41,003 bases of DNA, taken from the IMG/VR virus record IMGVR_UViG_3300033076_000432, positions 1-41,003 of that record, one strand, 5' to 3'. Shown piece by piece: positions 1 to 41,003 of the stretch. The first letter of the stretch is position 1. Each line of letters starts with the position of its first letter. The position numbers were made by a program, and so were the translations under genes. Under the pieces are notes generated by a model, which was not told the origin of the DNA, did not search any database, and saw only the letters and a program-made list of their open reading frames with translations. This stretch comes from a virus. Taxonomy: Duplodnaviria > Caudoviricetes.

Positions 1-77
1 TGTCTCAGCACCTATCCAACAGTCGGGGACTTCACCTTGCGCCGCTGCCGTTAAACCATTTCCAACCAGCGCAAGGG
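1..77. repeat. Exact 77-bp direct repeat of 39894-39970 (circularisation or assembly branch point)
   Basis: TGTCTCAGCACC...AGCGCAAGGG is identical at both loci; the sequences diverge at base 78 / 39971. Confidence 0.97.
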
Positions 78-93
78 ATGATTGCTGCCTATG

Positions 94-948
94 TCATGCA
101 ACCTTCTTCAGCGTAAAATTGCGCCCAGGTTTCACAGCCATTGGCTCCGCGCTTGCGGAGCTTTTTTTCATCTCTTTGCCGATGAATGCGCGCACATCCT
201 CAACAGTGCCGCGCTGATCCTTCACAAGGATCGTTGTGATCTTGCGGGTCTCACGCGAGTCAAACGCACGCAGCGAGCGCACAAACAAGTCCAGCGAGCG
301 GGCAGAAACAATCTTTCCACCCAGCGCCTGCTTCATCAGGATGCGCGCCGCGTTGGGCATCGAATCAATGTCCGCTGTCACCAGCGAGTGATAGGCAAGC
401 TTGATGAAGTCCTCATCGTGGCCGCGCTTCATCTGGATGATTGCGGCAGCGCGCACAGGCGCAGATGACCAGATGCGAGCATTGCCAGAGCAGTACGTCG
501 TCAGGTCGGAATATTCCGGCTCCACCCAATCCATGAACGGTTTTACGTACTGGTTCGTAAGCCCCGCATTGCCGCCACTGTTGAAAATCTTTGCCACAAA
601 CCGCGCCACCGACACAAGCCCCGTAGAGGCCCCATACACATCGCTCATCGTGCGACGTACACCAAGGTCAATGGCGTCAAACGTTTCATCGTCCTGCCCC
701 GTGGTCACCATGACCGGCACCTTGCAGCCCTCGGGCAGTTGCGAGATGAAGTGCAGCCGGTGCTGGCCGTCAAGCGACTTCCCCGACACGCCAAAAGCGA
801 TGCCCTGGTGCGTTACCTTCCACTCGCCACGGCTCCATGCCTCCATCAATCCATCCACCACAAACGGACGCAACGGGCGGTTGTCGGTGTTCCGCTCCAG
901 CCAATTGCGCGCCATCTTTGGCGTCACTTGAACAAGTTCAGTTTTCAC
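94..948 (-). CDS. ParB/Srx-superfamily (DGQHR-motif) domain protein
   Basis: 284-aa ORF; N-terminal VTPKMARNWLERNTDNRPL...GEWKVTHQGIAF...LDGQHRL pattern; AGGAAG RBS upstream. Confidence 0.65.
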   Translation of the reverse strand: MKTELVQVTPKMARNWLERNTDNRPLRPFVVDGLMEAWSRGEWKVTHQGIAFGVSGKSLDGQHRLHFISQLPEGCKVPVMVTTGQDDETFDAIDLGVRRTMSDVYGASTGLVSVARFVAKIFNSGGNAGLTNQYVKPFMDWVEPEYSDLTTYCSGNARIWSSAPVRAAAIIQMKRGHDEDFIKLAYHSLVTADIDSMPNAARILMKQALGGKIVSARSLDLFVRSLRAFDSRETRKITTILVKDQRGTVEDVRAFIGKEMKKSSASAEPMAVKPGRNFTLKKVA

Positions 949-957
949 AGCTTCCTT

Positions 958-1596
958 TCAGGCGGTCGCCGCCGCCAATGCATCCATCAACTCGCCAATG
1001 AGCGCCCGCTCTTGGTCGGTGAAGGAATCTTTTTCGCGCACCGCCTTGATGGTCAGGCGCAGATAGGTCTCCAGCATCGACACGCCCCGTGCCTCCGCTG
1101 CCTTGAGTTCTTCGCGCAATGCTTCGGCCTTCGGGCCGGTCTTGCGCTTACCCTGCGGCTTGGCCTTTGCAGCCTCGCGCAACATGAACGCAGTGGTTAC
1201 CTGTCCCGCCGTGTCTTTGGCGGTCGCCACAGCCGTTTCAAAGTGATCCTCAGTCATGCTGGCAAGCGACTGCCACCGCGATGACTGAACGGCGCTAACG
1301 CCAATGTCTGATAGGCGCTCGGCGCTATCATCATGTGACCGCCGAACGCTGCCATCCGGCGCACGCCCGTTGAACCGCGATCCAGTAGCCTTTGGCATCG
1401 CTGCCAACATCTCCCCGGCACGGCGCTCGGCGCGCACCTTGATCTCGGTGGCCCACTCAATCAGTTGCGTGTCTTTGGCTTGGCGGGCATACGCAGCCAT
1501 CGCCTCTGCCTTGTCGCGGATGTCTTTGACTTCATCCACCCGCTTGCACTCAGCAAGTGCAATGCGGGCTTGCTCGTAGCGGACTAGTTGAGTCAC
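958..1596 (-). CDS. Hypothetical protein with an N-terminal helical domain of the kind often fused to phage adenine methyltransferases
   Basis: 212 aa, GTG start; RVDEVKDIRDKAEAMAAYARQ...EIKVRAERRAGEML, then an HTH-like LSDIGVSAVQSSRWQSLA; no NPPY/DPPY motif. Confidence 0.6.
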   Translation of the reverse strand: MTQLVRYEQARIALAECKRVDEVKDIRDKAEAMAAYARQAKDTQLIEWATEIKVRAERRAGEMLAAMPKATGSRFNGRAPDGSVRRSHDDSAERLSDIGVSAVQSSRWQSLASMTEDHFETAVATAKDTAGQVTTAFMLREAAKAKPQGKRKTGPKAEALREELKAAEARGVSMLETYLRLTIKAVREKDSFTDQERALIGELMDALAAATA

Positions 1597-1618
1597 TGAA
1601 TAACCCTTTCTTCCGTGG

Positions 1619-1846
1619 TCATTCCGCGCCCTTCCTCGTGGACTCCGGCAGCAACGTGTTGCCCCGCAGCATGGAAGCGACGACAGTCATCTCTGCCAGA
1701 TAGGCCTTCACATGCTCAGTCGGCACATGCACCACGTACTCGTTCCGGTCTTGCCCTTTGGCAAGGGCGATGGCGTCGAGCGCACGCACCAAGTCAGCGG
1801 GCGCGAGGCCGCGCAACTCTTTGTGTTCAGCGATGGGGGTGGACAT
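1619..1846 (-). CDS. Small ribbon-helix-helix-like regulator at the cII position
   Basis: 75 aa directly after cro (abutting stop and start); ELRGLAPADLVRALDAIALAKGQDRNEYV fits an RHH pattern. Confidence 0.55.
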   Translation of the reverse strand: MSTPIAEHKELRGLAPADLVRALDAIALAKGQDRNEYVVHVPTEHVKAYLAEMTVVASMLRGNTLLPESTRKGAE

Positions 1847-2038
1847 CTACGCAGCCTCCCGCGACGGCGTGATGGCGTGCAGCGCAAGAAGCGCCTTGCC
1901 AAGCTCGTATCGGGGCTGCGCCTGCTGTCCGTTGAGCAGTGCGCTCACCGTCGATTGGGAGCAGCCGCACGCCTTGGCAATCTGGGGCTGAGAGAGTCCG
2001 CGTGCCACCAGGTCCGCGATGATTTGTTTCCAGTCCAT
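1847..2038 (-). CDS. cro: Cro-like HTH repressor
   Basis: 63 aa from ATG at 2038; GLSQPQIAKACGCSQSTVSALLNG HTH; divergent from the cI-like gene. Confidence 0.85.
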   Translation of the reverse strand: MDWKQIIADLVARGLSQPQIAKACGCSQSTVSALLNGQQAQPRYELGKALLALHAITPSREAA

Positions 2039-2044
2039 GCCGCG

Positions 2045-2086
2045 AGAATATCGGCGTCCCGATTTCTTGTCAAGCGGGATACCGAT
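2045..2086 (-). promoter_or_regulatory. PR-like promoter with two operators
   Basis: Minus strand TTGACA (2073-2068), 17 nt, TATTCT (2050-2045); operators ATCGGcgtcCCGAT (2050-2063) and AgCGGgataCCGAT (2073-2086). Confidence 0.85.
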
Positions 2087-2111
2087 TTTGCGTGCGGGTA
2101 GCGTGTGAGCC

Positions 2112-2489
2112 ATGCCAAACCGCCCTAGAACAGACTTCGGCAAGCGGCTGCGAGACGCCCGCAAAGCGGCCCAGTTGAGCCAGGTGCAGCTAGGGCAATT
2201 GGCGGGCCTGTCTCAGTCCAACGTGGCCGAGCTAGAGTCCGTGGGCCAAGGAAGCGCCGCCGTCACCCGGCTAGCCGCTGCGCTCAAGGTAGATGCCCAT
2301 TGGCTAGCCACGGGGGAAGGACAGAAGGAGCCGCTGATGTGCCCTTTGTCGCCTGACTTGGCATCGGCGATTGCTCGATTGCCGGCTGATCACCTGCGCC
2401 GCCTGGAAGCGCAACTCCGAGTGCAACTTGACGTCGAGGCGCCAGAAGGTGAGCGGGGAAACGCCCGCCTGAACGGAACAACCGGCTGA
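2112..2489 (+). CDS. cI: CI-like XRE HTH repressor without an S24 peptidase domain
   Basis: 125 aa; FGKRLRDARKAAQLSQVQLGQLAGLSQSNVAELES...LAAALKVDAHWLATGEG; flanked by operator-bearing promoters. Confidence 0.8.
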   Translation: MPNRPRTDFGKRLRDARKAAQLSQVQLGQLAGLSQSNVAELESVGQGSAAVTRLAAALKVDAHWLATGEGQKEPLMCPLSPDLASAIARLPADHLRRLEAQLRVQLDVEAPEGERGNARLNGTTG

Positions 2490-2581
2490 GAACGCCGGTT
2501 CTGTACGTCATCCATCGCCGCTCGCAAGGCGGGTAAAAGTGTGTCTAAGGGTAAACACCTAGAAAAAAAGTGGCCCATACT

Positions 2582-2621
2582 ATCGGTAAACCGTTGACAT
2601 TGATATCGGCCGCCCGATAAT
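2582..2621 (+). promoter_or_regulatory. PL-like promoter with two operators
   Basis: TTGACA 2594-2599, 16 nt, GATAAT 2616-2621; operators ATCGGtaaaCCGtT (2582-2595) and ATCGGccgcCCGAT (2605-2618), same consensus as at PR. Confidence 0.85.
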
Positions 2622-2662
2622 GCTCTACATGCGCTGCACGGTGCGGCGCCAGGAGAGAGCAG

Positions 2663-2893
2663 ATGAACCTGAGGAAAGAAGCGCGCAAAGCCAACCTCGC
2701 CAAGTGGCGCGCACAAAGCCCCGCCGTCATCCAGCGTCCGCTGCGTTTCGTGCGTGAGCGCACCGCGATGAAGGACGACAAAGGCAACATCATCGACTAC
2801 CTGCCCATCGGCATGGCTGCGATCCATGCTGCGCGGCGCGGAGACGGGTGCACGGTCAACATCATCGCCCGCGAACTGCTGGGGGACGCATGA
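2663..2893 (+). CDS. Hypothetical basic protein, first gene of the early operon (N-like position)
   Basis: AGGAG RBS; 76 aa with an Arg/Lys-rich N-terminus; ATGA overlap with the next gene. Confidence 0.65.
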   Translation: MNLRKEARKANLAKWRAQSPAVIQRPLRFVRERTAMKDDKGNIIDYLPIGMAAIHAARRGDGCTVNIIARELLGDA

Positions 2894-3276
2894 ACGCCAA
2901 CCCTGAAGTAGACGCCGACCGCCACACCACGGCGCAGGCGTCGTACACCGACTCGTTCAACAGCGCATTGCGCCAAGCAGAAGCCGACATCCGCGAGGGC
3001 TTTGCCGACTACTTCGGCGGCAACAGCCGCGCCACGGTGCCGTTCGTCACGTACAGCAGCACACGCGGTGCCATCGTCGCTGAGATGCCCGCCGAGCAGG
3101 CGTCCCGCGATGCGCTCGACAGCCACGAAGGCGAGGCCGCGCTCAAGGCGCTGCTGCAGGGCGCGATGAGCGTCGAGCAGTTCCGCGAGGTGCTGGTGCA
3201 GCGACACATCCACCTGTGGGCCGACGACATCGCGCAGGAGCGTGCTGGTGACTACGACGGCTGGAGCGACGAATGA
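2890..3276 (+). CDS. Hypothetical phage protein
   Basis: ATG 2890 (MNANPEVD...), ATGA-coupled at both ends. Confidence 0.7.
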   Translation: MNANPEVDADRHTTAQASYTDSFNSALRQAEADIREGFADYFGGNSRATVPFVTYSSTRGAIVAEMPAEQASRDALDSHEGEAALKALLQGAMSVEQFREVLVQRHIHLWADDIAQERAGDYDGWSDE

Positions 3277-3572
3277 GCAAGCACACACCGGGGCCGTGGA
3301 TTGCCGAGGAAATTGGCATGTCCAGCGCGGGCGATAACGCAGTGCCCATATATGACGTTATCGCTGGCATGCGTAACCGCGTTTGCGAGTACGCCAGCGA
3401 AGCAGACGCCCGCCTGATTGCAGCCGCGCCGGAACTGCTCGCGATTGTCAGCAAGTTGGCACTGCTGCGCGAAGGATTGGACAACGGCAATTCAAGCGCC
3501 GAGGACGCTGCAGCGCGTCTTGCTGCTGCGGCTGCTTCCGTGGTTGCCAAGGCCACTGGAGGTGCCGCATGA
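3273..3572 (+). CDS. Conserved phage early protein (HTPGPW...ARLIAAAPELL type)
   Basis: Recognisable MSKHTPGPW and DARLIAAAPELL motifs; coupled start and stop. Confidence 0.75.
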   Translation: MSKHTPGPWIAEEIGMSSAGDNAVPIYDVIAGMRNRVCEYASEADARLIAAAPELLAIVSKLALLREGLDNGNSSAEDAAARLAAAAASVVAKATGGAA

Positions 3573-3751
3573 ACGCTTTCGAGTGGGCCGCTATTGGCCT
3601 GATTTGCTTCATCGGCGGCTTGGGCTTTGCGCTCACGCTGCTGTCCATCAACCAGCGCAGCGAAGCAGAGGACGCTGAAGAACGCCGCGCAGTGAGCAAG
3701 CGGGGCGACGAGTGGTCGCAGGAACAGATGCGCGAACGGGGGTGGATGTGA
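3569..3751 (+). CDS. Small membrane protein
   Basis: ATG 3569; hydrophobic stretch WAAIGLICFIGGLGFALTLLSI. Confidence 0.65.
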   Translation: MNAFEWAAIGLICFIGGLGFALTLLSINQRSEAEDAEERRAVSKRGDEWSQEQMRERGWM

Positions 3752-3948
3752 TGAACGACAAGACTGGCGGGCCTGCGTTCCCGCATGAATTTGGTGACTG
3801 CTCCAAGGGCATGAGCCTGCGCGACTATTTCGCGGCGAAGGCGATGGCGGCACTTATCAACCCCAAGGGTGAGGACTTTGACCGCATTGCCGAGGTGCCC
3901 GAGTATGCCTATCAGATTGCCGACGCCATGCTGGAGGCGCGCAAGTGA
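3751..3948 (+). CDS. Conserved phage protein (GGPAFP...GMSLRDYFAAKAM type)
   Basis: Motifs GGPAFP, MSLRDYFAAKAM and AYQIADAMLEAR. Confidence 0.8.
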   Translation: MNDKTGGPAFPHEFGDCSKGMSLRDYFAAKAMAALINPKGEDFDRIAEVPEYAYQIADAMLEARK

Positions 3949-4103
3949 GCCGCGTCCAACTACTGCGCCGCGCGATCCGCAACTGGAGCAGCCCGATGGT
4001 GCCGCGCCACATTAACCGCGCCAATCAGCGCAAGTGGATTGCAGCGGTTCAGGAACTCGGCTCGAAATGGTTGCTTGCGCAGCCGGTGGAGCGGCGGCAA
4101 TGA
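3945..4103 (+). CDS. Hypothetical 52-aa protein
   Basis: GTGA overlap with the upstream stop; MSRVQLLRRA...NQRKWIAAVQELGSKWLLAQPV; below the ORF-track cutoff. Confidence 0.6.
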   Translation: MSRVQLLRRAIRNWSSPMVPRHINRANQRKWIAAVQELGSKWLLAQPVERRQ

Positions 4104-4284
4104 GGCCCCCGCTGTGGGTGTGGGCCACCGTCTACGGCACCGCGATGGTGGTGCTGACGGCGATTTTGATGGGGGCGCTGTGAGCCAGGCGCAATACGAG
4201 CAACAAGGTGCCGCAGAACAGTGGCACCACGAAAACGGCTGTGACTTCGTGCCGTCAAACGAGTCGAACTTCTGGAGAAAGACC

Positions 4285-4920
4285 ATGGCATTCATCGCCA
4301 CCAAACCGCAATCGAACTACACCCCTCCCCCCGCTGGCATGCATCCCGCACGGTGCTATCGGTTGATTGACCTGGGCACGCAGCCCAAGTCTTACCAAGG
4401 CAAGCCCACCGGCGAAGCCCGCAAGGTGATGGCATCGTGGGAACTGCTGGGCGAGGATCGCATGGACGATGGCAAGCCGTTCACCATCAGCAAATCGTGG
4501 TTCATGAGCCTGCATGAAAAAGCCGCGTTGCGCAAGGATTTGGAATCGTGGCGCGGGCGTCCGTTTACCGTCGAGGAAGAAGCCTCGTTCGATGTGTCCA
4601 AGCTGCTCGGCGCGTACTGCCTGCTGAACGTGGTTCAGGAGGCCGGCCAGGACGGCCCCGTGTACACCAAGATCAGCGCCATCACGCCGATGCTCAAGGG
4701 CATGCCGAAGCCTGAGCCGGTGAACGCAACCGCCATCTTTGATGCCGACAACCCGGACATGGAGATGTTTGAGAAATTCAGCGACAAGATGAAGGAGACG
4801 ATTCGCGGATGCCGCGAATGGCGGGCGCGTGCTGCTGGTGGTCGGGTTGCCACGACTGCCGTGAACCCCGGCACCAAGGGCAGCGGCTTTGACGACATGG
4901 ACGACGACATTCCGTTCTGA
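4285..4920 (+). CDS. Phage single-stranded DNA-binding-like protein
   Basis: GGAGA RBS before ATG 4285; PPAGMHPARCYRLIDLGTQ core; acidic SSB-type tail FDDMDDDIPF. Confidence 0.7.
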   Translation: MAFIATKPQSNYTPPPAGMHPARCYRLIDLGTQPKSYQGKPTGEARKVMASWELLGEDRMDDGKPFTISKSWFMSLHEKAALRKDLESWRGRPFTVEEEASFDVSKLLGAYCLLNVVQEAGQDGPVYTKISAITPMLKGMPKPEPVNATAIFDADNPDMEMFEKFSDKMKETIRGCREWRARAAGGRVATTAVNPGTKGSGFDDMDDDIPF

Positions 4921-4922
4921 CC

Positions 4923-5141
4923 ATGCTTCCAGACCTGTCCGATACCGAGCGGATGGCGCAAATTGGGCGTGTCACGGTATTGCGCAAGCAACGCCGCGAC
5001 ATTGCCCAAAAGCTGCGGGACAAGGTGGTCGTGCTGCTCAACAACATGGAAGCACCGGACATGGTGTGCGACGTGTCTGGCATCACCGACATGGTAGCCG
5101 CCATCCAAGAGATCAACGACGCACTGGCGCGGTTGAAGTGA
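4923..5141 (+). CDS. Hypothetical protein
   Basis: 72 aa filling the gap between neighbours; helical amphipathic pattern. Confidence 0.6.
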   Translation: MLPDLSDTERMAQIGRVTVLRKQRRDIAQKLRDKVVVLLNNMEAPDMVCDVSGITDMVAAIQEINDALARLK

Positions 5142-5509
5142 TGCGCCGCACCTACATCATGCCCGGTGGCCGCGAACGTGCCCTGGAAGCCGTCAGAACC
5201 GCGCCAGACGGCTTTGCGGTGACGGTGGCAGAGCCTACGCGCAACCTTGAGCAGAACGCCAAGTTCCACGCCCTGTGCAGCGACTTGGCGAAGTCTCGCC
5301 GCGAGTGGATGGGCAAGCCCCGCACGGCAGACGAATGGAAGGTACTGTTAGTCAGCGGCCATGCTGTGGCGACCAAGCAAGGTGCAGAGATGGTGCCGGG
5401 GCTGGAAGGCGAGTTTGTGAACCTGCGCGAAAGCACGGCAAGCATGAGCAAGTCGCGCATCTCGTCGCTGATTGACTACGCGCAGGCGTTTGTGGAGCGA
5501 GCATGCTGA
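5141..5509 (+). CDS. ninB: NinB-family recombination protein
   Basis: ATG 5141; VAEPTRNLEQNAKFHALCSDLAK...EWKVLL...STASMSK motifs. Confidence 0.8.
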   Translation: MRRTYIMPGGRERALEAVRTAPDGFAVTVAEPTRNLEQNAKFHALCSDLAKSRREWMGKPRTADEWKVLLVSGHAVATKQGAEMVPGLEGEFVNLRESTASMSKSRISSLIDYAQAFVERAC

Positions 5510-5769
5510 ACAAACTGACGCAGCGTGAGCGCCTGCACCTGGCGCGCATCAAGAGCCTGCCCTGCAGCGTTTGCGATGCGCCTGGGCCGAGCGAGGCGCA
5601 CCATGTCCGGCAGGGGCTTCAGCACACAGCCGTGGCGCTGTGCCCCGAGTGCCACCGTAGCCCGGTGCTGGGGTGGCACGGGCAGAAGCGGGGCTGGGTG
5701 GTGCGCAAGATGGACGAACTAGACGCGCTGGACATCACCATTGCGCGACTCATGGAGGAAGCGAGATGA
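5503..5769 (+). CDS. Ref/DUF968-like Zn-binding HNH-type nuclease
   Basis: LPCSVC...EAHHV...LCPECH pattern. Confidence 0.65.
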   Translation: MLNKLTQRERLHLARIKSLPCSVCDAPGPSEAHHVRQGLQHTAVALCPECHRSPVLGWHGQKRGWVVRKMDELDALDITIARLMEEAR

Positions 5770-6158
5770 GCGACAAAGACGAGGCCACGCGGCTGGCCGA
5801 TGCGCCCCAGCGCATCTGGCTGCAAGTGTGCGACGACGCTGATTGCGTCGAACCGTTCGGCGCGCACGATGGCGTGACATGGTGCCAAGACAAAATCCAC
5901 GACACCGACATCGAGTACGTTCGGGCCGAGCGCATTGCTCAGATGCATTCTGCGTATGCGAACAGCCAACAGCAATTTGTTGAAGCTGCCGAGCGCATCG
6001 CCGCGCTGGAGGCGGCGCTGGAGCAGGCGCGGGTGGCGCTGGAGCAGGCGCGGGTGGCGCTGGAGGTATGCAAGGGCTGGGTGGACATATACGGCCAGCC
6101 AGAGTCGCAGCAACAGATGAACGCCGAACTGCGCGCCATCGAGGAGACCCAGCGATGA
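5766..6158 (+). CDS. Hypothetical protein with a coiled-coil C-terminus
   Basis: ATG 5766 (MSDKDEAT...APQRIWLQ...VTWCQDKI...EYVRA); ATGA-coupled. Confidence 0.7.
   Translation: MSDKDEATRLADAPQRIWLQVCDDADCVEPFGAHDGVTWCQDKIHDTDIEYVRAERIAQMHSAYANSQQQFVEAAERIAALEAALEQARVALEQARVALEVCKGWVDIYGQPESQQQMNAELRAIEETQR
6014..6065. repeat. 21-bp tandem repeat (~2.5 copies; ALEQARV heptad)
   Basis: GGCGCTGGAGCAGGCGCGGGT at 6014 and 6035, partial at 6056. Confidence 0.9.
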
Positions 6159-6394
6159 CCGCCCCGTGGATGCCGCCGCTGCCGGAGCCGGACGGCTACA
6201 TGCGCCACACACCCGTGTGGGCCGAGGATTCGATGCGCCAAGCCCAGGCCGACGCCGCACGCGCTGCGCTGGAGCAGGCTGCTCGACGCATCAGGCACGA
6301 ACTCACCAGCGTGAGCGCATCACAGGATGTCAAGGCGCTGGCCGAGTGGTACGCAACGTCGCTGGAACAGATGGCAAAGGAGATCACACCATGA
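6155..6394 (+). CDS. Hypothetical protein
   Basis: ATG 6155 (MTAPWMPPLPEPD...), coupled at both ends. Confidence 0.65.
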   Translation: MTAPWMPPLPEPDGYMRHTPVWAEDSMRQAQADAARAALEQAARRIRHELTSVSASQDVKALAEWYATSLEQMAKEITP

Positions 6395-6759
6395 AACTGC
6401 AAGACCTACCCCAACTCAACGCCCCGCTCGACGGCGGCATCTTCGCCGGACTCACGACCCTCAAGGACGGCACGCACTGCGCCGTGGTGCTGCTGCCAGC
6501 ACGCGGCGAGGACCTCACCTGGCCACAGGCCACCGAATGGGCCAAGGAACAGGGCGGCGAGCTGCCCACGCGCCCGGTTGCCGCGCTGATCTTCGCAAAC
6601 ATCCAGGACCGGCCAAAGGAGGGATGGCGCTGGACCAATGATGAGTTCAACGCCTCCTACGCCTGGTGCTGCTACTTCAGCGACGGCTACCAGCAGGGCA
6701 GCCACAAGAGCTACGAGGGCTCGGCTGTTGCCGTCCGCTACGTGAGGATCACATCATGA
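6391..6759 (+). CDS. DUF1566 (C-type lectin fold) protein
   Basis: AGGAG RBS; GGIFAG...LTWPQATEWAKEQGGELPTR...YAWCCYFSDGYQ...AVAVR. Confidence 0.75.
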   Translation: MKLQDLPQLNAPLDGGIFAGLTTLKDGTHCAVVLLPARGEDLTWPQATEWAKEQGGELPTRPVAALIFANIQDRPKEGWRWTNDEFNASYAWCCYFSDGYQQGSHKSYEGSAVAVRYVRITS

Positions 6760-7034
6760 CCGACCACGAACTGCTGGAGGCCGCTGCGAAGGCGGCGGGC
6801 ATTCTTGTCTCCTGGGACGCTTATGCGGGCGACGGCGAGGAAGACGTGTTGGTGACGGGCGATGGGTACGTCTGGAACCCCCTCACCGACGACGGCGATG
6901 CGCTGCGGCTGGCGGTGAAGTTGGGCATCGCAGATTTGGGCAACTTCTACGACGACGATGGCTCCGACCCCTACGCCGCCACCCGCCTAGCCATCACCCG
7001 CGCCGCCGCTGAGATTGGGAGGGCAATGCCATGA
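6756..7034 (+). CDS. Conserved phage protein (WNPLTDDGDALRLAVKL type)
   Basis: MTDHELLEAAAKAAG, WNPLTDDGDALRLAVKL and DPYAATRLAITRAAAEIG motifs. Confidence 0.8.
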   Translation: MTDHELLEAAAKAAGILVSWDAYAGDGEEDVLVTGDGYVWNPLTDDGDALRLAVKLGIADLGNFYDDDGSDPYAATRLAITRAAAEIGRAMP

Positions 7035-7198
7035 CCGACCCGACCGACGCAGAACGCTGCTTTGAGCAAGGGTGCAACGGCTGCGACGACTGCATTGACG
7101 ACGAGCCGGAGTGCGAGCGATGCCACGGCGACGGAATGGACCCGGCGTGCGACTACTTGCTGCCGTGCCCGCTGTGCCAAGGGGAGCAGAGAGCATGA
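7031..7198 (+). CDS. Small Cys-rich (Zn-finger-like) protein
   Basis: 55 aa; CNGCDDC, CERCHGDG and CPLCQG; ATGA-coupled at both ends. Confidence 0.6.
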   Translation: MTDPTDAERCFEQGCNGCDDCIDDEPECERCHGDGMDPACDYLLPCPLCQGEQRA

Positions 7199-7389
7199 CC
7201 GACCACGCTGACCTGAAGTGCAACAAGTGCGGCGCGCCGATTACGACCGGCCTGATCGCCGCGATCTGCCCACACAGGGAGCAGTGCGAGTACTGGCCGG
7301 ATGACTTGGAGAGTCAACAGTTCCTCGACTCGCTCGGGTGGCGAGTCGGCGGCACTTTCACCAAGGCTGTGATTGGGGGTGCGCGATGA
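7195..7389 (+). CDS. Small Zn-ribbon-like protein
   Basis: MTDHADLKCNKCGAP...CPHREQC; coupled start. Confidence 0.55.
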   Translation: MTDHADLKCNKCGAPITTGLIAAICPHREQCEYWPDDLESQQFLDSLGWRVGGTFTKAVIGGAR

Positions 7390-7480
7390 AATGGCACAAA
7401 GGACCGCCGCCGTTGGGCGATCAGGTTGTGCGATAGGGTTAGCCGGCACCCTACAAATGCCGGTATGCAAGGAGCTTGAA

Positions 7481-7672
7481 ATGACCAAGGCAATTCGGAT
7501 CGAGAACGCGGACACAAGCAACCACAAGGTGCGCGTGTACCGCGAAAACAAGAACGAGGCGGGCGAGTGGGTTCGCAGCGATGCCGTTCCACCGGCGACC
7601 CTAGATATGCCAACGCAGATGCTGTGCGAATACGTGCACAGCGGCCAGCGGCTTGTGGTCGAAGAGGTCTAG
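7481..7672 (+). CDS. Hypothetical 63-aa protein
   Basis: AAGGAG RBS; MTKAIRIENADTSNHKVRV...YVHSGQRLVVEEV. Confidence 0.65.
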   Translation: MTKAIRIENADTSNHKVRVYRENKNEAGEWVRSDAVPPATLDMPTQMLCEYVHSGQRLVVEEV

Positions 7673-7745
7673 CCATGCTTCACCCGACGCACTACTGGCC
7701 CGCAGGCGCTAGGGTGCCGAGGGTGGAGCCTGGGAGGGGTGAGTG

Positions 7746-7955
7746 ATGGAATGGCAACCGATTGAGACAGCGCCGCAAGATGGGACGCCGATCCTGGCGT
7801 ATTTCAAGAGCGCTATCCAGCACGTTCCGGGCATCATCAGCGTAGCCAAGAAAAAGGAACACTATTGGGTGCTGGAGTGCTACGCAGAGCATCAATGCTC
7901 GGTGCCCACCCACTGGATGCCACTCCCGCCACCACCTCTAGGAGCAGAGCAATGA
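7746..7955 (+). CDS. DUF551-like protein
   Basis: WQPIETAPQDGTPIL...PTHWMPLPPPP. Confidence 0.8.
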   Translation: MEWQPIETAPQDGTPILAYFKSAIQHVPGIISVAKKKEHYWVLECYAEHQCSVPTHWMPLPPPPLGAEQ

Positions 7956-8338
7956 CACTACAGGAACGGCTGCGCGGGTGCGGGCATTTTCGCCTCAGCC
8001 ATCCACATTTTTCCGGCGTGTCGGATACATGCGACGAAGCCGCCGACCGCATAGACGCGCTGGAGCGTGAGAATGCCGCGCTGCGCAAGGATGCGGAGCG
8101 CATCAAGACGCAGGTGATTTTGCCGCAGCAGCAGGCGCTGTACGAACTCAAGGCCATCGCAAATCGATATCGTTATTTGCGCAAAGCTTTGACTTGGTAT
8201 GGCGATGGAAACGGTGAAGTCCGATGGACAATTCTGATTCCCATGCCTGAGCCAGACATATCCGCTGCCGGGCTTACCAGCGACAGCGTGGCACAGGCAT
8301 TGGACGCCGCCATAGACGCTGCAATGGCGCAGCGGTAG
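7952..8338 (+). CDS. Ead/Ea22-like phage protein, last gene of the early operon
   Basis: AGGAG RBS; EAADRIDALERENAALRKDAER...RYRYLR...LDAAIDAAM. Confidence 0.65.
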   Translation: MTLQERLRGCGHFRLSHPHFSGVSDTCDEAADRIDALERENAALRKDAERIKTQVILPQQQALYELKAIANRYRYLRKALTWYGDGNGEVRWTILIPMPEPDISAAGLTSDSVAQALDAAIDAAMAQR

Positions 8339-8344
8339 CGCAAG

Positions 8345-8695
8345 CATCTCCTAGGGTGGATGTATTCGGTATCCACTCTCTCCGGGCTGTCTGCCTCAGC
8401 AGCCCCAAGTGCGCATGACGGGCCATTCGCTTTATCTGCCGGCCTAGTTCCACCTGAGCTACCGGCAGCGTCACCAGTCCCTGTGCCAAGGCTGGTCGGA
8501 CAACGCGGGGTGTGGCGCGTGAACGGTGTTTCTCGGGTGCGGCCCATGCAGGCCCATTAGCTACGCCGATACGCGCCCTGACGCTGGAAAGCAAAGGCCC
8601 TAACGAGTTGCTCTCCGTGTGACGGCACGTCCGGGGATGCCCCCAGCAAAAGCCCCTCGTTAGGGCATCTGGATTGTGTCTTGTGCCGTCACACT
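8345..8695 (-). ncRNA. Candidate large structured non-coding RNA with a 5' attenuator/pseudoknot
   Basis: Lies in a ~500-bp intergenic gap with at least 8 helices (see findings); the closing helix uses a G-U pair on the minus strand; no convincing ORF. Confidence 0.55.
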
Positions 8696-8841
8696 CGACA
8701 ACTGCATTTGCCTACAGCACTGTACAAAATACAAGTGCTTTTTGCGGGTTTTTACTGATGCGGCTGCGCTGGATGGCATCTATTCGCGCGCGATGGGTGT
8801 CCCCCAAGACGGGGGATACCTTGGGGGATAGTCCATTCAGA

Positions 8842-9327
8842 CTACTTCACGGCGTCGCGGGCTTTCTCGTACTGGGCTTGGCACTGTCGCAGGGCGAGGC
8901 GCACTCGGTCGGCGTCTGCAGCGAGCCTGACAAGAAACTCTCCATCCGAGCGGTAAAGCTCTGCTCCGGTACATCCACCGGGTCGAGCGCCGGAAGCTGC
9001 ACCCGCTGGGGCATCGGCTGGGCGGTCGGGGCGGTTGCGCAGCCTGCTAGCAAGCTCACTGACGCGCACATTGAGATCGCGTATTTCCGCATCTTTCGTC
9101 CTCCGCAACTTGTCTGCCGCTTCCTGTAGTTCGCGCTCCTTCTGCTGCGCCGCTTCCTTTGCTGCCGCTAGTGCCGCTGCACGCTGCGCCTTGTCGGCGT
9201 TCCACTCAGCCTGCACTTCTGCCCGGCCCGCCTTCACGCCGTCAAAGCGAATCTTCCAGATGCCGCCCGCGATGAACGTGATGAGCGCCAGGACTGCGAC
9301 GATGCGGGCTAGCAGGCTGAAGGGCAT
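8842..9327 (-). CDS. Rz: Inner-membrane spanin (Rz-like)
   Basis: N-terminal TM segment, coiled coil, C-terminal Cys pair (GCTG...LRQCQ); embedded lipoprotein ORF. Confidence 0.8.
   Translation of the reverse strand: MPFSLLARIVAVLALITFIAGGIWKIRFDGVKAGRAEVQAEWNADKAQRAAALAAAKEAAQQKERELQEAADKLRRTKDAEIRDLNVRVSELASRLRNRPDRPADAPAGAASGARPGGCTGAELYRSDGEFLVRLAADADRVRLALRQCQAQYEKARDAVK
8847..9092 (-). CDS. Rz1: Outer-membrane spanin lipoprotein (Rz1-like), fully embedded in Rz
   Basis: Lipobox LAGC after a short signal peptide; Pro-rich mature part; alternative frame inside Rz. Confidence 0.75.
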   Translation of the reverse strand: MRKYAISMCASVSLLAGCATAPTAQPMPQRVQLPALDPVDVPEQSFTARMESFLSGSLQTPTECASPCDSAKPSTRKPATP

Positions 9328-9369
9328 GGTTATGCGGATTTATTGGCGGTTTATCGTGGATGGATAAAC

Positions 9370-10542
9370 TCAGCGCGGCCCCTGCAAAGCCTTCACCAGC
9401 GCGTTCACGGGCGAGCCGTTGCGCTCAAGGATGGTTAGCGCGGATTCCTCGCCGGGGAAGATGACGTAGTTGCTAGTGCCAGCGCCTGCGCCGCGTGAGC
9501 CGCCGTCTAGGTAGCGGATGCCGGGGATGCCCATCTGCCGCAGGCGTTCCGACTGCTGCGCCGGGTCGTTGATATCGCGCACAAATTCGGCGCCCGTTTT
9601 GTTTCGGCCCATTGCATCGCCATACGGGCGCGCGTAGTAGCCCTGAGAGCGCAATTCGTTTAGCTTCTTGCGAGCTTCAAAGGCATTGTCGAAAACAAAA
9701 CGGTCGTTCAGGTAGCCTTGGGGGCCGTCACCCATTGCCTGCACGTCCCAACTTTTGCCGCTGATGCCTTGCTTACGGAGCGCCTGCCGCACCTCCGGCG
9801 ACTGCTGACTAAGCGGCTTGTCCCAATCCAGCATGCGGGAGATGAGTGGGTCGGGGAGGTCTACTTTGTAGAGGTTGCCTTGGTTCTTCAGTTGCTTGAA
9901 ATCTGCTTTTGACGTTGCCGCATTCAGCGTCTCCAGGGTTTTTTTCCAGCCCTCAGCCTCACGCGCCATTTCCGGGCGAGCCGATGCAATCCACTCGGAA
10001 ACCGTCTTGCGCGCCTGCTGCAATCCCATGTTGTCCAACAGTGTGGCCGCGTGATACTCAGGCGTCCCGGGCGTCAATTCAGCGCCACGGAAAGCCCTGA
10101 TCGGCGCCGTCATTGCTGTCGGGTTCAAGTCTTTGTAGGTCTTGGCAACATCCTGCGCATCAGCCAAGTACAGCCCATGCCCATACGCCTGCGCACCCTC
10201 GCCCGTGCCTATCTTGCTGCTGTCGAACCTGTCGAACTTGTGCGGGGAGCCGTGCCACACAGTAGCCGCTTGCATCATCCCAGCGCCCATCTCGGTGCCC
10301 TTTTGGGCGAGCAGCGCCCGCGCCAATGCCTTCTGCTCAGGCGGCACCAGCACGCTGTTGAAACCGGGGGTGTAGCCTGCCACACGCGCCAAGTCCTCCT
10401 GCTGCCGCATGTCATCATCAAGCCGCGCAACGCCCAGCCCCACCGTGCCCAGCGGGTCAGCCAGCAAGCCCTTTAGCTTGCGCTGCATGGTGTTGCCGTA
10501 GCTGTAGACGGCGGGCAGCACGCCCTCAAGTAGTCCGGCCAT
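9370..10542 (-). CDS. ADP-ribosyltransferase-like (polyvalent-protein ART type) putative injected effector
   Basis: WHGSPHKFDRFDSSKIGTGEGAQAYGHGLYLA...NLYKVDL...GIPGIRYLD...NYVIF motif series. Confidence 0.65.
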   Translation of the reverse strand: MAGLLEGVLPAVYSYGNTMQRKLKGLLADPLGTVGLGVARLDDDMRQQEDLARVAGYTPGFNSVLVPPEQKALARALLAQKGTEMGAGMMQAATVWHGSPHKFDRFDSSKIGTGEGAQAYGHGLYLADAQDVAKTYKDLNPTAMTAPIRAFRGAELTPGTPEYHAATLLDNMGLQQARKTVSEWIASARPEMAREAEGWKKTLETLNAATSKADFKQLKNQGNLYKVDLPDPLISRMLDWDKPLSQQSPEVRQALRKQGISGKSWDVQAMGDGPQGYLNDRFVFDNAFEARKKLNELRSQGYYARPYGDAMGRNKTGAEFVRDINDPAQQSERLRQMGIPGIRYLDGGSRGAGAGTSNYVIFPGEESALTILERNGSPVNALVKALQGPR

Positions 10543-10550
10543 GCGTTACC

Positions 10551-11078
10551 TCATGCCAAAGCAGACATTGCCATCTCGAGACGCGCCACGCGATCCGCGT
10601 AGCCATTCAGCCCGCCATTGATGCGCCGCGTCACCTTTTCAAAGTCGCCAGCATCGGCCAACTCGTTCAGCCCACGCGACTCCCAAAACCACGCCGCCGA
10701 ACGGGACGCCAGTTCCGGCTCGCCCAACTTCTCCGGCTCGTTCACCAGGTCAACCCCGAGCGCAGCGCCGCATTCCTCGTAGTTCGCCCGCCCGGTAATC
10801 TGGATGAGGCCCCGCCCACGGTAGCGGTAGCCGTCGCCGGGTTGCGTGTTCCCCAAGTCCTTGCGCCCCTCGTAGCGGGCTTGTGCAGCAGTCGGCCCCC
10901 ACAGTTCCACAAGCCAATGCAGGCCACCGGACTCATGCCCAATCTGAGCCAGAAACGCCGCCTGCCGCTCGCGGGTGCTGATGTCGAACTCAGCCATAGC
11001 CGCCTCAAGGTACGGCAGGAATGTGGTCGCCCGGTCGATGCGTGCGCCCGTGGCGTTAGCCAAGTCCTGCGGCGTCAT
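10551..11078 (-). CDS. Endolysin, glycoside hydrolase family 19
   Basis: ATG 11078 (GGAGG RBS); FLAQIGHESG, YRGRGLIQITGRANY and VTRRINGG. Confidence 0.9.
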   Translation of the reverse strand: MTPQDLANATGARIDRATTFLPYLEAAMAEFDISTRERQAAFLAQIGHESGGLHWLVELWGPTAAQARYEGRKDLGNTQPGDGYRYRGRGLIQITGRANYEECGAALGVDLVNEPEKLGEPELASRSAAWFWESRGLNELADAGDFEKVTRRINGGLNGYADRVARLEMAMSALA

Positions 11079-11338
11079 TGCTTGTCCTCCGATGGGTTCT
11101 GGATGACGAACTTTCCGACAAGCCCGTAGGCGTTCAGCGCACCGATTACCCACGCGACTGCTTCGCTAGGCAGATGCCCCTTGAGGTCGCCAGGAAGCGC
11201 CACCCAAGCCGCCGCAGCCGCAGTGCCTAGGGCTAGGGCTTTGGTGCTGTAGTCGCCCAGCCGCGAGCGCCAATCCTTGACGATGCGCCGCTTTGCCCGC
11301 AGGACAATGCGTTGGGTGATGTTGGGGTCGAAGCTCAT
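11075..11338 (-). CDS. Holin candidate (2 TM)
   Basis: Basic N-terminus and two hydrophobic segments; coupled directly upstream of the endolysin. Confidence 0.65.
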   Translation of the reverse strand: MSFDPNITQRIVLRAKRRIVKDWRSRLGDYSTKALALGTAAAAAWVALPGDLKGHLPSEAVAWVIGALNAYGLVGKFVIQNPSEDKQ

Positions 11339-12366
11339 CGCGGGCCTTTCAGTGCTTCGGCTAGCCGGTTGCGTGCATCCTCGTCGGCTAGGTAGGTGAA
11401 CGGCAACGCACCCGCTAGCAGGTTGTTCTCGTTGATGCGGGCGGGGTCAAAGGCGGCGAAGCGGGAGCGGATGTTTGCGGGATTAATTGACGCATACGCC
11501 AAATCTTCGCCAGGATTAGAACCAACCAACTTCCCGTCAACTGGCCGGAAAAATTGCCCGTGCGTATATTCAACCGTGTCGTAACCATCTTTTCGCAGCA
11601 TGTCCGTCACTTTTGGCATGTCGCCATAGCCATATTGACGGGCATACGCATTGAACAGTTCTTTGTCTGCGACTTTGCCTTTCTTGATGTTCATCATCAT
11701 TACTTGAGCGTTGTTGTCACTTTGACGCGCAAACATGTTTGCCAATTCAGGCTCCGCAGCAGAATGAACACCAGCGCCATATGCTTGCCGAACTGATTTA
11801 GACATGTCCGGCACTTGCCAGTCATAGGGCGTTGCATGAAACGTCTGCGTGTCAAACCCCATAGCCTGCGCCCGCTGCGCTGGCGTGTTGTTCGCAGGAA
11901 GCCCAAGCCCGCCCTCGCTCACAGGCTTGGCAGCGTTGCGCTGCGCAATGTCCAGCGCTTCCTGCTGCGGGTACTTGAAACCGCCCACAGCACCGCGCTG
12001 CTTCGGGTCATACCGATACGCCGCGCCCGTGTTCTCAAAGTGATCCGCTAGCCGATTCGCCCCCGCCGTCAGCGCATCGTCAGCGCCCAGCAGTCCGCGA
12101 GCAATCTGCGGCGCTTTGGCAGCAACCGCTATCGGTGCGCTCAGTCCAGCAGCCTCGCCCAGCAGCCCCGCCAACTTGTTCTGCGGGTCGGCCAATAGCC
12201 CCTTCTGGCGCATCCACTCGCTTCCAAGAATGGGGTTGCTAGGCACCGGCACGCCTGCCTTACGCAGCGCCCATGCAATGGCATCAACAGGCCCGGTGAC
12301 GTTCGACGCAGCGGCGTTGCTAGCGCCTTGCAGCGCGGAGACAAGCGCATTGGTGATGTCGCTCAT
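11335..12366 (-). CDS. Second ADP-ribosyltransferase-like putative injected effector
   Basis: RAQAMGFD..TFHAT...YGAGVHSA..PELANMFA...LRKDGYDTV...PANIRSRFAAFDP pattern; Ala/Gly-rich N-terminus. Confidence 0.55.
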   Translation of the reverse strand: MSDITNALVSALQGASNAAASNVTGPVDAIAWALRKAGVPVPSNPILGSEWMRQKGLLADPQNKLAGLLGEAAGLSAPIAVAAKAPQIARGLLGADDALTAGANRLADHFENTGAAYRYDPKQRGAVGGFKYPQQEALDIAQRNAAKPVSEGGLGLPANNTPAQRAQAMGFDTQTFHATPYDWQVPDMSKSVRQAYGAGVHSAAEPELANMFARQSDNNAQVMMMNIKKGKVADKELFNAYARQYGYGDMPKVTDMLRKDGYDTVEYTHGQFFRPVDGKLVGSNPGEDLAYASINPANIRSRFAAFDPARINENNLLAGALPFTYLADEDARNRLAEALKGPR

Positions 12367-12563
12367 ACGCTATCCCTCTTGAGGCACATCTGCGCCGTCT
12401 CCAGCAACCGGCGCAGCACGTCAATCGTGATGACAGCGCACCCGCCCTCGTTTGCACAGCGCCGCATCTCATCCGCGCTCAGTTTGATGGTGTTGCCGTC
12501 CACCTCCACCGCAGGGGCCGGAGTGACACACAGAGACATCGCCGCGAGGATGAGAGTGCGCAT
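12363..12563 (-). CDS. Small secreted or periplasmic protein
   Basis: MRTLILAAMSLCVTPAPA signal peptide; coupled to both neighbours. Confidence 0.55.
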   Translation of the reverse strand: MRTLILAAMSLCVTPAPAVEVDGNTIKLSADEMRRCANEGGCAVITIDVLRRLLETAQMCLKRDSV

Positions 12564-12865
12564 CACCGTCCCCTTTGCATCAGCAGCAGCCGGTCTAGCT
12601 TGTCGTCTATCTTGGACAGGTGCGCGTTCACCGTGGAAAACGCCTCTGCCGTCACCTTGTCCTGGCGGTCGTCGCGCTCCCGCTGCTGCTGCGCTACCTG
12701 CTCCAGCAGGGACACCCGTTTCTCCACAGTCGTGACGTACATGCCCGCCGCAATTGCCATGGAGATGGTGGTGAGCAAGTGCCCTAGCTGGAACTCGCGC
12801 TTGATGTGCCACTTCTCGGGCTCACGCTGGCGCCGGTCGGGGCCGGTGTAGGGTTTCTCAGCCAT
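12563..12865 (-). CDS. Single-TM coiled-coil lysis-region protein (holin or antiholin-like)
   Basis: ATG 12865; TM LGHLLTTISMAIAAGMYV, then a coiled coil ending IDDKLDRLLL. Confidence 0.6.
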   Translation of the reverse strand: MAEKPYTGPDRRQREPEKWHIKREFQLGHLLTTISMAIAAGMYVTTVEKRVSLLEQVAQQQRERDDRQDKVTAEAFSTVNAHLSKIDDKLDRLLLMQRGR

Positions 12866-12869
12866 GGCA

Positions 12870-14087
12870 TCACTCGTACAGGATGTTGATAGTCCCCGCG
12901 CTGAACGAGTCCGCGCCGCCAACAGTAGTCAGCCGCACGTAGTCCAGCGTGCCCGCCAAAGACTTGCTGCCGCCGCCCATGCCGCAGATTGCGCTATTGC
13001 TCCAGCCGACAGAGTGAGACGACACCCATGTGTTTGTCGCGGCGTTTTGAAGCGTCAGCGTCATCGTGCCGTGGATGACGTTGCCCGATGCGCTGCTCAA
13101 CAGTCCAAAACCCGTGGTGTAGTTGGACGTAGCCGATGAACCGGCGTTCTGAATCACGCCAGCCGTCCCAAGGTAGCCAGAGGTGGACGCCGCTCCACCA
13201 GTGCCAATCTGAATGAGCGGGGACGATGTGCCGCCCGTGGTGACGCCGATGAGTTGGATGGTGATTTTCTTCACCCAACTTGGGATGCTTGAGAAAGCGT
13301 GCGCCGTGCTGTTCGTCGTCGTAGAAGTGCCGTTCACCAGCAACCCGCCGCGAATCGCAGACACTGGAGGCACTTTGTTGGCGTCCGTGCCTGTCTGCAT
13401 GTCGCTGCTGCTGGCGGTGTTCACGTTGAGCGAACCCGCCGACAGGGACAGCGATGCGCCCGCCGTCAGTTGCTCAATCCCTCCCGTTCCAGCCGTGGTG
13501 CGCCCCAGCAGGCGCGAGGTGGTCATGGTCGCCAGCGAGTTGGACACCGTGGTGCTGGCCCGCTGATAGGCGTACACGTTCCACCCGTTCGCCGCTGCGT
13601 TGGGGATCGCCACGCAGGTATCGCCCGCTGCCGTGGTGATGTCAGCCGCTCCAGGCAGGTTCAGCGTGGTGGCGTTGTGCGTCAGCGTCAGAGCGCCCTG
13701 AAAGCGAATCCACCGGGGGCCGCTGTAGGTCGCGCCGAACGAGGAAATCCCCGTCGTGCCACTGATCTCAATGAACGTCGAGTTCTGCCCGCCGATGGTG
13801 ACGGTCGCCGCGCTCGCCAGCGTAGCGACGGTGCCCTGCGAGAACAACTGCTCCCAGCGCAGGCTGTCGCCCGTGGTGGAGCCAGCGCCCAGGCCGGTGA
13901 GCTTGAAGCCCGCCATCGGCAGATTGCCCGTGATGGTGGTCTGCCCGTCGCTGGAGATGGACTGCGTCAGCGCAGAGGCAATGTCAGCCAGCAGCGCGTC
14001 CCAATCGGCTTTGGTGGCCGATGCGCCTGACGTAGTGGGATACCAGCTCGATGCTGGCGGGGTGTACACACCGGATGAGCGGGCCAT
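12870..14087 (-). CDS. Tail fibre / receptor-binding protein
   Basis: Podovirus fibre N-terminus (GVYTPP...DIASALTQSISSDGQT...GFKLTGL); Thr/Ser/Gly-rich; C-terminal LDYVRLTTVGGADSFSAGTINILYE. Confidence 0.8.
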   Translation of the reverse strand: MARSSGVYTPPASSWYPTTSGASATKADWDALLADIASALTQSISSDGQTTITGNLPMAGFKLTGLGAGSTTGDSLRWEQLFSQGTVATLASAATVTIGGQNSTFIEISGTTGISSFGATYSGPRWIRFQGALTLTHNATTLNLPGAADITTAAGDTCVAIPNAAANGWNVYAYQRASTTVSNSLATMTTSRLLGRTTAGTGGIEQLTAGASLSLSAGSLNVNTASSSDMQTGTDANKVPPVSAIRGGLLVNGTSTTTNSTAHAFSSIPSWVKKITIQLIGVTTGGTSSPLIQIGTGGAASTSGYLGTAGVIQNAGSSATSNYTTGFGLLSSASGNVIHGTMTLTLQNAATNTWVSSHSVGWSNSAICGMGGGSKSLAGTLDYVRLTTVGGADSFSAGTINILYE

Positions 14088-14103
14088 TGATGCTCCAGAA
14101 GTG

Positions 14104-14125
14104 AAAAAGCCCGCTCAAGGCGGGC
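14104..14125 (-). terminator. Intrinsic terminator within the late operon
   Basis: Minus strand GCCCGC-cttga-GCGGGC-TTTTT. Confidence 0.7.
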
Positions 14126-14128
14126 AGG

Positions 14129-14156
14129 TTGCGTTTTTGCGGGGCGTGCCTAGAAT
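14129..14156 (+). promoter_or_regulatory. Sigma70-like promoter for the counter-oriented moron
   Basis: TTGCGT, 16 nt, TAGAAT; ATG 6 nt downstream (leaderless). Confidence 0.6.
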
Positions 14157-14162
14157 GGGGCG

Positions 14163-14372
14163 ATGACGCCGGAACAGCAATCGTTCTTTTGGGCCATTCT
14201 GTTGAAGCCCTTTGCGTTCTTGGCGTTCGCCGCGTTCTTCTTGGGCATCAGGTTTGCCGTCATTAAGTACATGCCCGAAGGCAAGCTCAAGCGGCTATTC
14301 CTGATTCGCGTTAACCAACGCTGGCACCGCCGCTCCACCAGCAGCACCAGCACGCCGAAGTCCCTGAATTAG
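14163..14372 (+). CDS. Small membrane protein moron (superinfection-exclusion candidate)
   Basis: Phe-rich TM segment FFWAILLKPFAFLAFAAFFLGIRFAVI; has its own promoter; opposite strand to the late genes. Confidence 0.6.
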   Translation: MTPEQQSFFWAILLKPFAFLAFAAFFLGIRFAVIKYMPEGKLKRLFLIRVNQRWHRRSTSSTSTPKSLN

Positions 14373-16037
14373 CGCCTGTGCCTGCGGAGACAATCGGCCA
14401 GCCTGCATCAGCGCAGCGGCCTTTTGCGGATCTAGCATGGCCTCGGCCAACTCGGTAGCCATCTTCTGATTGGCGTCCTTGTAGGCAATTTGCCCCGCCC
14501 GCTGGGCGACGTTGCCGACAATCCCCGCTGGTCCAAAGTTGCGCAGGAATTGCGGCACACCGGCCTGATCCAGCAGGTTGCTATACGCCATCTTCTGCAC
14601 CGTGTCGGAACCCACTCCGCGCCCGGCAGTCTGAGCAAAGTTTGCCCGCTGCAGGTCTTTCAAGATTGCGTCCACCAAAGCCTGCTGCCGCTGGTCCAAA
14701 ACCTGCGACAGGTTCTTGCCGACAACCGATTGCGCCACTTTGTCAGTAGCTGCGTTGGCATAGGCCGATGGCGTCAGGTTGCCGGTTACCTTGTTGGTCG
14801 CACGGTTGGCAATCTCAGTAAGCAAATCGGCTTGATTCACCGGACGAGACATTTGCGCGTAGGCCTGACGCGCTGCGCCGTACTCGGGGATTTGCTGCTC
14901 CAACTCTTTCAGAAACGCCCCAAGCGTGTCCCGCGTTGCCCGCAATTCATTGCCGACGACACCTGTAGCAGGCGCACCGCTAGCGATATCATCCATCGCC
15001 ATCTTGATGTAGTGCGCCGTCTTGCCTGACAGGTTGGCCAAATCCAGCGTTTCGCCCTTCTCTAGCGCGAGCTTCTCCGCACGCTGAACCGCCGCTTGCA
15101 TGGATGGCCGTTGCATCAGCGCGGCAAGTTGCCCGGTCATGTTCACAGCTTGCGGGTTGGCAGCGCCATACAAGGCGTTTGCCGTGGCATCCCGAGCCGC
15201 CACCGCCGCAGCCTTGTCCGGGGTGATGCCCTGTAGTGCTGCAATACGGGCTTGATTCTGCTGCGCAAGCCGCGCCGCCATTTGGTTAGCCACCACAGGG
15301 TCAACAGCCGTTGCGGTCCTCTCCAAGGCTGCAATGCTCGGCACGCCAGCCGCTTGGCCCACTGTCGGCAAAGAGCCTTGCACGATTGGCTGCGCGTTTT
15401 GCAGATTGGCGATGACTTGCGGCGCTTGATCGCCTGCAGCAGCATTCAGCACTCGCCCTGCAATTTGTTTACGCCCGGATTCGTAGAACGGCTCCAGCAA
15501 CGATTTGCCGGTCTTGTAGGCCGTGATCGCAGTTGGCACAGCCGCACCCGCCACGCCGCCGATGCCGACGTTCTTAAGCGTTTCCTCGGTGCTGGTGGAC
15601 GGCTGCAGCAGCCCCATGCCCGCACCCAGCGCGGCAGAGCCTGCAATCGTGTTCACGCCAGGAATGGCGGCAGTCGGGGCGGCGATGGCAACATTGCCCA
15701 ACAGGTTGCCGGTCATGCCCGCGCCCGTGTTCATCAGCGCAGCGTCACGCTTGCGAGACTCGGCCACATCGTCGCGGCTCACCAGCGGCGTGAACTGCCC
15801 GATGCCTCGCGCAACGTCATATACCGCCTTGCCGAATCCAGCCCGCACCCTGTCCAGCGTGGACATGCCATTGGTCGGGTCGTAATCAATGCGGTCTTGC
15901 GCACTCAGCCCCGGCTTCTCTTTGGGCTGCGCCTGCTGGCCGCTGATGACGGCACCCAACTGCTCCGCAGTGGCACCGGCAGGCCCCTCGATCTGGTAGG
16001 TCTTGCCGTCAGGCGCTTGAACGGTATAGATGGGCAT
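14295..16037 (-). CDS. Internal virion / DNA ejection protein
   Basis: ATG 16037; YTVQAPDGKTYQIEGPAGAT N-terminus; Ala/Gly-rich helical protein; third of three ejection-type genes. Confidence 0.7.
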   Translation of the reverse strand: MPIYTVQAPDGKTYQIEGPAGATAEQLGAVISGQQAQPKEKPGLSAQDRIDYDPTNGMSTLDRVRAGFGKAVYDVARGIGQFTPLVSRDDVAESRKRDAALMNTGAGMTGNLLGNVAIAAPTAAIPGVNTIAGSAALGAGMGLLQPSTSTEETLKNVGIGGVAGAAVPTAITAYKTGKSLLEPFYESGRKQIAGRVLNAAAGDQAPQVIANLQNAQPIVQGSLPTVGQAAGVPSIAALERTATAVDPVVANQMAARLAQQNQARIAALQGITPDKAAAVAARDATANALYGAANPQAVNMTGQLAALMQRPSMQAAVQRAEKLALEKGETLDLANLSGKTAHYIKMAMDDIASGAPATGVVGNELRATRDTLGAFLKELEQQIPEYGAARQAYAQMSRPVNQADLLTEIANRATNKVTGNLTPSAYANAATDKVAQSVVGKNLSQVLDQRQQALVDAILKDLQRANFAQTAGRGVGSDTVQKMAYSNLLDQAGVPQFLRNFGPAGIVGNVAQRAGQIAYKDANQKMATELAEAMLDPQKAAALMQAGRLSPQAQALIQGLRRAGAAGGAAVPALVNANQE

Positions 16038-16039
16038 TT

Positions 16040-17674
16040 TCAACCACCTGTTACGCCAATGATCTTGAAGCCTGCGGGCGCTTGCGCGGGCGCTGCTGGT
16101 GCGGACGGCAGTTTGACGCGCAAGTCAAACGGCAGTTTCAAACCGCCTTCAACCGCTTGATCAACAGATCGGTTATGTGAATCCACGGTGCGCCGCGCCA
16201 TCGTTTCACGCCAATCAAGAATGCGTTGCATGGCCTTGGCATCTTTGCCAATGCTGCCCACGATTTCATTGATGCGCTCGGCGTCAGCGTTGGAGGGATT
16301 CGCCCCCAGCGCCTTGGCCTGTTGCAGCAATCCAGCACCGAGAACCGATTTCAGGTAGTCGGTGTTTGCGGCCTTTTCGGGGTCAAGCTGAATCCCAAAC
16401 GCTCCCGCAAACTTCACCGCAGCCAGCTTGGCATTTGCCCCCGTCCCCTGATATGCGCCGCCTGCAATGGCTTTGCGAGCCTCTGAGATGTTGATGAGGT
16501 CATCAGACGCAGCGCGTGCTTTATCGCGTGCTTCAAGCAACGCATCTGCCGACTTGGTAGCAACGGAATTGCCAAACTGCCGCGCCGCGTCATCCTGCAA
16601 CGGAATGCCGGGGGTTTTGAGTCCAGACGGGCTGGGCACACTGCTCGCGTTAGCGGGCAGTCGAGCAATTTCCCGTTGGAGAGCGGCAACAGACTCCATG
16701 TCCCCGGAGGCTTGGGCTTTGACAAGTTCTTGTCTGAGGATCGCCAGCGCATCTGCGTTTTGTCCAGGCGTTGAAGCCGCCGGTTTCCCTGCTGGGGCAG
16801 GCACCACATTCGGCGTGGGCAACCCATTGGGCTGCGAAATGCCGCCAGACATCTGCGCCGCTTGAGCGCGGGTAACCATCTTTTTGCCTTCCGGCGTGTC
16901 AATGGTCACCATGTCAAACTGAGCCGGGCCGCTCGCTTGCGCGGTGGACATCGCAGCGGTCGTTTCCGCAGCACCTGGCACCTGTTGCGCGACGGGGCCG
17001 CTTGCCCCATACACAATCTGCATGCCTTTGTCGGGCGCGTTGAAAATCGGCTGCTTGGTCACCGCGTCATACACGGTGCCGCCAGGGCGCACGTTCATGG
17101 GTTCAATGAACCCCTTCTTGAACTGCTCGGCGTTGTAGTTCGCCTGTTGCTGCGGAATTCCGATGCCAAGCTCACGCGCACGCGATGCGTCAGCGGTCGG
17201 CGCGAGTTGGTTCGCCAGAATCTTCATGTACTCAGGAATGCCCACCGCCAGCGCCGTGGTGGCGCTTTCCTGCGGCGATCGTCCCGGCAGAGTCTTGTAC
17301 ATAGGCTCTGGCGTGCTGGGCTGTCCCGTAGCCTGCGGGCCATCGAACTGCGGCGCACCCGTGGGCTGCGCACCAATGCCGAATGCCTTGTACATCTGCT
17401 CGCTTTGCTGGCGTGCCAACTCAGCCTGTTGTGCAGGCAGGTCGTCCAGCATCTTGCGCCCCATGTACATCTTCAGCGCACCCGCCAGCCCCTGCGTCCA
17501 GCTTGGGGCGACGTAGTGGTTACCCACCATGCCGCCCTGCGGCTGCTGCATGCCCTGCTCCATCAGAGCCTTGGCATAAGCCGCCGCCTGCTGCTGCTGC
17601 AGTTGCTTCGCGATGACATCGGGGCCGAGAACCGCCGCCGTCAGCGCATCAGTCTGTGCCGGTTGAGTCGCCAT
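16040..17674 (-). CDS. Internal virion / DNA ejection protein
   Basis: 544 aa, Ala/Gln/Pro-rich; GMVGNHYVAPSWTQGLA motif; position in the module. Confidence 0.7.
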   Translation of the reverse strand: MATQPAQTDALTAAVLGPDVIAKQLQQQQAAAYAKALMEQGMQQPQGGMVGNHYVAPSWTQGLAGALKMYMGRKMLDDLPAQQAELARQQSEQMYKAFGIGAQPTGAPQFDGPQATGQPSTPEPMYKTLPGRSPQESATTALAVGIPEYMKILANQLAPTADASRARELGIGIPQQQANYNAEQFKKGFIEPMNVRPGGTVYDAVTKQPIFNAPDKGMQIVYGASGPVAQQVPGAAETTAAMSTAQASGPAQFDMVTIDTPEGKKMVTRAQAAQMSGGISQPNGLPTPNVVPAPAGKPAASTPGQNADALAILRQELVKAQASGDMESVAALQREIARLPANASSVPSPSGLKTPGIPLQDDAARQFGNSVATKSADALLEARDKARAASDDLINISEARKAIAGGAYQGTGANAKLAAVKFAGAFGIQLDPEKAANTDYLKSVLGAGLLQQAKALGANPSNADAERINEIVGSIGKDAKAMQRILDWRETMARRTVDSHNRSVDQAVEGGLKLPFDLRVKLPSAPAAPAQAPAGFKIIGVTGG

Positions 17675-18858
17675 CAGAGTGCTCCGTAATCCACCATCAG
17701 GTAGCCGCTCGGGTGAACAGACACCGCAGCGGGGTTGATGCGGGCCACCTCTTGCGCCATCACGCCAACCTCAACGCGGCCGAACTTCTCGTAGATGTAC
17801 CAATCGTGCCCGCGCCACTTGCCCAGCGGCTGAATGTTGCGCTTCAAGCGACGGTCAGAAAAGAACTTGGAGCCGATGCTGCCAGCGGGTGCGCCGAGAA
17901 CCGCTCCACCCAGCCCAAACAACCCGCTCATGAAGTTCCCGCTAGCGGCGTTCTCTGCGTTGCTAGCTCCAAGCGCGGCGTTGTATTGCATGTTTGCCGC
18001 CCCGAGCATGTCCGGGCCTGCCGTGGTCGCCTGCTGAGGGACGGCGTTAAAGGTGGGATTGGTCACCTGTGCGCCCGTGCGCAGCGCGTTGAGTTCGTTC
18101 AGCGGCTGGCTGCGCAGAGCAGATGCAAGCTGGAACGTCTGCGGCATCGTGTTAATGGCAGCGGTGTTGGCCTGTTGATACGCATCGTTCTTGCCCTGCG
18201 TGAACACGCGCATGGCGTTGTCGTAGGCTTCCGAGCCGACAGGGATGCCCTGATTGCGCAATTGCGTCTTGTAGGCCGCTTCTGCCTGCTGCCACTGAGG
18301 ATCAAGCCTCGAGGTGTAGCCCTTGTATGCCTGATCCTGAACGTCCTGAATGCTGGAGTAGTCAAACGGCTTGGCCTGCGTCTGCCCAACGCGATCCAGC
18401 GCCCCGCCCTGCAGGTTGGCTAGCCCGATGCTCGTCTGGTTCTGCGCGTCCAGAAGCGCCTTCTGCGACGGGTCAAGCGTTACATCCGCTTGCCACGCAT
18501 CGGGGTTCGCTCCGGTGATGAAGTCCTCACGTTTCGGAGCGGGGCCGGTGTTGGCCGTGTACCCACCGGGCACCCAAATTTGCGTGCCGTCAGAGCCATT
18601 CGGCCCCGGCGTGCCGCCTTGCATCTCGTAGTGCCCCGGCGTCTGCGTACCCTGCTGGTACGACTTCATCGCCGCGTCGTAGGCAGACTGATTGAAGGTG
18701 CCCGGTTGGGTCTGCGAATATTTCAGCGAGCCATAGGGCGTGTTGTAGTTCACCCGGTTAGCCTGAGCGGCCATCCGCGCCGCCTCAAGATTGCCCTGCG
18801 CGGTCTCTTTCGCTGCGGCAGCGTAGTCCGGCTGCGGTGGCGTTGACGCCTTGCCCAT
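17674..18858 (-). CDS. Ejection/pilot protein with a C-terminal peptidase S74 (intramolecular chaperone)-like domain
   Basis: MGKASTPPQPDY N-terminus; Gly-rich segment, then FSDRRLKRNI...GVMAQEV...GYLMVDY. Confidence 0.75.
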   Translation of the reverse strand: MGKASTPPQPDYAAAAKETAQGNLEAARMAAQANRVNYNTPYGSLKYSQTQPGTFNQSAYDAAMKSYQQGTQTPGHYEMQGGTPGPNGSDGTQIWVPGGYTANTGPAPKREDFITGANPDAWQADVTLDPSQKALLDAQNQTSIGLANLQGGALDRVGQTQAKPFDYSSIQDVQDQAYKGYTSRLDPQWQQAEAAYKTQLRNQGIPVGSEAYDNAMRVFTQGKNDAYQQANTAAINTMPQTFQLASALRSQPLNELNALRTGAQVTNPTFNAVPQQATTAGPDMLGAANMQYNAALGASNAENAASGNFMSGLFGLGGAVLGAPAGSIGSKFFSDRRLKRNIQPLGKWRGHDWYIYEKFGRVEVGVMAQEVARINPAAVSVHPSGYLMVDYGAL

Positions 18859-18862
18859 GTGC

Positions 18863-19270
18863 TTACCCCTTCAAAAAGCGGCACTGCTGCCGCGTCATGC
18901 TGTACACGATCAAGTCCTCGACTTTTCCGGCGTCCTTGATGACGCACTCGCGGACAAACCCCAAATGCTCGTCAAACCGCTGCGCATCGTGGTTGGTGCT
19001 GTCCACCAGGCCAATGATCTTTCGCACGCCCAACTGTTCAAACGGATACCAGAAGCACGCCCGCAGGAATTCCCGCGTCATCCAATGCCTGGAGCCGTCC
19101 GACGCCACATGCATCTGCACGCTGCGCCCGTTGTACTCATTGAACAGCACCCCAGCCACCAAGACGCCATGCCGCGCCCAGCCCAGTGCGGTGCAACTGC
19201 CCGACAGGTAGTCATGCCCATTGCGATCCGCAACCCACGGCCCGACGATATCGGCGTCGGTGACTATCAC
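18863..19270 (-). CDS. GNAT-fold protein of podovirus tail modules
   Basis: FWYPFEQLGVRKIIGLVDSTNHDAQRFDEHLGFVRE motif; lies between the tail nozzle and ejection genes. Confidence 0.75.
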   Translation of the reverse strand: MIVTDADIVGPWVADRNGHDYLSGSCTALGWARHGVLVAGVLFNEYNGRSVQMHVASDGSRHWMTREFLRACFWYPFEQLGVRKIIGLVDSTNHDAQRFDEHLGFVRECVIKDAGKVEDLIVYSMTRQQCRFLKG

Positions 19271-21033
19271 GCCAGCACGCCGCCCATCTCGTACACGTAA
19301 TCGGTGGACGCCCAGCGCAGTTCAGCGCCGTTGTTGGACACCTTCATCCGCATGGACGCGGAGTAGCCAATGCCAGCGGCGTACTGCCAGTTCTTGTTGA
19401 CAACGAGCGAGCCGCCCCAAGTCATCGAACCCCACACCATGGAGCCCCACACCATTCCGCTAGACGGGCTGGAGAACGTCAAAACGCCCGTTGGGATGCT
19501 CGTCTGGTCATAGTCGTAGTTCACCCCAATCAGCACCGATGGAGAACCGCTGCTGTACATGATGGGCCGCACCATCGTCATCTTCTTGGCTTGGGTGCGC
19601 GAGCCAAAGCTGTTGAACGCCGGGAGACAGTCAGCCATGATCTGCGCGCCGTTGTCGAGGTCGCCGCTCCAAGCCAACCCAACCACACCCGTGCCGCCGA
19701 AATAGAGGCTATTGGCCTGCACTTCCCAGCAGCGAGCATTCCAGCCGGTGAACTTCGTCCACGCCCCGGTGATGGTGTTCATCGCAAACTGGTAATTGCC
19801 CGACGCACTCGGGACGTTCACCAAGAGCATGTTCTGAACCGGGTACGGGATCATCTGCCAGCCGAAGGTGCTTCTAGCAGCGGCCACCGCGACTTGCATC
19901 GCCGGGAGAATCTTGTCGGTCAAGTCCGATTTCATCGTCACCTGAGCGGTGAGGATGGAATTCGACATTGGCTGCACGCCTAGGTCGGTAATCACGTAGA
20001 TGTCGCCCAGATACTTGATCTGGCAGCGGTTCCCGATGGGGTTACCTTCTCGGAACAGGCCCACCAGTGACCATGTGGTTGAACTGCTCGGGTCGGTGCC
20101 CTTGTACACCAGCACTTCGCCCTCGGACGAGAAGAACACCGCGTTGTCGTCAATACCGATACCGACGTCAATCGTCCATGTGCCCATCGCCTGCAAGGTG
20201 CCGCCGCTGGGGAACAGTGAACCGAACGGGAACTTTGTCGCCGCACCGGAAATGGCATCGGTCGCCAGATACCACCCATTCAGGCTGTTCTTCTGAACAA
20301 ACCACACCCGCGCCTTGAAGGTGTTGATGTTCACCAGCGACTTTGGCGAGATGCCAGTGATGTTCTCCTGCACCACCACGCTCGATACCGTCGAAGTGCC
20401 CACCGTTGCGTTGGCATAGGTAAACGTGTTGGCACCCGTGCGGGTGATCGTCACCCCCGCCGCATCCAAGCCCGCAGGAGCCGAGCCGGTGATGGTGACG
20501 GTGTTGCCAGTCAGCAACCCATGAGGAGTGGCCGTGGTCACGGTAGCCGTGACACCGTTGCCCGTGATGGTGCTGGGCGTGAACGCAGCCCCATCGGTGA
20601 CGGCTATCCACTTGGTGCCGTCGTACCTGAGCATCCAATCGTTACCGTTCACCGCCAGCAGGAACTGGCCCCCGGTGGTGGTCACGCTCAGATACTGCCA
20701 TTGCCCGTTGGTCAGGCCGGTAATAAGCGCCGCCCCGACCGCACCGCTTGAGGATACGTCGTACACACTGCCCGTTGAGGTGAACGCGAACAGCTTGCGC
20801 GTCCCGCTGGAGCCGTTGTACGCCATGATGGTGTCCACCGTGCCAGGAAGCCCGGTAGCCCAATTGGTGTAGCCCTTGCGCACCTGAACATCAACAGGTG
20901 TAGGCCACCAGTTCTCCATGACGACAGCCTCTGTAGGCTTCATCTCGGCCAGCGAGTCGCGCACGTTCCATCCACCAACAGGCGCAGGCAGGCTCACCGT
21001 GCGCGGAACACGCTTCGGAGCTTGCCGGTACAT
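19267..21033 (-). CDS. Tail nozzle / tail tubular protein B-like
   Basis: 588 aa; LPAPVGGWNVRD start; beta-propeller-like composition; position after the adaptor. Confidence 0.7.
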   Translation of the reverse strand: MYRQAPKRVPRTVSLPAPVGGWNVRDSLAEMKPTEAVVMENWWPTPVDVQVRKGYTNWATGLPGTVDTIMAYNGSSGTRKLFAFTSTGSVYDVSSSGAVGAALITGLTNGQWQYLSVTTTGGQFLLAVNGNDWMLRYDGTKWIAVTDGAAFTPSTITGNGVTATVTTATPHGLLTGNTVTITGSAPAGLDAAGVTITRTGANTFTYANATVGTSTVSSVVVQENITGISPKSLVNINTFKARVWFVQKNSLNGWYLATDAISGAATKFPFGSLFPSGGTLQAMGTWTIDVGIGIDDNAVFFSSEGEVLVYKGTDPSSSTTWSLVGLFREGNPIGNRCQIKYLGDIYVITDLGVQPMSNSILTAQVTMKSDLTDKILPAMQVAVAAARSTFGWQMIPYPVQNMLLVNVPSASGNYQFAMNTITGAWTKFTGWNARCWEVQANSLYFGGTGVVGLAWSGDLDNGAQIMADCLPAFNSFGSRTQAKKMTMVRPIMYSSGSPSVLIGVNYDYDQTSIPTGVLTFSSPSSGMVWGSMVWGSMTWGGSLVVNKNWQYAAGIGYSASMRMKVSNNGAELRWASTDYVYEMGGVLA

Positions 21034-21737
21034 CAGACGCCCCAGTTACCCGTCGGAACGAGAATCACCGGCTGGATGTCGTACTGTGCCCCATCAAGGT
21101 TAAGCACCGGCTTGGACGCATCCCGGCCCGCCAAATCCATGTACCGCTTCTCGTACTTCTCATAGTCCGCAGAGAAATCCAGCCCCTTGGCCTGTCTCCA
21201 GCGCCAGATAAGCCCCATGATGGACAACTGGTCATCGAGCAGGATGGTGTCGGCGTCATTGGTGAACGTGGCCGATGATCCCCCCGCACTGGTGCTGATC
21301 CAGTAGGTGGTGATGTACTCGAAATAGCACGACTGCCCCGCCGCAGGAGCGGGATAGAACAGCAGGTTGTCGCCCCGAACGCGATACGAGTTGAATGGGC
21401 CATTCAACTGCATCGCCTTGACTTGCTGCCAATCCTGCTCCGACTTCGGCCCGTAGACAGGACGGCGCAAGGTGCGGTTCCAGATCGTGTCGTTCACGAT
21501 GTAGTCCCAGCCTGGTGCGATGGTGGACATCGCGCCCTGCGTCTCCGTTGCTACCGTTGTGAACGTCGCCTCCCGTTGGAGGTTCTGCCACTGGTAACGC
21601 GCCGCCTGCTCGGTGCCTTCTTCCTCCAGCAGCGCCAGCATTTGCAGCACGGCGGGGTCGGTGGCAGTCATCACCGCCACGGGGCTATTGAGCCCCAAGC
21701 GGCGGCACGCGGTCTGTACCAGTGACAGCAGGTTCAT
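21033..21737 (-). CDS. Head-tail adaptor (tail tubular protein A-like)
   Basis: MNLLSLVQTACRRLGL...WQNLQRE...GLIWRWRQAKGLD; position in the module. Confidence 0.7.
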   Translation of the reverse strand: MNLLSLVQTACRRLGLNSPVAVMTATDPAVLQMLALLEEEGTEQAARYQWQNLQREATFTTVATETQGAMSTIAPGWDYIVNDTIWNRTLRRPVYGPKSEQDWQQVKAMQLNGPFNSYRVRGDNLLFYPAPAAGQSCYFEYITTYWISTSAGGSSATFTNDADTILLDDQLSIMGLIWRWRQAKGLDFSADYEKYEKRYMDLAGRDASKPVLNLDGAQYDIQPVILVPTGNWGV

Positions 21738-22364
21738 TTAGGCTTCCTCGGCTTCCTCACGACGCGGGCGTCCACGGCGCGGCGGTTCGTCCATGCGGTC
21801 GGACAGCGCCTGCACCTTTCGCATCAGCGTCTCGATCTGTTCCTGTTGACGGCGAATCGTCTCGTTCGCGTCGGCCAGTTCCTTCACCACGGGCGACAAA
21901 TCCTTCTTCGCCTGCAACTCGGCACGCGCCATGTCGCGGATCACCCGCCCGTCCATGCCGATGTCGCCCAGCGCCGAATCCGGCACGCTTGCCAAGTCCT
22001 CCACCGTGGGGAACTTGCGCGCCAACTGCTCGCGGCGCGACTTCAAGATGCGCTCCCACAGCAGCGTCGGGGTGCCTGCGCGGGGAAGTTCCTTGCCTTC
22101 ACGAAACGCCATCAGCGCCGCTTTGAACTCGGCCACCCACTGGTGCGGGTAACGCCCCTGCTTGGCTTCGATGCCCTTGCGCTCAATGAACTCATCCGCA
22201 AAAAACTCCATCGGGTCGCCCCGGTGGCCGTGCGGCGTGATGAGGATGAACGTCACCATCCGGGGAACCTCGTAGCCCGCTTTGCGGCTGGCCTCGGGGT
22301 CTGCACCGCATTCGCGGTCTTGAAAAGTGAAGTACGGAATGCGCTCGGTCGAATCCATCAGCAT
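21738..22364 (-). CDS. Conserved hypothetical protein downstream of the capsid genes
   Basis: 208 aa; HhH-like TVEDLASVPDSALGDIGM, coiled coil, RRGRPR tail. Confidence 0.7.
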   Translation of the reverse strand: MLMDSTERIPYFTFQDRECGADPEASRKAGYEVPRMVTFILITPHGHRGDPMEFFADEFIERKGIEAKQGRYPHQWVAEFKAALMAFREGKELPRAGTPTLLWERILKSRREQLARKFPTVEDLASVPDSALGDIGMDGRVIRDMARAELQAKKDLSPVVKELADANETIRRQQEQIETLMRKVQALSDRMDEPPRRGRPRREEAEEA

Positions 22365-22415
22365 GAGAGTTCCTTCTGTAGAGAGAGGCTTTGTTGTTGA
22401 CTCGGGTGAGCCAAC

Positions 22416-22447
22416 AAAAAAGCCCCCCGGCTTGTGGCCGGGAGGCT
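22416..22447 (-). terminator. Intrinsic terminator after the capsid/decoration genes
   Basis: Minus strand AGCCTCCCGGC-cacaa-GCCGGGGGGCT followed by a T run. Confidence 0.85.
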
Positions 22448-22466
22448 CTCTGTAAGGGCTGTGTCG

Positions 22467-23186
22467 TTAGACGACCTGGCCCTGTGCGAACGGACGGTTG
22501 ATGACGCCCGAGCCGAAACCGGTGTAGGTGCCGGTGATGGTCACCAAGCCGGTTGCGGTGGAGTTGCGGCCCGACGCGGTGCCGATGGCAGAACCAACGT
22601 ACACGCGCTTGCCGTCCGGGTCAAGAGCAGCCACCACCGTGGTCGAGCCGTTGATGCCCGTGCCGGTGACCGTGATGCCCAGGAAAAAGCCGTCGTAGCC
22701 GTTCGGGAAGTACAGGACATTGCTGCCGTTGTACGTCTGCGCAGTACCCGTCACGGTGCCGGTAGCGGCCACGCGGTTACGCACGCCAAGCAATTGCTTG
22801 CCGTTGGCGAGAGTGCCCGCGATACCCGCAGCGGCCACCGCGATAGCGGTATCCGCAGAGACCGTGGCGTTGGTCTTGTACACCGCACGGCCCGCAATCT
22901 GAATCCAGCCGTAGGTGCCGGAAGCCATCGGGGCCATCGCAACGCCGAACGGGAAACCCTGACCGGCCGTGCTGGGCAGGAGAGCGCCGTTAAACGACTC
23001 ATCCCACATCACCAGCGAACCCTTCAGGATCGCGTCGTTGGACTTGATGTACATGAAGACGCCGTGGCCCCAATAGGGATCGACGCCAGCGACTTCGATG
23101 CCGAGCTGGTTGCGCTGGGTCGTGTCGGGCACGAACCAGTCGTTGAAGGGCGTAACGCCCGCAACCGGATTGACTTGCGAGAACAT
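22467..23186 (-). CDS. Capsid decoration/cement protein
   Basis: Directly after the MCP, strong RBS; GVAMAPMASGTYGWIQIAG motif. Confidence 0.6.
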   Translation of the reverse strand: MFSQVNPVAGVTPFNDWFVPDTTQRNQLGIEVAGVDPYWGHGVFMYIKSNDAILKGSLVMWDESFNGALLPSTAGQGFPFGVAMAPMASGTYGWIQIAGRAVYKTNATVSADTAIAVAAAGIAGTLANGKQLLGVRNRVAATGTVTGTAQTYNGSNVLYFPNGYDGFFLGITVTGTGINGSTTVVAALDPDGKRVYVGSAIGTASGRNSTATGLVTITGTYTGFGSGVINRPFAQGQVV

Positions 23187-23213
23187 GTTGTTGTTCCTTT
23201 CCTTGGTTGTGGC

Positions 23214-24209
23214 TTACGCCTTCATCACGCCTTGCAGCGAGCGGTTGGACACCACGGCGTTGCCCTGCCACAGGATGCTCTTGACAATCGCATCCTGGTT
23301 GATCGACTGAACGTCGTCCATCATGGTGATGTTGGCGTCCTGGTGGACAACCATCTCCAGATAGTCGGTGTTCAGGAAGTACGCATGCGCGGCAGGGATG
23401 CCGCCCGACGAGTCAAAGAACACGTCGGCGGTCTTGTACTTCATCGAGATCATGCCGCCCGCACCGTTGTCATCCGGGGCGTACCGCTTGAGGCTCGTCT
23501 GCGATTGCTCGTAGAACGTGAAGTAGTCGTCCGACATGACGATCAGGTCAGGCGTGTCGGTGCCGCGAGTCAGGCGAATCCACAGCGGGAGCATCAGCGA
23601 CTCGATGGTCGTCGCGCTCGGGGTGATCGCAGAGCCGCCCTGCAGCGGGGCCGCTGCGGACTGCACCACGTTCTGCCAGAACGCATACGTCGAGGAGTTG
23701 ATGCCGCCCACAGTGCCGGTGCCCGCATCCGCGATCAGGGCCTGCAAGCCGTTGATCTGGTTGGTCGCGGTGCCGTCGCTGTAGAGGTCGGTCGAGAGCC
23801 CGTTCGCAAAGCTGTGCTGCGCGTTGCGCACCTTGGCCTTGACGAAGTTGATGATGCGCGACTCACCCGAGTTCGTGCGCATCTCCAGACCGCTGATGGC
23901 GAGGTTCACCGCCACCTGACGCCACGGGTATTCCGCAGCGGACAGCACGTCCACGGCGTTGATGTTCAACACATCAAAGCCCGAGTACCGCTGATAGGTG
24001 GAGTTCGCCGCGTATTCCAGCGGTGCGACGATGGACAGGCCACCGTCTTCAAGACGCACTCGGCCCGATTCCGTCAGACGACGATAAAGGGCGTTGTGTT
24101 TCGACACGTTGTCGCGCACGGTCTTGTCGTGCTTGCGCCAGGTGGTCGTAACGAGTTCCGAGAACACGTTAAACGCACCAGCGGAATAGCCGCCGCCAGG
24201 AGAAGCCAT
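23214..24209 (-). CDS. Major capsid protein
   Basis: 331 aa after the scaffold; DNVSKHNALY, YSGFDVL, LYSDGT..QINGLQ and YFLNTDYL motifs. Confidence 0.85.
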   Translation of the reverse strand: MASPGGGYSAGAFNVFSELVTTTWRKHDKTVRDNVSKHNALYRRLTESGRVRLEDGGLSIVAPLEYAANSTYQRYSGFDVLNINAVDVLSAAEYPWRQVAVNLAISGLEMRTNSGESRIINFVKAKVRNAQHSFANGLSTDLYSDGTATNQINGLQALIADAGTGTVGGINSSTYAFWQNVVQSAAAPLQGGSAITPSATTIESLMLPLWIRLTRGTDTPDLIVMSDDYFTFYEQSQTSLKRYAPDDNGAGGMISMKYKTADVFFDSSGGIPAAHAYFLNTDYLEMVVHQDANITMMDDVQSINQDAIVKSILWQGNAVVSNRSLQGVMKA

Positions 24210-24230
24210 GATGATTCCTTTCGATTCTGG

Positions 24231-25265
24231 TTAGGCCGACTGCAATCTGCGCAGCGTGGCCCGGATGGTGTCTTCCATCGTGCCAACAGGCTCCGATGGC
24301 GGCAGCGATGGGCGGGGGCGTGTGTTCACGCTCGCGGCCTCTTTCGCTGCCTGCGCCTTGCGGGTCGCCTCGGCCACGGCCTCTGCCTGCTGTTTGGCAA
24401 GCAATTGGGCGCGGGTCGCGGGGTTCATCCACACGGCCATCTCATAAGCACTTGCCAAGTCCTGAGCCTGCCCCGCCTGTATAAGCGCGGCCATATGCTC
24501 CCGGACATGGGCGAAATGCTCATGTTTCGGGTCAGCAGCAAATTGGGCGACTTGGCTGTTGGCCGTCTGCTCCACTTGCTGTACCTGCCCGTTCTGGATC
24601 GTCTCGACGAAGTTGCGCAGTTGCCGCAACTCCGCTTGCATCGCCTGCAGGCCGGGGTCAATCTGCTGACCTTCCCCATTGGGCTGCAATGCAATGCCGT
24701 AATCTCTCGCCAGTTGGTGGAGCTTCGCCACCTTTTCCTCGGGCGAGCCATACCGCAGGGCATGGTCTGCCTTGAGCAGTTCGCCCACCGCTTGGGCTGG
24801 CGTAGCCCCAAGGCTCTGGATCGTCTGCATATGCGGCGCAATTACCGCACCCAGCGTGTCCGCAAACTGCGCTTTCTGCCGGTACTGCTCGATGCCGCGT
24901 CCCATTTCCTCGGCGCGGCGCATGAACGCATCCTGCAACGCCTTGGGAGCGGCCTGGAAGGCTTGCGCCTCCTCTTTGCGCAGCCCCAGCCGCTGCAACT
25001 CAGGCGGGACGACATATTCCTCGACCGGCTTGGCCTCAGCTTCAACCTGCGGCGCTTCAATCTGCGCCGGTTGGTCAGGCTTGCCGACTTCCGGGGTCTT
25101 GGCGGCGAACTTGCCCGCCTCGTCCCTCGGTTGTTTGGCGTCCGGTTCTTTGAGCGCTTCCGCTACCGTCTCATCTCCCCGCGCTTTGATGCTTTGCAGC
25201 GTCTCGCGGATCGTGTCGTCGATGGATTCCTCTGCGACTGTAGAGCCGCCAATTTCCTCGTCCAT
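24231..25265 (-). CDS. Scaffolding protein
   Basis: Acidic N-terminus, PRDEAGKFA, helical core, LASAYEMAVWMNP; immediately upstream of the MCP. Confidence 0.75.
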   Translation of the reverse strand: MDEEIGGSTVAEESIDDTIRETLQSIKARGDETVAEALKEPDAKQPRDEAGKFAAKTPEVGKPDQPAQIEAPQVEAEAKPVEEYVVPPELQRLGLRKEEAQAFQAAPKALQDAFMRRAEEMGRGIEQYRQKAQFADTLGAVIAPHMQTIQSLGATPAQAVGELLKADHALRYGSPEEKVAKLHQLARDYGIALQPNGEGQQIDPGLQAMQAELRQLRNFVETIQNGQVQQVEQTANSQVAQFAADPKHEHFAHVREHMAALIQAGQAQDLASAYEMAVWMNPATRAQLLAKQQAEAVAEATRKAQAAKEAASVNTRPRPSLPPSEPVGTMEDTIRATLRRLQSA

Positions 25266-25359
25266 GTGTCACTCGTCTGAATCCCTCCCCCAACGTCGCC
25301 GGGGAGTGATTGCGGCGTCTCTCGACGGTCGCGGAATGGCCGGGCGAACGGCCAGAAAC

Positions 25360-25578
25360 CTACGCTAGAGCCGCTTGGATGACGGCAGCAGCCTGCGCAG
25401 CGGTGTTGCTCTGAGGAACGCTCACCCAACGCGAGCGCCCCGCATAGGGAGCCACCACGCCCACCGCATAGACTTGCGTGTTGCTGGCGTCCGTCACGAT
25501 GTAAGACTCCAGCGTGATGGTGCGCCCGGTGTTGGCAGCGTCAAGCTGCGCCTTCAGGGTTGCTTCAGTGAAAGCCAT
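25360..25578 (-). CDS. Hypothetical virion-region protein
   Basis: 72 aa; GGAGG RBS. Confidence 0.65.
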   Translation of the reverse strand: MAFTEATLKAQLDAANTGRTITLESYIVTDASNTQVYAVGVVAPYAGRSRWVSVPQSNTAAQAAAVIQAALA

Positions 25579-25581
25579 TGG

Positions 25582-25977
25582 TCATCCTCCAAGTAGGGCA
25601 GCTTTCTTGCTGTCCGGTAGGTGTTGCCAGGTCTCGCGCACCGCGTGATCCAGCGCCTTTTCGTTGCTCTGTTCAAGGTACGCAGTGCGCCGCTTGGCTT
25701 CCTGCTTCTCTTGGGCCATTCCTTCCCAGGGGCGGCACCCGTTGCGCCGCAAGTCATCCCTGCGCTGCGACGGCGTGTCAATCCACTTGCCCGAGATGGG
25801 CGACTGATACGCTGGCATGACGTACACCGCAGCACTTCTCTTGGGCGCGGCGTGCATCAGCAACTTGTCTTGCCAACCCTGCTCGGGGTCGTCGTAGTAA
25901 CGCGCATTGGCCTCCATCCAGCGGGCTTTGTCTTCCTCGGTGAAACCTAGCGCGGCTTGCAGTTCTTCAGTCGTCAT
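25582..25977 (-). CDS. Conserved hypothetical protein found upstream of scaffold genes
   Basis: YQSPISGKWIDTPSQRRDDLRRNGCRPWEG motif. Confidence 0.7.
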   Translation of the reverse strand: MTTEELQAALGFTEEDKARWMEANARYYDDPEQGWQDKLLMHAAPKRSAAVYVMPAYQSPISGKWIDTPSQRRDDLRRNGCRPWEGMAQEKQEAKRRTAYLEQSNEKALDHAVRETWQHLPDSKKAALLGG

Positions 25978-26318
25978 AGCAGCATCAGGATTTCTTCATC
26001 CTCGTCATCGTCATACGGACGCAGCACCACAGGCGCAACTACCTGCGGCACCACAATGGGCGCAGAAGCCGCCACAGGCTTGACGCGGCCCAGCGCCTTG
26101 TCCATCGCTTCCTGAATGGCGCTCTTTAGCTCCGCGTCTTTTTGCTTGCGAGGCTTGCGCCGTTCCCAAATCTCGTAGCGGGGAACATCGTCGCCGCCTA
26201 CCTTTCCTACAACAACATCCGGCGCAGGCGCACCAACCCCGTAACCCAACGTCACCATCAGCGACGGAGAGCCACCCAGGCCCAGCGTCAGGATTGCGCC
26301 AGGCGTGCCGATTGCCAT
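25974..26318 (-). CDS. Hypothetical protein with an acidic DDDEDEEILMLL tail
   Basis: 114 aa, coupled with both neighbours. Confidence 0.65.
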   Translation of the reverse strand: MAIGTPGAILTLGLGGSPSLMVTLGYGVGAPAPDVVVGKVGGDDVPRYEIWERRKPRKQKDAELKSAIQEAMDKALGRVKPVAASAPIVVPQVVAPVVLRPYDDDEDEEILMLL

Positions 26319-27539
26319 TTACGTCGCCCGCGTGATGCTCGTCGGGGTCGATGCGTCGTTCAAAGTGAACGTCGCCGCCGTGGTCGTCCCGTCCACCTTC
26401 TTCAGCGTCTTTGTGGTGCCAGCAATGCTGGATTCGCCCAAATGCGCCAGAACCTCATACGACGCCTGCGCCAAAGTGCGCGTTGCACCATCAGCCGCGT
26501 AGCTCTCCGTCATTGCAGTCGTCAGCACCGCACTTGCCACCGTCGCCGCGCTTGGAATGTCGCTTGACGCGGCGGGGCTTGCTGGCAGGTTGGTCGTCTT
26601 TGCCTGAATCGCCGCAATGTCAGCCGACACGCTTGCCCCGGCAGGAGCGCCCAACCGTGCGAACGCATCGCCCGTCTGCGCCGTGCTCGTTGCAGCAGTG
26701 CCCACGCTCGCCAGCACCGTGACACCCGCAGCACAGGTCACCGTCTGCGTCTTGATGGTGTTCACGTCCACCTGCTGCGTCGTCGCAATCGTCGTGCCCG
26801 ACAGGTTCACGGAAGTCGTCGGGCTACCCACGTTGGCCCAATCCACACCGGCCTCACCGCCAGCGGATACATCCAGCGTGCGTCCTGCAACCGTGGGGGC
26901 CAGCGGCAGCGCCACAGTCGTCAGCCCGTTCCAGGCATAGACATTCGTGCGCGGCAAGATGCTGATGTTGTCCTTTGCCGCCATGGTGAAGATGGCAGGA
27001 TCAGCAGCCAGCGTCACCGTTTTGGTTGATCCGGTATAGGCGCTGATGACGCCCATGGCGCATTGCACCCCGCTTGCAGCGTCATGGATGTACGCGGTGC
27101 AGCCGACATAAGCGTTGTTGTCCGCGCTGCCCGATGTCAGCGTGAAGCTCGTCTGACTGGCTAGCGTGGCAATGGTGGTGTCCAGGATTGCCTCGGGCAG
27201 ACCGATGACGAACGACCCCACGGGGAAACGCATCGTCTGCCCGTCGATGGTCACGTCCGAAACCACCACCGTGTAGCGGGAACCCGCAGCGTAGAAGTCT
27301 GCCGTGGTGTTGTCCGAAAGGTCGATGCTGATGTAGTTGACGCCCGTCAGCGTGTCAAAATCCACCGTGAACGTGACGCCCGACGCGCTGGCGCGCTGGG
27401 TGGTTCCGCCGTCTTTGTAGATTTGAATGTCGCTGGTTGCGTTGCCCGTGACTGCGGAGGGTGCGCCCGTGGAACCTGCAAAGGAGCCGAACGCAAACTC
27501 AACCGTAGAACCGGGCTTGACTTTGCCGAGATGAATCAT
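26319..27539 (-). CDS. Putative accessory virion (fibre-like) protein
   Basis: 406 aa; Thr/Ala/Ser-rich beta-strand composition; in the head module. Confidence 0.6.
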   Translation of the reverse strand: MIHLGKVKPGSTVEFAFGSFAGSTGAPSAVTGNATSDIQIYKDGGTTQRASASGVTFTVDFDTLTGVNYISIDLSDNTTADFYAAGSRYTVVVSDVTIDGQTMRFPVGSFVIGLPEAILDTTIATLASQTSFTLTSGSADNNAYVGCTAYIHDAASGVQCAMGVISAYTGSTKTVTLAADPAIFTMAAKDNISILPRTNVYAWNGLTTVALPLAPTVAGRTLDVSAGGEAGVDWANVGSPTTSVNLSGTTIATTQQVDVNTIKTQTVTCAAGVTVLASVGTAATSTAQTGDAFARLGAPAGASVSADIAAIQAKTTNLPASPAASSDIPSAATVASAVLTTAMTESYAADGATRTLAQASYEVLAHLGESSIAGTTKTLKKVDGTTTAATFTLNDASTPTSITRAT

Positions 27540-28222
27540 AGTGCCAGCCTTCCGCCGACCAGCGGACCTTGTTTGATGAGGTGTCCGGTGCCGTTACCCG
27601 CAGACAGCAGCGGGCCGGTGATGCCGCCACCCGCCGCCACCGCGTTGATGGGAATGCCAATGGCCGTATACGCAGTGCTGGCACCCTGCGTCCAGTTCAG
27701 CGCACCTGTGTCCAGCCGATACCCGCCGCCGTAGGCCGTGCCGTTTCGCGTGGCCGTGCTTGCCAGAGTCGTGCCAGTTCCCGCCACCAGCGTCGGGCTG
27801 GCCCCCTGGTAGCCCGTATTCGCCATCCCCCATACACCACCGTTTGACGGGCAAGTGATGGAGCCGGTTGTGATTGATGCCGATGTCGCAGCGTTAGACA
27901 CCATCGTGCCCACGGGCGTGGTCTGATCGGCCCCCGTCCAATCCGATGTCACAACCCGCGCCGTACCGTAGCCAGACAAACTGAACGACAGTGTGTTCGC
28001 GCCCGAGGCGTTGCCCGCCTTGCTCCAGATGATGTAGCCACCCGTAGAGCCGCTATTTGTCAGAGATGCCCCGGCGTAGGTGCCGCTGTTGACGGTCACG
28101 CCTTCGCCGTTTGTTGCTGATAGCAACAACCGATCAGACCCCGCCGACGAGGTGTAGGAGAAACTGATCGTCGTCCCAGCGGTTGGACGGCGAGCATCGG
28201 AGGTGTTGAAAGCAACAGCCAT
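27536..28222 (-). CDS. Putative accessory virion protein
   Basis: 228 aa; Thr/Gly/Ser-rich with a WTGADQTTP motif. Confidence 0.6.
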   Translation of the reverse strand: MAVAFNTSDARRPTAGTTISFSYTSSAGSDRLLLSATNGEGVTVNSGTYAGASLTNSGSTGGYIIWSKAGNASGANTLSFSLSGYGTARVVTSDWTGADQTTPVGTMVSNAATSASITTGSITCPSNGGVWGMANTGYQGASPTLVAGTGTTLASTATRNGTAYGGGYRLDTGALNWTQGASTAYTAIGIPINAVAAGGGITGPLLSAGNGTGHLIKQGPLVGGRLAL

Positions 28223-28641
28223 CAGGGCACCAAATCCGGCTTCACTGCAACCATCGGCACATCAACCTGCGCGGCAATGGCTGCGTCAATGTGCAGCACA
28301 TCGCCCGCATCCTTGATGAACTCCGTGGGCTGCAACTGCATCAGCTTCACGTCAATGCGGGCGTTCTTCTCTGTTACCCCGTAGTTCACCACCAGCGTCC
28401 CATCCGGGTTAATCACCGCCTCCCCAGGATTGCACGGACGACAGGCCACCGTGACACGCCCCGAGAACCACTCGTCCTCCGTCACACCTGACGGGATCAC
28501 GTTGTTCCCCTGCACCACAGCATCCGCCTCTTTCGCAGTGATGGCGAACTCGCGCTCGATGCTGCCGTCTTTTGCAAACACCTGAACCAGCCCCCATGCG
28601 GTGCTCATGTCGGTGAGCTTGACGCCAGTGGGCACCTTCAT
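28222..28641 (-). CDS. Hypothetical protein
   Basis: ATG 28641 (MKVPTGVK...), GGAGG RBS, coupled at both ends. Confidence 0.6.
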   Translation of the reverse strand: MKVPTGVKLTDMSTAWGLVQVFAKDGSIEREFAITAKEADAVVQGNNVIPSGVTEDEWFSGRVTVACRPCNPGEAVINPDGTLVVNYGVTEKNARIDVKLMQLQPTEFIKDAGDVLHIDAAIAAQVDVPMVAVKPDLVP

Positions 28642-29087
28642 CGGTACGCCTCCACCCAGCCCATGCTGTCCTGCACCACTTTCTCGTTCACCCGCACCCA
28701 CAGCGTTCCGTCCTCGTCGCGCTTGGTGTAAGGTTTCTGCTCCTGCTGTCCAGGCGCATCGGTGATCGCTTGCGGCATCTGGTGCGCGTAGATGCACCCA
28801 TACCGGCTACCGTCTTCCAGCGAGCGGATGAGGTGGTAGCGGCCTTTCATCACCAAGAACCACGGCTCGGGGTCGCCCGCCCGCAGGGTGACCGAGCAAT
28901 CCACCTCGGCCTCCAGCGGCAGCGTGTCCTCGCGAGCCTCGGTGACTCGCAGCAGGCTCACCTCGATGGCCCCGGCGAGACACAGCGTCGTATGGTCAAA
29001 GTGGTGCATGTGCCCTAGCACGACCTCGCCGGCCTTCATGCCGTCAGATGGAGTGCGGATGAAGATGTTGCCGCTGATGTGTTCCAT
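28638..29087 (-). CDS. Cupin-fold protein
   Basis: GEVVLGHMHHFDHTTLCLAG...GRYHLIRSLED...CIY metal-binding His pattern. Confidence 0.6.
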   Translation of the reverse strand: MEHISGNIFIRTPSDGMKAGEVVLGHMHHFDHTTLCLAGAIEVSLLRVTEAREDTLPLEAEVDCSVTLRAGDPEPWFLVMKGRYHLIRSLEDGSRYGCIYAHQMPQAITDAPGQQEQKPYTKRDEDGTLWVRVNEKVVQDSMGWVEAYR

Positions 29088-29088
29088 C

Positions 29089-31488
29089 TCACTCCTGAAT
29101 CGGAACAGTCACGCCGTTGATCTCCACGCCAATTAGCTTTCCGGCTTTGTCGCGCACCTTTTTGCGCGGTGCCGTTGCGTGGGCGTGCAGAGCGTCCACC
29201 CGTTGGGCCAGCCCTTCCACCGCTTTCATAAGCGTCGTGTCGGGCTTGGCAGGTTGCTTGGCCTCCTGCGCCGCCTTGATCGTTGTCTCGCTGCTCATTG
29301 CAGCCGTGCGCTCAGTCGTTTGAGCGTTGCGCTCCGCAGTCTCCAGTGTGGTCTGCCGTTGCATCGCCGCAATCTGCAGTTTGGTGGCGTTGTCAGCGTC
29401 TGCCTTCTCCCGCTCATGCTGGAGCCGCATCGCCTCCATCTCGCGCTCATGCTGCTGCCGCTGCGCTTCCTGATTTGCCGCCAGTTCAGCGTTGAACCTC
29501 GCCAGAGCCGCATCGCCCTCGCGCTCCGCTGCCTTTTGCTGGGCCTCCACTTCTTGCCGGTGCTGGTCAACCTGCGCTTGTAGCGCGGCCTTGTCGCGCT
29601 CAACTTGCACATTGGACTGAGCCTTCATCTGCTCAATCTGCGCCTCATGCTGCATGCGCATCTGCTCCATTTGAGCCTCATGCTGCTGCTGCGCCTGCTG
29701 TTGAGCCATCGCCGCCTGCATCTTTGTCTGCTCAGGATCGGCACCCGGCTGCGGAGGCTTGATCTTGTCCAGCGCGTCCTCGACCACCGTGCCCATCTTG
29801 GCGCGGCGAGCCACCACGCTCATCAGCGCCTTGACGGCCTCAATCGGGATAGCCCCAGCCTGCACCGCAGGGCCAAATCCCATGATCATGTCGGCCATGC
29901 CCTTCAGAATCTGCTGCAAGCCCTCCAGATCGGCGTCCTGCGTGGCCGCAATGGTGGAATCAGTCTCGATGTCCACCCGATAGGTGCGCGTTGCATCGTC
30001 GCGCATCGCAGCCATCGCGGATTCCCATGTGACCGGAGGCAACTGCGGTGCCGGGGGCGCAGGTTGTCCAGCCTGCATCGCACGAATCACCGCCTGCTGG
30101 TACTGCGCCATCTGCGCGTCCACCTCGGCCTGGTGCGGCAACTCCACCAGCGTCATGCGCTCTAGCGTTTGCTGCTGGAACTTCTCGGCGATGATCTCGG
30201 CCTTGAGCCGGATGATGTCGCGGATGTATCGCTGCACCTCACGCTGCATCCGCTGGAGCCGCTGCGTGCCCCACTGCGTTTTGATCTTCTGAGCGCCGAA
30301 CGTCTCCGCAGGGTCAGTAGCCGCCCGCATGATGTCCGAGATGCCCGTGATCTCGTAAATCACCTGCTTGCACTGGTCGCGCTGGACGTACAACTCCTTG
30401 AGAACAGCCGCAGCCGTCTCAATGGGCATCATCCAAATGGCTTTTTCCAGCCCACCGCGCTCGAGGAGTGCCGTGACGTTCTGCGCCGGAACCATCTGGT
30501 AGTCCTGCGCCTTGGACAACTCAGCCAGTTCCGTTACCGTGGCGTCGTACACGCCCCGCACCTTCAGGCCATCAATCAGCTTGTTGATGCGGGCAGAAAC
30601 GCGGTTCAGTTCTTTGGCCTGCTGCTCGTACTGCGTAAACAGCGGCAATGGGATGAGCGACTGATCGTTCTCAATCGCGTACAAAGGCCGGGGGATGGGC
30701 CAGAAGCCCGACAGGTTCAGCGGGTCTGCCTGCTTCTTGATAACGCTTGCATAGCCCTGGTTGATCCACAGAACGGACTTGCTTTCCAAGTCCCAGATTT
30801 CCCAGATGTCCGCAGTCTTGAACAAGTCCTGCGCCTTGTTCTGGCGCACATCCTCGTCCTCGACATCATCCAGCGCAATCTTGTTGCCCAGCGATTCCCC
30901 GAACTTCTCGACCAAATCCTCGCGGCTCATCCGGTGCCGGAAGCCAATTGCCGTCACCTCGTCCCAGGTCTTGGCCGCGCAGAGGATACGAAAGTCATCC
31001 CATTGAACGTGGCAGCACTCCACCGACTCCCAATCCACCTGAGCGGCCTCGTCGTCGCCCGACACGCGGGGCTTGTACTGCACCCGCGACACTGCCCGGC
31101 CAGGCAGCAGCATGGACAGCACATCGGCTTTGATGGTGGCGTCGAAGTCGTAGGTGTCCTGCGCGAACTCCAGCGCCCGCTTCAGAATCTCGCTGACAGC
31201 CTTGCCGACCGGATCATCGGTGCTATAGCGTCGGCGCACATCAGGCTGCGGGAGCGAGTTGTACACCGATTGCCGCAGCGTCTCGGTGTTCGTCCACAGC
31301 ACATTGAACGAGTTGGCCTGCGGAGAATCCGGCGCGTAGATGCGATAGATGTCCTTTGCCTTCTTGCGCCACGCAGACTCGCGCTTGTCCGCTAGCTTGA
31401 TCTCCAGCTTCCACCGACGCGCCTCTGCCGCCGAGTCAGTCCCCAAGTCTTCGGGGCGCTCTAGCGTTTGTGCTACCGGGTCAGACAT
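29089..31488 (-). CDS. Portal protein with a long C-terminal coiled coil
   Basis: 799 aa; FNVLWTNTETLRQSVY..P.PDV.RR, IYEITGISDIMR..DPAET.GAQ, YRVDIETDST; Gln-rich tail. Confidence 0.85.
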   Translation of the reverse strand: MSDPVAQTLERPEDLGTDSAAEARRWKLEIKLADKRESAWRKKAKDIYRIYAPDSPQANSFNVLWTNTETLRQSVYNSLPQPDVRRRYSTDDPVGKAVSEILKRALEFAQDTYDFDATIKADVLSMLLPGRAVSRVQYKPRVSGDDEAAQVDWESVECCHVQWDDFRILCAAKTWDEVTAIGFRHRMSREDLVEKFGESLGNKIALDDVEDEDVRQNKAQDLFKTADIWEIWDLESKSVLWINQGYASVIKKQADPLNLSGFWPIPRPLYAIENDQSLIPLPLFTQYEQQAKELNRVSARINKLIDGLKVRGVYDATVTELAELSKAQDYQMVPAQNVTALLERGGLEKAIWMMPIETAAAVLKELYVQRDQCKQVIYEITGISDIMRAATDPAETFGAQKIKTQWGTQRLQRMQREVQRYIRDIIRLKAEIIAEKFQQQTLERMTLVELPHQAEVDAQMAQYQQAVIRAMQAGQPAPPAPQLPPVTWESAMAAMRDDATRTYRVDIETDSTIAATQDADLEGLQQILKGMADMIMGFGPAVQAGAIPIEAVKALMSVVARRAKMGTVVEDALDKIKPPQPGADPEQTKMQAAMAQQQAQQQHEAQMEQMRMQHEAQIEQMKAQSNVQVERDKAALQAQVDQHRQEVEAQQKAAEREGDAALARFNAELAANQEAQRQQHEREMEAMRLQHEREKADADNATKLQIAAMQRQTTLETAERNAQTTERTAAMSSETTIKAAQEAKQPAKPDTTLMKAVEGLAQRVDALHAHATAPRKKVRDKAGKLIGVEINGVTVPIQE

Positions 31489-31496
31489 GAGCAGTC

Positions 31497-32960
31497 CTAT
31501 ACAAACAGCGGTGCAATCGCGCCTGCCGTGGCAATGCCTACGACGTTGTAACCACTGACGCTAGGATGAACGGTTTGCGATGCTTGGTAATAGCCAAGTG
31601 GCTGCGTCGTTTCATACGAAAGCCACTGCCCAAAGTGATCCACCACGGGCACGCCATTGCTTGCCGCCAGCGTCAGCACCGCCGTCCGGAACTCTTGCTG
31701 AGTCGCCAGAGCCACGTTGCTGATGGCCGATGGAATCGGCGTCATTAGCACGCAGTCGCACGATATGGCCGCAAACTGCGTCAAGATGGATTGAATGTTG
31801 GCGCTGTACGTGGACGAACTTACCGAGTTGAGCCAGTCATTGATGCCCAGCATGACAATTGCCAAGTCTGGCGCGATGGTGTCCATCAGGTAAGAGTTGC
31901 TGTAGACCTGAGTGCGATCAGACAGTGCGGCAGATCGAGCGCCGCCCAAGCCAAAATTCAGCACCGACACTTCCTTGGTCGCAGCTGTGTACCCAATGAT
32001 CCCCAGCACATTTACCGCCGTTGAAATTGGCGGCGTGATGATGAGCGGTTGTCCAGCAGTCACGGTGATCGTCGCCTTGCGGATTGCCACCGCCGCCGCC
32101 ATGTTGATGGTGGAAGGGCTGGCCCCCGTGCTGGCAATGGTCACCGTGCCATAGGCCGGATTGCTGACGTAGTACACCTCATAGGTGTCGCAGGACTGCG
32201 CTGGGGTAAAGGTCAGGTTGGCAGGCGTTGCGTTGTTGAACGTGAACTGTCGCACGTAGTTGGTGCCAAGGCTTGTCAACGTCCAGTTCGCGCCAATCGT
32301 CCACCGGCTGTCATAGGTGCCAAAGTTGGTGGTGTTGAACGTGTTTGTCGGCTCAGAAAACCAACTATTCAGCTTGGCCGTTGCGCCCTTGGCAACAAGG
32401 TTTGCGGCCAAGATAGACGGGTATGAGGTAGTGCGCCCGGTGTATGTGCCATCGCCAGGAAGTCCTGCAGTGGTGGAATCGCCCACACACAGCACTTTCA
32501 TGTTGGACACGCCTGCGCGTTGTTTGGCCGCTGCAATGGTTGCCCGGCGAAGTTTGCGCATTGCCAACGCGCCGTCGCTCATCGGCGTGATCAGGCCATC
32601 CGGGCCAACAAAAGCCACCGCATTGGCTGACGAGTCCAGCAAGTACGGCGACATGTTGATGGTGTCCCCACCGCCGCTTGATGTCACCGCCACCGTGAAC
32701 GTGCCAACCGTCGAAACGTCGGCCCACACCTCTAGCTCAAAATCAAACCGTGCGTTCTCGGTGTACGAGACGGCCACACCGCTGCCCGACGTACCAACCA
32801 CCGAACCAGCGCCACCACGAATCGGCCTGCGCACAACGTCAAACTTGCGCATCACCCCCGTGCCATTGGTGGCAGTGATCGTGTAGGTTGCGCCGTTCCC
32901 ATTGCCGTAGAAGCCGTACAGCTTCTGCGTGCCTTTGACGGTAGCGGTGTACGTAGCCAT
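31497..32960 (-). CDS. SGNH/GDSL hydrolase domain protein (putative head fibre)
   Basis: Blocks VGDSTTAG, NFGLGG, LGIND and VHPS..GY. Confidence 0.75.
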   Translation of the reverse strand: MATYTATVKGTQKLYGFYGNGNGATYTITATNGTGVMRKFDVVRRPIRGGAGSVVGTSGSGVAVSYTENARFDFELEVWADVSTVGTFTVAVTSSGGGDTINMSPYLLDSSANAVAFVGPDGLITPMSDGALAMRKLRRATIAAAKQRAGVSNMKVLCVGDSTTAGLPGDGTYTGRTTSYPSILAANLVAKGATAKLNSWFSEPTNTFNTTNFGTYDSRWTIGANWTLTSLGTNYVRQFTFNNATPANLTFTPAQSCDTYEVYYVSNPAYGTVTIASTGASPSTINMAAAVAIRKATITVTAGQPLIITPPISTAVNVLGIIGYTAATKEVSVLNFGLGGARSAALSDRTQVYSNSYLMDTIAPDLAIVMLGINDWLNSVSSSTYSANIQSILTQFAAISCDCVLMTPIPSAISNVALATQQEFRTAVLTLAASNGVPVVDHFGQWLSYETTQPLGYYQASQTVHPSVSGYNVVGIATAGAIAPLFV

Positions 32961-32961
32961 C

Positions 32962-33204
32962 TCAGGCCAGCGCGACCAGGTTCGTCGCCGTGGTGTTGGT
33001 ACTCATGATCTGCCCGCCGTCAATGGCGATGGGCAGCACCGTCCCAACCGGCACAGCGGCCAGCGTCACCGCCGTGGCCCCCGCTACCGTCTTGACCGCA
33101 ACCGCACCAGTGCCGCCGACGTAGATGGCGCGGCAGTTGATGACCGTGGTGTCGCTAGGCGTCACCGCAACGGCGCTGCCGTAGCTTGCAAAGTTCACTT
33201 GCAT
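32962..33204 (-). CDS. Head spike base protein (RcGTA Rcc01079-like)
   Basis: AVAVTPSD...RAIYVGGTG.VAV...VPVGTVLPI...STNTTATNLVAL. Confidence 0.7.
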   Translation of the reverse strand: MQVNFASYGSAVAVTPSDTTVINCRAIYVGGTGAVAVKTVAGATAVTLAAVPVGTVLPIAIDGGQIMSTNTTATNLVALA

Positions 33205-34509
33205 TTACTCACCCTCCAAGCGCCGCCGTGTCTGGCGCGCAATGATTTCTGCAATCGTCAAGTCCTGCGGCCAGCGCGTGACCGGCTGCGGCTTGGGTTT
33301 CATCTCCTCCCGCCACACCAGACAGGCATAGCGGAAAGCGTCGGCGTAGTGACTCGTCCAATCGTGGCGCGGCTTGTCACGAAACGCCTTCTTGTCCTCG
33401 TCGTACTCGCGCTGGTACTGCTTGAGTGCGTCCACGCCCTCGGCGCACCGCGCATCAATGAAGCAGTCGGCCAGCGTCAGGCGAGCCGCTTGAATGCCGT
33501 CCACCAGGCCAAGCTCAGGCACGATGCGCGTTTTCCAGCCCAGCCCGGTTAGCTGCTGCTCGATGCTGCGGCCCGTCTGCAGGCTCTTTGCTCTAGCGTC
33601 GTGCGGTAGCCATAGCCACTCCCCGTAGGTGTAGGGCTTGGCCTTCAGCACATCGTGATAGTGCGCAATCGGCATCCCATGGGTGGAGTAGCAGTCAATC
33701 AGGCGCAACTCTTTGCCGACCTGGAACCACCAGATGGCCGTGTCGTCCGAGAAGCCCAAGTCCAGCACCGCGTGAACCTTGAGCGCCGGATCGTGCAGGT
33801 TGGCCTTGATGCGCCCGTCCTGCTCGGCTTGCCACAGTTCTTTGCCGTAGATAGCGCCTGGCAGTGCGGCATCAAAGTCGCACTCCATCTCCTGCCGCCA
33901 CGCATCCTCGGTGAGTTCGATGCGCAGCGCGTCCAGTTCGTCCGCAGGCAGCAGCCCCGATTCGCTAGCCTTGATCTGCAGGGCCAGCCAATCCTCGTTT
34001 ACTTTAGCGTGTTCAAACGCTTCCCAGAACTGGTTTCTGCCCTTCGGCGTGCCGATGATGACGCCCCAGCCCTGCCTGTCGGCCAAAGCAGGCCGCACCA
34101 CGTAGCTCCAGACGGTAGGCTTCCAATCCCCGTACTCGTCAGCCACGATGCCGCTGAACGCCAGCCCGCGCATGCGGTCTGCGTTGTCCGCGCCGAATAG
34201 CTGAATGCGGTTGCCGTTTGGCAAGTCCACCCGCAGTTCAGCCTCGTTCACCTTCAGCCCTGGGATAGGCTGCGAGAAGTGCTTGATGTAGTCCCAGGCG
34301 ACCGTCTTGGCCTGCGCGTAGAACGGCGCACAGTAGGCGTACAACTGCCCGCGCCGGGTGTCCCGAGCAGCCGCCCGAATCAACTCGTTCACGCAGGCGA
34401 CCGTTTTCCCAGCGCGACGATGCGCAACCACCACCGCCCATCGCTCCCGCCTGTTGTGCAATGCCCGAAAAGCCGCCCTCGGCTTGTACGGGATGACGAT
34501 CTCAGTCAC
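33205..34509 (-). CDS. terL: Terminase large subunit
   Basis: Walker A HRRAGKT, Walker B IVADE, IGTPKGRN; nuclease motifs DLGFSDDTA and HDWTSHYADAFRY. Confidence 0.93.
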   Translation of the reverse strand: MTEIVIPYKPRAAFRALHNRRERWAVVVAHRRAGKTVACVNELIRAAARDTRRGQLYAYCAPFYAQAKTVAWDYIKHFSQPIPGLKVNEAELRVDLPNGNRIQLFGADNADRMRGLAFSGIVADEYGDWKPTVWSYVVRPALADRQGWGVIIGTPKGRNQFWEAFEHAKVNEDWLALQIKASESGLLPADELDALRIELTEDAWRQEMECDFDAALPGAIYGKELWQAEQDGRIKANLHDPALKVHAVLDLGFSDDTAIWWFQVGKELRLIDCYSTHGMPIAHYHDVLKAKPYTYGEWLWLPHDARAKSLQTGRSIEQQLTGLGWKTRIVPELGLVDGIQAARLTLADCFIDARCAEGVDALKQYQREYDEDKKAFRDKPRHDWTSHYADAFRYACLVWREEMKPKPQPVTRWPQDLTIAEIIARQTRRRLEGE

Positions 34510-34810
34510 TAGCCCAGCGCAGCGTCATGTCGGTTTTGATTTCGCCCGAGACCGGCTGCTCTGCCTTGCCCCAGCCTCTGTCGAGCAGCGCGTTAGCCGC
34601 CGCCACCTTCGCAGGCCCGGAACCTGAGCGCAGCGCCTCCAGTAGGCCGTTTATGGCCTCTTGGGTGTACTGCCGCGCCAATTCCCGTACGTGTTTGACA
34701 TCCTCGGGCAGCTTGGGCCTGCCGCCAGGGTTCATGCGGTTCCCCGGCTGAAATGGGCGACCGCGCGGTTTCTTGGGTTTCTGCGCGGCGTCAGGGGCTG
34801 TAAAGCTCAT
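34502..34810 (-). CDS. terS: Terminase small subunit (DUF5681-like)
   Basis: FQPGNRMNPGGRPK and AANALLDRGWGKA; overlaps the terL start. Confidence 0.75.
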   Translation of the reverse strand: MSFTAPDAAQKPKKPRGRPFQPGNRMNPGGRPKLPEDVKHVRELARQYTQEAINGLLEALRSGSGPAKVAAANALLDRGWGKAEQPVSGEIKTDMTLRWASD

Positions 34811-34940
34811 AACACCTCACGAATAGAAAGCGCCCACTAACTTAGCGGGCGAAGTGGCAACCACCACAGGAGATAGGGGGCCGGGTCGCTTCCTGCGTCG
34901 ATTGACGGCTTTGGAGTGTTGAAGCGCCCGGCCGAAAAGC

Positions 34941-34962
34941 AAAAAGCCCGCGCATGGCGGGC
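34941..34962 (-). terminator. tR'-like terminator just downstream of the late promoter
   Basis: Minus strand GCCCGC-catgc-GCGGGC-TTTTT. Confidence 0.75.
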
Positions 34963-34996
34963 CTTGGGAATTTTGGGACAAGCTGTCCCGCGAAAT

Positions 34997-35024
34997 ATTC
35001 TGGCAGGTTTTTGCGGGTTGTCAA
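34997..35024 (-). promoter_or_regulatory. PR'-like late promoter
   Basis: TTGACA, 16 nt, CAGAAT immediately after the Q-like gene and before a terminator. Confidence 0.7.
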
Positions 35025-35030
35025 CCCCCC

Positions 35031-35408
35031 TTAAATCACCCCCGCCGCCTCCAGCCTCAGCAGCAGCGCCCCCCTGGCCTGCGCGACCAGCACCGCCCGC
35101 TTATGCGCGTCCGCTGGGAGCCGTGGCGATGTCCACACCGCTTTTCCCGAGTGCAGGTTCCGCGCCTCGATCTGCAGCGCCGTGCGGTACAGCGGCTGCA
35201 GTTCCCCGATGTGGAAGTCCAGCGCCTCCATTCGGGTGTTCCTGATGGCGTCGTCCGCTATGGTGCTGGTGCTGTCCCAATGCCTCGGGCTTGTCGCGTC
35301 GTGCCACATTGCGCTCGGGCCGATGTCGCGGGCGTACTGGAAGCTGCGGCACCAGTGGTGCCATTCGGCTAGCAAGTCGTCCAGGATGTGGCGGGCGTCG
35401 TCCATCAT
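35031..35408 (-). CDS. Late antiterminator (Q-like)
   Basis: ILDDLLAEWHHW start and LDFHIGELQPLYRTAL; followed by a promoter-terminator pair and the terminase genes. Confidence 0.6.
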   Translation of the reverse strand: MMDDARHILDDLLAEWHHWCRSFQYARDIGPSAMWHDATSPRHWDSTSTIADDAIRNTRMEALDFHIGELQPLYRTALQIEARNLHSGKAVWTSPRLPADAHKRAVLVAQARGALLLRLEAAGVI

Positions 35409-35719
35409 GCTGACCTCGCTGCGTAGTCCCACACACTGGATGGCCCGCTGGCGAACTTGCGCGACCGTTTCGGCGGCTTCACCCCGCGCACTTCGTCAAG
35501 CAACTCGCGCCCCTGCTCGGTAATGGCGAACACCACTGGTTTGTCACCCACTCGCTTGGCGTAACCCAACTCCACCGCCCGCTGCAGGTACTTCGCCGCG
35601 TCGTGGCCGTCCAGCGATTCACCCGAGGCTACAGCCACCATGCGAGCAGTCGCTTGTCCGTCGTCTCGCAGGATGCGCAGCACCTGCTTGATGCGATTGC
35701 CGATTACTGCCATGCTCAC
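35405..35719 (-). CDS. Winged-helix protein
   Basis: IKQVLRILRDDGQATARMVA...AAKYLQRAVELGY...SSVWDYA. Confidence 0.6.
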   Translation of the reverse strand: MSMAVIGNRIKQVLRILRDDGQATARMVAVASGESLDGHDAAKYLQRAVELGYAKRVGDKPVVFAITEQGRELLDEVRGVKPPKRSRKFASGPSSVWDYAARSA

Positions 35720-35916
35720 TCCTGACGCCCATGCCGCAATCTGTACTCAACATGCATGGCAAAGTCCGGGGGGAATGGGCCAATTAGCCTGCGCTCCACA
35801 TATTGCAGCCATGCGCCGTGGTTGTCATCAACCCGCACCGGATACCATGCAAACCAACGATGCCACTTTCGCAATCTTTCTAACTGTCGCCGTGGCGATT
35901 CGCTGCTGAAAATCAT
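35716..35916 (-). CDS. Hypothetical protein (WHRWFAWYPV type)
   Basis: Recurrent phage motif WHRWFAWYPV...WLQYVERR. Confidence 0.65.
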   Translation of the reverse strand: MIFSSESPRRQLERLRKWHRWFAWYPVRVDDNHGAWLQYVERRLIGPFPPDFAMHVEYRLRHGRQE

Positions 35917-35919
35917 CGA

Positions 35920-36219
35920 TCACCTCCCATCGTCCACATCTGCCACCAGCACCCGCAGCGCCCTCAGAGCCGCTTCAGGGCCGTCAACCAGCGCCAAGGG
36001 CATGTCTGCCCACTCCGCAAAGAATCGCTCCTGTAGCGCCGTTTTGCGCTGTGCGCTCGGCACCTTGGAGCCGTCCTTCACTTCCATCAGCATCAGGCGT
36101 CCGCAGTGCCCTACAAGCAAGTCCACCGGCAGGCCTAGCACCCACACCCGCGCACCCGCAGCGCGTAGTGCGCTCACCACCTGAGCCTGGTTGGCGTCAA
36201 CCCGAGCGGCTCGCCTCAT
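35920..36219 (-). CDS. VRR-NUC-like PD-(D/E)XK nuclease (resolvase position)
   Basis: RAARVDANQ..VV.ALR..G...PVDLLVG...LMEVKDG...TALQERFF. Confidence 0.75.
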   Translation of the reverse strand: MRRAARVDANQAQVVSALRAAGARVWVLGLPVDLLVGHCGRLMLMEVKDGSKVPSAQRKTALQERFFAEWADMPLALVDGPEAALRALRVLVADVDDGR

Positions 36220-36247
36220 GCCAATAACCCCGCACTGCACTTGCCTA

Positions 36248-36275
36248 TTGACATGCTACGCATTGCGTATATGAT
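36248..36275 (+). promoter_or_regulatory. Promoter with a palindromic operator in the spacer
   Basis: TTGACA, 16 nt, TATGAT; TACGCA-t-TGCGTA at 36257-36269. Confidence 0.75.
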
Positions 36276-36302
36276 TGCGCCATCAACCACCCGGAGCGCA
36301 CC

Positions 36303-36521
36303 ATGCCTACCTTCACCATCTCCCATTCCCTGCGAGCCCTCCAAGCGGCCACCATCAGCGCCCGCGAGCGCAGCGGAGATAAGCACATCGGCACCACCGC
36401 CGAACGCGGAATGTTCACTGTTGTGCGCGTCATCCCGAATGGCCGCAAGGCCGCGACCGTAACGCCTCTCAGCCAGCCCATGCCGATCCACGATGCGATC
36501 CAGTTCCTGCACGCCCTCTGA
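36303..36521 (+). CDS. Hypothetical 72-aa protein of a counter-oriented moron
   Basis: GGAG RBS; first gene after the 36248 promoter. Confidence 0.6.
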   Translation: MPTFTISHSLRALQAATISARERSGDKHIGTTAERGMFTVVRVIPNGRKAATVTPLSQPMPIHDAIQFLHAL

Positions 36522-36705
36522 GATTGCGCAGGCCCGCATAGCGGCGGGCTTGACGCAGCGGGAAGCCGCTGAACTGGTGCATCTCGGTTCGCCTGTCCGT
36601 TGGACTGAGTACGAGAACGGCACGCGCAACATTGATGCTGCACGCTGGGAGCTTTTCAGGCTCAAGGTTTGGTTACGCTCACGCAAGATCAAACTCCCGT
36701 GGTAA
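36493..36705 (+). CDS. XRE-family HTH protein
   Basis: TPSEIAQARIAAGLTQREAAELV...RWTEYENGTRNI...WELFRLK. Confidence 0.75.
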   Translation: MRSSSCTPSEIAQARIAAGLTQREAAELVHLGSPVRWTEYENGTRNIDAARWELFRLKVWLRSRKIKLPW

Positions 36706-37167
36706 GCAGTCGCCATGCTGCTGCTCGACATTGCGGGACTTGGCCGTTCCCGATGGCCTTAAGGCGGTGTGTCCGATGGGCCACCCCATGAGCAATGCGT
36801 GGGGTTCCATCCTCCCAGCTATTGGTCGGCCAAGACGTTTCGCCGTCGCGTGCCAATAGTCGTGGCAATGACTGCAAAGTGTTTGCAGGTTGGCCGGATC
36901 GTTGTTGGTTTGGTCCTGGTCGCAATGGTGAACCACCAACCGTTTCTTGTACCCGCAAACCTCGCAGGCTTCCTTCCGATGCTTTCTGGCCCTCCACAAA
37001 TACGCGCCGGGCGTCACTTTCTCTCTGCTGTTCGCGCATGTCAGAGAACAAAACTCCCGCTTCTGATAAATCGTCGCATCCTCCAGACGACCGGAGTACC
37101 TTTTTCTGCTGAACTGCTTGCCGCAGTTCTTGCAACTTTTCGTTTGCAACTCCAATGCGTGCGACAT
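36679..37167 (-). CDS. HNH endonuclease nested in an alternative frame of the C5 MTase gene
   Basis: CKNCG..F...FCSLTC Zn knuckle; CEVCG...VHHCDQDQTNNDPANLQTLCSHCH HNH motif. Confidence 0.8.
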   Translation of the reverse strand: MSHALELQTKSCKNCGKQFSRKRYSGRLEDATIYQKREFCSLTCANSREKVTPGAYLWRARKHRKEACEVCGYKKRLVVHHCDQDQTNNDPANLQTLCSHCHDYWHATAKRLGRPIAGRMEPHALLMGWPIGHTALRPSGTAKSRNVEQQHGDCLPREFDLA

Positions 37168-37918
37168 CTATTTCGCCTCCAACCTGGTGTGCCCTTTTGG
37201 CCATCCCATCAAAAGCTCGACCCAATCCGGGTTCAGCAGCCCACCAACTTCCCACGGCAATGTCTTGCCACGGCTTTGCGCATCGCGCTCCGCTTTCACT
37301 TCTGCCGTGCATGAATCGCTCCGGTAATCCCTGGCGGTTGGCGTCGGCCACATCCGCACCGCAGTCGCAAGCCCGTCCCCGCTGGTCGCACTCGCACCCT
37401 TGCGGTTGTGGTTCCCGCACACTGTCGGCGTGGGCCAGAATCCAGAGTCTGTCCCTCTGGTGCGGCGCCCCAACATCGGCTGCTCCCAGCACCGTCCACC
37501 GGCAGTCATACCCGAGCGCGGCCAGGTCACCGAGAACTCGTCCGAGTCCCCGAGTAACGAGTGCTGGGCTGTTCTCCACAAACGCGAATCGGGGTCGAAC
37601 CTCGCCAATGATGCGGGCCATTTCTCCCCATAGCCCGCTGCGCTCGCCGTCCAATCCGGCACCCTTTCCTGCGACGCTGATGTCCTGGCACGGGAAGCCT
37701 CCCGAAACCACATCAACAACGCCTCGCCACGGTCGCCCGTCAAAGGTGCGCACGTCATCCCAAACCGGGAAATGCGGGAATGTTCCGTCGGCTTGTCGGG
37801 CCAGTAGAACTGATCTGGCGTAGGCGTCGTACTCGACTGCGCAGACGCATCGGTGTCCGAGCAACTGGCCTCCGAGAATGCCGCCACCAGCCCCGGCAAA
37901 AAGCTCCAGCTCATTCAT
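36689..37918 (-). CDS. DNA (cytosine-5) methyltransferase, alpha polypeptide (409 aa)
   Basis: ATG 37918; motifs I LFAGAGG, IV GFPCQD, VI ENS, VIII HQRDR and X AIGNGQV; no motif IX. Confidence 0.9.
   Translation of the reverse strand: MNELELFAGAGGGILGGQLLGHRCVCAVEYDAYARSVLLARQADGTFPHFPVWDDVRTFDGRPWRGVVDVVSGGFPCQDISVAGKGAGLDGERSGLWGEMARIIGEVRPRFAFVENSPALVTRGLGRVLGDLAALGYDCRWTVLGAADVGAPHQRDRLWILAHADSVREPQPQGCECDQRGRACDCGADVADANRQGLPERFMHGRSESGARCAKPWQDIAVGSWWAAEPGLGRAFDGMAKRAHQVGGEIDVARIGVANEKLQELRQAVQQKKVLRSSGGCDDLSEAGVLFSDMREQQRESDARRVFVEGQKASEGSLRGLRVQETVGGSPLRPGPNQQRSGQPANTLQSLPRLLARDGETSWPTNSWEDGTPRIAHGVAHRTHRLKAIGNGQVPQCRAAAWRLLTTGV
37168..37914 (-). CDS. Putative beta polypeptide of the C5 MTase, in an overlapping frame
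   Basis: 248-aa open frame starting 4 nt after the alpha ATG; WPTP repeats and motif-IX-like LNPDWVELLMGWP. Confidence 0.7.
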   Translation of the reverse strand: MSWSFLPGLVAAFSEASCSDTDASAQSSTTPTPDQFYWPDKPTEHSRISRFGMTCAPLTGDRGEALLMWFREASRARTSASQERVPDWTASAAGYGEKWPASLARFDPDSRLWRTAQHSLLGDSDEFSVTWPRSGMTAGGRCWEQPMLGRRTRGTDSGFWPTPTVCGNHNRKGASATSGDGLATAVRMWPTPTARDYRSDSCTAEVKAERDAQSRGKTLPWEVGGLLNPDWVELLMGWPKGHTRLEAK

Positions 37919-38025
37919 GCCACCCACGGCATCTGCCGCACGTACCACCGCCACGCCCACTCGGCATAGGCCCTGTCGCGCTCGGCCATCCAGGCGCAGT
38001 GGGCCACGATTCGCTCGCGTGTCAT
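37915..38025 (-). CDS. 36-aa hypothetical protein
   Basis: MTRERIVAHCAWM...QMPWVA; ATGA-coupled to both MTase genes. Confidence 0.5.
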   Translation of the reverse strand: MTRERIVAHCAWMAERDRAYAEWAWRWYVRQMPWVA

Positions 38026-39044
38026 GCGGCCTCCGCAAACAAATCAAGCGTCCGCGCCACCGGCATGCAATGCGGGCTGCACCACAGCGTCTCGCTTGCG
38101 CTGTTCTCCACCGCTTCATCCGTCAGCGCATAGCCCTTTCTGGCCGTCCAGGTGCGCGTGTGCCACCCTACCCCTAGCAATTCGTCATGCTCGCCCCTGT
38201 GGCCGCATAGAACGATGCGCAAGGCCTTGTCGTTGCCATGCTCCTTGCACCATGCCCGCACCTCCCCGGATAGCTCGCCCCCGACACCTCCGGCGCTGTA
38301 GTCCATCGCGCCCTTGGTGTACGGCGGGTCAAGAAACAACGCGGTCAGCCCGTGCCGCGTGGTAACCGAATCCTTGACAACCCGGCTCCAATCCCCGCAT
38401 GTCACCCGGACATCTCGCAGCCGCTGGCGCAATAGCGCCATCCATTCGTGGATATAGGCCGAACGAGCGCCCTGCCCAGCATCGCCAAGGTGCGGGAGTT
38501 GGCGATTGATGCCCTGCCCAGCGGAAAGGTGCGGGAGTTGGCGATTGATGCCCCGCCCAGCGGAAAGGTGCGGGAGTTGGCGGGAATCCACCAGCGTCTC
38601 GCCGTCATGTATCCACGGCCCCGTCCCGCTACACCATCCCGTGCCAATCCAGTTGCACGCCCCCCAGCACCACCAGCCCGCAATCTTGGCGTCGTAATAC
38701 TCCGGGTCGCCGTGCAGCTTGTCCGTTAGTCCTGCAGCGTGCCGCACCAGCCAAGAGTGCCGAGCAAACAGGTCTACCTCATTGCACGGCCAATCGGCGG
38801 CATCGGCCACCGCCTCCGGGTCAGCCGCAACGGCCCTCCAGAAGTTAGCCACAAAGCCATCAGCGTCGTTGATGGTTTCAACCCGCTTGCCATCCGGCGC
38901 ACCGAGCAACATAGCGGCAGAGCCAGCAAACGGCTCGACGTAGTTGTCCACCGCGCCGAACGCCTGCCACACCTCGTCGCATGCGCCCGATTTACCCCCA
39001 AACCACGGGAATGGAGCGGCCAAGGTTCCAGCTATGCTTTTCAC
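38022..39044 (-). CDS. D12/Dam-class DNA adenine methyltransferase
   Basis: PFPWFGGKS, YVEPFAGSAA, TIND and FLDPPY; probable GTG start at 39044 (GTGA coupling). Confidence 0.85.
   Translation of the reverse strand: MKSIAGTLAAPFPWFGGKSGACDEVWQAFGAVDNYVEPFAGSAAMLLGAPDGKRVETINDADGFVANFWRAVAADPEAVADAADWPCNEVDLFARHSWLVRHAAGLTDKLHGDPEYYDAKIAGWWCWGACNWIGTGWCSGTGPWIHDGETLVDSRQLPHLSAGRGINRQLPHLSAGQGINRQLPHLGDAGQGARSAYIHEWMALLRQRLRDVRVTCGDWSRVVKDSVTTRHGLTALFLDPPYTKGAMDYSAGGVGGELSGEVRAWCKEHGNDKALRIVLCGHRGEHDELLGVGWHTRTWTARKGYALTDEAVENSASETLWCSPHCMPVARTLDLFAEAA
38469..38582. repeat. 39-bp tandem repeat (~3 copies) inside the Dam-like gene
   Basis: AAGGTGCGGGAGTTGGCG at 38487, 38526 and 38565; peptide RQLPHL x3. 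Confidence 0.92.
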
Positions 39045-39307
39045 GCGGCCCACTCCCTCTGCGCCCGCCCGCTCGCACTCGGCACCGTGCGCCCCGTCAG
39101 CCGCACCAGCCCGCGCCGCTCAAGCTCGCCCATGCGCTTGCCTACCTGATGGCCGGACAGGTTGATGCAGCGCCCGATAGCGTCCACGCCCATCGGGCCG
39201 AACTCCTCCAGCGCGGACACAATGAGCGAGTAGTGATCGTCCAGAAACACTACGGCCATCTGCGCGGCCATGTGCGAGGTGGCGGGGTCTGTGTGGCGGG
39301 CTAGCAT
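39041..39307 (-). CDS. Winged-helix protein (ARxTDPxTSHxAA type)
   Basis: LARHTDPATSHMAA...QVGKRMGELERRGLVRLTG...SGRAQREW. Confidence 0.75.
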   Translation of the reverse strand: MLARHTDPATSHMAAQMAVVFLDDHYSLIVSALEEFGPMGVDAIGRCINLSGHQVGKRMGELERRGLVRLTGRTVPSASGRAQREWAA

Positions 39308-39414
39308 TCGATGTCCCCCGTCAGGATGAGCGCTGCCGTAATCTCGGCCACCGTGGGCGTTCTGTCGCCAGCACGGACGCGCTCTAGGATGCAGATTGCT
39401 TCGATGTAGCTCAT
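39301..39414 (-). CDS. 37-aa hypothetical protein
   Basis: MSYIEAICILERVRAG...ITAALILTGDIEC; overlaps both neighbours. Confidence 0.55.
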   Translation of the reverse strand: MSYIEAICILERVRAGDRTPTVAEITAALILTGDIEC

Positions 39415-39740
39415 GCCGTAATCCCCTTCCTCAGTTGCGCCAGGCGCTCCCGCACCGCATCGGGCATCGGGGCCGCTATCAGCGCGTCCGCTTCAATCTT
39501 CTGCAGCGCCGGGTCTTTCGCATCCATCGCCCGCCGCTCCACCTCAAACACGCCCCGGTATCCGTACACCGCGCTCTTTTCAAGCGAGGCATTCGCGTCC
39601 CAGCCGTTCGCATGCATCGCCATCAGCTTGCGAATCACCAGCTTTTGCGCCAGCGGGGTAAACGGAACCTTCATCGCCTTTCTGCTTTCCACATACGCGG
39701 CCCAAACTTCTGGATCTATGTACGCAGGTAGTGAAGTCAT
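39411..39740 (-). CDS. Short replication protein resembling only the C-terminal domain of lambdoid initiators
   Basis: LPAYIDPEVWAAYVESRKAMKVPFT..A...IRKL......D....LEKS...GYRGVF; in-frame TAG three codons upstream; O-gene position. Confidence 0.65.
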   Translation of the reverse strand: MTSLPAYIDPEVWAAYVESRKAMKVPFTPLAQKLVIRKLMAMHANGWDANASLEKSAVYGYRGVFEVERRAMDAKDPALQKIEADALIAAPMPDAVRERLAQLRKGITA

Positions 39741-39754
39741 GTATTGCTACTCTC

Positions 39755-39970
39755 TTTCTTCCTAGGTTTGCCTTTGGTGGGCGTGACTCAGCCAATCCCA
39801 CCGCAGTGGGTTGGCCTTCACGCTTTGCCTTCGGAGCCGCAGCGACCCGCCAGCCGTTCGATGCAAGGGCGCTAGCTTCGCCACCCTCTCCCCTGTCTCA
39901 GCACCTATCCAACAGTCGGGGACTTCACCTTGCGCCGCTGCCGTTAAACCATTTCCAACCAGCGCAAGGG
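39755..39970 (-). ncRNA. Candidate structured non-coding RNA or ssDNA element upstream of the replication gene
   Basis: At least 6 helices in ~215 nt; its 5' part is shared by the two alternative upstream cassettes. Confidence 0.5.
39894..39970. repeat. Second copy of the 77-bp repeat
   Basis: Identical to 1-77. Confidence 0.97.
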
Positions 39971-39980
39971 TCGATGCGCT

Positions 39981-40439
39981 CTATGTCACACCATCAAACT
40001 CCCTGAGCCATTCGTCGCGCATGTCCGCTTTCGGAAACGGAATCACGTTGCCGATGTACTTGTCACGAAATGCCTTCACACCATCCACAAGCGTGGAGCC
40101 GGGCAACCTGGGGTCGAGCCATTGGCCCTGCCACCTGTACTTCGTCACCGTGGTTTGCGCAAAGTTGATATCGCCCTTGTCGTTGTGCGATGTCAGAAAG
40201 GCCACGGCATATCGAGCGGGCGGCTGATGGCACGCATCACACAGTCGCTCAATGGCAAGGCGTTGCCCATACGGCACCGGAGCGCCCGCGTACTTGGCCT
40301 CCACAAAAACAAACAACTTGTTGTTGAAGTCAATGAACGCGTCCAAATCGGTCGGGGTAATCTTCCCGAACGTCAAGCCACTCATGTCGGCTATCTGTTG
40401 CCGATACATGCGGTTCTGAATAACGCCGCGCTCACTCAT
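39981..40439 (-). CDS. PD-(D/E)XK-fold nuclease-like protein (152 aa)
   Basis: ATG 40439; TPTDLDAF...FVFVEAKY...GQRLA pattern. Confidence 0.55.
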   Translation of the reverse strand: MSERGVIQNRMYRQQIADMSGLTFGKITPTDLDAFIDFNNKLFVFVEAKYAGAPVPYGQRLAIERLCDACHQPPARYAVAFLTSHNDKGDINFAQTTVTKYRWQGQWLDPRLPGSTLVDGVKAFRDKYIGNVIPFPKADMRDEWLREFDGVT

Positions 40440-41003
40440 GGACGAACACCGTCCCCTCGTCAGCAAACGCCGCTGCAAACGTCCGAACCTTGTCGCCCAT
40501 GTACAGGATGGCCTGCCCCTGCAACGGTGCGCCAGACGGGTTGCCCTGCGGGTCAAGGAACTTGATGCGGCTGCGCGGAAAGCACACCGCTGCGGCAACC
40601 TGAGCCATACGCTGGAACCACGCCGTCTCGGTAGCGTTGTTCACCAGCACGCATGCCTGCTTGACTTCGCCCGCCTCGTACTTCGCAGCCAGAGCCTCGG
40701 CAAAGTCGCCAATCAGCGGCTGCGCATAGGGAGGATTCATCCACACCCGAGCGCCCCACGGCTTGTCTCTGCCGTCGTCCTGCGCCGTATAAATGTGCTT
40801 GGCCTTGACCGTCTTGTTGGCTACCTCGGACGATGCCGGATCGGTGTCGATGCCACCCATCACCTTGCGAGCCAGTTCGATGTACTGCGGTGGCGTGTAC
40901 CGCTCGGTGTTACCGCTGTTCTGCGCCACATGGACATGCGCCTTGGCAACCTCGCGCATCTGCTCCACCGTGGCAGCGGCCACCTCGGCCTGGACGGCCT
41001 CAG
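40432..41003 (-). CDS. Phage N6-adenine DNA methyltransferase, 5'-truncated by the window end
   Basis: ERYTPPQYIE..R.VMGGIDTDPAS, VWMNPPY and NNATETAWFQ; frame open to the window end. Confidence 0.85.
   Translation of the reverse strand, partial: EAVQAEVAAATVEQMREVAKAHVHVAQNSGNTERYTPPQYIELARKVMGGIDTDPASSEVANKTVKAKHIYTAQDDGRDKPWGARVWMNPPYAQPLIGDFAEALAAKYEAGEVKQACVLVNNATETAWFQRMAQVAAAVCFPRSRIKFLDPQGNPSGAPLQGQAILYMGDKVRTFAAAFADEGTVFVHE

What the first reader, a model, noticed from the sequence alone, without database searches (positions are those of the whole stretch)
36679..37240. HNH endonuclease overprinted inside a methyltransferase by a frame-preserving 420-bp insertion
Seen: the motif-IX region is duplicated exactly 420 bp apart (GGTGT at 36766 and 37186). 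In the beta frame it reads LLMGWPKGHT then LLMGWPIGHT; in the alpha frame GRAFDGMAKRAH then PRIAHGVAHRTH. Between the copies the beta frame reads TAG-ATG and encodes a complete Zn-knuckle plus HNH nuclease, while the alpha frame stays stop-free for all 140 codons and reaches motif X. I see no intein termini or intron hallmarks. Inference: a mobile nuclease that avoids killing its host gene without splicing, by rebuilding the beta C-terminus, inheriting the old tail and keeping alpha open. TAG read-through would give a beta-HNH fusion, a possible compact restriction-modification-like unit.
Basis: partly seen in the sequence, partly recalled or inferred. Interest (0 to 1): 0.78.

Follow-up and report, generated by a model that had tools for sequence, protein, structure and literature searches.

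The report
Hidden HNH cassette rewires two-frame methylase
A small DNA-cutting (HNH) gene sits inside a phage cytosine-methylase gene that is already written in two overlapping reading frames, carrying spare copies of the sequence it interrupts so that both methylase chains stay intact; it likely spreads by homing without being spliced out, and it combines two published tricks.

Summary
On the minus strand, alpha (37918-36689, 409 aa) is open through a net 420-bp insert; beta (37914-37168) ends TAG and the HNH ORF (37167-36679) starts at the next codon. An empty allele in a run that holds this phage fixes the junction inside motif IX (V-E-W-L-M-G). The read-through frame is stop-free in 69 of 71 distinct relatives (0 stops against 486 expected in 65 elements) but is otherwise weakly conserved. 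Alpha's nearest relatives are empty alleles, which fits homing. The wiring varies: 20 relatives read alpha through, as here; 41 read beta through into motif X (3n+1 insert, M.AquI-like split); 10 database proteins are beta-HNH fusions. In this window read-through is unlikely: the HNH has its own strong ribosome-binding site, and the stop codon varies among relatives. It works like the published ShiLan hidden HNH, inside an M.EcoHK31I-type host. I found no paper on the combination, but this scan has reported it several times on other genomes. Cleavage, methylation and lack of splicing are untested. Verdict: new variant of a known kind.

The parts
36689..37918 (-). Alpha chain of a C5 cytosine methyltransferase, 409 aa: motifs I-VIII (residues 1-166), variable linker, read-through of the insert (about residues 235-375), motif X
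   Evidence: PF00145 E 4.9e-33; M.HaeIII and M.HhaI best folds
37168..37914 (-). Beta chain, 248 aa, +1 frame inside alpha; two WPTP units and motif IX; ends TAG
   Evidence: (phrog_1008 DNA methyltransferase, E 7e-27)
36794..37215 (-). Inserted element: 422 nt in place of 2 nt of the motif IX Trp codon, net 420 bp
   Evidence: (joint 36793 to 37216; empty-allele contig identical over 36764-36793)
37186..37236 (-). Working motif IX of beta (LNPDWVELLMGWPKGHT): host half up to 37216, recoded element-borne half after it
   Evidence: beta 224-247 predicted to touch alpha motif X
37176..37180 (-). Shine-Dalgarno GGAGG, 8 nt before the HNH start codon
   Evidence: duplex -9.7 kcal/mol; 0.6% of 500 background positions as strong
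36679..37167 (-). HNH endonuclease ORF, 162 aa, same frame as beta: N-terminal Cys knuckle (C12, C15, C40, C44) and HNH core (C68, C71, H80, H81, D83, N93, C98, C101, H102, H106), all invariant in 19 aligned members
36794..36832 (-). Element 3' end, which in the alpha frame rebuilds the W-x4-W-E-D segment before motif X
   Evidence: W in 24 and 20 of 28 representatives; alpha 368-377 in the predicted interface
36679..36793 (-). Old host right flank: orphaned half of motif IX (LMGWPIGHT, 36792-36766) and old beta tail, now the HNH C-terminal tail
36701..36775 (-). Motif X of alpha (RTHRLKAIGNGQVPQCRAAAWRLL), about residues 382-406
   Evidence: pLDDT 87-92 for 391-409

Best explanation
This is a 420-bp HNH nuclease cassette inserted in motif IX of a two-frame (alpha/beta) phage cytosine methylase; it likely spreads by homing and likely stays in both the RNA and the protein, leaving the methylase predicted to work. 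Shown: the cassette interrupts the V-E-W-L-M-G site; its 5' end supplies a recoded second half of motif IX and a stop for beta; it has its own ribosome-binding site and ATG; one frame through it is purged of stops, and its last codons rebuild the segment that leads into alpha motif X. Predicted: alpha carries the 140 residues as an unstructured loop added to an already variable linker, and alpha and beta still assemble. Inferred: the HNH is translated on its own, cuts or nicks empty alleles in co-infecting phages, and is copied in by recombination repair; recoding of the junction protects the invaded allele. Small indels between the motif IX copy and the HNH start switch which chain carries motif X (alpha here, beta in most relatives) or remove the beta stop.
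For: Read-through frame stop-free in 69 of 71 distinct HNH relatives, while the third frame has stops in 70 of 71. 0 stops against 485.6 expected in 65 elements; T at HNH wobble positions that would make a stop: 0 of 1491, against 1170 of 3566 elsewhere. Empty alleles: 67 of 81 non-HNH loci with an alpha ORF have motif X in it; 74 distinct empty target sites. Window alpha lies in a clade with 11 empty alleles (SH-aLRT 99; nearest 87% identical), and starred branches force at least 9 changes of invaded state among 125 alphas. L192 and L212 have HNHs 96% identical in alphas 47% identical; 33 of 67 pairs with HNH identity of 88% or more have alpha identity of 75% or less. Trp before LMG in 63 of 74 empty sites but 4 of 57 invaded 5' copies. 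An empty-allele contig in run X1 is identical to the right flank for 30 nt and then continues with V-E-W codons. AlphaFold2: core and motif X confident, insert mostly under pLDDT 50. Complex alpha+SAH+beta: score 0.87, best of 3 controls 0.00; runs share at least 60% of contacts, partner pLDDT at least 54; this mark was reached by 116 of 157 solved and 2 of 215 mismatched pairs, only roughly applicable here; alpha 227-367 is not named in the interface. Decay stages seen: L160 (stop in HNH, alpha open) and L331 (HNH gone, ends kept).
Against: No cleavage, methylation, expression or splicing data. HNH and alpha identities are still weakly correlated (Spearman 0.29 over 990 non-independent pairs), so part of the spread is vertical or by ordinary recombination. 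Invaded and empty sets came from different searches, so their proportions mean nothing. Three of the window's nearest empty alleles (L008, L014, L040) have Q instead of W at the site. The complex pass may reflect likeness to solved monomeric C5 methylases. The alpha tree is a quick tree with long branches. Elements are related, so the stop counts are not independent events.
Confidence: 0.8

Rival explanations
1. The insert is removed at RNA level by an unrecognised self-splicing intron, and the open frame is a by-product.
For: Sequence at the 5' end that resembles the 3' flank is also seen in group I introns (PMC11855218). Not tested by RNA data.
Against: The HNH ORF and the rebuilt ends fill the whole 420 bp, leaving no room for a ribozyme core; no Rfam hit; absolute stop avoidance (0 of 1491) and rebuilt motif IX and W-x4-W-E-D ends would be needless if spliced.
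Confidence: 0.04
2. Compact restriction-modification-like unit: TAG read-through, or loss of the stop, gives a beta-HNH fusion that cuts DNA unprotected by this methylase.
For: The HNH ORF is in frame with beta and starts at the codon after TAG. Ten database proteins are stop-free beta-HNH fusions: 2 of 3 hits among 63 longer candidates and 8 of the best 150 cluster representatives. One starred clade of three (P0024, P0037, P0038) has no Met before the HNH.
Against: In this window: strong own Shine-Dalgarno, no tRNA gene in the genome, TAG ends 3 of 21 long minus-strand ORFs. All 18 class A elements scored have a stop, of three kinds, two with several stops; 41 class B elements put beta out of frame with the HNH; none of 71 loci is a fusion. 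Fusions arose at least 6 times on the tree and 7 of 10 keep a Met near the HNH start, which fits tolerated loss of a stop. Their DNA could not be read, so GTG/TTG starts or assembly errors are not excluded.
Confidence: 0.06
3. The insert is a fixed or domesticated passenger spread by ordinary phage mosaicism, or its read-through peptide has a function of its own.
For: Some HNH-alpha co-descent; a few wobble positions are constrained beyond stop avoidance.
Against: Read-through frame averages 46% identity against 71% for the HNH frame; most conserved four-fold HNH columns vary freely at the wobble base (mean 1.56 of 2 bits over 24 columns); no PHROG match; low-confidence fold; catalytic residues invariant; a second, different HNH occupies the same site in L077.
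Confidence: 0.07
4. The invaded methylase is dead and the open frame is a relic.
For: Phage methylases are often dispensable (PMC11855218); activity untested.
Against: Stops are purged in all 65 elements tested; catalytic P76-C77, E115-N116 and R155, R157 are invariant in 65 alphas including the window.
Confidence: 0.03

Closest known systems
ShiLan domain and Pacc40 gp60 insertion: hidden out-of-frame HNH endonucleases in mycobacteriophage DNA methylases (PMC11855218; parts 1-4 of 6 read)
   Same: Insertion in a phage methylase, stop-free in the host frame, HNH with zinc fingers in another frame, no intein or intron signature, patchy distribution, 5' end resembling the 3' flank, predicted loop-out.
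   Different: Here the host is itself two-frame; the HNH lies in the beta frame after a rebuilt beta end; it has a clear Shine-Dalgarno (ShiLan has none); the family switches between alpha-through, beta-through and fusion wiring. Sequence kinship to the ShiLan element was not tested.
M.EcoHK31I, two-chain C5 methyltransferase (passages of PMC2836561 and PMC3404938; Lee et al. 1995 not read)
   Same: Alpha with motifs I-VIII and X; beta encoded wholly inside alpha in another frame and carrying motif IX.
   Different: No nuclease insert is mentioned for it in the passages read; its TRD is placed in alpha, whereas here alpha's middle is low-confidence and variable and beta carries repeated WPTP units (TRD in beta is my inference, untested); specificity here unknown; no cognate restriction gene recognised next to it.
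M.AquI (passage of PMC3404938)
   Same: Split of motifs I-VIII from IX-X, which is what the 41 beta-through relatives and the remnant L331 produce.
   Different: The window itself keeps the EcoHK31I-type split; in relatives the AquI-like split results from the cassette.
mobE insertion in Aeh1 nrdA (abstract of PMC3045599)
   Same: A mobile endonuclease inserted in a gene without RNA or protein splicing; element-derived sequence helps the host enzyme keep working.
   Different: mobE splits nrdA into two genes; here a host chain is translated straight through the nuclease gene.

Membership tests
ShiLan-type hidden HNH insertion | Insertion in a phage DNA methylase that is absent from homologues | tested here: met
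   74 distinct empty sites; joint and empty contig
ShiLan-type hidden HNH insertion | No stop when read in the host frame | tested here: met
ShiLan-type hidden HNH insertion | Complete HNH ORF in another frame | tested here: met
ShiLan-type hidden HNH insertion | Patchy distribution over the host tree | tested here: met
ShiLan-type hidden HNH insertion | Sequence homology to the ShiLan element itself | not tested
   ShiLan sequence not fetched; no annotated phage covered 80% of the locus and none of the 30 listed matches extended past query base 537
M.EcoHK31I-type two-frame C5 methylase | Alpha with motifs I-VIII and X; beta nested in another frame with motif IX | tested here: met
M.EcoHK31I-type two-frame C5 methylase | Alpha and beta associate | tested here: inconclusive
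   Prediction supports it: 0.87 against best control 0.00; a model, not a measurement
M.EcoHK31I-type two-frame C5 methylase | Methylation needs both chains; TRD in alpha | not testable with these tools
   needs assay; alpha's middle is low-confidence
Homing endonuclease | Intact catalytic and metal-binding residues | tested here: met
   17 invariant columns in 19 members
Homing endonuclease | Insertion disrupts a conserved site; invaded allele differs there | tested here: met
   W in 63 of 74 empty sites, 4 of 57 invaded 5' copies
Homing endonuclease | Cleaves the empty allele and drives gene conversion | not testable with these tools
   needs bench test
Intein | Splicing domain and terminal residues in the host frame | tested here: not met
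   no Pfam intein family on alpha, no PHROG on the read-through peptide, no such fold; insert begins near AFDG and ends TPRI before A-H-G
Group I or II intron | Ribozyme core around the ORF | tested here: not met
   no Rfam match at E up to 10 except one chance miRNA hit; coding sequence fills the insert. RNA not examined
Type II restriction-modification unit | Nuclease fused to, or sharing specificity with, the methylase | tested here: not met
   stop plus own ribosome-binding site in the window; no PADLOC restriction-enzyme model among the 4 hits of the HNH. Shared specificity itself is not testable here

The most novel reading that the evidence does not exclude
The cassette is a rewiring device as well as a parasite: it hands motif X from alpha to beta (and the change outlives the nuclease, as in L331), and where the beta stop is lost it welds the nuclease to the methylase's likely DNA-recognition chain. 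At least one lineage (P0024, P0037, P0038, no Met before the HNH) would then be a domesticated methylase-nuclease, a new route to a restriction-modification-like enzyme from a single three-frame gene, with the window's TAG-ATG junction one base change, or a leaky stop, away from it.
Probability: 0.08. Interest if true: 0.75.

Novelty: new variant of a known kind. Interest (0 to 1): 0.45.

Why it matters
It extends the non-splicing 'hidden HNH' class from a few mycobacteriophage methylases to a widespread family (71 distinct loci here; 79 clusters at 50% identity with E up to 1e-30) and gives a tractable test system: a precisely mapped target, empty alleles, and natural variants of wiring. It shows how a selfish nuclease can invade a doubly coded gene without splicing and can re-partition an enzyme's subunits, a plausible origin for M.AquI-type splits (inference). 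In practice gene callers will miss one or two of the three ORFs. Each ingredient has a published precedent and the scan has met the combination before, which limits the surprise.

Tried and rejected
DNA repeat finder did not list the duplication among its 20 largest families; it is visible only by fixed-offset comparison and in protein. Annotated phage genomes: 30 records matched, none covering 80% of the locus, so no cultured carrier was found. No sigma-70-type promoter in 36500-37700, no tRNA, no Rfam intron. PDB search with the HNH profile gave no hit at E under 0.001 (best DotN 0.006; I-HmuI 0.61), so nick versus double-strand cut is open. No RNA holder listed; run X18 gave only other organisms' contigs. 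Viral-contig scans with the two first fusion proteins returned 37 loci, none carrying this HNH family at the site. A formal dN/dS in both frames was not run; I used stop avoidance, wobble entropy and identity per frame instead. Breakpoint mapping against 8 nearest empty alleles alone was ambiguous (ties from -4 to +20 around motif IX) and was settled. Literature: searches found no paper describing an HNH inside a two-frame methylase; the library lacks most subscription journals, and no supplements were read. PMC10448857 passages gave nothing usable. Rows set aside: of 315 loci, 93 had an HNH hit at E up to 1e-12 and 71 were distinct; 5 were unclassifiable (truncated), 2 (L161, L213) did not fit the pattern, 3 sit at motif VIII; L138 and these last five were classed by hand; one search left out those five and L160; one search used the 46 with both anchors.

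Full report
Setting. The window is a 41,003-base virus record with a terminase gene and three DNA methylase genes in a row. The finding lies in the last of them, on the minus strand.

Observation. Alpha runs 37918-36689 (409 aa) without a stop; beta runs 37914-37168 in the +1 frame and ends TAG; the HNH ORF starts at the next codon and ends at 36679. Alpha matches PF00145 over residues 1-166, and its model matches M.HaeIII and M.HhaI best. Beta matches a PHROG annotated as DNA methyltransferase. The third ORF matches HNH families. The two motif IX copies are 420 bp apart. At DNA level the repeat is recoded: 32 of 60 bases at the best offset, 19 of 24 in the core.

Host gene. Of 81 distinct non-HNH loci with an alpha ORF, 67 have motif X in that ORF by my pattern, with motif IX in the +1 frame, mostly 41 nt before it. 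This is the layout described for M.EcoHK31I (passages). A complex prediction of window alpha, SAH and beta scored 0.87 against a best control of 0.00; the runs share at least 60% of contacts and partner pLDDT is at least 54; the mark was reached by 116 of 157 solved and 2 of 215 mismatched pairs, counts that hold only roughly here, and the pass may reflect likeness to solved methylases. In that model beta 224-247, which includes the element-borne half of motif IX, packs on alpha motif X, and alpha 227-367 is not named in the interface. AlphaFold2 gives blocks of pLDDT 73-98 for residues 1-170, 87-92 for 391-409 and mostly under 50 between. The native linker before the insert is also low-confidence and variable, which likely explains why 140 more residues are tolerated.

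Junction. Across 46 invaded loci the 5' copy follows the 74 empty sites up to the Glu codon of W-V-E and drops at the next codon (mean agreement 0.20 against 0.77), while the 3' copy follows them from about there onward. A contig of run X3 joins 36793 to 37216 with two other letters between, net 420. In run X1, which holds the window's insert with 0 differences, a 39-nt contig shares 36764-36793 exactly and continues with the codons of an empty allele; its depth (9.6) plus the insert's (26.8) is close to the right flank's (35.3). Contig depth is a crude figure, but this suggests invaded and empty alleles with one right flank in the same sample. So the right-hand copy is host DNA, and the left-hand copy after 37216 came with the element. 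The residue before LMG is Trp in 63 of 74 empty sites and in 4 of 57 invaded 5' copies, as expected if recoding protects the invaded allele (inference). Against a simple rule, three near empty alleles carry Gln there.

Selection on the read-through frame. Searches in viral, metagenome and genome contigs gave 71 distinct close HNH loci among 315 examined. The frame that leads to motif X is stop-free in 69; the third frame has stops in 70. Redrawing synonymous codons gives 485.6 expected stops in 65 elements against 0 seen, and 247.7 against 295 in the third frame; wobble T that would create a stop occurs at 0 of 1491 positions against 1170 of 3566 elsewhere. The peptide itself is weakly conserved: 46% mean identity against 71% for the HNH, with most wobble positions free. 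The exception is the last ten or so codons, where W-x4-W-E-D recurs and mimics the segment before motif X in empty alleles. Selection therefore acts on reaching motif X, not on the loop.

Three wirings. Twenty loci, the window among them, read alpha through the insert; 41 read beta through into motif X while alpha stops near the junction; 3 related HNHs sit at motif VIII with a duplicated motif VIII region; 5 are truncated and 2 do not fit. Spacing is 3n in 7 of 7 alpha-through and 3n+1 in 39 of 39 beta-through loci with both anchors. The beta-through split (I-VIII apart from IX-X) is that of M.AquI. The classes interleave on the HNH tree: starred branches force at least 3-4 switches, and the window's HNH is sister to four beta-through elements (99/88). 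L331 keeps both element ends and the beta-X fusion after losing the HNH; L160 has a stop in the HNH with alpha still open; L077 has a different HNH at the same site. A third wiring, beta fused to the HNH, is absent from the 71 loci but present in 10 database proteins, arising at least 6 times; 7 keep a Met near the HNH start, and a starred clade of 3 does not.

Mobility. The window's alpha lies among 11 empty alleles (SH-aLRT 99; nearest 87%), and invaded state changes at least 9 times on a quick tree of 125 alphas. Near-identical HNHs sit in divergent alphas (96% against 47% for L192 and L212; 33 of 67 close HNH pairs have alphas at 75% or less). A residual correlation of 0.29 shows some shared descent. 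Metal-binding and catalytic residues are invariant in 19 members. Homing is inferred from these patterns; cleavage was not tested.

Translation of the HNH. GGAGG lies 8 nt before its ATG, inside the last codons of beta (duplex -9.7 kcal/mol; 0.6% of background positions as strong; family median -5.5 over 57, background -2.7). All 18 alpha-through loci scored have a stop between beta and HNH (10 TAA, 4 TAG, 4 TGA; two with several). The phage has no tRNA gene. Separate translation, probably coupled to beta termination, is the likely reading. The old beta tail stays on the HNH ORF in only 5 of 61 elements.

What is known. The non-splicing, out-of-frame HNH in a phage methylase was described in 2025 as the ShiLan domain, including the resemblance of its 5' end to the 3' flank (PMC11855218, parts 1-4 of 6 read). 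The two-frame methylase is M.EcoHK31I. The Aeh1 mobE insertion is another splice-free solution (abstract). Searches found no paper on the combination. Earlier notes of this scan report it on at least five other genomes, and one reports the 3n+1 wiring; I had found ShiLan and the beta-through loci before reading them, and I do not count them as support. Motif numbering beyond what state is recalled from general knowledge of C5 methylases.

Verdict. Real, well supported, and a new variant of a known kind. What this locus adds is an exact junction from a co-occurring empty allele and a family view in which one cassette gives alpha-through, beta-through, remnant and fusion forms. Interest 0.45; 0.75 if a fusion lineage proved to be a working methylase-nuclease (probability about 0.08).

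Noticed in passing
L331:1968-2190: Remnant cassette: both ends kept, HNH core gone, motif IX to X spacing 180 instead of 41; beta remains fused to motif X.
   Followed up: partly
L077:3200-3700: A different HNH (Cys knuckle after the core) at the same motif IX site, with beta-through wiring.
   Followed up: partly
L158 (same contig as L003), L215, L216: Related HNH inserted at motif VIII: beta reads through, alpha is split; in L003 the second alpha piece restarts with a duplicated motif VIII.
   Followed up: partly
L160:1890-2380: HNH broken by a TGA while alpha stays open; the 5' copy reads W-V-E-W again.
   Followed up: partly
P0001, P0003, P0011, P0024, P0025, P0026, P0037, P0038, P0042, P0114; P0013: Ten beta-HNH fusion proteins, and one partial protein that joins an alpha N-half to the HNH.
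   Followed up: partly
window:38022-39053 and 40432-40983 (minus): Two adenine methylase genes (PF02086, PF05869) just upstream of the C5 methylase; the first has a 39-bp tandem repeat, 2.5 copies, at 38487-38582.
   Followed up: no
window:36303-36705 (plus): Two small plus-strand ORFs (72 aa unknown; 70 aa helix-turn-helix) converge on the methylase; the second overlaps the ends of alpha and the HNH ORF on the opposite strand at 36679-36705.
   Followed up: no
L341:1797-1904: Motif IX to X spacing of 107 (66 extra bases), alpha open; possibly another remnant.
   Followed up: no
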